Positions 1 to 64,000 of a stretch of 64,000 nucleotides of DNA are shown piece by piece (positions within the stretch are counted from its first letter, which is position 1; every line of letters starts with the position of its first letter). The stretch is taken from assembly GCA_043825855.1 (NCBI GenBank), contig JBDRRJ010000021.1, positions 2,938 through 66,937 of the forward strand. The letters are read 5' to 3'. The stretch is from Pseudomonadota bacterium. GTDB lineage: Bacteria > Desulfobacterota > UBA8473. The notes below the pieces were generated by a model. It was not told where the DNA came from. It was given only the letters and a program-made list of their open reading frames with translations, and searched no databases. The position numbers and the translations under genes are program-made.

Positions 1-1
1 A

Positions 2-367
2 ACTACAGGAGCGCGACGAGAAGGGAAAAAATATGACCATTTGCATTATTGTTATCAACTAGGAAAACATAAATGGAAAGATATTGACTGTGTAGGGGAA
101 TGGTTTAACTGGATAACTCTTATGGAATCTCCTGGACTAATGCGTGATCCCCGAGTAATACCTACTATGAAGCAAATAGTAAAGGGTTTAGGACGCACTA
201 TAACTAAGAATGAATTCAGAGCCTTCGCAAAAAGCCTTCGTAAGTTTTTCTCAACAAAAGAAGCTTATCGTGATACTATCGGGTTAAGCGATGCTAAAAT
301 CAAAGAAATTATAATAAAATCCGCAAGAGAATCAAGGATTATTAAAACGAGGAAGAAAACGCCATAG
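2..367 (+). CDS. hypothetical protein, 5'-truncated by window edge
   Basis: Frame is open from base 2 (TTGARREGKKYDHLHYC...) to TAG at 365-367; no recognisable motif. Confidence 0.55.
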   Translation, partial: TTGARREGKKYDHLHYCYQLGKHKWKDIDCVGEWFNWITLMESPGLMRDPRVIPTMKQIVKGLGRTITKNEFRAFAKSLRKFFSTKEAYRDTIGLSDAKIKEIIIKSARESRIIKTRKKTP

Positions 368-453
368 GGAATAAATAGTTAGGTTCTTCTCCCATTTTCT
401 AAAGTAAAATAAATAGAGAAGTGGGAAATAGAGGGATACTTCCCATATTTATT

Positions 454-512
454 GCCTAACAATGTCAATCCAGTAGACTCGCTACCGAGCACCGCTGATT
501 TTTTCGTTAGCC
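454..512 (+). mobile_element. integron attC-like recombination site
   Basis: GCCTAAC (RYYYAAC) at 454-460 and GTTAGCC (GTTRRRY) at 506-512; 59 bp with imperfect internal symmetry (atccag...ctcg ctac cgag...ctgat). Confidence 0.65.
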
Positions 513-554
513 GGTCTTTGCAGTCTTTGAAGACCGAGGAAGGAGGTTGTAGGT

Positions 555-1811
555 ATGTACAATTTCATGCTATCAGAAGAAGCCAATACTACAGTCCTGG
601 AAGTCAGGGATTTCATACATGATGAGGTATCGCCGGAATATATTCGAGCGATGGACCGTGATGAGATTCTTTTCCCCAGGGAATTTGTGGAAAATTTAGG
701 ACAAAGGAACCTACTTGGCCTGCGATTCGCTAAGAATTGGGGAGGCCGTGAATTGCCTTGGACGGCGGAGGTAGCTGCTATCGAGGAAGTCGGTGTGCTG
801 GGTACTGCGTTGTGTTGCGCATATGTGATGCCTTCGATCGTCGGAGAAGCGCTGGATAAGTTTGGCACGGAATCACAGAAGGAGAAGTATCTCAAGCCAT
901 TGCTTGCCGGCAAGTTAATTGCCGCTGAGGCATTGACAGAACCAAGGGGCGGGTCGGATTTTTTTGGCGCCACCACTCGTGCCGTCAAGGATGGAGACGA
1001 ATACATCATCACTGGTCAGAAGAGATTCGTGGTGGGCGCGGAAGGTGCGGACTTCTTCATTGTGTACTGTAGGACCAATCCGGATCCGAATGCGCATCCC
1101 CACAATCGTATAAGCTTGTTCCTGGTTGAGAGAGGACCCGGCGTCGAAGTGGAATACCGATACGGACTGATGGGAACCCGCGGAGGAGGGACCGGTCGGT
1201 TGGTCTTCCGGGAGGCGAGAGTGCCTGCAGAAAACCTCCTGGGCGCAATCAACATGGGCGCCTTGATCTTCAACCAAATGATGATACCCGAAAGGCTGAC
1301 ATCCGCCGCTGGTGCTCTTGGGGTTCGTGGTTCTCTTGAGGTGGCAACCCGCTATAGCGACAAGCGCACTGCCTTCGGGCAAAAGATCCGTAAATACCAG
1401 GCGATCAGTTTCATGATAGGGGACGGAATTACAAAACTGGATGCCGCAAGGGCCCTTGTCTATATGGCTGCACGAGCTGTGGACACTGGGGCACCTAACA
1501 TGCGCAGGCTTGTGAGCGAAGCGAAGAAATTCGCGACGGATGCTGCTTGGGAGGTAGCAAACATCGCTATGCAAGTGCTGGGTGGGATCGGTTACACCGA
1601 TGTCTACCCGATTGAAAAGGCTGTCCGTGATATCCGCATTATGCAGATATGGACGGGCACCAACGAGATCATGAATCTTCTAGTGCAGCATGAGTATTAC
1701 GGGGAAGTGCTGGCTGACCATTCGGATCGCAGAAATATCGAGGACGATGCTATGAACGCCAACGACACGGAAAAAGTTTATGTCGATGAAGATCAGGAGA
1801 AAGGACTGTGA
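555..1811 (+). CDS. acyl-CoA dehydrogenase
   Basis: [19 protein letters not shown]-x-[22 protein letters not shown] motifs; RBS AGGAGG upstream. Confidence 0.93.
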
Positions 1812-1817
1812 CAATAG

Positions 1818-1913
1818 TTGATAATAGGAAACCGCCCGTTTTTGAAGTTAATTATAGTTGGTCTTCACGAAAATTATTATCGAGACATGAAAAAATATTT
1901 AAAGGACAAATGA
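1818..1913 (+). pseudogene. C-terminal remnant of a ParE/RelE-like toxin
   Basis: Frame reads ...LKLIIVGLHENYYRDMKKYLKDK*, resembling the G-x-HEN(F/Y)YRD(L/M)K terminus of ParE-like toxins; in-frame stop at 1815 and no N-terminal part. Confidence 0.45.
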
Positions 1914-1949
1914 AAAGGGTTTAAAATTATTAATGCTTTCCCTTGTTAA

Positions 1950-2332
1950 GAGAAAAAAAGATCAGCCGATGCCGAACGAGACCCTCGTGGTTTTGCTGTG
2001 AAATTTTATACTGAGGAAGGCAATTATGATATGACAGGGAATAACACCCCCGTCTTTTTTATACGCGATCCTATAAAATTTCCGGATTTTATCCATACCC
2101 AGAAGCGTCATCCAGCTACGAATCTAAAGGATGCAGATATGTTATTGGAAACATTACCTCAAATCTTTGTAATGCACAAAAGCGTATACAACTGCGTCAA
2201 ACAGCTATTTTCTATAAAGCTGATCCTGATTATGGAAGCCGTGTGGCCAAAGGCTTAGGACTTAATGTGGATGATGTCAAACGATTAGCAGATATGTCTC
2301 AAGAAGAGCGAGTAAAGGCTACCCAGGAGTGA
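1950..2332 (+). pseudogene. katA: monofunctional catalase pseudogene (N-terminal and large internal deletions)
   Basis: 1950-2142 [49 protein letters not shown] (catalase core) joined out of frame to 2141-2332 [40 protein letters not shown]... (catalase C-terminus). Confidence 0.88.
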
Positions 2333-2354
2333 AAATAAGGGGTAGAAAGTTTTC

Positions 2355-2810
2355 TTAAAGATTTAAAATCATAGCAGTTTCATCGCAGTCTGGGAACTTG
2401 ACACATTTCAAACAATCCGCCCATATCTTATGGGGGAGAATAGACTTGTCTATTATCTCAAACCCGAGTTTTTTGAAAAACTCGGGTTTGTACGTCAAGG
2501 TAAAAACCCTATCTATACCTAAAATTTTGCACTCAGACAGACAGGCATCTACCAGTTTAGCACCAATACCCTTGCCCCAGAAGTCTTCGCGTACAGTGAG
2601 AGACCTAATTTCTGCCAAATCCTCCCAGCATATGTGCATGGCACATGTAGCAATGATATTGGCTTCTTTTTCGTCTATATAAACGCTAAAATCTCTAATA
2701 TTATCATAAAGCTCACTCAAAGAACGAGACAGCATCTCGCCCTTTTTAGCGTAAATCCCTATCAAATTCTGAATCTCTTTGATATCTCCTATCCTTGCTT
2801 TTCTGATCAT
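2355..2810 (-). CDS. short GNAT N-acetyltransferase (ArgA-like amino-acid acetyltransferase)
   Basis: LAEIRSL, GKGIG, FTLTYKPEFF, LPHKIWADCLKCVKFPDCDE; likely start ATG 2810. Confidence 0.85.
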   Translation of the reverse strand: MIRKARIGDIKEIQNLIGIYAKKGEMLSRSLSELYDNIRDFSVYIDEKEANIIATCAMHICWEDLAEIRSLTVREDFWGKGIGAKLVDACLSECKILGIDRVFTLTYKPEFFKKLGFEIIDKSILPHKIWADCLKCVKFPDCDETAMILNL

Positions 2811-3002
2811 ATTAAAGTATTGCAATACCCCCTTGGTGTCTTTTCAAACCTCTTTATCTGTAGTATCAATAGTAACATCAGCTCTGGCGTAAAATGCTTC
2901 TTTTATTTTAATAGTTCCTTTATTGTGGTAAGTTTATCAGATACAGTTAGTAATGGACTATCATTGTCTCTTCTTAAACTTCGTAATTACTTAACTGTTT
3001 CT

Positions 3003-4229
3003 TTAAAAACGGTCAACGTAGCTAAGGTATCCATGATAATTTTTCTTTATCTCCTCAACAGAGTCCCCTCCAAACTTTTCTAAGAAAGCATTGGCAATTT
3101 CAATAGCCACAACTGCTTCACCGATTACTCCTGCAGCTGCAACAGCACAGGTATCAGATCTCTCTACACTGGCATTAAAGCTCTCTTTAGTATCAATATC
3201 TACTGATTTTAGAGGTTTAGTTAGGGTAGGAATGGGTTTCATAGCAGCTCTGGCAATTATGTCTTCACCATTAGAGATTCCTCCTTCAATACCTCCTGCA
3301 TTGTTCGTCTTTCTATAAAAGCCCTCTTTTGATTTAGACCCTTGAGCTTCTATGTCACCAGGTACTTCAGAAAACCCCTTGTCATCTATGACTGGTGATT
3401 TGTAGTGTATCTCATCATGAACTTGAGACCCCCATCTTCTGGCAGTCTCAAATCCCAAACCAACCTCTACCCCTTTGATAGCTTGTATACTCATCAGGGC
3501 ATGTGCTATTCTTCCATCGAGTTTTCTGTCCCACTGGGCATAAGTTCCCAACCCGACAGGTACACCTGTGACAATTATTTCAAAGACCCCTCCAAGGGAA
3601 TCTCCCTTGACTTTTGCCTCGTCTATTTTAGCCTTCATCTCTCTTTCAGCATCGCTATCAATACATCTCAGCTCTGAAGCCTCAGCCCTTCTATAAACCT
3701 CTTCAGGGTTTAGATCTTGAATACTGATCCTTACCCCTCCTAGTTCAATTACATGGCTGATTACATTAATGCCAAATTCAGTAAGAAGACATTTTATTAC
3801 AGCCCCTACCGCAACTCTACATGCGGTTTCCCTTGCGCTTGCCCGTTCCAGAATATTTCTTATATCTCTTTGATTGTATTTAATAGCACCCGGAAGGTCG
3901 GCATGACCGGGTCTGGGCCTGTTAAGACGAATTCCCTTACCCTCATGTTGAGAGGATACAGACATCTCTTCCTTCCATTTTTCCCAGTCTTTGTTCTGTA
4001 TAACCATACTTATAGGAGAGCCCATAGTCTTGCCCCATCGAACCCCTGAGGTTATATTGACTATGTCTTTTTCTATTCCCATCCTTAGCCCTCGACCATA
4101 ACCTATCTGTCTCCGGGCAAGATCAATATTTATATCCTCTTCTTTAACAATTAAACCAGCCGGTATACCTTCAAGGATGGCTGTTAGAGAGCTTCCATGT
4201 GATTCGCCTGCTGTAAGATACCTTATCAT
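3003..4229 (-). CDS. aroC: chorismate synthase
   Basis: [43 protein letters not shown]. Confidence 0.97.
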
Positions 4230-4260
4230 TAATAATCACCTGAGTCTGAAAATTTAATAT

Positions 4261-4530
4261 TTATTCAACCCTTTTCCCATACATAATAACTCCATGTTGT
4301 GCGGTTAGAATGTACTCAATTTCCTCTCCTATCTCGGGTTTTGTTTCAAATTCCTTTATTATTGCTACCCTTCCGCCTTCTATCTCAATTATTGGTAGTC
4401 CATCCAGATTACGATATGAACTTATAATGCCTTTTATAGTACCTTCCTGTTTTTTTGGTTTTCTAGGACTATGCGTTTTGCAAGTTATACCACTTGCTGG
4501 AAAATCTTTTTCATTTTGATCGTCGTTCAT
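4261..4530 (-). CDS. hypothetical protein (possible small beta-barrel)
   Basis: 89 aa ORF with strong RBS (AGGAGG) on minus strand, co-oriented with aroC. Confidence 0.6.
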   Translation of the reverse strand: MNDDQNEKDFPASGITCKTHSPRKPKKQEGTIKGIISSYRNLDGLPIIEIEGGRVAIIKEFETKPEIGEEIEYILTAQHGVIMYGKRVE

Positions 4531-4611
4531 TCTTTATTTCCTCCTTTTCTTTAAAATAGTTGGCTGTTTAAGTGAGATTTTTGCTTTGAATAGTCTTTAA
4601 ATATTTATTGA

Positions 4612-4761
4612 TCAGTCTTTGAGATTGGTTCTTTTCCCAGGTTGATCCTCAACCGTACACGAATCTTTCATTCATGTACTGATGCCAAGCTTTGGTAGAA
4701 CCCAAGCGTTTAATATAAGATATACAGCTATGATCAAAATGAAAATCAGGGTTTCACTCAT
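4612..4761 (-). CDS. candidate small membrane selenoprotein (49 aa, Sec at codon 30)
   Basis: RBS AAGGTGA then ATG; MSETLIFILIIAVYLILNAWVLPKLGIST-TGA-MKDSCTVEDQPGKRTNLKD*; hairpin GGTTGA-GGA-TCAACC begins 17 nt after the TGA. Confidence 0.6.
4640..4654 (-). promoter_or_regulatory. putative bacterial SECIS apical stem-loop
   Basis: GGTTGAGGATCAACC on minus strand: 6-bp stem with G-initiated loop, downstream of in-frame TGA (4674-4672). Confidence 0.5.
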
Positions 4762-5311
4762 TGTTCTCACCTTTTAATGATTCCTTAGATCTCATGACCT
4801 TAATCTTGAGCCGTCTTTTAAAAAAGAACCATTCTTTTAATGAAAATATATGACTTATCTTAAATTTGTCAAGGGAAATATAGCTATTACAAAGTATATT
4901 GAAGAACATCGTACCTGCCTTTAGATTCTTGCCAAAAAAATCTTCGGTTATTTCTAATGACAAATGGCTGGCAAATTTATTCTTGTTCTATTTTTCCTTC
5001 TGCACTTGAAGAATAAGAAAGAGATAAAACAGAGGACAAATTGTTTTTCACCTTTAAGTTTAAAAACAAATATTTGTTTTTAATTTACAATTCGGTATTT
5101 TTCGGTTATATTTTCCTAATTAAATTATTGTTACTGAGAAGATAAATACTGGGGCATAAAAAACAACTTTAACATCTTTTTGACCCAAGTCGGATATTGA
5201 AACTTTCATTGAGTGTAATTAGTTTTTTTATAGTTAATTAACAATTATCGATCAATAGATATGATATTCGGTCCGAAAAATTAAAAATTAACCTTTTTGG
5301 GAGACTGGAAA

Positions 5312-7969
5312 GTGGTTTTAGCTTTATTAAAGAATATAATTGGAAGCAAAAACGAAAGAGACCTGAAAAAATTACAGCCTCTAGTTGATCACATTAACAG
5401 CTTAGAACCGGATGTTAAGAAATTAAATGATCATCAATTACAGGCTAAGACTTCAGAGTTTAAGGAAAGAATTGAAAAGGGAGAACCACTGGATGATATT
5501 TTGCCTGAAGCTTTTGCGGTTGTCAGAGAAACATCAAGGCGGGTTTTGAGGGAGCGTCATTTCGATGTCCAGTTGATAGGAGGCATTGTCCTCCATCAAG
5601 GCAAGATTGCAGAAATGAAGACCGGTGAAGGTAAAACCTTATCTTCCACACTTCCAGCTTACATTAATGCTTTGCAAGGAAAAGGGGTTCATATAGTTAC
5701 GGTAAACGACTATCTTGCAAAGAGAGACAGTGAGTGGATGGGGACAATATATAGATTTTTAGGTTTGTCAGTAGGAGTAATTATACACGATATGGATGAT
5801 GCAAGCAGAAGAAAATCATATAATTCTGACATTACCTATGGCACAAACAACGAGTTTGGTTTCGACTATCTGAGAGACAACATGAAATTCAGCCTGGATG
5901 ACTATGTACAGCGAAAGCTTAATTATGCAATTGTAGATGAGGTGGATAGTATCCTGATAGATGAAGCCAGAACACCACTTATTATATCAGGTCCTACTGA
6001 AGAATCCACTGACAAATACTATCAAATCAACAGAGTAATCCCCAGGCTTAATAATGATAAAGATTACACTATAGAGGAAAAGACAAGAACGGTTGTTCTG
6101 ACGGAAGAGGGGGTTGGAAAAGTTGAAAAATTACTTTACGTTGAAAACCTTTACGATCCAAGAAATATTGAGATACTACACCATGTAAATCAAGCATTAA
6201 GAGCACATACCTTGTTTAAGAAAGACATCGACTATGTGCTTAAGGATAACCAGGTATTAATAGTTGATGAGTTTACAGGAAGGTTAATGCCGGGAAGAAG
6301 ATACAGTGATGGTTTACATCAAGCTTTGGAAGCAAAGGAGAATGTCAAAATTGAAAATGAAAATCAAACCCTGGCTTCTGTTACCTTTCAAAATTACTTC
6401 AGGATGTACGATAAACTGGCAGGAATGACTGGAACAGCCGATACAGAAGCAGCAGAGTTTAAGAAGATTTATAACCTGGATGTCATGGTTATACCAACCA
6501 ATATGCCTATGATAAGAAAAGATAATCCAGATGTTATATATAAAACAGAAAAAGAGAAGTTCAATGCTGCTGTTAGTGAAATAAAAGAGTTAAACAAGGT
6601 TGGGCGTCCTGTATTGGTAGGAACAATCTCAATAGAGAAGTCTGAGCAGTTAAGCAAAATGTTAAAAAAACAGGGGGTCAAACACCATGTATTGAATGCC
6701 AAACACCATCAGAGAGAGGCCGAAATCGTAGCTCAGGCAGGCAGAAAGCATGCTGTGACAATTTCAACCAATATGGCTGGGAGGGGAACCGATATTGTTT
6801 TAGGTGGAAATCCAGAATTTCTGGCTGCAGAAAAGGTAGAGAAAGATATCCAATCAGAAAAATACCAGGAAACGCTGGAGCAAATGTTGCAGGTATGTGC
6901 TAAGGAAAAAGAGGAGGTTATAGCCCAGGGTGGATTACATATACTGGGTACAGAAAGGCATGAAAGCCGTCGTATTGACAACCAGTTAAGAGGAAGGTCA
7001 GGTAGACAGGGAGATCCAGGCTCATCCAGATTTTACCTGTCTTTAGAAGACGATCTGCTAAGAATATTTGGGTCAGAAAGAATCTCTACTATTATGGATA
7101 GATTAGGGATGGAAGAGGGGCAACCTATCGAACATGGATTAGTAAGCAAGGCAATAGAGAATGCACAGCGTAAGGTAGAGGGTCACCATTTCGATATTCG
7201 TAAACATTTGCTTGAATATGACGATGTTATGAATAAGCAACGAGAAGTAATCTACAAAGAACGAAGGGAAGTATTGAGCAGTGAAAACCTAAAAGGGAGT
7301 ATTGAAGAAATTGCAGAGGAAGCAATTGAAGAGATTGTCATGGTTTTTACTGATGAAAAATCATATCCGGATGAGTGGGATATTAAAGGTTTAGAAGATG
7401 CTGTTTATAAACGGTTCTTTTTCCGGGTTGATATTGACCATATACCTGTCGATAGTTTAACCAGAGAAAAGCTAATTGAATTAATAACTTCTCAGGCCAA
7501 AGAATTTTATGACAGAAAAGAGAAAGAGTTAGGTGAAGACACTATGCGCTATTTGGAGAGGGTCATCTATCTACAGACTATTGACAGTCTCTGGAAAGAC
7601 CATCTCCTGGCCATGGATCACCTGAGGGAAGGCATTGGGCTAAGAGGTTACGGACAGAAGAATCCCCTTCATGAATATCAAAGGGAAGGTTATGGTATGT
7701 TTATGGATATGATTAATCATATTAAAGAAGATTCCATAGAGAAACTGTACATGGTTAAATTAGCCAAGGAAGAAGATTTTTCATCGCTGGTTCCAACCAG
7801 ACGACAACGGTTTTTCCTCTCAAGAGGAGAAGAGGAATCGAAACCTGAGAAACAACAGCCTGTTAAAAGAGGGGATAGTAAAACGGGTAGAAATGAACCA
7901 TGTCCTTGTGGTAGCGGTAAAAAATACAAGAAATGCTGTCTTCTGAGGGATCAGGAGATAAGTGTCTGA
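5312..7969 (+). CDS. secA: preprotein translocase ATPase SecA
   Basis: [51 protein letters not shown]; start uncertain (TTG 5297 or GTG 5312). Confidence 0.98.
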
Positions 7970-8034
7970 GTTAAATCAAGCAGTTAAAAACTTAACGCAA
8001 AAATAGAGAATAAACTTTTTTGAGGATCTAACTA

Positions 8035-9243
8035 ATGGAAAAAGAAAATAGCTGCACGAGATTTGAAGTGCCAGGGTTTCAAGCCAGTGGTATTTCAGCA
8101 GGAATTAAGCGGAATAAAGCAAAAGATTTGGCTCTAATCTATTCAGAGATACCGGCTTTTGCAGCAGCAGTTTTTACTCAAAATAAGGTTAAGGCCGCAC
8201 CTGTTTTGGTGAGTATTGAAAAAGCAAAAAAGCATTTATGTCAGGCAATTATTGTAAACAGCGGCAATGCTAACGCATGTACCGGAGATGCAGGGCTGCA
8301 GGATGCTCAGTTAATGTCTAGACTTGCGGCAGAGAAACTGAATATAGATGAAACACTGGTTTTAGTTGCCTCAACGGGGGTAATTGGGAAGAGTCTTCCG
8401 ATAGAAACAATCTCCAGAAATATTCCACAACTTGTAGATGGATTAACCACTGATGGAATACTGGGAGCAGCAGAGGCAATAATGACGACTGATACACATC
8501 CCAAGATAGTGTTGAAAAAAGGGATAATCGATAATAAAGAGGTAACAATATGCGGTATAACAAAAGGGGCAGGGATGATAATGCCCAATATGGCTACTAT
8601 GCTTGCGTTTATAATGACTGATGCAGCTATTGAAGCTCAGACCTTGGAAAAAGTTTTTAAAGAGGGTATCAGATGTTCTTTTAACAGTATAAGTATAGAT
8701 GGTGAAACCAGCACAAATGATACAGCAATAGTTTTAGCCAACGGAAAAGCTAAAAATTCGATTATAACCGAAGACTCTCAGGATCTCGAGCTTTTTAAAA
8801 ACCTATTAGTTGATGTTTTAGTAGATTTGTCCAGTATGATAGTAAAAGATGGGGAAGGAGCTACAAAATTTGTTGAAATCAGAGTTATAAATTCAAAAGA
8901 GTACAATGAGGCGATTAAGGTAGCCTTCAGTGTTGCAAACTCTAACCTGGTTAAGACTGCCTTTTTTGGAGAAGATTGTAATTGGGGGAGGATTATTTCT
9001 GCCGTAGGAGCATCAGGCGTCAATGTTGACCCAAAGAAGATAAATGTATCTTTTGAAGATATAATGGTGGTTAAGAACGGATTTAGCACAGGGGTTCAAC
9101 AGGAAGAAAAGGCATCCAAAGTACTCCGGAAAAAAAAGTTTAAGGTTACAATAGATTTGAACAGCGGATCAAGTGATGCCAGAGTCTTTACCACGGATTT
9201 GTCTCCTGAATATGTAACTATAAATGCTAATTATAGAACATAA
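8035..9243 (+). CDS. argJ: bifunctional ornithine acetyltransferase/N-acetylglutamate synthase
   Basis: NSGNANACTG, STGVIG, KGAGMIMPNMATML, STNDT, DGEGATK. Confidence 0.97.
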   Translation: MEKENSCTRFEVPGFQASGISAGIKRNKAKDLALIYSEIPAFAAAVFTQNKVKAAPVLVSIEKAKKHLCQAIIVNSGNANACTGDAGLQDAQLMSRLAAEKLNIDETLVLVASTGVIGKSLPIETISRNIPQLVDGLTTDGILGAAEAIMTTDTHPKIVLKKGIIDNKEVTICGITKGAGMIMPNMATMLAFIMTDAAIEAQTLEKVFKEGIRCSFNSISIDGETSTNDTAIVLANGKAKNSIITEDSQDLELFKNLLVDVLVDLSSMIVKDGEGATKFVEIRVINSKEYNEAIKVAFSVANSNLVKTAFFGEDCNWGRIISAVGASGVNVDPKKINVSFEDIMVVKNGFSTGVQQEEKASKVLRKKKFKVTIDLNSGSSDARVFTTDLSPEYVTINANYRT

Positions 9244-9544
9244 AAATAAGAAGGTTGAGAAAAATTTTTCCTTGCAATATAAGATATGATATGATATCTA
9301 AAAAAGTTTGTATTATTAGAATTGCAGCGTAATATAGGCTGGCTAATAAGGTTTAATCAGTAAGTTGTTACGGAAGTTAAAATAGTTCCGAAAACTGACG
9401 CGCTGGTAAACTTAATCTATCTTATACGGGAAAGCTTAGTAATGATAGCTGTAACCTATAAGATTTAATTGTATAACAGTAAATTGATATCCGATTAAAG
9501 GGGGAGGTAAGAGAAATGTGGGAACCAACCGAGGAGGTTAATGG

Positions 9545-10327
9545 ATGCTGAATATTACAATGAAACAATTGCTTGAAGCTGGTGTTCATTTTGGACATCA
9601 GACGAAGCGATGGAACCCCAAAATGAAGGAATATATCTTTGGGGCAAGGAATGGGATTTACATTATAAACCTGCAAAAGACTGTTCAGTTATTTAAAGAG
9701 GCTTGTAATTACATAGTTGAAACAGTAGAAAATGGAGAAACGGTTCTATTTGTTGGAACAAAAAAACAGGCTCAGGATGCCGTTGAGGAAGAAGCCAAGA
9801 GATGTAATATGTTCTATGTTACAAATAGATGGCTTGGAGGAACATTAACTAATTTTCAAACTATCAAACAGAGTATAGATAAGTTGAAAAAAATTGAGGC
9901 TATGAAAACCGATGGTACCATTGAGAGTCTTACAAAAAAAGAGGCTTTAAAGCTTGAGAAAGAAAGAGAAAAATTAGAAAAGAATCTCGGCGGAATCAAA
10001 GATATGGACAGACTCCCAGGTGCTGTTATCATTGTTGATCCGAAGAAAGAGAGAATATCTGTCGCTGAAGCAAAAAAACTTAGCATCCCAAGTATTGCCT
10101 TAGTTGATACAAACTGCGATCCTGATGATATAACCTATGTTGTTCCAGGAAATGACGATGCTATCAGAGCCATAAGGTTATTTGTGTCAAAGGCTGCAGA
10201 TGCTTGCTTGGAAGGACGTAAAAGATTTGAGGAAAAGTTAGAAGCCGAAGCTAGAGAAGAAGAAGAGATGGCTCTTGGGATCGAAAAGGGTGATGAAGAA
10301 GCAGTTCAAAATCAGCTGGAGGCATAA
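9545..10327 (+). CDS. rpsB: 30S ribosomal protein S2
   Basis: [39 protein letters not shown]. Confidence 0.99.
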
Positions 10328-10392
10328 TACAACTTAGGTTGTTAATTAGATAAATAATATAAAATTTGCATACGAGGTAATTTAAAAAAGTT

Positions 10393-11007
10393 ATGGACAT
10401 TAAAGCATCTATTGTTAAGAGTCTTCGTGAAAAAACGAGCGCTGGAATTATGGATTGTAAAAAGGCCCTCGAGGAAACTAAAGGTGATCTTGATAAGGCT
10501 GTAGATTACTTAAGAAAAAAAGGTTTGGCATCTGCAGCTAAAAAGACAGGCAGGGTTTCAAAAGAAGGAATTATAGAAGCATATATACATGCAGGGGGAA
10601 AACTGGGGGTACTTTTAGAGGTTAATTGTGAAACTGATTTTGTAGCTAAGTCACCGGATTTTGTTGAATTCGTGAGAAATGTAGCTATGCACATAGCCGC
10701 CTCAAATCCCCTTTATCTGAAAAGAGAGAATGTTCCAGAAGAGGTTGTAGAAAAAGAAAAGGACATATATAAGACTCAGGCATTAAACTCTGGAAAACCT
10801 GAAAAGATAGTCGATAAGATTGTCGATGGAAAGATGGAAAAGTACTTTTCTGAGGTCTGTTTACTGGAACAGCCCTACGTCAAAGAACCTCAACTCTCTG
10901 TTAAAGAATTAGTAGATACCTTAATAGCCAAGATTGGGGAAAATATATCTATCAGACGTTTTTCCCGTTATCAATTAAGTGAAAAACTGGATAATGAAGA
11001 AGCCTAA
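10393..11007 (+). CDS. tsf: elongation factor Ts (short form)
   Basis: [26 protein letters not shown]. Confidence 0.98.
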
Positions 11008-11716
11008 TTTTAGAAGGGTACTTCTTAAACTGAGTGGGGAAGCCCTGTTGGGCAAGGAAGAATATGGAATCAGCCCTAGTGTTATCAACAGCATTTCTTC
11101 TGAGATTAAGGAAGTCATCGAATTAGGTGTAGAGATAGGAATTGTTATAGGTGGCGGGAATATTTTCCGTGGAATAAAAGCTACTGCTGAAGGGATGGAT
11201 AGATCTTCAGCCGACTATATAGGGATGTTGGGCACTGTAATTAATAGCCTGGCTCTTCAGGATGGTTTGGAAAAGCTCGGAGTACCTGCAAGGGTCTTAT
11301 CCGCTATAGAGATGAGACAGATAGCAGAACCCTATATCCCTAGACGGGCAAAAGAGCATCTGGGAAAGAAAAGGGTTGTAATCTTCGCTGCAGGAACAGG
11401 CAACCCCTACTTTACTACTGATACTGCTGCTGCGCTGAGGGGAAATGAAATAAACGCCGAAGTAATGTTGAAGGCAACAAAGGTGGATGGCGTTTATAGC
11501 AGTGATCCCACAATAGACAAAGATGCTAAAAAATTTGAGGTTTTAAGCTATAATGAGGTATTGAATAGAAACCTTAAAGTGATAGACTCTACAGCGGTAT
11601 CTTTATGTAGGGATAACGACTTGCCGATAATCATTTTCAATCTAACGGTTCCAGGTAATATTAAAAAAGCCATTTTAGGCGAAATGATAGGAACTAGGAT
11701 TACGGGTAAAATATGA
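10994..11716 (+). CDS. pyrH: UMP kinase
   Basis: [27 protein letters not shown]. Confidence 0.98.
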
Positions 11717-12270
11717 AAGAAGAGATTATTAAAGAACTTGAAAACAGTATGGAAGAAGCCATTGAAGCTCTTAAGAGGGAATTTAGCAAGGTGAGGACAG
11801 GAAGGGCATCATTATCCTTGCTCGATGGTATTAAGGTTCAATATTATGGAGAAGTTACACCCTTGAATCAGGTTGCTACTCTTTCTATACCGGAAGCCAG
11901 ATTAATTACAATTCAACCTTGGGATACCAAGGTTATAGGAGAAATCGAAAAGGCTATACTAAAATCTGGCTTGGGTCTCACCCCAATTAACGACGGAAAG
12001 CTCATCCGTATCTCAATACCCAATTTGACAGAAGAGCGAAGGCAAGAACTGATTAAAGTGGTTAAAAAGATGACAGAGGAGTGTAGGGTATCCCTCAGAA
12101 ATACCCGAAGAGATACTAATAATATGCTCAAAGATATGAAGAAAGAGAAAGAGATATCAGAAGACGATATGTTTAAGCTTCAAGATGAAGTTCAAAAAAT
12201 CACAGACAAATATGTAAAAATATCTGACGAGGTTCTAGCTTCAAAAGAAAAAGAGGTGCTTGAAATCTAG
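11713..12270 (+). CDS. frr: ribosome recycling factor
   Basis: [16 protein letters not shown]; position after pyrH. Confidence 0.98.
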
Positions 12271-12299
12271 TTTTGTCTGGTTTGCGGAGGTTGAATGCT

Positions 12300-12470
12300 G
12301 TGCCCTATAAGATAACTGATGACTGTGTGTTGTGTGGAACCTGTACAGAAGAATGCCCTTATCAAGCAATTGAAGAAGATGATGACATATTTATCATTAA
12401 TCAGTGTGATTGCACAGAATGTGGTACATGTATAGAATTATGTCCAACAGAAGCAATAATTGTGGAATAA
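12300..12470 (+). CDS. 2[4Fe-4S] ferredoxin
   Basis: Two CxxCxxCxxxCP motifs; GGAGG RBS before GTG 12300. Confidence 0.9.
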   Translation: MPYKITDDCVLCGTCTEECPYQAIEEDDDIFIINQCDCTECGTCIELCPTEAIIVE

Positions 12471-12728
12471 AAATTAAAAGATTAAAATTTTTATATCTCC
12501 CCATCATTTTTCAGACTTCTCCCTTCTAAATCTTAAATTATCTTTGTAATCTGTCTTAAATAAACATTTGACCTGTCTACAATCTTTGCTTGAAAATTCA
12601 CGTTACTTATGCTAATTTAAATAGTTCTGAAAAAAGAAGAATTGCCTTTTAAAAGAAACGGACTCAGGGGCAAAGCCCTTAAATGGATAAAATAACCGGT
12701 TTAAGAAATGTTGGCTTAGTAAATAATT

Positions 12729-13481
12729 ATGAAGAGGTTGAACAAAGATAAACTTCCAAGACATATTGCAGTTATTATGGATGGCAATGGTCGTTGGGCT
12801 AAGAAAAGGAAACTCAGAAGAATATCTGGGCATAAAAAAGGATTAGAGGTAGTAAAAGAAGCGGTAAAAACCTGTAGGGAACTGGGTATAGAGTTTCTCA
12901 CCCTTTATGCCTTTTCTGTGGAAAATTGGAACCGTCCAAAGAGTGAAGTAAATGCATTAATGGGCCTTCTTAAAAGCTATCTTTTAAGTGAACTGGACGA
13001 GATGTTGGAGAATGATATACGGCTTAATGCAATTGGCGACCTCGAGGATCTGCCTAAAAGTGTAGGAAAAATTTTGACAGATACCATTGAGAGAACCAAA
13101 ACATGCAAGGGGATGGTGTTAAATCTGGCATTAAGCTATGGAGGCAGAAACGATATTATACATGCGGTTAGCAAGATCATTAGTGATTGCGAGGCAAATA
13201 AGATAAAATCCGAGAACGTTACAGAGGAACTCTTCCCTAACTATTTGTTTACTGCTGGAATTCCAGACCCGGATCTCCTGATCAGGACCAGTGGTGAATA
13301 TCGGATTAGCAATTTCATGCTGTGGCAAATAGCGTATACAGAAATATATATTACTGATACCCTATGGCCTGATTTTAAAAAAGAAGATTTGATTGAAGCC
13401 TTGTTAGACTTTCAGTCTAGAGAAAGAAGGTTTGGTTTAACCAGCGGCCAGATAAAAGGCGGGAAGAAAAAAGGGGTGTAA
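12729..13481 (+). CDS. uppS: undecaprenyl diphosphate synthase
   Basis: HIAVIMDGNGRWA, AFSVENWNRP, LIRTSGEYRISNF. Confidence 0.98.
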   Translation: MKRLNKDKLPRHIAVIMDGNGRWAKKRKLRRISGHKKGLEVVKEAVKTCRELGIEFLTLYAFSVENWNRPKSEVNALMGLLKSYLLSELDEMLENDIRLNAIGDLEDLPKSVGKILTDTIERTKTCKGMVLNLALSYGGRNDIIHAVSKIISDCEANKIKSENVTEELFPNYLFTAGIPDPDLLIRTSGEYRISNFMLWQIAYTEIYITDTLWPDFKKEDLIEALLDFQSRERRFGLTSGQIKGGKKKGV

Positions 13482-14281
13482 TGGAATCAAAGAGATTGTT
13501 AACAGCCTTATTCCTTATACCACTCCTTATTATTGTGGTAGGATATGGTTCGGAAGAGGTTTTTTTTGGTGTTCTTTTAGCTGTAATCGTACTTGCAACT
13601 AATGAGTTTTATTCTCTGGTTTTACCTGGAGGCCAAAAGAAAGAAAAAATATTAGGGATCCTTTTAGGATCACTTTTGGCATATGGTATTTATAGGGCAG
13701 ATAATCATGTTATATTAGGTCTTTTCAGTTTTATTATTGTTTTTTTGCTCATCTTTTTTTTAATAAATGTTAAAGATATAAATACAATAGTTCCCAACCT
13801 TGGTAAACTTCTAATTGGGATCTTTTATATAAGCCTTCTCTTGCCTCATCTTACATTAATCAGAGGATTACCTCTTGGTAAACAATGGGTTTTCTTTACC
13901 CTAGCAGTAACCTTTATGGGTGATACTGCTGCTTATTATGGGGGCAGTCACTTTGGGAAACACAAACTCTATCCAAGAATTAGTCCGGGCAAAACTATAG
14001 AGGGTTCTCTGTGGGGTTTTGTAGGAAACATAGGATGTGCTTTAATACTCAGGGAGTTCTTTCTAGATCAACTGGAGATTTATCATTGCCTTATTTTGGC
14101 TGTAGGCCTTGGTATAATGGGACAGGTAGGGGATCTGTGTGAATCAATGATAAAGAGAAGTGTTGGGGTAAAAGACTCTGGCAGTTTGCTGCCCGGTCAT
14201 GGGGGCATATTAGACCGTATTGACAGTATCATCTTATCGTCTCCTTTTCTTTACTATTATGCAGTTATATTTCTTGTTTAA
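13481..14281 (+). CDS. cdsA: phosphatidate cytidylyltransferase
   Basis: ISPGKTIEG, KDSGSLLPGHGGILDRIDS. Confidence 0.97.
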   Translation: MESKRLLTALFLIPLLIIVVGYGSEEVFFGVLLAVIVLATNEFYSLVLPGGQKKEKILGILLGSLLAYGIYRADNHVILGLFSFIIVFLLIFFLINVKDINTIVPNLGKLLIGIFYISLLLPHLTLIRGLPLGKQWVFFTLAVTFMGDTAAYYGGSHFGKHKLYPRISPGKTIEGSLWGFVGNIGCALILREFFLDQLEIYHCLILAVGLGIMGQVGDLCESMIKRSVGVKDSGSLLPGHGGILDRIDSIILSSPFLYYYAVIFLV

Positions 14282-14452
14282 TTACTCGATAACTTTTGAG
14301 ACCATAAATACAATCTTTGGTGTAAACTATCAATTATCAATCTCTTGATCAATCCTTATTAGTAAAATTCTTTAAGAATTTAGAAGATAGAGGCAACAAA
14401 ATTTTTTTAAGCGTGTTCATTTTTTTATAAAAGATATAACTTGGAGTACTGG

Positions 14453-15598
14453 GTGAAAAAACTGGCCGTATTAGGTTCCACAGGTTCAATAGGTGTCAAT
14501 ACTTTAGATATAGTTGAAAAGTTCAGTGGCAAATACGAAATAGTAGCCCTTTCAGCTGGATATAATATCCAATTACTAAAAGATCAGATCACCAAATTTC
14601 ATCCAAAAGTGGTTTCTGTATTGAATGAATCTCTTGCCGACAAGCTGAAAGAGGAATTAGTTTCGAAGGATATAGAGATACTCTATGGAATTGAAGGAAA
14701 CAATAGAGTTGCCATGATACCAGAAGTTGACATGGTTGTGAGTGCCATTGTCGGGGCAGCAGGGTTAATCCCCTCTGTTTCTGCCATCAGGGCTTGTAAA
14801 AATATAGCTCTGGCTAATAAGGAAACTTTGGTTATGGCAGGAAAGATAGTAATGAAAGAGGCAAAAGAGAACGGTGTTACTGTTTTTCCAATCGACAGCG
14901 AACATAGTGCTATCTTTCAGTCCCTTCTGGGGCATCAAAAGAAGGATATAAAAAGAATAATTTTGACGGCTTCCGGTGGTCCTTTTCTAAACTGTTCATA
15001 TGAGGAACTCGCAAATGTCTCGATCCAGGACGCATTGAACCACCCTGTCTGGCAGATGGGCAAGAAGATTAGCATTGATTCAGCATCTCTAATGAACAAG
15101 GGATTGGAAGTAATTGAAGCCAGATGGTTATTCGATATCCCTCATGATAAGATCGATGTTCATATTCACCCTCAGAGTATAGTCCACTCAATGGTAGAGT
15201 ATATTGATGGTTCAGTTCTTGCTCAGATGGGGTTACCGGATATGCGAGGACCAATATCTTATGCCCTTGCATATCCTGAACGTCTTCCAATAGAGCTTCC
15301 TTCATTAAACCTCCTTGAGATTGAAAAACTTACCTTCGACCTTCCGGATGAGGAAAGGTTCCCTTCTCTCAGACTGGCGTACAGGGCAGTTGAAGAGGGA
15401 GGAACAATGCCTGCTGTTCTCAATGCCGCCAATGAGATTGCAGTAGAGGCGTTTTTAAATAATAAAATAGGTTTTACTGGAATTCCCCGCATTATAGAAC
15501 AGACAATGAATTCTTATGATGTAAAAGAAATGAACACTATACAAGATGCGCTGGAAGCTGATAGATGGGCTAGAATGAAGGCAAAGGCACTTATATAA
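14453..15598 (+). CDS. dxr: 1-deoxy-D-xylulose-5-phosphate reductoisomerase
   Basis: LGSTGSIG, ALANKETLV, PIDSEHSAI, NKGLEVIEA. Confidence 0.98.
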   Translation: MKKLAVLGSTGSIGVNTLDIVEKFSGKYEIVALSAGYNIQLLKDQITKFHPKVVSVLNESLADKLKEELVSKDIEILYGIEGNNRVAMIPEVDMVVSAIVGAAGLIPSVSAIRACKNIALANKETLVMAGKIVMKEAKENGVTVFPIDSEHSAIFQSLLGHQKKDIKRIILTASGGPFLNCSYEELANVSIQDALNHPVWQMGKKISIDSASLMNKGLEVIEARWLFDIPHDKIDVHIHPQSIVHSMVEYIDGSVLAQMGLPDMRGPISYALAYPERLPIELPSLNLLEIEKLTFDLPDEERFPSLRLAYRAVEEGGTMPAVLNAANEIAVEAFLNNKIGFTGIPRIIEQTMNSYDVKEMNTIQDALEADRWARMKAKALI

Positions 15599-15615
15599 AA
15601 CAGAAGGAGTGTTAA

Positions 15616-16683
15616 ATGGTAACTGCAATTTCTGCTATAATTCTATTGGGCGCACTAATTTTTGTCCATGAGTTAGGACATTTTATCGCTGCGAAGATAA
15701 GCGGTGTTGGAGTACTTAAGTTCTCTCTTGGTTTTGGTCCCAAGATATTGAGCAGGAAAATTGGAGAAACCGAATACGTTCTTTCCGCAATCCCTTTGGG
15801 AGGTTACGTAAAGATGATTGGAGAGGAGCCTGGAGAGGAGAAAGAAGTATCGGAGGATGAGCTGTCCAAATCTTTTTCCAACAAATCCCTGCTAAAAAGG
15901 TCTGGAATTGTTTTTGCTGGACCTTTATTTAATATAATATTTGCGATATTTATATTTTCTGTAATTTATATGATGGGGGTTCCGATTCTGACGGCCAGGG
16001 TGGGTGATGTTTTAGAAAACTCTCCTGCTTATGAGGCGGGGATTAAAAAAGGTGAGCAAATTGTTGCTGTAAACGGAAAGACTGTCTCACGCTGGGAAGA
16101 ATTAACAAAGATCATCCAGGATAGCAACGGAGAGGAACTGAACATTCAGCTAAAAAAAGATGGCATTCTCTACGATACCAGACTTAAACCAAAGCTCTTT
16201 ACTGACAAAAATATCTTTGGGGAAGATGTAAAGGTTTATAAAATCGGTATAAGCGCCTCAGATGAATTTATTACCGAGAGGTATAATCCTTTTGTCGCTA
16301 TGGTAAAAGGTTCTCAACAAACATGGCGATTTACTGAGTTGATGGGAGTAACAATTGTAAAACTCATTGAAAGAACGGTTCCTGCAAATACCATGGGGGG
16401 GCCTATCCTAATAATCCAGATGGCAGGGAAACAGGCACAGGCAGGAATCTCGAGTTTTCTCTTTTTTATGGCAATAATAAGTATCAATCTGGGGATAGTA
16501 AACCTTTTGCCTATACCTATACTTGACGGTGGACATCTTTTCTTTTTCCTCATTGAGGCTATCATAAGAAAACCGCTCAGCATCAAGTTTCGAGAATTTG
16601 CCCAACAAGTTGGCTTGGTTATCATAATTCTTCTGATAGTCTTTGTATTTTACAATGACTTGAGCCGTATATTTACTAAATAA
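15616..16683 (+). CDS. rseP: RIP metalloprotease RseP
   Basis: HELGH, PDZ region, NLLPIPILDGG. Confidence 0.97.
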   Translation: MVTAISAIILLGALIFVHELGHFIAAKISGVGVLKFSLGFGPKILSRKIGETEYVLSAIPLGGYVKMIGEEPGEEKEVSEDELSKSFSNKSLLKRSGIVFAGPLFNIIFAIFIFSVIYMMGVPILTARVGDVLENSPAYEAGIKKGEQIVAVNGKTVSRWEELTKIIQDSNGEELNIQLKKDGILYDTRLKPKLFTDKNIFGEDVKVYKIGISASDEFITERYNPFVAMVKGSQQTWRFTELMGVTIVKLIERTVPANTMGGPILIIQMAGKQAQAGISSFLFFMAIISINLGIVNLLPIPILDGGHLFFFLIEAIIRKPLSIKFREFAQQVGLVIIILLIVFVFYNDLSRIFTK

Positions 16684-16711
16684 TGTATTAATCGAACTAC
16701 AGGAAACCGCT

Positions 16712-17407
16712 TTGAAGATATTAGCCGTAGAAACTTCAACAATGGCTGGAAGTGTAGCATTAATCGATAGTGAAGAACTTGTATCAGAGTATCTTCTGAA
16801 TATCAATATCACCCACTCTGAAAGATTGCTTTCAGCTGTTGATTGTATCATAAGAGATACAAAAATATCCGTGGATGAAATCGATGGGTTTGCTGTCTCT
16901 ATAGGACCTGGCTCATTTACAGGGCTTCGAATAGGCATTAGTACAATTAAAGGGCTTGCCTACGCAACTGACAAACCTGTTGTAGGTATACCAACACTGG
17001 ATGCTATGGCCGAAAATATTTTTTTTACAGATTACCTAATTTGTCCAATATTAGATGCCAGAAAAAAACAGGTCTATGCCGCATTGTATAAAAAGAGCAT
17101 AGAAAACAGGCTGGAAAAAATAACCCCGGATTTGGCAATAAATCCCGATGAGCTTTTAAAAAAGATTCAGACAAAAGTTGTCTTTTTAGGTGATGGTCTG
17201 AGGGTCTATCACAAACTCATAAAAGAGACACTTCAAGATATGGCTTTCTTTGCCCCAATGAATTTAAGACTTCCTCGTGCTGCTAATGTTGCAAAATTGA
17301 GTTTAGATCAATTTAGAAAGAACAATGTTCTGGATTTAAATACATTTACGCCTTCTTATGTGCGTCCCTCAGAGGCTGAGGAAAAATTTAAAGAATTAAA
17401 GAGATAA
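16712..17407 (+). CDS. tsaB: t6A biosynthesis protein TsaB
   Basis: ILAVETST, HSERLL, GPGSFTGLRIG, LDARK. Confidence 0.96.
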   Translation: MKILAVETSTMAGSVALIDSEELVSEYLLNINITHSERLLSAVDCIIRDTKISVDEIDGFAVSIGPGSFTGLRIGISTIKGLAYATDKPVVGIPTLDAMAENIFFTDYLICPILDARKKQVYAALYKKSIENRLEKITPDLAINPDELLKKIQTKVVFLGDGLRVYHKLIKETLQDMAFFAPMNLRLPRAANVAKLSLDQFRKNNVLDLNTFTPSYVRPSEAEEKFKELKR

Positions 17408-17425
17408 AAATAGGAGGTAAGAACG

Positions 17426-18325
17426 ATGGATCAGAAAGACTTTACCGGCTGTCACATCCCCATAATTACTCCCTTTAAGGATGACTATTCAATAGATGAG
17501 GAAGGTTTAATAAAGCTGGTAAATTACCTTATCGAAGAGGAGGGGGTTGATGGTATAGTCCCATGCGGGACTACAGGAGAATCTCCTACACTCTCCCACA
17601 AAGAGCATAACCAGATAATTGAGATAGTTGTAAAGGAGGTTAACGGCAGAGTACCTGTAATTGCAGGAACGGGGTCTAACAGCACCCAGGAGGCTATTGA
17701 TATGACAAAATATGCTGAGGATGTAGGCGCAGACGCCAGTCTTCAGGTAGGTCCATACTATAACAGACCAACGCAGGATGGGATTATGTGTCACTTCGAA
17801 GCCATTGCTAAAAATACAAAGATACCTCATTTTATATATAACATACCATCCAGGACCGGCAGGAATATAGAGCCCCAAACTATAATCGAACTTTCAAAGA
17901 TCGATAATATAATAGGGCTTAAGGACGCAAACGGGAATCTAATGCAGACCATGGAGATAATTAGTGCCACCAAGGATAGTTCCAAAAAGTTTTATGTCCT
18001 TTCGGGTGAAGATGCCCTGACATACTCCATGATGTGTCTGGGGGGAGATGGTGTAATATGTGCGGTGGGGAATGTTATCGGAAAAGAGTATACCGAGATG
18101 TGTAAATTGATCAAAGCAGGGGAATATGAGAAAGCAAGGGATATGCACTACCGCACCCTTCCTTTGGTTAATACCTTGTTTATAGAATCAAATCCGGCGC
18201 CGGTAAAAGAGGCCTTGAAAATGATGGGTCTTCCGGCCGGTAAACTGAGGCTGCCTTTGGTAGAACTGAGACCGGAGAACAGAGAGAAGCTAAGAAAAGC
18301 ACTAAAAGATATGGGAAGGATATAG
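17426..18325 (+). CDS. dapA: 4-hydroxy-tetrahydrodipicolinate synthase
   Basis: GTTGESPTL, YNIPSRTG, IGLKDA, ESNPAPVK. Confidence 0.96.
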   Translation: MDQKDFTGCHIPIITPFKDDYSIDEEGLIKLVNYLIEEEGVDGIVPCGTTGESPTLSHKEHNQIIEIVVKEVNGRVPVIAGTGSNSTQEAIDMTKYAEDVGADASLQVGPYYNRPTQDGIMCHFEAIAKNTKIPHFIYNIPSRTGRNIEPQTIIELSKIDNIIGLKDANGNLMQTMEIISATKDSSKKFYVLSGEDALTYSMMCLGGDGVICAVGNVIGKEYTEMCKLIKAGEYEKARDMHYRTLPLVNTLFIESNPAPVKEALKMMGLPAGKLRLPLVELRPENREKLRKALKDMGRI

Positions 18326-18330
18326 GGGAT

Positions 18331-18428
18331 AGGTGCGCAAATCATGAGGAATGAAGCGTACTTAGGGCTACGCTACGACGACGAAGGATGCAGCGCAAAG
18401 CCGCAGACGGACTTTTTCGAAGCCATTA
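18331..18428. repeat. degenerate copy of a deltaproteobacterial intergenic palindromic repeat (MITE/REP-like)
   Basis: GC-rich gcgcaaatcatgaggaatgaagcgtac...tacgc...gacgaaggatgcagcgcaaagccgcagacggactttttcgaagcc in an AT-rich context; matches a dispersed repeat I recall from Desulfobacterota genomes (unverified). Confidence 0.55.
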
Positions 18429-18447
18429 AAGCAAGAAGGAGAGTATT

Positions 18448-18951
18448 ATGGAACGTGTGAACGTTTTTCTTGATGTTGAGGCTAATGCTATGCCATTAGG
18501 GCGAATAGTAATTGAATTGCGCACAGATGTTGTTCCAAAAACAAGCGAGAACTTCCGTGCCTTATGTACAGGTGAAAAGGGCTTTGGGTTTAAGGGCAGT
18601 ACATTTCACAGAATTATCCCGGACTTTATGATTCAGGGTGGTGATTTTACCAATCATAACGGGACAGGTGGCAAGTCAATCTACGGCAGCAAATTTGAGG
18701 ATGAGAATTTCGAGCTTAGTCATACTGTCCCCGGGATTTTGTCAATGGCAAATGCGGGGCCTAACACAAATGGCTCGCAATTTTTTATTACCACTGTCGA
18801 AACTGATTGGCTTAACGGCAAGCATGTGGTCTTTGGAACGGTGACAGAAGGCATGGATGTGGTCAAACGCATAGAGGCATTGGGTTCACCTAGTGGGCAG
18901 CCTAGGAAAAAGGTTCTCATCAAAGATTGTGGTCAACTGTTAGCAGAATAA
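18448..18951 (+). CDS. cyclophilin-type peptidyl-prolyl isomerase
   Basis: [52 protein letters not shown]. Confidence 0.97.
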
Positions 18952-19090
18952 CACGATGGCTAAGATAGGTTGTTATCTGATGAAAGCACCTTGACAAGTA
19001 AACAGCCAATATACATATTTTCAAAAGGGATGGTTACTTTAACATAAACATGAACAGATGTTCCTGTTTTTAAGAGAAAGGAGAAACCCA

Positions 19091-19414
19091 ATGAAAATAG
19101 ATATTGAAAAGAATTTGGTAGAATTCACGCCGGAACGTCCGGATGAACAGGCAAGGTTAGAGGAATTATGGAAAATTGTCGTAGACTGCGTAAGGTTCAA
19201 TAAAAAGCTTGTGCCGATAGGGGAATATGTACCTTCTAAAAACAATATGGCAAGATTTGCCATTGAAGGAGAATCAACAGGTAAGACATACGCAGAAGTT
19301 TATGTGGACAGAGACTGCAGAGCATTCTGCAATACTTGTAACAAGTATATATTACTGAAAAAAGGTGACAGAATACCTCCCTGCTGTGGAAAACTGATGG
19401 AAATAATAGATTAG
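19091..19414 (+). CDS. hypothetical protein with C-terminal CxxC...CCG metal-binding ribbon
   Basis: RBS AAGGAG before ATG 19091; CNTC...PPCCGKLM. Confidence 0.75.
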   Translation: MKIDIEKNLVEFTPERPDEQARLEELWKIVVDCVRFNKKLVPIGEYVPSKNNMARFAIEGESTGKTYAEVYVDRDCRAFCNTCNKYILLKKGDRIPPCCGKLMEIID

Positions 19415-19457
19415 AATTTTAAAAATCCTATATTGCACATAAAAAGTTCATTACATT

Positions 19458-19483
19458 AAACAGGGGCGATTGCCCCTGTTTTT
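19458..19483. terminator. bidirectional intrinsic terminator
   Basis: AAACAGGGGC-gatt-GCCCCTGTTT plus T-tract, between convergent genes. Confidence 0.8.
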
Positions 19484-19571
19484 ATATAAGTTCCCCTTTT
19501 TATTTCACTAGATGCCCCTAGTCCTAATCAACCATAAATAAATGTTTGACGCAGATAAAGTGATCCTTAGT

Positions 19572-22500
19572 CTAGTCCTGGGTGGTTTCACGCCCGAATA
19601 ATTTTTTAAAGAATTGGTTCATGTCTTCTACAATTAAATAAATGGCGGGAACAAAAAGAAGCGTTAAGATAGTAGATACAAGAAGCCCGAATGTGATACT
19701 AACTGCCATGGGAATAAGGAATTGAGCTTGGAAACTTCGCTCAATCATTAAAGGCAAAAGAGCAGAAATTGTGGTGATTGAAGTAAGTATAACGGGTCTG
19801 AAACGTGCCTTACCAGACATTTCAACTGCCTTTTTTAAAGGCATCCCATCTCTTACTGCCCGGTTGATGAAGTCAACAAGAACAAGGGAGTCGTTAACTA
19901 CAATTCCGGAAACAGCCACCATTCCAAAAAGGCTTATAAGAGACAGATCGAGCCCCATAACCAGGTGACCTAAGACTGCCCCTATGAGGCCAAAAGGGAT
20001 AACTGTCATAATGATTGTGGGTTGTGCATAAGAACGGAACTGAGTAGCCAGAAGCAGGTAAATTCCCATAAGGGCCAGGAAAAATCCACGTTGAAGACTG
20101 TCAATTGATTCAGCCCTTCTTTTTTCATCCCCCTCAAGGCTATAGCTCAAACCCGGATATTGTTTCATCAACTTTGGTAAAAAGTTAGCTTTCAAATCAG
20201 AAATAATTTTAGTGGCGTTTGCAACATCCTGGTCAATATCAGAGGTGACGGTAACAACTCTTTTCCGATCAACCCTGTGGATTTTTGAATAGGCCCTCCC
20301 GTGAGTTATTTCTGCTACCTCATTCAGGGGTATCTCATCTCCTCTTAGAGTCCTGATTCGCATATCTTCTATGCCCGCAAGGCTACTGCGTTCCGGTGAA
20401 GAATACCTGACCATCACCTTAACATCATCACGGCCCCTCTGAATTCTTAATGCCTCATCTCCATAGAAAGCCTGTCTTACCTGTCTGGCAATATCCTGTA
20501 AAGAAATACCCAGGGACATAGAACCGGGTTTTGCCTTTAATTTTTCTTCCTCTTTCCCGGGTTTAAAATCATCTGATATGTCACGTGTTCCAGGATATGA
20601 AGCTATTTCCTCCTTTAAATCCGAGGCAGCCCGTTCGAGCAGCTCCAGATTCTGGCCGATAAGTTGAATCTCAATGGGATTTCCTCCAGGGCCACCCCCC
20701 AAGAGGGAAAATGACAGTTTTTCAACGCCAGGTAAAGTCCCGACTTGATCCCTCCATTTATTGAGAATTTGTGTAGCTGAAATTTTAGGCCGGTTTTCCG
20801 ATCCAAGAAGTTCCACGAATACCTGACCGACATGGCCTCCTTCTTCGCCTGGTTTCCAGTCCCGACGAGGGATTGCCCCTACCAGAGAAAATACTTTCTT
20901 TATAATATTTTCATCAGTACTTACTTTGTCAGAAAAGCTTTGATCGATAGTCAGCGCCTCTTTCTCAATCTGCTTTATAGTTTCTTCAGTAACTTTGATT
21001 GATGTGCCAAGAGGGTAGGTTACCTCTGCGGTTAACCAGTCGCTGTCTGCCTGGGGAAAGAGGACAAAGGGAAGATACCCGCCGGCTATAAGGCCAATTG
21101 CGATAATAAGTACACTAATAGCTAAAGTAAGCGAGAAATATCTGTTTTTCAATGTAAACTTTAGAGCATATGTATAATGGTGATTGATGACATATTGCAG
21201 GACTTTGTCAACATTAGCAAGGAGGCGTTCATGCCATTTCTTTTTGGAGTTTTTTCCATTAGATGTTCCTGAAAGGGCATGATCAAGGTGCGCAGGTAAT
21301 ATCAGGAGGGCTTCACCAAGAGAAGCGATAAGAACGACAATCACTGCGGTAGGAAGCACTGCAATGAATTTGCCCATAATGCCCGTGATGAACAACAATG
21401 GCATAAAGGCTACAATATTTGTTGTAACAGCCATAATCACCGGCCAACCTACTTCACCCATACCTTCTATTACAGCCTGAGAGGGGGATTTGCCCAGGGA
21501 AAAATGCGAATAAGCGTTTTCGCCAAAGATAATGGCATCGTCTACCAATATGCCTGCAGTCATAATAAAGGCGAATAACGAAAGCATGTTTATCGAATTA
21601 CCCTGCCAGTTGAGGATAAAGAACCCGGCCATAAATGATACGGGAATTCCAAGACCCACCCAGAAGGCAAGACGGAAATTTAAGAAAAGGGCAAGGCAGA
21701 TAAAAACCAGTAGGATGCCCTGAATGCCATTCTTTATCAGTAAGTCAATTCTGTCCTGTACCAGCATGGAAAGATCTGCCCATATTTCAATATTGACTCC
21801 TTCTGGTAAATATTCTCGATGGTTCTTCAAATAATCTTTTACGGTTTCAGCGATGTCTATTGTATCTTCATCCCCTGTCCTGGTAACCTGAACCATTGCC
21901 ATCGGTTTTCCGTTAAATCGTCCCCGTTGATCTGTATCTTCAAAACCGTCTATAACGTTGGCAACTTCGCCAAGATGGACAATAGTTCCATCCGGGCGTG
22001 TTATGAGGGGAATGCTCTGAAAATCTCTGCCTAAGTAGCGCTGTCCTTTTGCACGGATCAATACATCTCCTGCTTGAGTCTTAATAGCGCCTGCAGGCAA
22101 GTCAAGACTTGTTTTTCGTACAGCTCTGACTATGTCATCGAAGGTAAGGCCGTAGCGTCTTAAATTTTCTTCGGATATTTCGATAGATATTTCATAGTTT
22201 CGAACCCCCAGAAGGTTTGCCTGAGAGACGGTTTTAGTGTCTACCAGGTCATCCCTGATCTTTTCGGCAACATTTCGGAGCTGTCTTTCGGGCACATCTC
22301 CATATACCGCTATGCTGATAACCTCGTCTCTATGAATAAGTTTGATAATTTGAGGTCTTTCCGCATTTACAGGAAAAGTATCGATACGCTCCACTTCAGT
22401 CTTTATGTCGTCCATGATACTCTGGACTTCATCATCGCTGTCCACGTCCAGCTCAACAGAGACTGCGCCCCATCCTTCCGAGGCGGTGGACATGATTTTG

Positions 22501-22736
22501 GACACACCTTCTATAGACTTGATCTGCTCCTCTATTTTGATACAGATACCCTCTTCAATCTCCTCCGGGCTGGCACCCGGATACTGGACCGTGACAATTA
22601 TGAAATCGAGGGAAAATTGAGGGAATACCTCACGGATCATATTTTTCAGGGCAAAAGAACCTGCGAAGATAATAAATACCATTAAAAGGTTTACTGCAAC
22701 CCTGTTTTTTATAGACCAGCTGGCAATAGACTTCAT
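19572..22736 (-). CDS. RND efflux transporter permease (AcrB family)
   Basis: 1054 aa; GILVDDAII, GIVVNDSLVL, RFRPVILTS. Confidence 0.95.
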   Translation of the reverse strand: MKSIASWSIKNRVAVNLLMVFIIFAGSFALKNMIREVFPQFSLDFIIVTVQYPGASPEEIEEGICIKIEEQIKSIEGVSKIMSTASEGWGAVSVELDVDSDDEVQSIMDDIKTEVERIDTFPVNAERPQIIKLIHRDEVISIAVYGDVPERQLRNVAEKIRDDLVDTKTVSQANLLGVRNYEISIEISEENLRRYGLTFDDIVRAVRKTSLDLPAGAIKTQAGDVLIRAKGQRYLGRDFQSIPLITRPDGTIVHLGEVANVIDGFEDTDQRGRFNGKPMAMVQVTRTGDEDTIDIAETVKDYLKNHREYLPEGVNIEIWADLSMLVQDRIDLLIKNGIQGILLVFICLALFLNFRLAFWVGLGIPVSFMAGFFILNWQGNSINMLSLFAFIMTAGILVDDAIIFGENAYSHFSLGKSPSQAVIEGMGEVGWPVIMAVTTNIVAFMPLLFITGIMGKFIAVLPTAVIVVLIASLGEALLILPAHLDHALSGTSNGKNSKKKWHERLLANVDKVLQYVINHHYTYALKFTLKNRYFSLTLAISVLIIAIGLIAGGYLPFVLFPQADSDWLTAEVTYPLGTSIKVTEETIKQIEKEALTIDQSFSDKVSTDENIIKKVFSLVGAIPRRDWKPGEEGGHVGQVFVELLGSENRPKISATQILNKWRDQVGTLPGVEKLSFSLLGGGPGGNPIEIQLIGQNLELLERAASDLKEEIASYPGTRDISDDFKPGKEEEKLKAKPGSMSLGISLQDIARQVRQAFYGDEALRIQRGRDDVKVMVRYSSPERSSLAGIEDMRIRTLRGDEIPLNEVAEITHGRAYSKIHRVDRKRVVTVTSDIDQDVANATKIISDLKANFLPKLMKQYPGLSYSLEGDEKRRAESIDSLQRGFFLALMGIYLLLATQFRSYAQPTIIMTVIPFGLIGAVLGHLVMGLDLSLISLFGMVAVSGIVVNDSLVLVDFINRAVRDGMPLKKAVEMSGKARFRPVILTSITTISALLPLMIERSFQAQFLIPMAVSITFGLLVSTILTLLFVPAIYLIVEDMNQFFKKLFGRETTQD

Positions 22737-22751
22737 TTCTAGAGGTCCTTT

Positions 22752-24062
22752 TTATTTAAAATGATTGAGATGGAGCTTTGTTCCCTCTTTCGGGGCACTT
22801 ATCGGGGTAGTAATTATAAGGTTTCCGTCTTTAAGCCCTTCAGTCACATAGACAGAATCATCAAGCCGGCGTAGAACCTTAACCGTTTGAATGGTTAATT
22901 TGTTATTATCGGCAAGATAGACTTTATCCCCGGGATAAACAGCCGATCGTGGAATCAGGAAGGCATTGTCGATCGTTCTGCCTATAAGTTTTACATTAAC
23001 AAACATTCCTGGTGCTATTGGATATGGTGAACGTCCTTCTGTCCTTGAGGTCTTATTAGTAACTTCAATAACCATAGGAAGGGTTCGGGTTTTTTCATCT
23101 ATATCAGCCTTAACGCGTAACAGACGCCCGTCCCATATGTGAGTTTCTTCAGAATTATTAAATATTATTTCGGCATTGACAGAATTTTTGGAGATTAAAT
23201 TGTCTTTTTTTACTTTATGTTGATTGCTGTCCAGGGGAATTATATCGAGCCATTTCAAATCATTGAAGGGGATTTGTACCTCTACCTCCAGATTTGATGA
23301 ATTGTATATTCGGCCGAGAGGGGTCCCGGCACTTACAAATTGTCCGGTTTCAACCCGCTTTTCTAGAACCCGTCCATCAAATGGCGCTTTTATCCCGGTC
23401 CGTTCCAAATTTAAGAGGGCATCTTTCAGTTGCACTCCAAAAAGTTCTTTCTGCGCCAGGAGGTATTCGGACCTTGGATTAATAAGGCTCAGCTGATTTT
23501 CTATCTCCTGCTCCCTGCTCTTGCTGGACAGATACTTCTGCTCTGCCTGGTCCAGGGTAGCTTGTGCAATAACTTCATGCTTTAAAAGGGTTTTAAATCT
23601 TTCCAGATTAGCTTTGCTTAATTCCAGGTCTGAGCTGGCAATATTTAGAGTGTCTTTCAGGTTTTTCTTTTCCTGGTCAAGACGTTTTAACTCTGCATCG
23701 ATTTGTTTTAATTGTTTTTCCCTCTGGGCAACAGCAAATTCATATGATCTGGGATCAATTTTAATAAGAAGCTCACCTTTTTTAAAGGAATATCCCTCTT
23801 CAAAATTTGGATTAATCCTGGCAACTTTTCCGGTTACTTCCGGGATCAGGATCAGAACTTCGCGGGGACGCACTGTTCCATAAGATTTGATTGTCATCGC
23901 ATGAGAGGCAGGGCTTACCTTGATTGCTTCAACCAAAAGGCTGGGAGGAGGTGGTGGCTGCTTTTCCGGTTTTGTCCTGAATTTAACCAGAGCTAAAGCT
24001 ATAATAATTGCTAAAAAAAGTACCGTTAAAGATCTTAGAATTTTTAAACCCCTTTTTTCCAT
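22752..24062 (-). CDS. RND periplasmic adaptor (membrane fusion protein)
   Basis: N-terminal TM, PEVTGKV, coiled coil, IKAPFDGRV, PGMFVNV. Confidence 0.92.
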   Translation of the reverse strand: MEKRGLKILRSLTVLFLAIIIALALVKFRTKPEKQPPPPPSLLVEAIKVSPASHAMTIKSYGTVRPREVLILIPEVTGKVARINPNFEEGYSFKKGELLIKIDPRSYEFAVAQREKQLKQIDAELKRLDQEKKNLKDTLNIASSDLELSKANLERFKTLLKHEVIAQATLDQAEQKYLSSKSREQEIENQLSLINPRSEYLLAQKELFGVQLKDALLNLERTGIKAPFDGRVLEKRVETGQFVSAGTPLGRIYNSSNLEVEVQIPFNDLKWLDIIPLDSNQHKVKKDNLISKNSVNAEIIFNNSEETHIWDGRLLRVKADIDEKTRTLPMVIEVTNKTSRTEGRSPYPIAPGMFVNVKLIGRTIDNAFLIPRSAVYPGDKVYLADNNKLTIQTVKVLRRLDDSVYVTEGLKDGNLIITTPISAPKEGTKLHLNHFK

Positions 24063-24440
24063 ATTTAACACTTTCTTTTTAAATGTAACATTTATAAAAT
24101 AAAACCTTTAGCCCGATTCATGTGTTTGGTTAAAAGCTTAATCCTGAAATACCCAATTTATTTCTGATGGCCCAGTGGGATATGAAGTATGTTATTAAAA
24201 GACGGTTACCTCTGCGAATCTGGACATCTTGCCACTACTGCAACAAGTTGTGTTCCAAAGTATAATGTTTCCGATAATACACTATTTAGGTAGTAACGGT
24301 CAAATAGTATTTGTAAATTTAATATAAACAAATGCTTTGATTTATCTTATATTTATATTGATTTTTTTTGCATCATCATCGTATATTCTTATTGAGTGTA
24401 AAATAAGTATAAAAATAGATGTTAGGTGAAATAAAATATT

Positions 24441-25523
24441 ATGATCAGCATTAGCAGGATATCAATGGTTATACTCCTTGGTGTATCAATATTGTCAAAA
24501 AGGGAAGCACCCTCTAATTACATCGAGAAAAAAACAGAGTATGATAAACCAGGGCCATACAAAGTTAAATCCCTGGAGTTCCCCGACTTAAAAGATGCCA
24601 ATAGAAAGAATCGAAGAGTGCCACTCAAGGTTTATTTTCCGGTCGAAGGGAAAAAATTTCCGCTCATTATTTTTTCACACGGAAGCGGGGGGAATTGGAA
24701 CTCTTACATGTATCAGGTGCAACATCTTGCAAGCCACGGCTACGCCGTTATCTGCGTCGAACATGTTTACATCAACAACAAACAGGTAAAATATTACATG
24801 AGCCGGCGCGGTGGAAATATGCAATTTGAAGAAGCGTTATTTCGTACAACGAGAGATCCCAGGGCAGTGCTTGAGAATCCGAAAGACCTGAGTTTTGCAA
24901 TAGATCAGGCTATTTTATGGAATAAAGGGCACAAAGAGCTTGCCGGAAAGATCGACGTTGAAAAAGTTGGAGTGATGGGACACTCTTACGGAGCATACAG
25001 CGCTATCGTCATTTGCGGCGCCAAGCCTATTCTCGACTATCTCGACCCCCCGGTTAATCCCGGCAAAGGTCTTGCAGGTGATTTTAGCGACCCGCGCGTT
25101 AAGTTTGGACTGGCAATGTCACCCCAGCCGCCTGGGGGGACTTATTTTGACGAGAAAAGTTATAAGACCATTAACCGTCCATTAATTGCCATAAGCGGCA
25201 CGAATGATTCATGGAAAACTCATGATGACAAGGTTCTGCCGGGCACAGAACGCTTGAAGTTTTGGGACTTCTTACCTGAAGGGGATAAATACTTTATCTG
25301 GCTTGAGGACTCTGACCACTTCGGTTTTTGTGACAGTCCAAAGGCATCGTCACTTCCTTCAAAATCGCGCCCGGATGTTCAACGGATTTCAAAGGCCATG
25401 ATGGTGCTTTTCAGTGATTACTTCTTAAAAGAAATAAAAGACTCTAAGAATAAAATGAATAAAGAATATGTAAATTCTCTTTGTGGTAATGTGGTGACAA
25501 AAATTCAATTGTATGAAAAATAA
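24441..25523 (+). CDS. alpha/beta hydrolase (dienelactone-hydrolase/PAF-AH-like)
   Basis: PLIIFSHG, LASHGY, GHSYG nucleophile elbow, DH motif. Confidence 0.85.
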   Translation: MISISRISMVILLGVSILSKREAPSNYIEKKTEYDKPGPYKVKSLEFPDLKDANRKNRRVPLKVYFPVEGKKFPLIIFSHGSGGNWNSYMYQVQHLASHGYAVICVEHVYINNKQVKYYMSRRGGNMQFEEALFRTTRDPRAVLENPKDLSFAIDQAILWNKGHKELAGKIDVEKVGVMGHSYGAYSAIVICGAKPILDYLDPPVNPGKGLAGDFSDPRVKFGLAMSPQPPGGTYFDEKSYKTINRPLIAISGTNDSWKTHDDKVLPGTERLKFWDFLPEGDKYFIWLEDSDHFGFCDSPKASSLPSKSRPDVQRISKAMMVLFSDYFLKEIKDSKNKMNKEYVNSLCGNVVTKIQLYEK

Positions 25524-25588
25524 ATTTAATTAATCATTTTAGCTGACAACGTTCCACAGTGCAGCTGGGTTCCAGTGTTTGGCAGAAG

Positions 25589-26038
25589 ATGATAATACGA
25601 AAACTTAACAAATCTGATTTGCTGGTACTGCTTGAACTGTATACGCATCTTCATGCGTCTGACGATCCCTTACCGAGCCAAAATGTAGTTGAGAAAGTCT
25701 GGGACACGATCCTGCAGAACCCGAATCTCAAATATTTTGGTGTTTTCGTGGAAGATAAACTTGTTTCCAGCTGCATGCTGAGCGTAATACCAAACCTGAC
25801 GCGAGGGTGTCGGCCCTACGGGGTGATTGAAAATATGGTCACCCATTCTAAGTTCAGGAAACAGGGGTATGGCAGATCAGTATTACAGCATGCACTGGAT
25901 CATGCTTGGTCTATTGGTTGTTACAAGGTCATGCTCCTGTCCGGACGAAAAGATGAGGGGACTTACAAGTTCTATGAATCTGTTGGATTTGATCGAGACG
26001 CAAAACAAGCCTTTTTGGCTAAGCCACCAAAGGCTTAA
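25589..26038 (+). CDS. GNAT N-acetyltransferase
   Basis: IPNLTRGCRPYGVIENMVT, RKQGYG, CYKVML. Confidence 0.9.
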   Translation: MIIRKLNKSDLLVLLELYTHLHASDDPLPSQNVVEKVWDTILQNPNLKYFGVFVEDKLVSSCMLSVIPNLTRGCRPYGVIENMVTHSKFRKQGYGRSVLQHALDHAWSIGCYKVMLLSGRKDEGTYKFYESVGFDRDAKQAFLAKPPKA

Positions 26039-26140
26039 AATACGTACATAATCAACTTTAGGGCTCATACAAGGTGTAGCTTCCGAGCTGACTTGACATT
26101 AAGTAAGCTAATTTAAAACCCATAAGTAAAGAGGAAAATC

Positions 26141-26383
26141 ATGGATATTCAGACTGTTACAAAATTCTTTATGTGGTGCACAATCATAAATGGAGCCTTG
26201 TTGCTATTCTGGTCTACAATATGCATGTTTGTGCCGAATCTGATCTACCGAATACAAAGCAAATTCTTTCCTATTCCGCGAGAGACCTTCGACGTGGTCA
26301 TTTACTCGTTCCTGGGATTATACAAAATAGTCTTTATTTTCTTCAATGTTGTTCCGTATGTGTCTCTGTTGATCATAGGATAA
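26141..26383 (+). CDS. small membrane protein (DUF6868-like)
   Basis: FFMWCTIIN...LYKIVFIFFNVVPY, two hydrophobic segments, RBS GAGG. Confidence 0.75.
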   Translation: MDIQTVTKFFMWCTIINGALLLFWSTICMFVPNLIYRIQSKFFPIPRETFDVVIYSFLGLYKIVFIFFNVVPYVSLLIIG

Positions 26384-26509
26384 AAGAAATGTCCAGAAAA
26401 GTTTTGCGTTTGAAACTATTACGCTGTCCTCTATAGGCAAAGATATTTGAGGTTTCAGAAAAAAGTGTTTTTCTGCAGATTTGTTAATCCATGAAAGGAT
26501 AAAGATATA

Positions 26510-27067
26510 GTGATCAATAGAAAAAATCGTGTATGTCCGGTTGCAGCAGCAGGCAGTCTCGACAATAGGATTCGAAAATGGGTACAAGACCCGCGAAAAA
26601 TGTTAGCTCCCTATATTAAAGAAGGGATGACAATTCTGGATATAGGTTGTGGCCCGGGTTTTTTCTCTATCGATATGGCCCATATGGTTGGGAAATCTGG
26701 TCATCTTATAGCTGCCGATTTGCAGGAAGGAATGCTTCAAAAAGTTAGAAAAAAGGTTAAAGGAACTGAACTTGAAGGACGTATCACACTGCATAAATGC
26801 GAGGAGAACAAAATAGGCATATCTGAGAAGGTTGATTTTGTTCTGTTGTTCTATATGATTCACGAAGTTACCAATGTGAAGGCATTTTTTAGCGAAATAG
26901 AAACGGTACTAAAACCAAATGGTAAGGTCTTCATAGTAGAACCACCATTTCATGTTTCAAAAAAAGCGTTTGAAAACACAATCAAAAAAGCCAATGACGC
27001 CGGCCTTGCAGTTATTGAAAGACCGAAGTTATTTCTTAACAAGGCGGCAATACTGAAGAAGAACTGA
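26510..27067 (+). CDS. class I SAM-dependent methyltransferase
   Basis: LDIGCGPG, DLQEGML, LKPNG. Confidence 0.92.
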   Translation: MINRKNRVCPVAAAGSLDNRIRKWVQDPRKMLAPYIKEGMTILDIGCGPGFFSIDMAHMVGKSGHLIAADLQEGMLQKVRKKVKGTELEGRITLHKCEENKIGISEKVDFVLLFYMIHEVTNVKAFFSEIETVLKPNGKVFIVEPPFHVSKKAFENTIKKANDAGLAVIERPKLFLNKAAILKKN

Positions 27068-27250
27068 CAACATCTCAACATGGAGCAGAATAAACAACGC
27101 CGAGAGACATAAAGTTGAAATAATATATTTTATGTTTACGGAATACTTCCTTATCTCAACGAAAAGTTATGGTGATTATATTAAATTTGCTTTTCATAAA
27201 GTCAAGATAACTCACTTTTTTATTTCTTAAAAAGTCTATCCTAAAAGCGC

Positions 27251-27278
27251 TTGACAAACCTTAGCGATGTGTTAAGAT
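27251..27278 (+). promoter_or_regulatory. sigma70-type promoter for rsmD
   Basis: TTGACA-16 nt-TAAGAT with TG upstream of the -10. Confidence 0.55.
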
Positions 27279-27332
27279 TCTGACCAATTTTATACTTAAA
27301 GAAGAATAAACCTTATTAATAATGGTAAATCA

Positions 27333-27893
27333 TTGAGGGTTATAGGTGGCAAAGTTAAGAGAAAGAAGCTTCTCTCTTTAAAGGACATGACTGTACGTCC
27401 CACAGCTGACAAGGTCAAAGAATCGATTTTTAACATACTGCCTCGCGATTTCAGAGATAAAGAGGTTTTGGATTTATTCGCAGGCACCGGAAGTTTGGGG
27501 ATAGAGGCTTTAAGCCGGGGCGCAGCGAAAGCAGTCTTTGTTGAAAACAGCCGTCAAGTGCTGCCTGTGCTGGAAAAGAACCTTAAAAACTGTGGATTTA
27601 CTGATATTAGCCAGATAATCGAGGCTACTGTGGAGAAAGCGATAAAGGTTCTGGAGTCAAGGGGAAATAGTTTCGATTTTATATTTCTGGATCCACCCTA
27701 TAGAAGTGGTATACTGAAAGATACGCTGGTGAAGATATCCAGATCGAATATTTTAAGAGATAACTCTTTGATTATAGCCGAACACTCTTCTTCAGAAATA
27801 ATAGAAGAAGGGATAGAAAGACTAACCTTGACTGATCATAGAAGGTATGGTAAAACCGTAATCTCTTTTTTGGAGCTAGTCTTACATTCATGA
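27333..27893 (+). CDS. rsmD: 16S rRNA m2G966 methyltransferase
   Basis: RPTADKVKESIFN, LDLFAGTGSLGIEALSRG, FLDPPY. Confidence 0.96.
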   Translation: MRVIGGKVKRKKLLSLKDMTVRPTADKVKESIFNILPRDFRDKEVLDLFAGTGSLGIEALSRGAAKAVFVENSRQVLPVLEKNLKNCGFTDISQIIEATVEKAIKVLESRGNSFDFIFLDPPYRSGILKDTLVKISRSNILRDNSLIIAEHSSSEIIEEGIERLTLTDHRRYGKTVISFLELVLHS

Positions 27894-28032
27894 AGTATTG
27901 TACCATAGAGAAGCAGCTCACCTGTCAGCATGCAAAACACATGTAATATTTTCCACGAGTAAAATTTTATTAACTGTTTAAAAGCAGTCATCTTTTTTGA
28001 AAAACTATTAACCTATTAACAGAAGGAATCCC

Positions 28033-28545
28033 ATGGAAAGACTTGCTGTATATCCAGGTTCATTTGATCCGATTACCAATGGTCACGTGGATTTGATAAA
28101 CAGAGCTCTCACTATCTTTGATAAGCTTATAGTAACGGTTGCACTAAATCCAGCCAAAACCCACTTGTTTACTATGGAAGAGAGGGTAGAAATGATCCGC
28201 GAGGTCTTCAAAGATAATCCAAGGGTTGTAACAGACTCCTTTGACTGCCTATTGGTAGAATACTTGGATAGACAGAAAATACATGTTGTAGTGAGAGGAC
28301 TGAGAGCAGTATTGGACTTTGAATATGAATTCCAAATGGCACTGATGAACAGAAAACTGGATAGAAACATAGAATCAGTTTTCCTTATGACGAGCTTCAG
28401 GTGGTTATACACCAGTTCTAAATTAATCAAAGAAGTAGCAAGTATGGGTGGCTCTGTGAAAGACCTTGTTCCTGATGTTGTTGATAGAAAGTTGAAAGAA
28501 AAATTCCCCAAATACAGGGGGGTAAATACTAAATTACATATCTGA
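28033..28545 (+). CDS. coaD: pantetheine-phosphate adenylyltransferase
   Basis: YPGSFDPITNGH, RGLRAVLDFEYE. Confidence 0.98.
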   Translation: MERLAVYPGSFDPITNGHVDLINRALTIFDKLIVTVALNPAKTHLFTMEERVEMIREVFKDNPRVVTDSFDCLLVEYLDRQKIHVVVRGLRAVLDFEYEFQMALMNRKLDRNIESVFLMTSFRWLYTSSKLIKEVASMGGSVKDLVPDVVDRKLKEKFPKYRGVNTKLHI

Positions 28546-28573
28546 AAGACAAAATTGGGGGGAGGTAAAGATC

Positions 28574-29767
28574 ATGATTTTGGCTGAAAGAGTTAATAAG
28601 ATAAAGCCGTCGCCGACCCTGGCAGTATCTGCCAAAGCAGATAAAATGAAAGCAGATGGCATAGATATTATAAGTTTTGGGGCAGGGGAGCCTGACTTCG
28701 ATACGCCTCAAAACATTAAAGACGCAGCCATTAATGCCCTTAATGAAGGATTTACCAAATATACCGCTGTAGGTGGGATTAATGAATTAAAGGATGCTAT
28801 AATCGATAAATTCCAAAGGCAAAATAACCTGACTTACAACAGACAACAAATTATTGTATCCTGCGGGGGAAAACATATCCTCTATAATATTGCACAGGCT
28901 CTTTTTAATAATGGTGATGAAGTTATTATCCCGGCTCCCTATTGGGTATCTTTCCCAGATATTGTCCTTTTAGCCGATGCTACACCTGTCATTGTTAAGA
29001 CTACAGAAGAAAATGGATTTAAGATGCTCCCTGACGAACTGTCGAGAGCAATTACCGGTAAGACTAAGGCAATCATATTGAATAGCCCCTCAAATCCTAC
29101 CGGTGCTGTGTATAAGTCAGAGGAACTTAAAAAGATAGCAGAAATCGCTGTTGAAAAGAAGTTGATCGTAATATCGGATGATATATACGAGGAATTCGTT
29201 TACGATGGTTTAAAATTTACTAACATAGCCTCATTAGGAAAGGAAATCAAAGATTTAACTATTGTGTCAAATGGAGTTTCAAAGGCTTTTTCTATGACAG
29301 GATGGAGAATAGGGTATGCAGGTGGGCCTCAGGAAATAATCTCGGCAATGACTAAGATTCAGAGCCAGAGCACCTCTAACCCAACATCCATAGCCCAGAA
29401 GGCCAGTGTAGAGGCGTTAACAAACTCTTATGATGCTGTAAAAATAATGGTAAAAGAGTTTGACAGAAGGCGAAAATATATGGTGGAGAGGCTCAATTCT
29501 ATAGACGGTATTTCCTGTTTAAAACCCATGGGGGCTTTCTATGCATTCCCCAGAGTTTCACCACTATACCAAAAAAGCTTTAATGGAAAGAAATTAGGAG
29601 ACTCAACAGGTTTTGCTGATTTTCTTCTGGATGTTGCTAGAGTAGCTGTGGTTCCTGGTTTGGCATTTGGTGACGATAATTATATCAGACTCTCCTATGC
29701 TACATCTTTCGAAAAGATTAAGATGGGTGTGGAGCGGATTGAAGATGCCGTAAAACAACTGGAATAA
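28574..29767 (+). CDS. PLP-dependent class I aminotransferase (aspartate aminotransferase-like)
   Basis: GEPDF, NSPSNPTG, SDDIY, SKAFSMTGWRIGY. Confidence 0.93.
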   Translation: MILAERVNKIKPSPTLAVSAKADKMKADGIDIISFGAGEPDFDTPQNIKDAAINALNEGFTKYTAVGGINELKDAIIDKFQRQNNLTYNRQQIIVSCGGKHILYNIAQALFNNGDEVIIPAPYWVSFPDIVLLADATPVIVKTTEENGFKMLPDELSRAITGKTKAIILNSPSNPTGAVYKSEELKKIAEIAVEKKLIVISDDIYEEFVYDGLKFTNIASLGKEIKDLTIVSNGVSKAFSMTGWRIGYAGGPQEIISAMTKIQSQSTSNPTSIAQKASVEALTNSYDAVKIMVKEFDRRRKYMVERLNSIDGISCLKPMGAFYAFPRVSPLYQKSFNGKKLGDSTGFADFLLDVARVAVVPGLAFGDDNYIRLSYATSFEKIKMGVERIEDAVKQLE

Positions 29768-29783
29768 TCTTTTAAAATATATA

Positions 29784-30224
29784 TTATTTTACTTGGTGTA
29801 TTTTTTCAACCAGTTCACTTATAACAAAGGGTTTTACCACATATCTATCGGCTCCTTTGTCAAGTATCTCAGGCATATCCGGTCTTGGCTCCTCACATGC
29901 TGGATAGTCCACCAGCATAATCACCTTCATATCAGGATACTCCCCTTTAAGGTATTTTAAAAACCTGTAACCAGCATTTTCCTCATCTATCCATGGGAGA
30001 AAGTCTTTATCTCCGGGCATAAAATATTCCTTGGTCAAGTCAAGCTCTATTAATGCTATATCAACCCCATACAAAATTGATAATGCCTCAGCATAGTTGT
30101 CACAAAACCTGACGTTGTATTTATGTTTTTCCTCATAAAGATTCAGAAAATCCTCAAGAGGTTCACCGAGCTTTATAGACTGTTTGTCAACCATCAAAAT
30201 ATTGATGTTTAATGTTTTCTCCAT
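29784..30224 (-). CDS. atypical single-domain response regulator
   Basis: ILMVD, VIML, GADRYVVKPF; phospho-Asp position reads Glu (DIALIE). Confidence 0.75.
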   Translation of the reverse strand: MEKTLNINILMVDKQSIKLGEPLEDFLNLYEEKHKYNVRFCDNYAEALSILYGVDIALIELDLTKEYFMPGDKDFLPWIDEENAGYRFLKYLKGEYPDMKVIMLVDYPACEEPRPDMPEILDKGADRYVVKPFVISELVEKIHQVK

Positions 30225-30410
30225 CGTTCTTCATCAAAATATTATTTAGGATTTTATGTAAATAAGCAAATCTATTTTTTAACTAATAATAGCCAATTAA
30301 AAGAGAGTTATCAATCGCTAAATTATCAGAAGATTATCTTTTGTTTTGGCAAAATCCTTGATAGTATATAGTACAGTGAGAAAAGATAATTTTTAATCTA
30401 AACTAATTAA

Positions 30411-31055
30411 ATGAGACAAAAGTATATGCATAGAGCCAAAAGGATTTTAGAAATCTTAGAAAGGGTGCATCTTGATGCACGTTTGGCCCTTGAATTTAAG
30501 ACCCCTTTACAACTCCTTATTGCTACCATACTTGCCGCTCAGTGTACTGATGAAAGGGTTAACCAGGTTACTACGAACCTATTTAAAAAATACCAAGAAG
30601 CAAGGGATTATACAAAAGTCAGCATCGATGAATTAGAAGAAGATATACACTCAACAGGTTTCTATAAAAATAAGGCTAAAAACATTGCAGGATGCTGCAA
30701 AAAAATTGTTGAAGACTTTAATGAGGCAGTCCCTTCAACGCTATCTGAATTATTAAGTCTTCCCGGAGTGGGAAGAAAAACGGCAAACATAGTATTGGCT
30801 AACGCCTTTGAAAGACCTGCTATTGCAGTAGATACCCATGTGCACAGGGTTTCAAATCGTTTAGGGCTGGCGCACTCCAATAATCCTGATAAAGTAGAAA
30901 TGGAGCTATGTAATATTATCCCAGAGGAGAAATGGATTCGGGCTGTCCATCTGCTTACATTTCATGGGAAAAGAATTTGTAAGGCAAAAAAACCATTATG
31001 TGGTCAATGTGCTCTGTTTGAATTATGTAAATGGTCTGATAAGAAGCGATTTTAA
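30411..31055 (+). CDS. nth: endonuclease III
   Basis: AAQCTDERVN, LPGVGRKTAN, VDTHV, C-x6-C-x2-C-x5-C. Confidence 0.97.
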   Translation: MRQKYMHRAKRILEILERVHLDARLALEFKTPLQLLIATILAAQCTDERVNQVTTNLFKKYQEARDYTKVSIDELEEDIHSTGFYKNKAKNIAGCCKKIVEDFNEAVPSTLSELLSLPGVGRKTANIVLANAFERPAIAVDTHVHRVSNRLGLAHSNNPDKVEMELCNIIPEEKWIRAVHLLTFHGKRICKAKKPLCGQCALFELCKWSDKKRF

Positions 31056-31107
31056 AGTAGAACCTTTCAAAATAACACTAAAAATTAAATTTAATAGATA
31101 ATATTTC

Positions 31108-31305
31108 TTAAATTAGAAGTTTGTTTTGTTTGCCCTGTGGTTCTATTTTAAAACCCAAAGATAACGCGCAGTAGCTACATAGATACTCAAACTTATCTCC
31201 TTCAGGTAAAACTATCAGGAGTCTTTTTCTCACTGGTACAGCTACTTTACATTGTGGGCAATAAAGTGAGGTAGCCTCAAGCTGTTTAAAACTGTCACCG
31301 TTCAT
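31108..31305 (-). CDS. small zinc-ribbon-like hypothetical protein
   Basis: LYCPQC...YLCSYC; RBS GGGAGGG. Confidence 0.75.
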   Translation of the reverse strand: MNGDSFKQLEATSLYCPQCKVAVPVRKRLLIVLPEGDKFEYLCSYCALSLGFKIEPQGKQNKLLI

Positions 31306-31688
31306 AAGAGTCCCTCCCTAAAACCCTGAATGTCTGATGGGTATTAGCTTTTTGTGAAGAATACAATTTAATACTCTTTATGTCAATACGTACCAAATCT
31401 GTAAATATCTATGTTGAAGGGCAAATTAAGGTGAAAATAGTTGAAAACATATTATTGTTTACTTATTATTGAGTTATTGATGCTTATAAAGGTTTTGATC
31501 TAAAATTATTTATTTTGTAAATTAGTAAATGGTTTTAGTGCCGTTATATATATGATGTAAGAAAAAAGTTGCTCATTTTTACTTTATAAGTTATTTGAAA
31601 TTAGGTAATCAATTTACTTAGAAATAAAGTAAGAACCTATATTAAGACGTAACTCTGCATTAAAGACACTTTGTCTAAAGGAATAATA

Positions 31689-32282
31689 ATGATATATAAA
31701 ATTGTTAAGATAATGGCTGTTGTTTTCTTTCATTCTTATATCAGGCTTGACATCATAGGATATAAAAATATCCCTAAATTAGGAGGAGTAATCCTTGCTC
31801 CAAATCATATAAGCTATTTAGACCCTCCATTAATAGGTGCGGCAGTAAAGAGAAAAGTGTATTCTATGGCGAAGGAAGAACTATTTAAAAATGTCATTTC
31901 GAGGTTTATTATGACCAGTCTGAAAGCCTTTCCTGTAAGAAGGGGGAAAGTAGATCGAAATGCTCTTAAAAACTCTCTCCAAATATTAAATCAAGGCAAT
32001 GTACTTAATGTATTTCCTGAAGGTACTGTTCCTTTAAATAACAGCAAGGTTAAGGGAAAACCTGGGATAGCTTGGCTAGCCCTAAAGACAAATGTACCGG
32101 TTGTGCCAGTAAAGATAATAGGTTCTGATAAGTTGTTACCTGACGGAAAAATATTCCCGAGGATGGGTAGAGCAAAGATTATCTTCGGGAAACCCATTTT
32201 CTTTGATACTGAAGACAATATATGTAAAAAGGACAAAGGGTTGATAACCGAGAGAATTATGGAAGAAATAAAAAAACTATAA
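31689..32282 (+). CDS. plsC: 1-acyl-sn-glycerol-3-phosphate acyltransferase
   Basis: NHISYLD, FPEGT, VPVVPV. Confidence 0.9.
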   Translation: MIYKIVKIMAVVFFHSYIRLDIIGYKNIPKLGGVILAPNHISYLDPPLIGAAVKRKVYSMAKEELFKNVISRFIMTSLKAFPVRRGKVDRNALKNSLQILNQGNVLNVFPEGTVPLNNSKVKGKPGIAWLALKTNVPVVPVKIIGSDKLLPDGKIFPRMGRAKIIFGKPIFFDTEDNICKKDKGLITERIMEEIKKL

Positions 32283-32341
32283 ATATCATTTCTATAGAGG
32301 AGAGGAAAAGGGTGTAATTTGAGGGGATATTTATTTTAAAA

Positions 32342-32373
32342 GGTCAAGAAAAATAATAATATTTTTCTTGACC
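32342..32373. promoter_or_regulatory. 14-bp perfect inverted repeat overlapping putative -35 of the hdrC operon
   Basis: GGTCAAGAAAAATA-ataa-TATTTTTCTTGACC; the right arm contains TTGACC followed by a TATCCT -10-like hexamer. Confidence 0.5.
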
Positions 32374-32462
32374 CAAAAATGCTCTTTTGTTATCCTTTGC
32401 CGCTATTGTATTAACAAGTCTATATTTAAATTTTATGATCCCAAATAACAGCGAGGTAGCCA

Positions 32463-32870
32463 TTGACTATCGAGATCTCTGATAAAACCTATGATGAAGA
32501 GTTCGTGAAGAAAGTCGAAGACATCAGCGGCGAAAATTTTCACAAATGCATGCAGTGCGGTACATGTTCTGGTGGGTGTCCTATGATTGAACATATGGAT
32601 ATACATCCACACCAGCTTATGATTTTAACACACTTCGGTTTGAAGGACAAAGTTGTCTCTTCAAAAACATCGTGGATCTGTGCAACTTGTAATGCCTGTT
32701 CCGTCCGTTGTCCAAGGGGGATCGAAATAACTAAGGTTATGGAAGCTATCAGACAGCTGACTTTACGAGATAATATCAATTACATTGAACCTTCGGCAAT
32801 ATCTGAAGATATCATTGCTGATCTACCTCAGATTGCTATGGTAAGCTGCTTTAGGAAACATACTTCATGA
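32463..32870 (+). CDS. hdrC: heterodisulfide reductase subunit C-like 4Fe-4S protein
   Basis: CMQCGTCSGGCP, WICATCNACSVRCPRGI. Confidence 0.88.
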   Translation: MTIEISDKTYDEEFVKKVEDISGENFHKCMQCGTCSGGCPMIEHMDIHPHQLMILTHFGLKDKVVSSKTSWICATCNACSVRCPRGIEITKVMEAIRQLTLRDNINYIEPSAISEDIIADLPQIAMVSCFRKHTS

Positions 32871-32880
32871 GAGGATAAAA

Positions 32881-33765
32881 ATGAGGATTAGCTATTACCC
32901 AGGTTGCACATTAAAGACTAAAGCCAAAAATATGGACATTCCAGGAGTAGCTGCTCTGAGGGCATTAGGGGTAGAGCTTGTAGAACTGCCTCGATGGAAT
33001 TGCTGCGGTGCTGTGTTTTCATTAGCAGACGATGATCTCTTACACCTTCTTGCCCCTGTCCGCGATTTGATAAGGGTAGTGGAACAGGGTGATAAAAAAT
33101 TGGTTGTGGCATGTTCCATGTGCTACAATACGTTAGCCCGTGCCAATCTCCTGATGAAAGAGGACAGTGAAAAAAGGTACACAATAAATACTTTTATGGA
33201 AGAAGAGCAAGACTACAATGGCGAAGTAGAAGTAGTCCACCTTTTGAGCTTCTTGCGAGATGAAGTAGGATGGGAAAAGATAAAGGAGCATATAAAAATA
33301 CCTTTAAAAGGATTAAAGGTAGCTCCTTATTACGGTTGTACACTTTTACGCCCCCAGTCAATAGCTATCGAGTTGCCTGAAAAACTTACACTATTTAAAG
33401 ACTTTATCGAGACACTGGGTGCAACAGTAGTAGATTTTCCAGCTTCTAATGATTGTTGTTCTTCCTATCAAATCTTAAGCAACCCAGAATTAGGGATAGA
33501 AGCAGTCTCCAATATACTGGAATCAGCACAGAATTGGGGCGCCGATGCTATTGTAACAAGCTGTCCTCTTTGTGAGTATAACCTTGGAAAACGGCAGGGT
33601 GATGCTTTAAAAAAACATGATAAGCTTAAAGAATTACCTACCTTTTATTTTACACAGCTGTTGGCATTAGCTCTTGGTTTGGCACCTGAAACATGTAAAT
33701 TTGAGTTAAATCACAATGGGGCAACACGCCTACTGGAAAGTAAAAATTTTCTGACTGTGGTTTGA
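32881..33765 (+). CDS. hdrB: heterodisulfide reductase subunit B-like (CCG domains)
   Basis: YYPGC, WNCCG, ACSMC, YYGC, DCCS, SCPLC. Confidence 0.9.
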   Translation: MRISYYPGCTLKTKAKNMDIPGVAALRALGVELVELPRWNCCGAVFSLADDDLLHLLAPVRDLIRVVEQGDKKLVVACSMCYNTLARANLLMKEDSEKRYTINTFMEEEQDYNGEVEVVHLLSFLRDEVGWEKIKEHIKIPLKGLKVAPYYGCTLLRPQSIAIELPEKLTLFKDFIETLGATVVDFPASNDCCSSYQILSNPELGIEAVSNILESAQNWGADAIVTSCPLCEYNLGKRQGDALKKHDKLKELPTFYFTQLLALALGLAPETCKFELNHNGATRLLESKNFLTVV

Positions 33766-33860
33766 GCAATTTTTCAATGTTGCCTTTTTATTTAAGAGAA
33801 CTATTTTCAGCAAACTCTTGAAGAGGTATTAAATATAGAAAATGTGAGGTTGAAATTGTT

Positions 33861-34622
33861 ATGACGGATACAACAAAGGTAGAAAATAAGGAAACTGCTT
33901 CTAACGAGGAATTAATTTCGATCTTTATAATGGGAAAGAAATATGAGGTTCCAAGGAACCTGACTATTATGAAGGCAATGGAATATTCCGGTTACAAGTA
34001 TGTCAGAGGATGCGGTTGTAGGGGTGGAATCTGTGGTGCTTGTGGTACTGTTTACCGAAAGCCAGGAGACTACCATATCTATGTTGGACTGGCCTGCCAA
34101 ACTGTGGTTGAGGATGGTATGTATCTGACCCAGCTCCCCTTCTTTCCGGCTAATAGAGCAACATACAATCTGGAAACCATAGGATCAGACCCTGAAGAAG
34201 TATATAAGAAATACCCTGAATTGTTCCGTTGTGTGGCCTGCAATGCTTGTACAAAGGTATGCCCTATGGATGTCCCGGTCATGGACTATATTGCAGCAAT
34301 CAAACAGGGAGATTTTGAGAAAGCAACAGAACTCTCCTTCGACTGTATCCAGTGCGGGCTCTGTACTGTGCGTTGTATGGGAGAGATGGCTCAATACCAT
34401 ATTGCTCAGATGGTCAGGAGAATTACTGGAAGTAAAATAAAGCCGCAAGCTTCTCATCTTAAGACTATGGTTGATAACATCAAAGGCGGAAGGTATACTA
34501 AAGCTATAGAAGAATTAAAAGGTGTAAGCGAAGATCAATTGCGAAAAGTATACCAAGAAAGAGAAATGGAACCGACAGAGGCACCGGATGATTGGAAACC
34601 TGCCGATGCTACTTATCTGTAA
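33861..34622 (+). CDS. SdhB/FrdB/TfrB-like iron-sulfur subunit
   Basis: CRGGICGAC...LAC (2Fe-2S) plus CVACNACTKVCP and CIQCGLCTVRC. Confidence 0.85.
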   Translation: MTDTTKVENKETASNEELISIFIMGKKYEVPRNLTIMKAMEYSGYKYVRGCGCRGGICGACGTVYRKPGDYHIYVGLACQTVVEDGMYLTQLPFFPANRATYNLETIGSDPEEVYKKYPELFRCVACNACTKVCPMDVPVMDYIAAIKQGDFEKATELSFDCIQCGLCTVRCMGEMAQYHIAQMVRRITGSKIKPQASHLKTMVDNIKGGRYTKAIEELKGVSEDQLRKVYQEREMEPTEAPDDWKPADATYL

Positions 34623-34653
34623 TAAATAAATTGACTGATAGGAAGGTAATAAT

Positions 34654-36324
34654 ATGCCATACTCACAAGAGTTGAAAAAACTGATCAAGGTAGTAGAGAA
34701 AACCAGACCCGAGAGAGTTGCTAAGAAAAAGAATAATGAGGAAGTTCCCTTTCTTTCTTTGGAAGAGCGCAAAAAAATACTAGACTATCATCCCGATTTT
34801 AAAGAAGAAGGACGAAGGGAAATTAAAGTGGGACCCAGCAAGGGTTACCGGATAGCTCATGAAATGGTAGATATGCTTGAAGCGAAAAGCAGAGTTAATC
34901 CTGATCTGGTAGATTTCTCTCAGGTTGATTATGAGACTGATGTTCTTATTATTGGAGGAGGGGGAGCAGGTACCTCAGCAGCCCTGATTACACAAGAACA
35001 AGGAGCTAAAGTAATCATCGCTACCAAACTCCGTCACGGAGATGCAAATACCATGATGGCTGAAGGGGGTATACAGGCTGCAACTAAGGGGTGGAAAGAC
35101 TCACCTTACTATCACTACCTGGATGTTATGGGGGGTGGCCATTTCAAAAATGTACCTGACCTGGTTGATACTCTTGTCACTGAGGCACCGGATGCCATAC
35201 AGTGGATGGAAAAGCATGGATGTAATTTTTCAAAGTTCCAGGATGGAACGTTAAAAACCCTTCATGGAGGCGGTACTTGCAGAAAACGAATGCACTTTGC
35301 TGCTGATATCACCGGCGCTGAAATTATGCGTACTATCCGGGATGAAGCCCGCAACCGGTCACAAGATATAAAAGTAATAGAATTTTCCCCAGCTGTAGAA
35401 CTAATTCTAAACGAAAAAGGTGAATGTTCAGGGGCATTGCTTTACAATATGGAGACAGAGGAATATTTCATAGTAAAGGCAAAGTCAGTAATTATGGCGA
35501 CTGGTGGTAGTGGAAGACTTCATATACAGAATTTCATGACCACAAATCACTACGGAGCTACCGCTGATGGTATCATCATTGCTTACCGAGCAGGGGTCGG
35601 AATCTGCTTTCTCCACACAGTCCAGTATCACCCAACAGGGGTAGTGTTCCCTGAGCAGGCTGAAGGAATTCTGATTACCGAAAAATTTAGGGGTTCTGGA
35701 GCCAATCTGGTCAATATTGACGGGCAGCAGTTTGTAAATGAAAGGGAACCTCGAGATGTTGAAGCAGCTTCCATTATAAAAGAGTGTGTCGAAAGGGGCA
35801 AAGGAGTTCCTGCCCCTACAGGTAAATTTGGAATTTGGTTGGATTCTCCTATGATCGATCTCCTGTCCGGTACAGGTACAGTCGAAAAGGAATTTCCGGG
35901 CAAATTCATTCTATATAAACGTTTTGGAATAGATATTTCAAAGGAACCAATGTTGATTTATCCTACCCTTCATTATCAAAATGGGGGGCTGGAGTTTAAG
36001 AATACCGGTGAGACAACACTACCTGGACTTTTTGTCGCTGGTGAAGTCGGAGGAGGAATCCATGGAGAAAATCGCCTGATGGGTAATTCTCTGTTGGACA
36101 TCCTGGTATTCGGAAGGATTGCAGGGAAAACCGCTGCTCTCTTTGCCAAATCAAGAACAGATATAGGCACCCTTACCCTAGATCACGTCCGTGCTTATAA
36201 CAAGAGTCTTGAAGATGCTGGCATTGAGACGGATCGAGTAGCCCCAATGTTACTCCCAGATTATACATTGCCCCACGTAAAAGAAAGGCAACTTACTGCC
36301 TGTTATTTAGGGACGTTGCGCTGA
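34654..36324 (+). CDS. fumarate reductase/succinate dehydrogenase-family flavoprotein (TfrA-like)
   Basis: IIGGGGAG, ANTMMAEGG, QYHPT, TEKFRG, EPRD, HYQNGG, HGENRLMGNSL. Confidence 0.88.
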   Translation: MPYSQELKKLIKVVEKTRPERVAKKKNNEEVPFLSLEERKKILDYHPDFKEEGRREIKVGPSKGYRIAHEMVDMLEAKSRVNPDLVDFSQVDYETDVLIIGGGGAGTSAALITQEQGAKVIIATKLRHGDANTMMAEGGIQAATKGWKDSPYYHYLDVMGGGHFKNVPDLVDTLVTEAPDAIQWMEKHGCNFSKFQDGTLKTLHGGGTCRKRMHFAADITGAEIMRTIRDEARNRSQDIKVIEFSPAVELILNEKGECSGALLYNMETEEYFIVKAKSVIMATGGSGRLHIQNFMTTNHYGATADGIIIAYRAGVGICFLHTVQYHPTGVVFPEQAEGILITEKFRGSGANLVNIDGQQFVNEREPRDVEAASIIKECVERGKGVPAPTGKFGIWLDSPMIDLLSGTGTVEKEFPGKFILYKRFGIDISKEPMLIYPTLHYQNGGLEFKNTGETTLPGLFVAGEVGGGIHGENRLMGNSLLDILVFGRIAGKTAALFAKSRTDIGTLTLDHVRAYNKSLEDAGIETDRVAPMLLPDYTLPHVKERQLTACYLGTLR

Positions 36325-36678
36325 TGAAAGGTTAGAGACTGTTATTTCCTATTCTTCTTCTCGTACAGAAACATTTTCTGATTGTACCTCTTTAAAATGG
36401 ATATATCTACTTGTCTATGATAAGAATGATACCCTCCATCTTGTATTTTATATTTCTTCCTTTTTAAAATCAGCTGTTTAGTTAATATATTCTTAAACTA
36501 AAAGTTTTCTGAATACCCTATAGAACGAATTTTACATTTTTAAATAAGGTTGTTCTGGGGAGCGGAAATTTTTTTATTAATAGCAAAAAAAACTTGACAA
36601 GTTTTATATTTGCTATTAATATATTTTATAAAAGTTCAGTTTATGAATACTATTCATTCTTTTTATAAAAGGGGTATC

Positions 36679-37221
36679 TTGAAGCTAGACTTACACACTC
36701 ATTGTATGGAAGCTTTAGATATGATTAGCCATCCCAGCATTGATTTAGTGGGAGAGATTGTTGAAAGGATTGTTGAACGTGGCTTGGATGGGATAGCCAT
36801 TACAGAACACTATGATGGTGATTTCGGTTTCCGTGTAAAGAAGATAGTAGATGAATATTTCGGAAGTAAGATATTAATAATACCTGGAAGAGAAATAGCT
36901 GTAAAAGAGATGAAGTGGGCAGAAATGGTAGAGTTATTTCTGCCTGACGGTTCTACCTTTAGATTTTTACCACACCCAAGTAGTCCTTACCCCGGGGAAG
37001 AGGGATTTGATTATGATATAAATCTCCTCCATGGTATAGAGATAGCTAATGCTCTTCATGATCGCCAGATAAATAAAAAAAAGGTAGAAGAAATTTCCCA
37101 AAAATACAATCTTATTATGTTGAAGAATAGCGATGCACATACCCTTGAAGATATAGGTTCATTTCATACAGAAATCTCATTGAAAAAACTTTGCTCATTG
37201 ACAAAAGATTCTATTGTTTAA
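36679..37221 (+). CDS. PHP-domain protein
   Basis: DLHTH, AITEH, PGRE, HP, NSDAH; likely TTG start at 36679. Confidence 0.85.
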   Translation: MKLDLHTHCMEALDMISHPSIDLVGEIVERIVERGLDGIAITEHYDGDFGFRVKKIVDEYFGSKILIIPGREIAVKEMKWAEMVELFLPDGSTFRFLPHPSSPYPGEEGFDYDINLLHGIEIANALHDRQINKKKVEEISQKYNLIMLKNSDAHTLEDIGSFHTEISLKKLCSLTKDSIV

Positions 37222-37291
37222 CAATATTTAGGAGTTTTTAATAAACAATTAACCACATACTGGTAGAAGATCCAGTCCTAGGAGGTGTAAA

Positions 37292-38548
37292 ATGACGACT
37301 AAGGTAACTGCCCCGGGGAAAAAGATTTTGCAGAGCACATTGGAAATTAGCAAAGCCATGAGGTCCTATTATGGAGATGTGAAAGAAGCACATAAAGCAG
37401 GGAAACCTATAATCTGGAATTATGGGCTAGTACCACGAGAAATCTATGCTGTCGCAGATGCACCGGTTATCTACCTGGAGCATTTACCTATGCTTCTTGG
37501 TGCTAAACAGCTGTCGGGTCGTTATATCCAGATCGCAGAGCAAGAAGGATTATCGAGAGATGTCTGTGCTTTCCACAGGTGTTTTCTCGGGTGTGCGATA
37601 GCCGAGGAGAGGGATCCATACCTCGAGAAACTCTTCGTTCCACCTGATCTTATTATAGCTACCAATTATCCGTGTCTATCTGAATCGAAATCCTTCCTTT
37701 ACACTGCTGATCAATATAATTGTCCCTATCATTTCCTTGATGTTCCTATAAACACTTGGGGGAAAGATATCCCAGAATATGCTATCAATTATCTTGTAGA
37801 AGAGTTAAAGAAAATGATAGAGTTCTTGGAGGAACACGGTTATAAGGTAGATATGGATAAGCTTAAAGAATCGGTTGCCTTAACTAAAAAGATGATGGGT
37901 CTATGGGAAGAAATAGACGATTGCAGAAAATCGGTCCCCTCTCCCATAAGTGTAATTGATGGGATGACAGCGTCTTATCCTCTAATTCAACTGCCCGGTA
38001 CACAGCAAGGGGTTACTATATTTGAAAATTTGCTTGCAGAACTGAAAGAAAGGGTTGCAAGAAAAGAAGGTGCTATTGAGGACGAGAAGTTGAGACTCAT
38101 GTGGTTTGGAGTCCCACCTCTCTATAATATGGGGCTTTTAAACTATGTGGAGCAGTACGGTGCCGTTGTTGTAAAGAGTACGGTAGAGTATGTTGCTGGT
38201 GGGGGATTTGATTATTCTATACTGGATCCCGAGAAACCCCTTGAAAGCATAGCCCATAAAACCCTAGTTGATATAATCAACCCTACAGCCGGAAACATAG
38301 TAGATTTCCTTGCAAAGGCTGCCAAAGATTATAAGATTGATGGAGTTGTAGGAGTAGTTAAGAGAACCTGCGGGCTTTTGCCTGGATACATGAGGTTGGT
38401 AAAAGATTCTATATATAACGAGTCTGGTATCCCCACAACAATCTTTGATCTGGATGGATTGGACATAAGAGAATATGATGATGCTAACACAAAGGCCAAT
38501 CTTGATTCATTTATTGAAGCCCTGCTGGGCAGTAAAAGGAGGAACTAA
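37292..38548 (+). CDS. benzoyl-CoA reductase/2-hydroxyacyl-CoA dehydratase subunit (BcrB/BzdO-like)
   Basis: SRDVC, PC, DGVV...RTC, DLDGLD; 418 aa. Confidence 0.82.
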   Translation: MTTKVTAPGKKILQSTLEISKAMRSYYGDVKEAHKAGKPIIWNYGLVPREIYAVADAPVIYLEHLPMLLGAKQLSGRYIQIAEQEGLSRDVCAFHRCFLGCAIAEERDPYLEKLFVPPDLIIATNYPCLSESKSFLYTADQYNCPYHFLDVPINTWGKDIPEYAINYLVEELKKMIEFLEEHGYKVDMDKLKESVALTKKMMGLWEEIDDCRKSVPSPISVIDGMTASYPLIQLPGTQQGVTIFENLLAELKERVARKEGAIEDEKLRLMWFGVPPLYNMGLLNYVEQYGAVVVKSTVEYVAGGGFDYSILDPEKPLESIAHKTLVDIINPTAGNIVDFLAKAAKDYKIDGVVGVVKRTCGLLPGYMRLVKDSIYNESGIPTTIFDLDGLDIREYDDANTKANLDSFIEALLGSKRRN

Positions 38549-39655
38549 ATGAGCACTCTGGAGACAATGAAAGAGGTTTTAGATAATCCCAAAAAAATAA
38601 TTGAAGAGTGGAAGAAAGACGGGAAAAAGGTGGTGGGACATAAATGCATGTATGTCCCCGAAGAGATAATAGATGCTGCTGGTATGTTATCCGTCCTTAC
38701 CCTTGGCACCCCTGAACCCATAAAAAAGGCCGATTCCTATTTCCAACCGTGTACCTGTGAGTTTGTAAGAAACCTGTTTGATCTTACCCTAGATAAAAAG
38801 TTAGATTATTTGGACAGCATGGTAATATGTAACACTTGTGATGCGGTACGGCATCTATACAACATGTGGGAAGGCTATGTAGATTCGGTCCCCTGTTATA
38901 TGATTAACAATCCTCAAAAGATGAATGAAGAAGCCGGGTTTAAGTTCTATCGCAATGAACTGGAGAAATTTAAGAAACTCATGGAAGATTTAAGTGGAAA
39001 CAAAATAACAGACGAATCATTGAAGAAATCAATTGATACCTTTGATGAAACCAGAAGACTGCTTAAAGAACTGAGTGACTTAAGAAAGAGGGATATCCCA
39101 GCCATTTCAGGATCTGAATTCTTCAGAACAGCATTGGCCTCCTTTCTGATGCCCAAGGAGAAGGCCAACCCTTTGTTAAGTCAGCTTATTGATGAAGTAA
39201 AAAACAGAGAAATCGAAAATACAGATGGGCCAAGGCTTTTGATTTCGGGAAGCATAATGGATAACTCTAAACTCATCGAAATGGTAGAAGAGATGGGTGG
39301 GATAGTAGTTGCTGAAGATGTATGCCCCTCTACCAGATTCTTCTGGTATACGACGAAACCAAATAATGATCCAATGGATGCTCTTGTAAGGTTTTATGTA
39401 GGTAGAACGCTTTGTGCCTGTATGCATCCTTCAGAGGACAGGTATGACTATCTTCTAGAGCTTATAAGAGAATTTAATGTTGAAGGTTTGATTTATTTCA
39501 ATATAAAGTACTGTCACCCTTTTTCATATGAATCCTCGATTTTTTTGAAAAAATTGGAGAAAGAGGTTCCCGTCACAGTGCTGGAGGTAGATCACAGCCT
39601 TTCAGGGATGGGACAGTTGAAAACCAGAGTCCAGGCTTTTATAGAAATGCTATAA
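38549..39655 (+). CDS. benzoyl-CoA reductase/2-hydroxyacyl-CoA dehydratase subunit (BcrC/BzdN-like)
   Basis: YVPEEIIDAAG, NTCDAVR, KYCHP, QLKTRVQAFIEM. Confidence 0.85.
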   Translation: MSTLETMKEVLDNPKKIIEEWKKDGKKVVGHKCMYVPEEIIDAAGMLSVLTLGTPEPIKKADSYFQPCTCEFVRNLFDLTLDKKLDYLDSMVICNTCDAVRHLYNMWEGYVDSVPCYMINNPQKMNEEAGFKFYRNELEKFKKLMEDLSGNKITDESLKKSIDTFDETRRLLKELSDLRKRDIPAISGSEFFRTALASFLMPKEKANPLLSQLIDEVKNREIENTDGPRLLISGSIMDNSKLIEMVEEMGGIVVAEDVCPSTRFFWYTTKPNNDPMDALVRFYVGRTLCACMHPSEDRYDYLLELIREFNVEGLIYFNIKYCHPFSYESSIFLKKLEKEVPVTVLEVDHSLSGMGQLKTRVQAFIEML

Positions 39656-39666
39656 AGGAGGGAAAT

Positions 39667-40440
39667 ATGATAACAGCAGGGATAGATGTTGGGTCTTTAA
39701 CAACTAAAGTCGTAATCTTGAATCAAGATAAGATTATGGCATATGAGGTTTTGGCTAGTAGTGTTGATATCGAAGGAACTACTCAAAAGGCTATGAATGC
39801 TGTTTTAGAAAAGGCAGACATATCCCTTAAGGATGTTGAATCCATTGCCTGTACCGGAGCCGGAAAGAAAAAGATTCCATATCAATCAAAAGAACTGACA
39901 GAAATAATGTGCGATGCCAAAGGTACTCTCCATCTTTATCCAAAGGTGAATGGTGTTATCGATATCGGAGGAGAACACTGCAGGGCAATAAAGTGCGACA
40001 CAGAAGGAAATGTCATTGATTTTGCATTAAATGACAAATGTGCTTCCGGTACAGGTATCTTTTTAGATGCAATGGCCAAAGCATTACGGGTAAAACCGGA
40101 AGAGATGGGGGAACTCTCCCTTCAAGCAACTGAAGATATTGAAGTCACATCCATGTGCTCAGTCTTTGCTGAATCTGAAGTTGTAACTATGATTCACAAG
40201 AAAGTGTCAAAAAACAATATACTAAGAGGAATTCACAAATCTATAGCTTCGAGGGTTGTTGGACTGGCAAACAGGATTCTTTTGGAAGGTGATGTAGTTA
40301 TCATAGGTGGAATAGCCAAAAACGTTGGTCTTCTTGAAAATTTGGATGAATTGATGAACTCAAACCTGATTGTTCCGGAAAAACCAGAGATTGTTGGTGC
40401 CTTAGGCGCTGCACTGTTGGCCAGAGAAGGGAGGGCTTAA
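39667..40440 (+). CDS. ASKHA-type electron-activating ATPase subunit (BcrD/BzdP-like)
   Basis: GIDVGS, DIGGE, NDKCASGTG, CSVFAESE. Confidence 0.88.
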   Translation: MITAGIDVGSLTTKVVILNQDKIMAYEVLASSVDIEGTTQKAMNAVLEKADISLKDVESIACTGAGKKKIPYQSKELTEIMCDAKGTLHLYPKVNGVIDIGGEHCRAIKCDTEGNVIDFALNDKCASGTGIFLDAMAKALRVKPEEMGELSLQATEDIEVTSMCSVFAESEVVTMIHKKVSKNNILRGIHKSIASRVVGLANRILLEGDVVIIGGIAKNVGLLENLDELMNSNLIVPEKPEIVGALGAALLAREGRA

Positions 40441-40441
40441 A

Positions 40442-41236
40442 ATGATAACTGCTGGAGTAGATGTAGGATCATTAACTGGCAAAACTGTTATATTAAAGGA
40501 CAACGAGATATTGGCATGGAATCTCATTCCCACTGGTCCTGATAGTAGCGAAACGGCTGCGGAAGTTTTCGATATGACATTAAAGGAAACAGGGCTTACT
40601 ATGGATGATATTGAATATATCGTATCTACAGGATACGGAAGAGTCGTTGTTCCTTTTTCTAATAAGAACATTACAGAAATTACTTGTCATGCCAAAGGTG
40701 CCAATTGGTTCTTTCCCAGTGTCAGGCTGTTATTGGACATGGGTGGTCAAGACTGTAAGGCAATACGATGCGATGAGACAGGAAAGGTTACAAATTTTGC
40801 AATGAACGATAAATGTGCTGCCGGTGCTGGAAGGTCAATGGAGATTATGTCTGAACTCTTGGATACTCCTCTTGCTGAGATGGGAGCGCTATCCCTTGAC
40901 ATAAAAGACAAACTGGCTTCTCTTAGCAGTACATGTGTTGTTTTTGCCAGAACAGAGGTTTTGGGATACCTCCATGAAGGGGTACACAAAAACGATATAC
41001 TGGCTGGTGCCTGTGAGGCATTGGCAGACAGGGTCTATACTCTTCTGAAAAGGGTAGGTTTTGAAGGTGACTTCGTTATCTCTGGAGGGATTGCCAAGAA
41101 TATCGGGGTGGTGAAAAGGATAGAAGAAAAGGTGGGACTTAAGGCAAACATATGCTTTGAGCCTCAAATAGTAGGAGCCCTTGGGGCAGCGGTTTTTGGC
41201 AGAGAAATCCTTGAAAAAAAGGCGAAGAAGAAATGA
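40442..41236 (+). CDS. ASKHA-type electron-activating ATPase subunit (BcrA/BzdQ-like)
   Basis: GVDVGS, TGYGR, EITCHAKG, DMGGQDCKAIRCD, NDKCAAGAG. Confidence 0.88.
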   Translation: MITAGVDVGSLTGKTVILKDNEILAWNLIPTGPDSSETAAEVFDMTLKETGLTMDDIEYIVSTGYGRVVVPFSNKNITEITCHAKGANWFFPSVRLLLDMGGQDCKAIRCDETGKVTNFAMNDKCAAGAGRSMEIMSELLDTPLAEMGALSLDIKDKLASLSSTCVVFARTEVLGYLHEGVHKNDILAGACEALADRVYTLLKRVGFEGDFVISGGIAKNIGVVKRIEEKVGLKANICFEPQIVGALGAAVFGREILEKKAKKK

Positions 41237-41313
41237 TATAGTTATCTACTCAAGCTTAGCTTAACTTAAAGGATTTCATCCTTCTTCTGTATGAATCAGC
41301 AATTTTTAGACGC

Positions 41314-41351
41314 ACAAACTACCCCTGCAGTTGACTGCAGGGGTAGTTTGT
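41314..41351 (+). terminator. 17-bp perfect hairpin, probable terminator of the reductase operon
   Basis: ACAAACTACCCCTGCAG-ttga-CTGCAGGGGTAGTTTGT followed by TTT. Confidence 0.7.
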
Positions 41352-41556
41352 TTTAACTAGCATAAGATTTCAAAGGAACTTTTTCTAGATCATAAAGCTC
41401 TCGCATTACCTAAGTATTCCTGCAAAAAAACTTCCCGGGCATCAATTCCCCTTAAATCTTGTTTTCTCTTGTCTTTTTCCATTACTCTGCTATAGTAGCC
41501 AAAAATATTATATATTGAACCCTGACGGTAACAGCTGTCTTCCATGTTGATTTTAG

Positions 41557-42996
41557 ATGGGGATATCAGTGAAAGTAACTGAAAAAGATAAAGCCTACTG
41601 GCCAATTGACAATTCCAGTATGGATATCAAGGATATTATTGATGGAATTCCGGTAGGAGTTGCACTTATCTCTCCAGACTTACGCATTCATGCCATTAAC
41701 CGAGCCTTGGAAAGCCTCACCGGTTTTAATAGAAAAGAAGCCTACGGTGTCCCCTGCCGTTATATTATGAGAAACAACCTGTGCCCATCAGGATGTCCTG
41801 CTAAAAAAATTATGGAAAAAGAAGATCAAATCAGTATGGAAGGGGATATCATAAACCTTGCAAGACAGAAAGTGCCGGTCATGATCAATTTTTCGCCATT
41901 AAATGACCATGATGGAAAACTTATCGGTGTTATTGAAACAATAGAAGATATCTCCCTGGTCAGAGAGTTTGATCAAAAGATACAGGACACATCCAGCTAC
42001 CATAACATAATCGGTCACAGCCCTCAGATGGAAGAAATATTCAAAACCTTACAGCTTATTTCCCAAACCGATTCCTCGGTTTTGATAACAGGTGAAACAG
42101 GCACAGGTAAAGACTTAGTAGCTGAGGCAATCCATCTCTCCTCGATGCGGGCCAAAGGACCTTTTATCAAAATAAATTGTGGTGCACTGCCTGAAAACCT
42201 TCTGGAATCTGAATTATTTGGACATAAACGGGGTGCATTTACCGGAGCAGTTGAAGATAAGCAGGGGCGTTTTCGCATGGCCAATAATGGGACTATCTAT
42301 CTGACAGAGATAGGTGATCTTCCTTTATCTCTTCAGGTTAAGCTCCTCACTTTTTTGGATGATAAAGAATTTTACCCGCTTGGCAGCAATAAACCGGTAA
42401 AATCGGATGCCAGAGTTATCGCTGCCACTCATAGGGATTTAAATGAGATGGTAAGACAGGGTACGTTCAGAGAAGACCTTATGTTTAGATTAAAGGTTAT
42501 TCGTATAGAGCTACCCCCTTTGAGGGAAAGGGGAGATGATATAAGGTTGTTAATGAATCATTTCCTGCAGCATTTTTCTAAAAAATTTAACAAGCAGATA
42601 AAAGAATTTTCCTTGAATTCTATCCCAATCATGTTAAATTATACATATCCTGGCAATGTCAGGGAGCTTAGAAACATTGTCGAATTTGCCGTAAATCTAT
42701 GCCAGGAGGAAGTAATTAAACCTGAACATTTGCCATCCTATTTGCATGAATCTATGACTGTGGGGGTGCCCATGTCTGATAAAATAGCAAATACCTCTTC
42801 TAATACATCAACGCCCACTTTGTATAGAGAATACCTTTGTAAAACTGACAGTAACTTTGATTGGGATAAAATTGAGCAGCAGATGATTATTGAAGCTCTT
42901 GCTCAATCCAGGGGCAATCGAACAGAGTCGGCCAAGCTTCTGGGATGGGGGAGGGCAACCTTTTATAGAAAGCTGAAAAAGTATAAGCTTGGATAA
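41557..42996 (+). CDS. PAS-domain sigma54-dependent transcriptional activator
   Basis: PAS, GETGTGKD, ESELFGH, GAFTGA, YPGNVREL, C-terminal Fis-type HTH. Confidence 0.95.
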   Translation: MGISVKVTEKDKAYWPIDNSSMDIKDIIDGIPVGVALISPDLRIHAINRALESLTGFNRKEAYGVPCRYIMRNNLCPSGCPAKKIMEKEDQISMEGDIINLARQKVPVMINFSPLNDHDGKLIGVIETIEDISLVREFDQKIQDTSSYHNIIGHSPQMEEIFKTLQLISQTDSSVLITGETGTGKDLVAEAIHLSSMRAKGPFIKINCGALPENLLESELFGHKRGAFTGAVEDKQGRFRMANNGTIYLTEIGDLPLSLQVKLLTFLDDKEFYPLGSNKPVKSDARVIAATHRDLNEMVRQGTFREDLMFRLKVIRIELPPLRERGDDIRLLMNHFLQHFSKKFNKQIKEFSLNSIPIMLNYTYPGNVRELRNIVEFAVNLCQEEVIKPEHLPSYLHESMTVGVPMSDKIANTSSNTSTPTLYREYLCKTDSNFDWDKIEQQMIIEALAQSRGNRTESAKLLGWGRATFYRKLKKYKLG

Positions 42997-43034
42997 AGAA
43001 TGTACTCTAAGGCAGTCTTGGTAAACAGATAAAA

Positions 43035-43385
43035 ATGATGGAAAAAATCCTCATAACCATCTATGAAGAAGATGTTGCACCCCGTTTTGATCTTTCCTCC
43101 GTAGTATTCATCGCCTCTTTGAATGATAAAAGAGAGATAATCGAAAGAAAAACTATTGTATTGACTTCTACCTCTCCGGAAGAATTATGCCATATGATTC
43201 TCTCACAGGGGGTAACCCATCTTATATGCGGCGGGATCGAAGATGAGTTCTATCAATATCTAAACTGGAAGAAGGTAGGTATTATGGATTCAGTAATCGG
43301 TCCTTATGAAAAGGTTTTGGATCTATTTTTAAAGGGTAGGCTGGAGCAGGGAACCAATCTTATGTTTCAAGAAACTAAGAGGTAA
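43035..43385 (+). CDS. NifB/NifX-family (FeMo-cofactor-binding fold) protein
   Basis: VAPRFD, LICGGI. Confidence 0.8.
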   Translation: MMEKILITIYEEDVAPRFDLSSVVFIASLNDKREIIERKTIVLTSTSPEELCHMILSQGVTHLICGGIEDEFYQYLNWKKVGIMDSVIGPYEKVLDLFLKGRLEQGTNLMFQETKR

Positions 43386-43391
43386 AGGTTT

Positions 43392-45146
43392 ATGGCTGGA
43401 ATTAAAGAATGGTTTTGCAAGTGGACAAAAATAGGGACGCCTGATTCTCTTTATGATGATGAACCACCCCAAAAGCATTATGACAGGTTGCGTAGAATCC
43501 TGATGGTAATTATTCTCTCTATGGCAATAACACCGATGATATTAATGGCTATCATAAATTATCAACAATACAGGAGTGCCATAAGGGAGGAAACGATTAA
43601 ACCCATCCAGAGTCTGTTAAACAATCTTAAGCATGTTCTCGACATATTTCTTGCGGAGAGAAAGTCTTCTCTTAATCTAATAGCCAACTCTTACGATTTT
43701 GAAGAAATCAATGATCAGACAAAGTTAAGCAAGATATTTACGGTTCTCCGAGAAGAGTTCAAGGAATTTGTGGATATAGGTGTCATAGACTCTTCCGGGG
43801 TTCAAAGAACATATGTTGGCCCATATAACCTGAGGGGTAAAGATTACAAGGACCAGAGCTGGTTTAAAGAGGTTATGGTTCGTAATGAATATATAAGTGA
43901 TGTTTTTATGGGTTACAGAAGATTTCCTCATTTTGTCATAGCGGTTAAGAGAGACCTTCACAATGGAGAATTCTGGGTTATCCGAGCTACGATTGATACA
44001 GCAAAATTTAATCGTATTATCTCATCCATGGAATTAGAACCTAAAAATGATCTGTTTTTAATTAACCAGGATGGAATTCTGCAAACACCTTCCAGATACT
44101 ATGGAAAAGTTCTGGATAAGTATCCTTTGTCGATGCCAGGTCTAACGAATGTTTCCGGTGCTGTTATCCAGGAAACATCTGTTTCTGGACGATATCGGAC
44201 CTTAATAGGGTATGTTTCCCTCGATATAAAACCTTTTGTCCTGATCTTTATCAAAAAACCTGGGGAGATCTCGAAGACATGGTTTGCCGTAAAGAGCGAG
44301 TTGTTCTGGGTTCTTTTTTTTAGTTGTATTTTGATTGTTGGGGTCACTTACGGAATAGTAAAAACCCTCGTAAGGCACATTCAGGAATCGGATGAACGCA
44401 GGGGAACCGCCCTTCGTGAAGCACAATACGCTAATAAGCTGGCATCTGTTGGAAGATTGGCTGCGGGTGTTTCTCACGAGATCAATAACCCTCTGGCTAT
44501 AATTAACGAAAAAGCGGGTTTAATGAAAGACATTATCGAGCGTAATGAGAATTTCCCTGAAAGTGAGAAGTTCCTCGGATTAATAAGTTCAATTCACAGA
44601 TCTGTGGATAGGTCCCGTGTAATTACGCATCGACTTCTCAGCTTTGCCAAAAGGATGGATATAAATCTGGAAGATGTCGACCTAGAGGATCTGATCAAAG
44701 AGGTTATCGGTTTTCTTGAAAGAGAAGCCTTGTACAGGAATATAGATTTGAAATTAAATTTTGATCCAAAACTTCCGAAGATAATAAGCGATAAGGGGCA
44801 GCTTCAGCAAGTATTTCTCAATATAATTACTAATGCCTTTGAAGCTGTAGATAAAGGTGGGACGGTTAATGTAATAACTTCGGTTAAGGATAAGGGCAAT
44901 GTACAGGTTACTGTTAATGATAACGGTCAAGGTATCCCCCAGGAATACCTTCCCCATATATTTGAACCATTTTTTACCACAAAGAAGAAATACGGAACAG
45001 GTTTGGGTTTGTCCATAACTTACGGAATTGTAAAGAAACTTGGAGGGGACCTTACTGTGCAAAGTAAGGAGGGAGAAGGGACTACTTTTAATGTAATTAT
45101 CCCGATAAAGAGTAACCCATATTTGGAAGAGGGTAGTCATGTCTAA
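43392..45146 (+). CDS. Cache-domain sensor histidine kinase
   Basis: 2 TM, YISDVF.G.R..PHF, HEINNPL, DNGQGI, FFTTK, GTGLGL. Confidence 0.95.
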   Translation: MAGIKEWFCKWTKIGTPDSLYDDEPPQKHYDRLRRILMVIILSMAITPMILMAIINYQQYRSAIREETIKPIQSLLNNLKHVLDIFLAERKSSLNLIANSYDFEEINDQTKLSKIFTVLREEFKEFVDIGVIDSSGVQRTYVGPYNLRGKDYKDQSWFKEVMVRNEYISDVFMGYRRFPHFVIAVKRDLHNGEFWVIRATIDTAKFNRIISSMELEPKNDLFLINQDGILQTPSRYYGKVLDKYPLSMPGLTNVSGAVIQETSVSGRYRTLIGYVSLDIKPFVLIFIKKPGEISKTWFAVKSELFWVLFFSCILIVGVTYGIVKTLVRHIQESDERRGTALREAQYANKLASVGRLAAGVSHEINNPLAIINEKAGLMKDIIERNENFPESEKFLGLISSIHRSVDRSRVITHRLLSFAKRMDINLEDVDLEDLIKEVIGFLEREALYRNIDLKLNFDPKLPKIISDKGQLQQVFLNIITNAFEAVDKGGTVNVITSVKDKGNVQVTVNDNGQGIPQEYLPHIFEPFFTTKKKYGTGLGLSITYGIVKKLGGDLTVQSKEGEGTTFNVIIPIKSNPYLEEGSHV

Positions 45147-45507
45147 ACTAAAAGTACTGCTTGTTGATGACGAAGAAGAGTTTGTAATTACACTGTCGGA
45201 AAGGCTCAGTTTAAGAGACATTGAAACTGAGGTAGCGTACAACGGTGAAAATGCCTTGGCTAAAATTAATCAATTAAAACCGGATATTGTTATCTTGGAT
45301 GTTATGATGCCGGGATTAAGCGGCCTTGATGTTCTCAAACATATCAAAGAGATATTGCCTAATATACCTGTTATTCTTCTTACAGGACGTGGTTCTACCA
45401 GAGAAGGGATCGAAGGCATGAAACAAGGTGCTTTCGATTACTTGATGAAGCCTGTAGATATCGAAGATTTAATAAAGAAGATGAGTGAAGCTATAAAAGG
45501 TAGGTAA
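45139..45507 (+). CDS. single-domain response regulator
   Basis: LLVDDE, VILDVMMP, LLTG, DYLMKP. Confidence 0.95.
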   Translation: MSKLKVLLVDDEEEFVITLSERLSLRDIETEVAYNGENALAKINQLKPDIVILDVMMPGLSGLDVLKHIKEILPNIPVILLTGRGSTREGIEGMKQGAFDYLMKPVDIEDLIKKMSEAIKGR

Positions 45508-45534
45508 TATTGAGCTGAACAAAGGTTTAGCATT

Positions 45535-46233
45535 ATGAATAGAACAGATGACGAACTTCTTAAAATTAAAGAGATTGCTTTTATCGGTAAGGTAACCGCC
45601 AGCATTTCTCATGAGATTAAGAATGTATTGGCTACTATCAATGAGTTATCAGGGCTAGTTGGTGATCTTTTAAATAAAGGTGATCAAAACACCCCACCCA
45701 ATTTCACCAGAGTTGCTCAACTCAATATCAATACTCAGGAACAGGTCAAAAGGGGCGCAGAGATAGTCAAGCGTCTAAATAGATTTGCACATAGTATGGA
45801 CGAGAATGCGTCTTATTCTGACTTAAATGATATTGTCATTCTAACAGCAGATGTCGCAAAAAGATTGGCCAGGTTAAAAGGGGTAAGTTTGGAAGTTATA
45901 CCTACAAATAAACCAATAATAGATCTAAATAGTTATCCATTCAAAATAGAACAGATACTTTTTGGTTGCATAGAATATTTGCTGAATATATCAGAGAAAA
46001 AAAGTCTAATAACCATCGCTGTTAAACAGAATGAGGTTGATAGTTCCATAACCATCTCAGATGATTCTTCGAATGCAAACCCTTCTTTTGGCTGCGATGT
46101 AACAGAGGAAACGAGCGATTTACAGATAGTATTTCTTAAAACACTGATGAACGAAATCGGAGGTTCTGTAAATTTTACTCAATCTCAATCCGGCAATACA
46201 ATCATATTATCCATCCCCCTTAAACCTCCTTAA
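45535..46233 (+). CDS. sensor-less histidine-kinase-like protein with degenerate ATPase domain
   Basis: ISHEIKNVL H-box; no recognisable N, G1, F or G2 boxes. Confidence 0.75.
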   Translation: MNRTDDELLKIKEIAFIGKVTASISHEIKNVLATINELSGLVGDLLNKGDQNTPPNFTRVAQLNINTQEQVKRGAEIVKRLNRFAHSMDENASYSDLNDIVILTADVAKRLARLKGVSLEVIPTNKPIIDLNSYPFKIEQILFGCIEYLLNISEKKSLITIAVKQNEVDSSITISDDSSNANPSFGCDVTEETSDLQIVFLKTLMNEIGGSVNFTQSQSGNTIILSIPLKPP

Positions 46234-46242
46234 AAAAGACCT

Positions 46243-46289
46243 TGTATCATTTTTACCCGCCTCTGTCTCATATAGTATCATTTTGATAC
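46243..46289. promoter_or_regulatory. putative enhancer (UAS) for sigma54 activator
   Basis: Palindrome GTATCA-ttt-TGATAC (46275-46289) plus related half-sites TGTATCA (46243) and TGTCTCA (46264). Confidence 0.65.
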
Positions 46290-46355
46290 GCATGTTCGCC
46301 ACCTCAAACGTCTTATAATGTATTATATTGATACTCTGCCTGACTACAACTTCAT

Positions 46356-46368
46356 TAACTCATTGATT
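46356..46368 (-). promoter_or_regulatory. IHF binding site
   Basis: AATCAAtgagTTA on minus strand matches WATCAANNNNTTR, lying between the UAS and the promoter. Confidence 0.65.
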
Positions 46369-46387
46369 ATTGGTGTTATTTTTGTTA

Positions 46388-46403
46388 TGGCATGCATTTT
46401 GCT
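46388..46403 (+). promoter_or_regulatory. sigma54 (-24/-12) promoter
   Basis: TGGCATGCATTTTGCT, GG-N10-GC. Confidence 0.85.
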
Positions 46404-46455
46404 CTTATAAAAGATAAACGACATCAACAAAAGCCAAAAACAAAAGGGGGTAATT

Positions 46456-46740
46456 ATGAGAAACATTAAGGAAAAAATTGAAGATTGGTTTGCGGCAGTG
46501 GCCTTTGCCGAAGCCGGTGAAGAAAAAACAGCGTTACAAATAGCGGATTTACAAAGAAGGTCTCAAAAAAAACTCTCATTTGACAATTTGATGGCAGCTG
46601 TTACCTTTGCTGAAGCTGGATTACACGAAGAAGCATTAGCATTTGCGGGAAAAACCGAACGCACAAATAGCAGCAAACCCCTAACCATCGTCCTCCCTGG
46701 AGTGAAGGTATGGTACGGCACTGCTACAGTAACCTGCTAA
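46456..46740 (+). CDS. hypothetical protein with two FAEAG repeats
   Basis: AAVAFAEAGEEKTA and AAVTFAEAGLHEEA; RBS GGGGG. Confidence 0.85.
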   Translation: MRNIKEKIEDWFAAVAFAEAGEEKTALQIADLQRRSQKKLSFDNLMAAVTFAEAGLHEEALAFAGKTERTNSSKPLTIVLPGVKVWYGTATVTC

Positions 46741-46825
46741 TAACAGAGAACAGGTATAAGTTTGCGCGCATTCTTAACTGTCTTATCGGCAAGGCCTATT
46801 TTGCTCCTATGGGAGAAGTGGTTAA

Positions 46826-47323
46826 TTGAAAATTATGTTTGTGGGAAATAACACCGCGTTTATGGAGAACCTCTCTGAAAAGATAAAAGGTAGTGGTGGA
46901 TTAAAGGTATTTATCTCAAATAGTGCAAAAGAAGCTGTTAGCACAGCAATAAAGAAGAAGATTGATGTTGTTGTTCTCAACATGAAAGAACTTCAAATGA
47001 GTGGAATTCAAACCCTTTCTCATATCAAAAAGGCCCGTCCCTTAACAGAAGTGATTATGCTTACAAGCCCCTCCATTATTCATTTATCTATAGAAGGTAT
47101 GAAACTCGGTGCATTCAATGACCTCCTTTTGCCTCCAGACATAGATGACCTTAAAAGAATGATCATAGAGGCAGGTATAAGGAAAAAGGAGAAAGAAGCT
47201 GAGGAGAAAACTAAAAAGAAAAGAAGTATAATTAATACCCTCGATAATATCGCCGTATCAGCCACTTACGCCGAGGCAGGACAATTTGAAACTGCCATTG
47301 AAATCTTAAAAAAGGAGAAATAA
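46826..47323 (+). CDS. pseudo-receiver protein with C-terminal YAEAG motif
   Basis: Receiver fold with DD->GN and D->N (VVVLN); tail SATYAEAGQFETA. Confidence 0.8.
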   Translation: MKIMFVGNNTAFMENLSEKIKGSGGLKVFISNSAKEAVSTAIKKKIDVVVLNMKELQMSGIQTLSHIKKARPLTEVIMLTSPSIIHLSIEGMKLGAFNDLLLPPDIDDLKRMIIEAGIRKKEKEAEEKTKKKRSIINTLDNIAVSATYAEAGQFETAIEILKKEK

Positions 47324-47324
47324 A

Positions 47325-47774
47325 ATGAAGAGAAAAATGAAGGTCCTTTTGGTGGATGACGAAGAAGAATTTGTTAAGGCCCTCGCTGAAAGACTTGAAA
47401 TGAGAGATCTTAGTTCAGACATTGTTTATGACGGAGAAGGGGCTTTGAGTTATGTCGAAAATCAGGAACCGGATGTTATGGTTCTTGATTTTAAGATGCC
47501 CGGGATTGATGGTATGGAAGTTCTTAAAAAAGTTAAAGAGGCATATCCCAATATCGAGGTTATAATGTTAACAGGGCATGGAACCAAGAAGGATGAAGAA
47601 GAGGCCAGAAGGCTGGGGATATTTGATTATATGGAGAAACCTGTTGATATTGATAGTCTGGTCAAGAGGATGAAAGACGCCTTCAGAAGAAAACTCGATA
47701 AGTATGCTACCGCTGCGACCTTTGCAGAGGCAGGAGAGGTCGAAGAGGCGAAAAAGATATACGACGATAAATAA
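47325..47774 (+). CDS. response regulator with C-terminal FAEAG motif
   Basis: LLVDDE, VLDFKMP, KP; tail AATFAEAGEVEEA. Confidence 0.93.
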   Translation: MKRKMKVLLVDDEEEFVKALAERLEMRDLSSDIVYDGEGALSYVENQEPDVMVLDFKMPGIDGMEVLKKVKEAYPNIEVIMLTGHGTKKDEEEARRLGIFDYMEKPVDIDSLVKRMKDAFRRKLDKYATAATFAEAGEVEEAKKIYDDK

Positions 47775-47809
47775 CCGTTTAATTATTATTGTGCCGTAAG
47801 GAGTGGATA

Positions 47810-48364
47810 ATGAAAGAAATAAGGGTTAAAGATATAATGGTGCATCTGGAGGAGTATGCAACAGTGCATGAGGATAGCTCTCTGGCCGAAGCTGTTTATG
47901 CCCTGGAGAAGGCGCAAGAGGAATTTGACGTTTCACGTTATAAGCATCGCGCTATCCTGGTATATGATAATAATAAAAAGATAGTCGGGAAATTAAGCCA
48001 ATGGGATGTTATTAAAAACCTTGAACCGAAATACGATACCTTTGGGGACTTGAGAAAAGTGTCCCGTTCAGGATTCAGCCCCGGATTTATTAAATCTATG
48101 ATAGAAAAAAACAATTTGTGGATGGATGACCTGGATACTGTATGCCACAGAGTTGCCAAAATGAAAGTCAAAGATGCTATGTATATACCTACAGAAGGTG
48201 AAAAGATAGAAGAGGATGCACCATTCAGTGAAGCGTTGCATAGCTTCATCATCGGTCATCACCAGTCTCTTCTTGTAACCAGGAGAGAAAAGATTGTTGG
48301 TATTTTACGTCTGGTAGACGTGTTCAAACTGGTCTGTGAAAGGATAAAGACTTGCGGAAGTTGA
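47810..48364 (+). CDS. CBS-domain protein
   Basis: VKDIMV...HRAILVYD...IVGKLS, VKDAM...SLLV...IVGILR. Confidence 0.85.
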   Translation: MKEIRVKDIMVHLEEYATVHEDSSLAEAVYALEKAQEEFDVSRYKHRAILVYDNNKKIVGKLSQWDVIKNLEPKYDTFGDLRKVSRSGFSPGFIKSMIEKNNLWMDDLDTVCHRVAKMKVKDAMYIPTEGEKIEEDAPFSEALHSFIIGHHQSLLVTRREKIVGILRLVDVFKLVCERIKTCGS

Positions 48365-48408
48365 TAGAATAGCGGATATACTTTGAAGGTATAGCGGAGG
48401 TAGATAGT

Positions 48409-49908
48409 ATGAAAGAAAAAGTGGGTAGGGATATACCGGAAGAGATTGTTGCTTCAGTTCCCAAACCAGAGTTTAACTGGAAAAAGTGGATATTTGTCTT
48501 TCTAGGGATTGCTATTTTCCTTGTTATTTATTTTATGCCATCGTGGCCAGACGCTGTAGACCCGTCTGGTAAGACATTTTCCCTATCAAGAGAGGGGAAG
48601 ACATCAATTGCTTTGTTTTTGCTGGCTGGTATCTGGTGGGTATTTGAGGTTATGCCTATAGGTATAACGAGTATTACTATAGGTGTTGTTCAGGCTATCT
48701 TTGCTATACGACCAGCAAAAGAGGCATTCAAAGACTTTATGGATCCATCTGTCATGTTCATATTCGGTTCAATAGTCATTGGATTGGCATTTACAAAAAC
48801 AGGCATGACAAAGCGGATAGCCTACAAAATGCTGGAGGTGGTTGGTGAGAGAACAAGCATGATTCTGCTTGGTGCCCTTGTAATAACAGCAGGACTTGCC
48901 CATTTTATGGCACATACAGCAGCCGCAGCAACTGTATTTCCGATACTAATAGCTATTCATACCCTTTATGGAGAGGAAGAAGGGCAGACAAAATTTGGGA
49001 AAGCTCTTTTCATTGGAATGGCTTATGCCGCAGGGGCTGGGAGTATTGTAACAATCCTTGGCGCTGCCCGTGCACCTGCTGCGTTAGGTATGTTTAGGGA
49101 ATTTACCGGAACAAATATAAGCTTTTTTGAACTATCAAAATACATGTTTTTAGTAGGATGGATCATGGTATTTTTTATCTGGGTATTACTAATGATATTT
49201 TTGAGGCCGGAAAAAAAGGTAATTCCCGGTCTGAGGGATAGAGTAAAGAAACTCTCGAGAGAACTTGGTCCAATTAGAAAGGATGAAAAATTCGTTATCT
49301 TATGTGTATTAGGCGTGGTTGTCACCATGTCTTTACAATCTTTTGTGCCTGCATTAGAAGGGATTAATAGGGCAGCCATCGTTCTTGCATCTACTATTAT
49401 CTTTTTCTTGGTAGGAGTACTTACCTTAGAAGATCTTGAAGATATACCATGGAATATTATTCTGCTCTTTGGCGGTGCAATGAGTATCGGTTTCTGCCTA
49501 TGGCAAACTGGTGCTGCTCAGTGGATGGCTATTGAATGGCTTGCAATGTTTGAGAAGACGCACTGGCTGGTCTTTGTTTTGAGTATAGCCTTTTTGGTAA
49601 TGATTTTAACCAACTTCATTATGAATGTTGCGGCTATTGCAATAGCTCTTCCAGTTGCTCTTGTGGTGGCTAAATACCTTGGCATAGCGCCTGAACCGGT
49701 TTTGTATGCTTCACTTGTAACAGCAGGGATGCCTTTCTTGTTCTTAATAGGTGCTGCACCAAATGCCATAGCATATGAATCGAGACAGTTTAGTACTGGA
49801 GAATTTTTTAAGCATGGTTTGATGCCAAGTTTAGTCCTTATGACTGTTGTGGCAGTTGCTCTTTTGATAGTCTGGCCGATGTTGGGGATGCCTATTTTGA
49901 TTAAGTAA
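48409..49908 (+). CDS. SLC13/DASS family anion permease
   Basis: ~13 hydrophobic segments, IPWNIILLFGG, GAAPNAIAY. Confidence 0.9.
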   Translation: MKEKVGRDIPEEIVASVPKPEFNWKKWIFVFLGIAIFLVIYFMPSWPDAVDPSGKTFSLSREGKTSIALFLLAGIWWVFEVMPIGITSITIGVVQAIFAIRPAKEAFKDFMDPSVMFIFGSIVIGLAFTKTGMTKRIAYKMLEVVGERTSMILLGALVITAGLAHFMAHTAAAATVFPILIAIHTLYGEEEGQTKFGKALFIGMAYAAGAGSIVTILGAARAPAALGMFREFTGTNISFFELSKYMFLVGWIMVFFIWVLLMIFLRPEKKVIPGLRDRVKKLSRELGPIRKDEKFVILCVLGVVVTMSLQSFVPALEGINRAAIVLASTIIFFLVGVLTLEDLEDIPWNIILLFGGAMSIGFCLWQTGAAQWMAIEWLAMFEKTHWLVFVLSIAFLVMILTNFIMNVAAIAIALPVALVVAKYLGIAPEPVLYASLVTAGMPFLFLIGAAPNAIAYESRQFSTGEFFKHGLMPSLVLMTVVAVALLIVWPMLGMPILIK

Positions 49909-49982
49909 GATGAGGCTGTTAAATAAATAACCAGTAGATATAGAACAAACAATGAGTGTAGACTAGACTAACAGGAGGGAAA

Positions 49983-50696
49983 ATGGGATTTGGGGATGTC
50001 ATAAGCAGGTTTTTCCCGAAGACATATACTGAAAAAGATTTTATGGAGAAGACTTACAGTATACTTGGCAAAGAAGGTTTTAATGCTGACAACACAATTG
50101 CTTCTGCCAACGTATGTAGAGATGAGATTTCGCAAACAATAGTCAATCTGATAAGGGAAAGATGGGGAGAGGCATTCAACCTCTCAAGTCTTGCAGGTAT
50201 GTTCTTTGCAGGCAGAACAGCCCTGATAGCAGGTATGCACCATGCACCGATTGAGGCTGGCAAGGAACGTTATGTTTATTATGCCTTGCCTCATATAGCA
50301 ATTGGTTCTAGTGGAGAGATGGGAGTCTGTAAAAGGAAAGGCAGAGAAAAGGAAGGAAACGCATGTGGCGCGTTGAACGCCTTTCAGAAAGAGATAGCAG
50401 AGGGCAGGGTTAATTTTTCAATGGACAATGAGGACATTGAACAGAGCCTTCTCAGGATGCGTCTGTTAAGGGAGCTTCCTTATGGTCATGTTCCCGATCT
50501 TCTTGAACTTACAAGGATAGCACATAGGGTTATACGTACAGATATTGATAATGCACTTAACAATATCGTGGATAAGGAGAGATGTGATTATGCTTTGATA
50601 ACAGGCATACAGATTCATGGTCCTGATAACAATTATGTATGGCCTGACTTTTCTTATGCAATCATAAACGGTACAAGGCAAGAAATTACTTTTTGA
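49983..50696 (+). CDS. LCIB/LCIC-type (theta-class) carbonic anhydrase-like protein
   Basis: VCRDE, FNLSSLAG, HAP, PHIAI...G..G...R.GR, ACGAL, GIQIH; Cys/His/Cys Zn triad. Confidence 0.8.
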   Translation: MGFGDVISRFFPKTYTEKDFMEKTYSILGKEGFNADNTIASANVCRDEISQTIVNLIRERWGEAFNLSSLAGMFFAGRTALIAGMHHAPIEAGKERYVYYALPHIAIGSSGEMGVCKRKGREKEGNACGALNAFQKEIAEGRVNFSMDNEDIEQSLLRMRLLRELPYGHVPDLLELTRIAHRVIRTDIDNALNNIVDKERCDYALITGIQIHGPDNNYVWPDFSYAIINGTRQEITF

Positions 50697-50754
50697 AATT
50701 TGATAAAAGAGACCAAGAACTAACTGTTGAGAATTTTAACAAAGGGGGAATCCT

Positions 50755-51180
50755 ATGAAAGCTAAGCTGTTATTAGTGGACGATGAAGAGAATTTTATTG
50801 AAACACTAGCCGAAAGATTGAGGAATCGAAACTATGATGTCACTACAGCTCTTAATGGGGAAGATGCCCTTCAAAAGATCAACGAGTACGATATAGACAT
50901 AGCTATCATCGATGTTATGATGCCGGGTCTAAGTGGTATTGAAACCCTTAGCGAAATAAAGAGACTAAAACCACTTGTAGAGGCGTTTATGCTCACCGGT
51001 CATGCAACAGTAGAAACTGCCATAGAGGGCATGAAGCTTGGAGCGTATGATTACCTGATGAAACCATGTGATATGGACCAACTCTTAGCCAAGATCGAAG
51101 AGGCGAAGGATAAAAAGAGTAAACACGAAGAAAAGATCAGAGAAGCAAAGGTAAAAGAACTCTCTACCAGGTTTGTTTAA
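50755..51180 (+). CDS. single-domain response regulator
   Basis: LLVDDE, IIDVMMP, LTGHA, YLMKP. Confidence 0.95.
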   Translation: MKAKLLLVDDEENFIETLAERLRNRNYDVTTALNGEDALQKINEYDIDIAIIDVMMPGLSGIETLSEIKRLKPLVEAFMLTGHATVETAIEGMKLGAYDYLMKPCDMDQLLAKIEEAKDKKSKHEEKIREAKVKELSTRFV

Positions 51181-51201
51181 TTTGGCTCTATTAGATATAC
51201 T

Positions 51202-52911
51202 GTGCCGAAGATGAAAACTAAATCCGTCAAGAATCATCAATACTACCGTACACTCACTAGAATGATTGTAGTATTAATGATCAGCATCTCAATTATACCC
51301 CTCATCTTCATTGGTGGGGTAACTATCTATTATTACAGCCAATCTTTAAAGAATAATACAATAGTATACCTTGAAACCCTCGTTAACAAGCACAGAATCA
51401 ATATAGACACATTCCTCAAGGAAAAGTTAGCTGACATTCAGACCCTTGTAGACTCAAGTACTGTGGAGCAACTTCTTGATAGTAACTTTTTAAGAAGAAG
51501 GCTTGAAATATTGCAAAAGAGATATGGGGATTTTGTCGATCTTGGTGTTATAGACGACACTGGTTATCAGCTTGCCTATGCTGGCCCATTTCAACTTGAA
51601 CATGTAAAGTATTCTGATGCAGATTGGTTTAAAAAGGCTATGACCAGGGATTACTTTATAAGTGATGTTTTTCTTGGGATCAGAGGGTTACCACATTTTA
51701 TTATAGCTATAAAAACTAAGGATACCAAAGGGAAAATCTGGATTGTAAGGACTACTATAGATATCGAAAAATTCACTTCACGGGTTGAAAACATTAAAAT
51801 AGGCAAGACCGGCCATGCCTTTATATTGAATCGTAGCGGGGAGTTCCAAACTAATCCAAAATTCAAGGATATGGAGGACATCCATTTTGTATACTCTACC
51901 ATTAAGGATGAATCCCCTGGAACCAATAGTGTTTCAGTTGTTGAAACCGAAAGGGCAAATGGAAAGAGAGTAATCTACGCTATTTCGTTTCTCAAAAATA
52001 GAGAATGGATGCTGGTATCTAAACAGGATTCGGCAGACGCTTTTTCCTCTCTCTACTACGTAAGGAAGTTGGTTATTTCAATTTCTTTCGTAAGCTTATT
52101 TTCAGTCCTGCTGATAAGTTTTTTCCTGGCAAGAAAAATAGTAGGTCGTATGGAGAAGGTTGATCTGGATAGGGTGAAGATGCATGAGCAGATCGTAGAG
52201 GCAGGCAAACTCGCATCAATAGGGGAACTTGCAGCAGGTATAGCTCATGAGGTTAATAACCCAGTTGCTATTATGGTAGAAGAGGCTGGTTGGATGGAGG
52301 ACCTGTTGGAAGAAGGGGAACTTCAGAGTAGCGATACCCTTTATGAATTTAGACGTGCCTTGAAACAGATACGGTCCCAGGGAATACGTTGCAAGCAGAT
52401 TACACACAAATTGCTGAGTTTTGCACGGAAAACCGATTCAAAGCTTTATGACCTGAATTTAAATGAATTGATCGAAGAAGTAGTTGGACTATCCGAAAGG
52501 ACAGCAAGGTATAGAAACATAAAGATAGAAACTAAAATCAGTCCGGATGTTCCCCCAATAACCGCATCACCTTCAGAGATTCAGCAGGTGCTTCTAAATC
52601 TGATAAATAATGCTATTGATGCTATTGGTAAGGATGGAGGGAGAATTAATATAGTAACTATGGTTGATGATGGTTTTGTGGTTATTGATGTATCTGATAC
52701 AGGGCGTGGAATTCCTCAGGCTGATATTCAGAGGATTTTTGATCCGTTCTTTACTACAAAGCCGGTTGGCAAAGGTACAGGGTTAGGATTATCTATCTGT
52801 TATGGGATTATTGACAGGATGGGTGGAAGGATAAGTGTGAATAGCGCCCCGGGAAAGGGTACAGTATTTCATGTACGAATTCCAATTAGTACGGAGAAAA
52901 AAGAGGCATGA
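51202..52911 (+). CDS. Cache-domain sensor histidine kinase
   Basis: 2 TM, FISDVFLG.R..PHF, HEVNNPV, DTGRGI, GTGLGL. Confidence 0.95.
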   Translation: MPKMKTKSVKNHQYYRTLTRMIVVLMISISIIPLIFIGGVTIYYYSQSLKNNTIVYLETLVNKHRINIDTFLKEKLADIQTLVDSSTVEQLLDSNFLRRRLEILQKRYGDFVDLGVIDDTGYQLAYAGPFQLEHVKYSDADWFKKAMTRDYFISDVFLGIRGLPHFIIAIKTKDTKGKIWIVRTTIDIEKFTSRVENIKIGKTGHAFILNRSGEFQTNPKFKDMEDIHFVYSTIKDESPGTNSVSVVETERANGKRVIYAISFLKNREWMLVSKQDSADAFSSLYYVRKLVISISFVSLFSVLLISFFLARKIVGRMEKVDLDRVKMHEQIVEAGKLASIGELAAGIAHEVNNPVAIMVEEAGWMEDLLEEGELQSSDTLYEFRRALKQIRSQGIRCKQITHKLLSFARKTDSKLYDLNLNELIEEVVGLSERTARYRNIKIETKISPDVPPITASPSEIQQVLLNLINNAIDAIGKDGGRINIVTMVDDGFVVIDVSDTGRGIPQADIQRIFDPFFTTKPVGKGTGLGLSICYGIIDRMGGRISVNSAPGKGTVFHVRIPISTEKKEA

Positions 52912-52978
52912 AAAAAGGGGCTTTTAGTGAGGTAGGAGTAGTTAATAACTACTTAAAATCAACAGGGAGGTAAATGCT

Positions 52979-53413
52979 ATGGTTGAAGCAAAAAATATAA
53001 TGCTGGTTGATGATGAAGAGCCTTTTGTTGAAGCTATGACCAGACGCCTGTCTAAAAGGGGTTTTAACGTGATTGGCGTATTCAGCGGAAATGAAGCCCT
53101 GAAAAAACTGAAATCTAACACGACAATTGAAGTTGTTATACTTGATGTCAAGATGCCTGGTATGGATGGGATAGATACATTGAAGGAGATAAAAAGACAA
53201 TTCCCATTAATAGAGGTTATCATGCTTACAGGTTATGCCACTGTTGAAACGGCTATTGAAGGGATGAAGCTTGGGGCATTTGATTACCTAATGAAGCCTA
53301 CTGATATGGTACAGCTTTTAACCAAGATTGAAGAGGCGGGGGATAAGAAAAATAAACATGAAGAAAAGATTAGAGAGGCAAAGATTAAAGAGCTCTCTTC
53401 TAGATTTGTTTAG
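52979..53413 (+). CDS. single-domain response regulator
   Basis: MLVDDE, ILDVKMP, YLMKP; paralog of 50755. Confidence 0.95.
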   Translation: MVEAKNIMLVDDEEPFVEAMTRRLSKRGFNVIGVFSGNEALKKLKSNTTIEVVILDVKMPGMDGIDTLKEIKRQFPLIEVIMLTGYATVETAIEGMKLGAFDYLMKPTDMVQLLTKIEEAGDKKNKHEEKIREAKIKELSSRFV

Positions 53414-53518
53414 TGGTTCCCGATAAAAAAGTAACAGATAAACCACAGATTTCCCTTGCTGCCGACGATTTTATAACAGACATGACAGGTGTTCTATCTG
53501 TCAGAAAGGTATTTTCAG

Positions 53519-53905
53519 GTGGAACGGATTAAACTCCTTTTAGTGGATGATGAAGAGGGCTATGTAAGTGTTTTGTCCAAAAGATTATCAAGGAGGAATA
53601 TCCAGGCAACTGTTGCACTCAGTGGTACTGAAGCAATTCAGGCTCTCAGAAAGCAGGATTTCGATGTAACCGTTTTAGATTTAAAGATGGAGGATATGGA
53701 TGGTATCGAGGTTTTAAAAATATTCAAAAAAGTATGTCCCAATATGGAGGTTATCATGCTTACGGGCCACGGTTCCGAGCAGGCCGCCAGGGATGGTTTA
53801 TCCCTCGGGGCATTTGCCTATCTTACCAAACCCTGCGATTTGGATGATCTTCTCAAAAAGATCAGGCAGGCAGCTATAAGAAAGGGAGGTGGAACTTGTG
53901 GATGA
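53519..53905 (+). CDS. single-domain response regulator
   Basis: LLVDDE, VLDLKME, LTGHG, YLTKP. Confidence 0.93.
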   Translation: MERIKLLLVDDEEGYVSVLSKRLSRRNIQATVALSGTEAIQALRKQDFDVTVLDLKMEDMDGIEVLKIFKKVCPNMEVIMLTGHGSEQAARDGLSLGAFAYLTKPCDLDDLLKKIRQAAIRKGGGTCG

Positions 53906-54326
53906 ATTCAGCGTCCTTCTTGTAGATGACGAAAAAGAATTTTTAGATACATTAATTAAAAGACTTAAAAAACGGAAGTTAATGGTAACGGGAGTAAACA
54001 GCGGTGAAGATGCCCTTAAATTCCTGAAAGAGACTCCGCTGGATGTGGTAGTTCTCGATGTAAGGATGGAGGGGGGTATGGATGGCATACAGACGTTGCG
54101 GGAGATTAAAAAGATTAACCCTCTGGTAGAGGTTATTATGCTTACAGGACATGCAAATCTGGAGGTTGCTGTTGAGGGGATGGAAGTTGGAGCATTCGAT
54201 TATCTGATGAAACCTATGGATATTGATGAACTTTTATATAAACTTGAAGATGCCTATAAGAGAAAAAAAATTCAGGAACAAAAGATAAAACACTTGGAAG
54301 AGGGAAAAAAAATAGAAGGGGTTTGA
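53898..54326 (+). CDS. single-domain response regulator
   Basis: LLVDDE, VLDVRM, YLMKP. Confidence 0.93.
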   Translation: MDEFSVLLVDDEKEFLDTLIKRLKKRKLMVTGVNSGEDALKFLKETPLDVVVLDVRMEGGMDGIQTLREIKKINPLVEVIMLTGHANLEVAVEGMEVGAFDYLMKPMDIDELLYKLEDAYKRKKIQEQKIKHLEEGKKIEGV

Positions 54327-54329
54327 GAA

Positions 54330-55991
54330 ATGAAAAGACGACTATATGCGAACCTCAGGAGAAAGATTATTTTCATTACCCTGACAGTTTCTTTCATACC
54401 GCTTATTTCCCTTAGTGTGATTATTTATTATCAATTTGCCAATGTGTTCAGAAATAAAATCGAAGAACAGATTGAATACCGTGCCAGGGCACAGGGTAGC
54501 GCGATAGAACTCTTCTTAAAAGAACGCACCGCCATTCTACTAACCATGGTCGACACATATAACTTTGATGATTTAGCAGCCAAGGGCAAATTAGAGAGAG
54601 TTTTTCAGATAATGAACCATCGAGTTGGCGGTTTCATTGATCTCGGATTGATTGATAATACCGGAAGGCATGTGGCCTATGTGGGCCCTTACAACCTTAT
54701 TGGTCTGAACTATTATTCGCAACCATGGTTTGGTGAAGTTGAAAGTAAGGGTGTTTACGTCAGTGACGTTTTTACCGGCTTCAGGCGGGTACCTCATTTT
54801 ATCATCGCTGTAAGACGCCAGGAGAACAACAGGATATGGATACTAAGGGCAACAATAGATTCTGATGCTTTTGAGAGTCTTGTCCGTGCAGCACAGGTGG
54901 GAAAAACAGGTGATGCTTTTATTGTCAATAGAGATGGCTTCTATCAAACGCACATGCGTTTTGGTGGAGAGCTCCTCTCAAAGTCCAATTTGAATCCCAC
55001 TATCTTTGGAGAGGGCACGACAGTCTTAGAAAAGGTAAACAAAGAGGGAAAAAAGGTACTCTATGCCGGAAGATGGCTGAAAAAAAACAACTGGCTTTTG
55101 GTTATCAGCCAGGATGTTTCGGAAGAGATGACAAGACTCTTTAAAACAAAAAGCATAGAGGTCATTATCGTTGCCTCCGGTTGTTTATTGATCATCCTGA
55201 CAACTATCTTTACCACCCGTCTTACTGTCAGGCACCTGGAAATGGCTGACAGAAAGATGAATGAATTGAACGCACAACTTGTCCATACAGATAAACTGGC
55301 AGCCCTCGGTAAGATGGCGGCCGGTGTTGCCCATGAGATCAATAATCCTCTTGCCGTTATTGCAGAAAAAACCGGTTGGATGGAGGATCTCCTGGCAGAT
55401 GAGGAGTTTCAGAATAGTCAGAATATTGAGGAGTATAAAAAATCACTCAGGAAGATAGAGGAACACGTCGAAAGGGCGAGAAAAGTGACACATGGTATGC
55501 TTGGATTTGTCAGGAGGATGGAACCTCATCTGGAGGATGTGGATATAAACGAAATCTTGAATGAGACGATAACTTTTCTGCATAGTTATGCTCGGGCAAA
55601 TAATATTGTTATAGAAAAAGAGCTGGGAATCGATCTTCCAATAATTGCCAGTGATCACGCTCAGCTTCAGCAGGTGTTTCTGAACCTGATAAACAACGCA
55701 ATAGATGGGATAGGTAAAGATGGGTTGGTTCGTGTAAGCAGCCGTAAAATTGATTCGAATATAGTTGTCAGCGTGAAAGACAATGGAAAGGGTATCCCCA
55801 AAGAACATCAGGCAAGGGTCTTTGAACCTTTTTTCACTACTAAACCGGGAGGCAAAGGAACGGGTCTTGGTTTGTCAATTACCTATAATATCGTTCAAAA
55901 TATGGGAGGGACAATTAATTTCGAAAGCGAGAAAAAGATAGGAACAACATTCAACGTAATATTACCCATTGTTGTTCCGGAGAAGAAGTAA
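54330..55991 (+). CDS. Cache-domain sensor histidine kinase
   Basis: 2 TM, YVSDVF.GFR.VPHF, HEINNPL, DNGKGI, GTGLGL. Confidence 0.95.
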   Translation: MKRRLYANLRRKIIFITLTVSFIPLISLSVIIYYQFANVFRNKIEEQIEYRARAQGSAIELFLKERTAILLTMVDTYNFDDLAAKGKLERVFQIMNHRVGGFIDLGLIDNTGRHVAYVGPYNLIGLNYYSQPWFGEVESKGVYVSDVFTGFRRVPHFIIAVRRQENNRIWILRATIDSDAFESLVRAAQVGKTGDAFIVNRDGFYQTHMRFGGELLSKSNLNPTIFGEGTTVLEKVNKEGKKVLYAGRWLKKNNWLLVISQDVSEEMTRLFKTKSIEVIIVASGCLLIILTTIFTTRLTVRHLEMADRKMNELNAQLVHTDKLAALGKMAAGVAHEINNPLAVIAEKTGWMEDLLADEEFQNSQNIEEYKKSLRKIEEHVERARKVTHGMLGFVRRMEPHLEDVDINEILNETITFLHSYARANNIVIEKELGIDLPIIASDHAQLQQVFLNLINNAIDGIGKDGLVRVSSRKIDSNIVVSVKDNGKGIPKEHQARVFEPFFTTKPGGKGTGLGLSITYNIVQNMGGTINFESEKKIGTTFNVILPIVVPEKK

Positions 55992-56079
55992 GATATAAAA
56001 AGGATTCAAGGGGTCAAGGATTCGAGTAAAATGATAAAAACAACTTCATAAGTTTTATGTATAAATAATGGGGGTTAAG

Positions 56080-56508
56080 ATGAATACCTTCCGGGTTTTG
56101 GTCGTAGATGATGAAGTAGATTTTTTAGAAACAATCATTAACCGTTTGCAGAAAAGGAAGGTTGATGCGACAGGTGTTCCAAATGGAGAAGCAGCCCTGG
56201 AACTGATAAAGGAGAAACCTTTTGATGTTATTTTGCTGGATATCAAGATGCCGGGCGGTATGGATGGGATCGAGGTATTAAGGGAAATCAAAAAAGTAAA
56301 GCCTTTAATCGAAGTGATTCTCCTTACCGGACATGCCTCGGTAGAGACAAGCATAGAAGGATTGAGGATGGGTGCCTTTGATTATCTTATAAAACCGGTA
56401 AAATTTGATGAAGTACTGGAGAAGTTGGCTGCTGCTTTTCAAAAGAAAAATATTCAGGAACAAAAAATTCACAACGCTAAGATAAAGGAATTGGTTCATT
56501 CAGAGTAA
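56080..56508 (+). CDS. single-domain response regulator
   Basis: LVVDDE, LLDIKMP, YLIKP. Confidence 0.94.
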   Translation: MNTFRVLVVDDEVDFLETIINRLQKRKVDATGVPNGEAALELIKEKPFDVILLDIKMPGGMDGIEVLREIKKVKPLIEVILLTGHASVETSIEGLRMGAFDYLIKPVKFDEVLEKLAAAFQKKNIQEQKIHNAKIKELVHSE

Positions 56509-56567
56509 GATATTCAAGAAGGAAAGGGGGGCAAAGATATCAATTCTAGGTTATCAGGAGGGGTGTT

Positions 56568-56981
56568 ATGAAGGTATTGGTAGCGACAGACGGTTCAGAA
56601 AATTCTATGAAGGCGGTTAAAAGATCACTGGATCTAGCTGAGAAAGAAAAAGCGGAAATTACCCTAATGTCAGTTGCCTATTTTGGTAAAGGCGACTTTG
56701 ATGACATGCCACCTAGAATCCAGGAAAAATTAGAGAAAAAAGCAAGGGATGCCCTTGAAAAGGCAAAGAATATTTTTGAAGAAAGGGGGACCAAGGTCGA
56801 AACTATCATGGAGACAGGTGTTGTACCAGCCAACAATATTATAAAGAGGGCAAAAGATGATGGGTTTGACCTCATTCTTATGGGCAGTACGGGTATCACC
56901 GGTCTTGAGAGGGTTTTGATGGGTAGTACAGCGGCTAAAGTGGTGGCGCACGCCCCATGCAGTGTAAGTATAATCCGATAA
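56568..56981 (+). CDS. universal stress protein
   Basis: VLVATDGS, LILMGSTG...LMGSTA.KVV..APCSV. Confidence 0.95.
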   Translation: MKVLVATDGSENSMKAVKRSLDLAEKEKAEITLMSVAYFGKGDFDDMPPRIQEKLEKKARDALEKAKNIFEERGTKVETIMETGVVPANNIIKRAKDDGFDLILMGSTGITGLERVLMGSTAAKVVAHAPCSVSIIR

Positions 56982-56999
56982 AATCAGGAGGTAAAGGAG

Positions 57000-57296
57000 A
57001 TGTGTAAGTTGTGGACAAAACTAACAGGTATAATGGTCATGGCATTGTTCGTTATACCAGATATTGTCCTGGCCTCTGGAGAAAAGGCTTCCCCCCTTGT
57101 CCTTGTGGCGGATACCCGCAATTTGACGGGCTGGGAGGCATGGTTTGCAAACCTCTATAATGAAAGTCATCTGTATTTTGCTATTCTCACCGTGGTAATC
57201 ATCCCTGTTGTCGGTGTGCTTCTTGGTCTTTTAGCAGACCTGGTTATGAATCATATAGGCATTGATCTGACATCGAGGGAATTAGCTGAACACTAA
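57000..57296 (+). CDS. small membrane protein (DVU0150-like)
   Basis: Signal/TM, LVLVADTR, ANLYN, GIDL. Confidence 0.75.
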   Translation: MCKLWTKLTGIMVMALFVIPDIVLASGEKASPLVLVADTRNLTGWEAWFANLYNESHLYFAILTVVIIPVVGVLLGLLADLVMNHIGIDLTSRELAEH

Positions 57297-57323
57297 GACT
57301 CTAAGAGAGCTGGGAGGTAGTGT

Positions 57324-58379
57324 ATGGACTGGTTGTATGTTTTAATGCCTATTTCGGGGGTTATAATATTCTGGCCCGGCCTGGTTATCCTTGGAATCGG
57401 GGTTGGAATAATCGGCGGTTTCTTTGGCATGGGTGGCGCCTGGATGGTTACGCCTGGGCTTAACATCCTTGGCTTTCCCATGGCTTTTGCAATCGGGACA
57501 GATATCGCTCATATGGCGGGAAAGTCCCTCATATCTACCATGAGGCATGGCAGGTTTGGAAATGTAGACTATCGGCTGGGGTTTATTATGCTAGTCGGAA
57601 CCATAGTTGGATTTGAGGTAGGGGCACAGATGATTATGTGGCTGGAGCGCCTCGGCAAGGTAGAATTATACGTCCGCTGGATGTATGTTGTACTCCTTGT
57701 CCTCATCGCATGGATGATATTTTCTGACGTTGCAAAGCAAAAAAGAAATGAAAGAAAGGCAAAAGAAGCAGGCATGGATATGGATAATCTGGCCACAGGT
57801 ATTGAATGGCACAAGACCCTCCATAAGATCAAGATCCCTCCCGTTATACATTTTAAGACGGCCGGATTTTCCTGTTCTGCCTGGTTACCCATATTTATCA
57901 GCTTATTTACAGGCTGGCTGGCAGGTATACTGGGTATTGGTGGTGGGCTTATTCGTATGCCTGCCCTCATCTATTTTATAGGTTGTCCAACACACATAGC
58001 TGTAGGGACGGACCTCTTTGAGGTTATGATATCCGGTCTTTACGGAGCTGCCACTTATACTTTCAAGGGCAGGACAGAACTCCTTGCTGCCCTTATAATG
58101 CTGGTAGGCGCAGCTGTCGGAGCACAGGTTGGGACAGTGGCAACCAAATATATTAAAGGGTATGGAATCCGTATTGCCTTTGGAGTTGCCGTCATCGGTT
58201 GTTGTATTTCCATAATCATGAAACTCATCCCAAGGTATATACCCTGGACTAAAGTAGCCTTGGATATTTCATCAACCGTTCTCATCCTTGGGCTTGTGGG
58301 TGCCCTGTCTGTCTATATTTTTATCAAAATGATACAGGGTGCAAGGGAAGAAATCGCTGTGAAGAAAGGAAAGAGTTAG
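57324..58379 (+). CDS. TauE/SafE-family (sulfite exporter-like) permease
   Basis: GFFGMGGAW..TP, AIGTD, GILGIGGG, AVGTDL. Confidence 0.9.
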   Translation: MDWLYVLMPISGVIIFWPGLVILGIGVGIIGGFFGMGGAWMVTPGLNILGFPMAFAIGTDIAHMAGKSLISTMRHGRFGNVDYRLGFIMLVGTIVGFEVGAQMIMWLERLGKVELYVRWMYVVLLVLIAWMIFSDVAKQKRNERKAKEAGMDMDNLATGIEWHKTLHKIKIPPVIHFKTAGFSCSAWLPIFISLFTGWLAGILGIGGGLIRMPALIYFIGCPTHIAVGTDLFEVMISGLYGAATYTFKGRTELLAALIMLVGAAVGAQVGTVATKYIKGYGIRIAFGVAVIGCCISIIMKLIPRYIPWTKVALDISSTVLILGLVGALSVYIFIKMIQGAREEIAVKKGKS

Positions 58380-58395
58380 CATGAGGAGGTATGTG

Positions 58396-59007
58396 ATGAT
58401 AAAAAAACTTAGCCTGTTTGCGATACTGGCTGTTTTATCCTCTGTTTTTATCCTTGCCTGCGGGGAATTGGGTAAGGTAGACCAGGGCAGGGTTATCGAA
58501 TTTGACAAAGAAAAAGGTACGGTCACTATTATCAGGGATAAGAATGTCGACCCTAAGAATCCTGACTACAGCTATCTGCCACCTGTTGTTTATGAGCTCC
58601 CAAAGAATCCTAGCGAAATGGGAGAAGAACCGAAGACAGGGAAACGGATGAAGCTTGACACAGCTAATAACCAGATAGTCATCTTTGATCCGGCTACACA
58701 GGACTTTAAGACAATCACATATAAACTGATCGAGCAGAAGGAAAATGTAGGAAAAGAGGACTCGCTGGTCTTTGATAGGGAGAAGGATAAACCCAAGAAC
58801 TTTCCCTTGATAGACAAGGGAAAGAAGACCATTACCATCTATTCAAAGAAACAAAAGATACTCGTCACTTTTTCTCTGCCTGATGAATATTTTGCCCTTC
58901 CGGACAATACGTGGGATAATGGCGATGAAGCCCGCATCTACTATAAGGAGGAGGGGAAAGCCAGGAGGTTTATGAACGTCAGTAAGATCGACATTTTCAA
59001 GAAATAA
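58396..59007 (+). CDS. lipoprotein (DUF4881-like)
   Basis: Lipobox ILAC, GKVDQGRV. Confidence 0.75.
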   Translation: MIKKLSLFAILAVLSSVFILACGELGKVDQGRVIEFDKEKGTVTIIRDKNVDPKNPDYSYLPPVVYELPKNPSEMGEEPKTGKRMKLDTANNQIVIFDPATQDFKTITYKLIEQKENVGKEDSLVFDREKDKPKNFPLIDKGKKTITIYSKKQKILVTFSLPDEYFALPDNTWDNGDEARIYYKEEGKARRFMNVSKIDIFKK

Positions 59008-59081
59008 ATATTAAGCAGTCAGGAATTAGGGATCAAGGAGGACAATACATATTGTGGCCATTGAAAAGGGTATAGAGTAAC

Positions 59082-59876
59082 ATGATGGACCTGGAGAGAC
59101 TCAGACAGTGGAGAAGCACAATGGGAAAGGCTGCCGCTGTTTTATGTGTTGTCGTGATTCTGTTAATTGTTGATACCATTATCGCCGGATTAAGACAGCC
59201 GATAAACGTATATAACCTCCTTCCCGGAACAACTGTAGAGATCAACGGAACACTGGCAGAAAAAGCCCAGAGTATCCAGGAACTAACCTACAGGAGCAGT
59301 TCAGACCTAGTTGAGCTTTCCATTGATTCTATTCAGAAAGGCTTCTGGTTTGGACAAAACATGTGGCAGGGGCGGCTGACAGCCAGACCCGGTATCAAAC
59401 AGGGAGAGTACAGGTTGGTTGTGGGTATTAAGGGAAAGAAGGTACAAAAGCCACCCCTTGTTTTTCTTATAAGGGTTCATAAAGATTATATGGGCTATCG
59501 CCAAAGCTTCAAGTCTCTCATGAAACGATACTTTGATATCTCTCCATTGGCTGCGGTTGTTTTTCTTTCTCCATTGGTTGTTCTGACATTCGGATGTATC
59601 TTTCTTTTTTCCAGGAAGATTGAATATCTCATGGCAGAACAGGGAAAGGCTGAGATATATAAGGTCATAAAAGGTGATGAAGGATACGAAATTGCCTTTG
59701 GTCTGGGTACCAGGCATGGTATCCAGACCAATACCTGCCTTGCACTCCTCAATGAAAAGGGGAAACCGGTAGGGAAAGTAGTGGTTAAAAGGGTTTCAGA
59801 AACTGACTCGTTAGCAATAGCGGAATGTAGCCGCTCAGTTAAACCGGGTTATATTGTTTCGCTTAAAGAAGAATGA
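59082..59876 (+). CDS. hypothetical membrane protein
   Basis: Two TM segments, GFWFG..MW.G, FGLG..HG. Confidence 0.8.
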   Translation: MMDLERLRQWRSTMGKAAAVLCVVVILLIVDTIIAGLRQPINVYNLLPGTTVEINGTLAEKAQSIQELTYRSSSDLVELSIDSIQKGFWFGQNMWQGRLTARPGIKQGEYRLVVGIKGKKVQKPPLVFLIRVHKDYMGYRQSFKSLMKRYFDISPLAAVVFLSPLVVLTFGCIFLFSRKIEYLMAEQGKAEIYKVIKGDEGYEIAFGLGTRHGIQTNTCLALLNEKGKPVGKVVVKRVSETDSLAIAECSRSVKPGYIVSLKEE

Positions 59877-59929
59877 AGACAGATTTTAAGTAGTTGTAAA
59901 TAATTGTAGAAGAAAGAGGAGGTCGTTTG

Positions 59930-61204
59930 ATGAGAAAATTGTACCAGATGCTTATGATGGGCGCAATGGCCCATGCAAAGTGGGACTATGAAACCTCTAT
60001 GAATATTTTGAGAAGCAAGAAGAGGCGATGGATATTGATTTTGATGTTATTGCCAATTGTTTTAGGATCGATCGCTCTTGCTTCTTATGATCTCCCACCT
60101 ATCCTGGGAGGGAAGGAAGCTTATAGTCCTGCTTTCTATACCACATCCGTTTTTTTTGTTTCCATAGTCATCGGCCTGTGTGCCGGTTTGATTACCGGTG
60201 CTATTGGGGCTGGTGGTGGTTTTATAATCACGCCTGCGCTTATGAGTGCTGGGATAAAAGGTATCCTGGCTGTGGGGACCGATCTTTTCCACATCTTTGC
60301 CAAGGCTATTATGGGAACAGTGATTCATAAAAAATTGGGCAATGTATCGGTTGGCCTGGCTATTGCCTTTTTAGTTGGGTCTGGCCTGGGTGTTACAGGT
60401 GGTGGGGTGATAAACAGGACACTTTATGAAAAGAACCCTGTTTTGAGTGATACCTTTATCAGTGTTGTTTATGTCCTCTTATTGGGGTTCTTGGGTGTCT
60501 ATACCTTGATAGATTTTTTCCGGCTCAAGAAGATGGAGGAAGAGGTTGGAGCTCATATAGGGGAAAACCCTCATGGTGTCGAGATGGCCTCCGGGGATAA
60601 AGGTCTCCCCGCAAAGTTACAAGCTGCTAAAATCCCCCCCTTTATTGCCTTCGATCAGGATCTGACTCCAGGCGGCAAGAAGATTTCCGGGCTTTTTGTG
60701 GCTATGTGCGGTGCTATTGTTGGTTTTGTTGCATCAATAATGGGTGTAGGCGGAGGTTTCTTGACTTTTCCTATGTTCGTTTATATACTCGGAGTCTCTT
60801 CCTTTACTACAGTAGGAACAGATATTCTGCAGATCATATTTACCGCAGGTTACGCCGCTATTGCACAATACGCCATTTACGGCTTCGTTTTTTATACCCT
60901 GGCAATGGGAATGCTCCTGGGCTCCCTGATAGGAATTCAAGTCGGCGCACTCACCACCACTGTTGTGAAAGGAATCTATATCAGGGCTTTTTATGCTGTC
61001 GCTGTTATTGCTGGTTTCGTCAACAGGCTCTTTGCCCTTCCTGAAAAACTCATGGAAATGGAAATCCTTGACATCTCCAAAACTATGGGAGCAACTCTGA
61101 CCACTATCGGTAACTGGCTCTTTTTTATTGCTGTAGGTGTCTTTGCGGTCTGGGTAATAGGAAAGTTTCTCAGCAATATTAAGTTATTGAGAGGGGAGGT
61201 GTAG
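59930..61204 (+). CDS. TauE/SafE-family permease (second paralog)
   Basis: GAIGAGGGFIITP, AVGTDL, MGVGGGF, TVGTD. Confidence 0.9.
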   Translation: MRKLYQMLMMGAMAHAKWDYETSMNILRSKKRRWILILMLLPIVLGSIALASYDLPPILGGKEAYSPAFYTTSVFFVSIVIGLCAGLITGAIGAGGGFIITPALMSAGIKGILAVGTDLFHIFAKAIMGTVIHKKLGNVSVGLAIAFLVGSGLGVTGGGVINRTLYEKNPVLSDTFISVVYVLLLGFLGVYTLIDFFRLKKMEEEVGAHIGENPHGVEMASGDKGLPAKLQAAKIPPFIAFDQDLTPGGKKISGLFVAMCGAIVGFVASIMGVGGGFLTFPMFVYILGVSSFTTVGTDILQIIFTAGYAAIAQYAIYGFVFYTLAMGMLLGSLIGIQVGALTTTVVKGIYIRAFYAVAVIAGFVNRLFALPEKLMEMEILDISKTMGATLTTIGNWLFFIAVGVFAVWVIGKFLSNIKLLRGEV

Positions 61205-61208
61205 TACA

Positions 61209-61928
61209 ATGATAGTAGCAAATAAAAAGGAATTAACAAAGGGTCTTATTCTGACTGTCAGTTTCTTTGTTTCCCTGGGAATAATGTTTAGCCCCTTTTT
61301 TGGTGACGGGCACAACGCCTTCCAGGCTGCTGATAGGCTTTTCAACTCTATTGCCAAGGGTTCAACATACTACATCCCCAAAGTTCTAAAAGAAAACGAG
61401 GAGTATAAGGGCCACCGGGTTGACGCTGTTATTAAACTTGACAACGAAGAGATAACAAAAAAGGTAGAGCAGCTTTTCTCCTCAGCAGGTGCCTTGGTGA
61501 GTATGGCTGACAGTGAATCAAATCTTCTTAATATAAATGGTGACCTTGGCGGGATTTTAGAGGTAGCTATCAAAGATGCCGATGTTGTATTCTATAATCA
61601 GGGAGAAGAGATCGCCAAGAAATACGGCTTTCCGCAAAAAGAAGCTTTATTTATCTGGCATAAGGGATTCAAGGCACTTAACAAGGCACTGATAAAAGAG
61701 GAAAAATTCGCCGAGGCAGCCTGGTTGGAAGAGGTTACGAAGAAAACTGTTGAGGTTGCGTACAACTTCTATAAGATTGAACCAAGATCGGCATCTTCAA
61801 GTGCCGGTATTTTAAGCTTTTCGCTTGGCTTCTATGTTTTGTATACACTGTGGTGGGGTTATGCAATACTCTTCCTTTTTGAAGGGTTGGGGCTGAAGAT
61901 GACAGCGGGTCATAAAGAAGAGGTTTAA
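61209..61928 (+). CDS. hypothetical membrane protein (TauE-associated)
   Basis: N- and C-terminal TM, FNSIAKGSTYYIP, YTLWWG...FEGLGL. Confidence 0.8.
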   Translation: MIVANKKELTKGLILTVSFFVSLGIMFSPFFGDGHNAFQAADRLFNSIAKGSTYYIPKVLKENEEYKGHRVDAVIKLDNEEITKKVEQLFSSAGALVSMADSESNLLNINGDLGGILEVAIKDADVVFYNQGEEIAKKYGFPQKEALFIWHKGFKALNKALIKEEKFAEAAWLEEVTKKTVEVAYNFYKIEPRSASSSAGILSFSLGFYVLYTLWWGYAILFLFEGLGLKMTAGHKEEV

Positions 61929-61981
61929 TAGTTGATTATGAACCTTAACTGATAACTATTACAAAGAGGGGTAAGCTTTCT

Positions 61982-64000
61982 GTGCTTCCTTTCCTGAAGA
62001 AGATTTTTATCAGAGGAGTTCCCCCAGGGAAAGAACATTCTGTCTTTAACGTTGAGGAACTTCGCTCTACTTTCAAGGCCCGTTATCATAGTTTTAAACT
62101 CCTTCTCAATGCCAATAACAAGGCCCTGGAGATAATGGCCGATATAGAGCAGTTCCTTGCAGGGGAACACCCTTTTGGTATGTCCTTTATAAGGACAAAC
62201 TGTACAGCTTTGTCTGTCAATGTCTTCCGTATTGTCCAGAACCTTAATGAGATCGCCTCCGATAAATATCTGGAATTGTATGACAGATTCAGAGACATTG
62301 AGGGACACATCAATCAGACACTTTCCCGAAGAAGACTGCTAAAAGGTGACAGGCTTGTTATTTCACTTCGGGAAATAAACGGGGAGATGACCGATGAGGT
62401 AGGAAACAAGATGGCTGGACTGGGGGAAATAAAAAACCGTCTCCATCTCCCTACCCCGGAAGGCTTTGTAGTTACAGCCCTTGCCTATCAGAGATTTTTC
62501 ACACATAACGACCTTCAGACAGAGATTGACCGCCGCCTTCAGTCTTCCAGTGCGGAACAGATCGATCATCTCTATACCCTCAGCGCTGATATCCAGCAAC
62601 TTATTATACGGTCAAGCGTCCCCCCCGACCTTGAACAGGCAATCATGGAAGCATACAAAGGTATAGAACAGCAGGTCAGAGATGGAATAACAGTTTCTAT
62701 GCGCAGCAGTGCCCTGGCAGAAGATTCTCCTGGAACATCTTTTGCAGGGCAGTATCGTTCTGAACTGAATGTTAGTGCCGAAAATATTATACAGGCGTAT
62801 AAAGAGGTAGTCGCCAGCAAATACAGCCTGCAAGCAATGGCTTACAGATTGAACAGGGGGATTCGTGATGAAGATATTGACATGTGTGTTGGTAGTATGG
62901 TCATGATTGATGCGATGGCCGGCGGAGTCATCTACTCACGTAATCCGCTGGATGTAAAGGATGGTTCGATTTTAATAAATTCAGTCTGGGGACTGCCAAA
63001 ATCAGTGGTTGACGGCAGCGGGGCATCTGACCTGTTTGTCGTCTCAAGGGACGAAATGGCTGTGGTTAAAAAAGAGATCAGCAATAAGGAATATAAATTC
63101 GTCTGTTATCCTGAAGAAGGGGTATGCCGTCTGGATCTGGCAGGAGAAAAGGCTTCTTCTCCTTCCCTCACAGACGATCAGGCCTGCCAGCTTGCAAAGA
63201 TAGCAATTAAAATAGAAGAATACTACGGTTTCCCTCAGGACATTGAATGGGGCATTTCACACGATGGTTCCATATATATCATACAATCACGCCCGCTTAA
63301 ACAGTTTGGTTTAGAAGAAATAAATTCTGAAAGAATAGCGGAACCATTAGAGGAAGGCCCTGTTATCTTAGCAGGAGGGATAACGGCCTCTGCCGGTGTA
63401 GCGTCGGGTCCTGTTTTTATACTGAGAAAGGATATGGACACCCTTCAATTTCCAGAAGGGGCTGTAATGGTTATACGTCAGCCTTTACCGAGATGGGCTG
63501 CTCTGTTGAGCCGTGCAAAAGCTGTAATAGCTGAGGAAGGGACTTTTGCCGGCCATCTGGCGACCGTTGCAAGAGAATTTAATGTCCCCGCATTGTTCAG
63601 CATACCCGGGGTAACTGATAAGCTGAATAATGGCGATCTAATAACTGTAGATGCAGAGGGACGTAAAATCTATAAGGGATGTATTGAATCACTTTTAGTT
63701 GAGTCGGCGCATAAGAAAAGGTTTATGGAAGGCAGCCCTGTTTATGAGATACTCAAAGAGGTAAGCCAATATATAGTTCCCTTAAATCTTCTTGATCCGG
63801 ATTCCCCAAATTTTAAACCGAAAAAGTGCCAAACTTTCCATGATATTACCCGTTTTTCCCATGAAAAAGCTGTATGGGAGATGTTCAGCTTTGGTAAGGA
63901 GCATCATTTTTCAGAGCGTGCCAGTAAACAACTGATAGCTGACGTACCTATGCAGTTCTGGATAATTGATTTAGACGATGGTTTCAGGGAAGAGGTAAAG
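61982..64000 (+). CDS. PEP-synthase/pyruvate,water dikinase-like protein (3'-truncated by window)
   Basis: Not in ORF track because it has no stop in the window; GTG after AGAGGGG; VGNKMAGLGE, RSSALAED...SFAGQY, QDIEW, QSRP, GHLATVAREF phospho-His motif. Confidence 0.9.
   Translation, partial: MLPFLKKIFIRGVPPGKEHSVFNVEELRSTFKARYHSFKLLLNANNKALEIMADIEQFLAGEHPFGMSFIRTNCTALSVNVFRIVQNLNEIASDKYLELYDRFRDIEGHINQTLSRRRLLKGDRLVISLREINGEMTDEVGNKMAGLGEIKNRLHLPTPEGFVVTALAYQRFFTHNDLQTEIDRRLQSSSAEQIDHLYTLSADIQQLIIRSSVPPDLEQAIMEAYKGIEQQVRDGITVSMRSSALAEDSPGTSFAGQYRSELNVSAENIIQAYKEVVASKYSLQAMAYRLNRGIRDEDIDMCVGSMVMIDAMAGGVIYSRNPLDVKDGSILINSVWGLPKSVVDGSGASDLFVVSRDEMAVVKKEISNKEYKFVCYPEEGVCRLDLAGEKASSPSLTDDQACQLAKIAIKIEEYYGFPQDIEWGISHDGSIYIIQSRPLKQFGLEEINSERIAEPLEEGPVILAGGITASAGVASGPVFILRKDMDTLQFPEGAVMVIRQPLPRWAALLSRAKAVIAEEGTFAGHLATVAREFNVPALFSIPGVTDKLNNGDLITVDAEGRKIYKGCIESLLVESAHKKRFMEGSPVYEILKEVSQYIVPLNLLDPDSPNFKPKKCQTFHDITRFSHEKAVWEMFSFGKEHHFSERASKQLIADVPMQFWIIDLDDGFREEVK

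Follow-up and report, generated by a model that had tools for sequence, protein, structure and literature searches.

A predicted 49-residue membrane selenoprotein with a U-x4-C motif and a putative SECIS hairpin in a Desulfobacterota genome

The window, i.e. the whole 64,000-nucleotide stretch of DNA that was analysed, carries on its minus strand a putative micro-selenoprotein gene of 49 codons (4612..4761), located in a 535-bp AT-rich spacer that adjoins secA and overlapped by other small ORFs. Its frame starts at an ATG (4761..4759), placed 5 nt after a Shine-Dalgarno-like AAGGTGA seen in the sequence (4767..4773, minus strand), and reads MSETLIFILIIAVYLILNAWVLPKLGIST, an in-frame TGA (4674..4672), MKDSCTVEDQPGKRTNLKD, and a final TGA (4614..4612). 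Purine-rich GGAG or GGGG stretches were found directly 5′ of the ATG in relatives of the gene, too. Based on the sequence and on alignments A1 and A4, residues 4-22 (TLIFILIIAVYLILNAWVL; 4696..4752, minus strand), which are hydrophobic, were assigned to a predicted transmembrane helix. An L22-P23-x-x-G26 turn (4684..4698, minus strand), taken from an alignment of 91 sequences, lies C-terminal to this helix. The TGA at codon 30 (4672..4674, minus strand), the candidate selenocysteine codon (U30) according to homologue comparison, is preceded by a nearly invariant T29, and the nearly invariant Cys35 (4657..4659, minus strand) would be the partner of U30 in a U-x4-C motif. All elements listed in a preliminary description of this DNA were present on the minus strand: the ribosome-binding site, the ATG, one transmembrane helix, and the series KLGIST, TGA, MKDSC (ending with Cys35), followed by 14 codons and the second TGA. 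The gene had also been described as missed by standard ORF listing, and the plain ORF list of the window indeed holds only a 32-aa frame (4672..4770) that ends at the first TGA.

A sigma-70-like promoter candidate (TTGACA-16 nt-TATATT; 4845..4872, minus strand) with 11 of 12 consensus matches is positioned about 84 nt upstream of the ATG; such sites are not enriched in the region (six found vs 4.8 expected), and the promoter is a candidate only. A 69-aa TTG-started ORF (4754..4963, minus strand) runs across the beginning of the micro-gene in a different frame within the AT-rich secA spacer and is probably spurious. An ORF of 89 aa that has an AAGGAGG of its own (4261..4530, minus strand) lies 81 nt downstream. 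It was found 3′ of the micro-gene in six distinct loci within the taxonomic family of the window, where an ORF of 89-92 aa lacking a Pfam match is the only conserved neighbour. The 89-aa ORF of the window matched no Pfam family at E <= 1e-5, only three proteins resembling it were detected in a large protein collection, and it may be a lineage-specific partner of the micro-gene. Since a sequence scan revealed no terminator-like site between 4200 and 5300, the micro-gene may be co-transcribed with the 89-aa ORF (4530..4261) and aroC. Among the sequencing runs listed as matching the stretch there was no RNA run; the best-matching DNA sample came from groundwater.

Searching a word index for homologues, with the micro-protein as the only query, gave no match. 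The six-frame search of 40 relatives, on the other side, returned 17 matches at E <= 0.002 (including the window's own), each with one in-frame TGA. Frames were read through for the window and 18 relatives, ranging from the same genus to the same phylum, leaving out rows with E > 0.05 that lacked the motif (L020-L025 and L027-L031). In 19 out of 19 the TGA falls into one column. LP(K/R)(L/F)G(I/V)xT stands before it, most frames have a Cys at +5 or +6, and the frames remain open for 14-35 codons past it. The second TGA (4614..4612) was also considered as a selenocysteine codon and discarded, since TAA or TAG closes the frame in other lineages and conservation does not extend past this point.

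Profile A1, built from 17 Sec forms, had a match in 140 of the 301 genomes that were drawn from the window's phylum as a whole. One in-frame TGA was present in 141 of the 144 phylum matches; two further matches were partial and stopped short of the column, and a single one (genome G123) has TAA. In the Planctomycetota, the phylum of a Pirellulaceae MAG, 28 of 251 genomes had a match, 26 of these with one TGA and two partial. Retention of the TGA in homologues, proposed earlier as a check, was thereby seen in both phyla. The opposite pattern, TAA or TAG at this codon, had been named as evidence against selenocysteine; it occurred in one homologue, that of G123.

The locus in G123 (L192; G123:C11:52600-53050) reads ...FPKLGIKF-TAA-IRQKSC..., with the TAA at 245-247 of L192. 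Phe occupies the position of T29, the Cys at +5 and a GTTGCA/TGCAAC hairpin are kept, and SelA is still encoded in the genome. Apparently, this is a recent knock-out copy of the micro-gene. A TAA at the column is also what might be expected if the UGA were a true stop. The product would then be a transmembrane micropeptide of 29 residues, and the hairpin and the open frame would serve mRNA stability, regulation or some other role. That the codon is TGA, and neither TAA nor TAG, in 141 of 144 matches speaks against a true stop.

When 1.84 billion cluster representatives were searched exhaustively with a profile, there were 1493 matches at E <= 0.001, which may include similarity of the helix only, and 48 at E <= 1e-10. 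The latter, together with homologues of the same architecture in 140 of the 301 phylum genomes and in other phyla, argue against an ORF that arose by chance in an AT-rich spacer and is no gene at all. Such an origin could be suspected from the very short frame, the 535-bp spacer beside secA and the overlapping small ORFs; we regard it as extremely improbable.

The best 150 of the 1493 matches were parsed by a motif script, a few rows being misparsed or junk (e.g. the repeat protein P0111). At least 97 had Cys at the selenocysteine column, 25 had W (i.e. gene calls with a code in which TGA encodes Trp), 18 terminated exactly before the column, and five had R, L or G. The spacing between the column and the following Cys was x4 in 79 of the 97 Cys forms and in 24 of the 25 W forms. 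Since 25 of these best 150 matches carry W and 18 end before the column, public collections hold the family mostly mis-translated or shortened at the UGA. The 18 short entries are also compatible with a true stop. Protein P0111 (592 aa), also detected with the profile, has eight copies of VVLPKMGVRT, spaced by a repeat unit of about 67 residues; it may represent repetitive DNA in translation and not a true relative. Another entry, P0104 (171 aa), is a natural fusion of the transmembrane helix and a C-x4-C module with a full thioredoxin domain (TIGR01068, E 1e-35).

For a codon census, metagenome contigs were scanned with the Cys-form alignment A3, and 80 loci were kept. The codon at the selenocysteine column was TGC in 37, TGT in 15, and TGA in 28 loci. 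Cys-codon homologues, which the preliminary description had suggested looking for, hence amount to 52 of 80, and reading on through TGC or TGT in these relatives counts against a true stop. Two near-identical metagenome genes, L150 (TGA) and L152 (TGC), differ at the key codon, and the Cys form L152 retains a SECIS-like hairpin (GTGCGGT/ACCGCAC). This pair is a snapshot of a switch between Sec and Cys.

The putative bacterial SECIS hairpin of the window (4640..4654, minus strand) lies within the coding sequence at codons 37-41 (T-V-E-D-Q). As described earlier, it has a GGTTGA/TCAACC stem, which starts 17 nt past the first TGA, and a loop that begins with G. The arms (4654..4649 and 4645..4640) form 6 bp, and the GGA loop begins 23 nt past the UGA. 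This geometry agrees with the published bSECIS model, for which the available part of the source gives a G in a small apical loop at 16-37 nt from the UGA (PMC13188914). In energy, the single hairpin of the window is not beyond chance (-8.1 kcal/mol, z = -1.07, with 24 of 200 shuffles folding equally well), a result that a true stop would also accommodate.

Comparison among relatives gave a different picture. RNAalifold, applied to 48 distinct Sec-form sequences (alignment A2), predicted the hairpin independently, with compensatory changes in five of six pairs; conservation of the hairpin in homologues, also put forward as a check beforehand, was confirmed in this way. The paired arms include GGTTGA/TCAACC, GTATCGA/TCGATAC, GTGCCG/CGGCAC, and GTGCGG/CCGCAC, and the loops of the Sec forms have G as first or second base. 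In an 8-pair version, 78.1% of the cells in A2 were paired, compared with 26-41% when the 3′ partner was slid by 1-3 columns. The covariation score was 0.536 vs 0.07-0.14 for the slid partner and was reached by none of 500 shuffles, with the bias somewhat in favour of the 8-pair structure since it was derived from the same A2 sequences. Free of this derivation bias is a comparison of the best hairpin beginning 10-30 nt past the codon in the metagenome set. Its median energy was -10.8 kcal/mol in 25 distinct TGA forms vs -3.95 kcal/mol in 42 distinct Cys forms (Mann-Whitney p = 1.5e-8), at a G+C of 0.63 in both. A strong hairpin was kept in two Cys forms (L120 and L152), as expected after a recent change from Sec to Cys.

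The hairpin of the micro-gene is thus a predicted SECIS element. It is the comparison with relatives, and not the window's hairpin alone, that marks the TGA, the Cys and the hairpin as selected features. Past Cys35, the apparent conservation of residues (TVEDQ, SIEDR, AVDRR, AVDPH) tracks the RNA pairing, and the functional end of the protein proper is probably C35. Three further observations disagree with the UGA being a true stop: the Cys at +5 is nearly invariant, the hairpin accompanies the TGA forms and is mostly absent from the Cys forms, and no T-run occurs 3′ of the hairpin nor any terminator-like site in the scanned region. Overall, we judge a true stop very improbable, and the in-frame UGA of the micro-gene is, from comparative evidence, very likely read as selenocysteine.

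The machinery for selenocysteine insertion, whose presence the preliminary description had asked to confirm, was complete in the window's genome (an assembly of 36 contigs, 97% complete). We detected selA (E 1e-167), the SelB wing domain within a 643-aa frame, selD (G000:C8:109241-110167, L033), and a tRNA-SeC(tca). The selD gene itself contains one in-frame TGA and therefore encodes a selenoprotein SelD. Across the phylum, SelA was found in 278 of the 301 sampled genomes, and for this reason its co-occurrence with the micro-gene is non-discriminating. At least seven carriers of the micro-gene had no SelA match; as SelB is encoded in five out of five of those tested, the missing matches are probably an assembly matter.

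Across 91 aligned Sec and Cys forms, P23, G26, and U/C30 never vary, and at least 90% of the sequences keep M1, L22, T29, and C35. Conservation past the TGA, named beforehand as supporting evidence, was seen as an open frame and a nearly invariant Cys five residues on. All relatives of the micro-gene that were read have the hydrophobic stretch. Within the helix, position 18 is Asn in most aligned rows and Gln in some, and an aromatic residue occupies position 20 near the C-terminal end. Polar residues such as Asn within a transmembrane helix can mediate contacts between helices, and Asn18 suggests such a helix-helix contact. Counts of Lys plus Arg in 69 Cys forms were 0.45 in the N-terminal flank vs 1.09 in the 15 residues past the helix; on account of these counts, a cytoplasmic location of the T-U-x4-C motif is mildly favoured. 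A lipoprotein signal was considered from the sequence and dismissed, as the Cys is located 11 residues past the hydrophobic core and the N-region has no net positive charge.

To compare neighbouring genes, ORFs were collected around 130 loci with distinct core peptides. These comprise (i) 31 loci of the window's own phylum with 1.5-kb flanks, (ii) 17 loci from a genome-contig collection with 4-kb flanks, (iii) 21 loci from the Planctomycetota scan, and (iv) 61 metagenome loci; flank lengths thus differ among the sets, and related loci are not independent. The most frequent neighbour, present in 21 of the 130 loci and with both Sec and Cys forms, was a protein of about 475 aa combining an MBL fold with rhodanese. 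It has the build of a persulfide dioxygenase-rhodanese fusion, and in most of the 21 loci its gene is directly upstream of the micro-gene on the same strand. DsrE or methyltransferase-DsrE proteins were found in 10, TauE/SafE in 9, and Pyr_redox_2 in 3 of the 130 loci. At least one member of this sulfur set (MBL plus rhodanese, DsrE, TauE, Pyr_redox_2) occurred in 27 of 130 loci, among them 14 of the 17 genome-contig loci (mostly Planctomycetota MAGs) and none of the 31 own-phylum loci, for which flanks were only 1.5 kb. Thioredoxin, DsbD-TM-thioredoxin or DUF255 proteins adjoined 10 of the 130 loci. Thioredoxin-like neighbours were present in 3 of the 31 own-phylum loci, one of which (L017) has the gene order ArsR, micro-gene, Trx, Trx-like, TrxR-like. 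Mostly, the micro-gene stands alone in the window's own phylum. The remaining recurrent neighbours were RND pumps or CusB-type HlyD adaptors (14 of 130 loci), ArsR-type regulators (8), cytochrome bd-like proteins (6), zf-HC2 anti-sigma factors (5), and O-methyltransferases (5).

Part of these contexts would fit a real selenoprotein whose U-x4-C motif binds a soft metal such as Cu(I), Hg(II), Cd or As(III), with a role in metal handling or sensing at the membrane. ArsR-family regulators (8 of 130 loci) and RND pumps with CusB-type HlyD adaptors (14 of 130) point in this direction, and membrane, metal-binding selenoproteins, e.g. MerT-like ones, appear in a review table (PMC13188914). Against metal binding, no metal-binding family of Pfam or NCBIfam matched the protein, and the neighbours examined included no P-type ATPase metal transporter, MerA or MerP. 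Moreover, the ArsR genes are mostly in operons with persulfide-dioxygenase-like and TauE genes, a pattern that the accessible part of PMC5823870 describes for sulfide-sensing ArsR/BigR systems. On balance we consider the soft-metal role unlikely.

The real selenoprotein could also serve some larger membrane complex or transporter as an accessory subunit of small size. AcrZ and KdpF are small subunits of this kind. Asn18 would provide the contact to the partner, and U/C30 would serve redox tuning or sensing. Besides the polar (Asn, in some Gln) and aromatic residues of the helix, the frequency of membrane-protein neighbours (TauE in 9, AcrB in 8, and cytochrome bd-like proteins in 6 loci, as well as DsbD-TM fusions) is consistent with such a subunit. 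Yet no single partner family is common across lineages, and the gene mostly stands alone in the window's phylum; this role appears quite unlikely to us.

Taken as a whole, the explanation that we prefer is that the locus is a real protein-coding gene for a 49-residue single-pass membrane selenoprotein, decoded through SelB and the SECIS hairpin, which may act as a redox or chalcogen relay. We assign this explanation a probability of roughly 0.85. Under this reading, the ribosome would start at the ATG at 4761 and meet the UGA at codon 30, while the mRNA would form the short G-loop hairpin (4654..4640) 17 nt past the UGA. SelB carrying Sec-tRNA(Sec) would bind this hairpin, leading to insertion of selenocysteine, and translation would run for 19 more codons to a UGA that is not accompanied by such a hairpin. 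The L-P-x-x-G end of the helix would place T-U-x4-C at the membrane surface, probably facing the cytoplasm, with a variable charged tail behind it. The selenol/thiol pair might form a reversible selenenylsulfide, or carry sulfane sulfur or a soft metal. The protein may thereby act as a membrane-tethered redox or chalcogen relay that is reduced by thioredoxin-type partners. Sulfidic anaerobes of the window's phylum would have become fixed for the Sec form, with a gene that mostly stands by itself.

For the function, anatomy and neighbours lead us to guess that a selenol/thiol pair tethered to the membrane serves as a redox relay or a relay for sulfane sulfur and is serviced by thioredoxin-type proteins, because relatives outside the phylum are often located in operons with persulfide-dioxygenase, rhodanese, TauE, DsrE or thioredoxin genes. 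For the window itself this functional reading is weak, with sulfur-oxidation neighbours in 0 of 31 own-phylum loci and mixed contexts. More specifically, the micro-selenoprotein and its Cys forms could be an unrecognised component of bacterial reactive-sulfur handling, a proposal that we offer tentatively and hold to be doubtful. Here, the membrane-tethered U/C-x4-C peptide would move sulfane sulfur or reducing equivalents between membrane enzymes or exporters (SQR-like, TauE) on one side and, on the other, cytoplasmic proteins of the DsrE, thioredoxin or persulfide dioxygenase-rhodanese type. Since a selenol resists over-oxidation, sulfidic anaerobes would have fixed the Sec form.

The preliminary description had recognised no classical selenoprotein family in this protein, and the database searches agree. 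The window's micro-protein matched no Pfam family at E <= 10, and consequently neither MerT (PF02411) nor PF12669, and no family of NCBIfam (June 2026) or Pfam was found for it or for 12 further Sec forms. For 11 unfused relatives from the profile search (nine Cys, two W forms), Pfam matches at E <= 1 were at chance level only and fell well short of the family cut-offs (best E 0.024), and NCBIfam gave no match; all that the fusion P0104 matched were thioredoxin families. A protein atlas returned solely an unnamed 'hypothetical protein' cluster (score 0.88). Among the 119 families in Table 1 of a 2026 review by Zhang et al. (PMC13188914) there is no single-helix U-x4-C protein either, and the text of that paper contains neither 'lovleyi' nor 'Geobacter'. 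A literature search on the UxxxxC motif gave no relevant paper.

A motif search of supplementary files, as far as these were available, revealed six sequences in Data Set S1 of the deep-Sep paper with a matching build, all under one placeholder label that refers to 'Geobacter lovleyi'. Like the window's protein, these six sequences combine a short N-terminus and a hydrophobic helix with (I/V)LP(K/R)(L/M)G(I/V)x-T-U-x4-C and a charged tail. Compared by eye with these available sequences, the window's protein has the transmembrane helix and the LP(K/R)xG(I/V)xT-U-x4-C of the labelled family. In the accessible part of the deep-Sep paper, the labelled sequences are listed among the 'known selenoprotein genes' of 20 test genomes, mostly Thermodesulfobacteriota, and the family had therefore been predicted before. 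It is, in other words, already predicted under a placeholder name, for which we found no model and no main-text description. The label does not appear in the Table S1 spreadsheet of the deep-Sep paper; it was not found in the available portions of a 2022 review's table or of the Peng 2016 and GOS 2008 main texts, and a literature search for the original report of the family found none. The earlier wording 'poorly described micro-selenoprotein' is apt, given this placeholder in a supplementary data set. Deng et al. 2026 reportedly screened groundwater MAGs, according to the accessible part of a review citing that work.

Several known systems share single features with the micro-selenoprotein. 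SELENOK and SELENOS are small single-pass membrane selenoproteins of the eukaryotic ER with a disordered tail, Sec near the C-terminus, and a SECIS in the 3′UTR; we liken them to the micro-selenoprotein by build alone and claim no sequence relation. PF12669, which we take to be the FeoB-associated Cys-rich membrane protein, is likewise a protein of about 50 residues with an N-terminal transmembrane helix followed by a Cys motif; its Cys pattern is different, and the window's protein gave no match to it, as noted above. TsoA (LULAXC motif, NF045695) has Sec a few residues before a Cys as well, but as U-x3-C, and the review table gives sulfur-related neighbours for it (PMC13188914). Unlike the micro-selenoprotein, its model spans 144 positions, and no transmembrane anchor is present in those TsoA sequences that were available. 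Identity with TsoA was rejected, as NF045695 matched neither the window's protein nor anything in its own genome. Finally, MerT (putative mercuric transport, PF02411, C/SxxU) and YeeE/YedE resemble the micro-selenoprotein in having Sec in or near a membrane protein; they are listed as membrane selenoproteins in the review table, with a presumed thiol-type or metal-binding role (PMC13188914). Both differ from it in being multi-pass proteins of known Pfam families.

For this family, the present analysis adds its breadth, an invariant core, a covarying SECIS with Cys forms as control, and operon contexts. Standard annotation misses or shortens the micro-gene, with public calls stopping at the UGA or reading it as Trp, although the family is carried by nearly half of the sampled genomes (140 of 301) of a Sec-rich phylum and is also present in Planctomycetota. 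With a model based on P-x2-G-x2-T-U/C-x4-C, the invariant core, one more selenoprotein could be annotated in a very large number of genomes. With its small size, single helix, and simple motif, the protein would be an easy system in which to study selenol function at the membrane surface, and its association in operons with persulfide and thioredoxin genes provides concrete, testable hypotheses on what that function may be.
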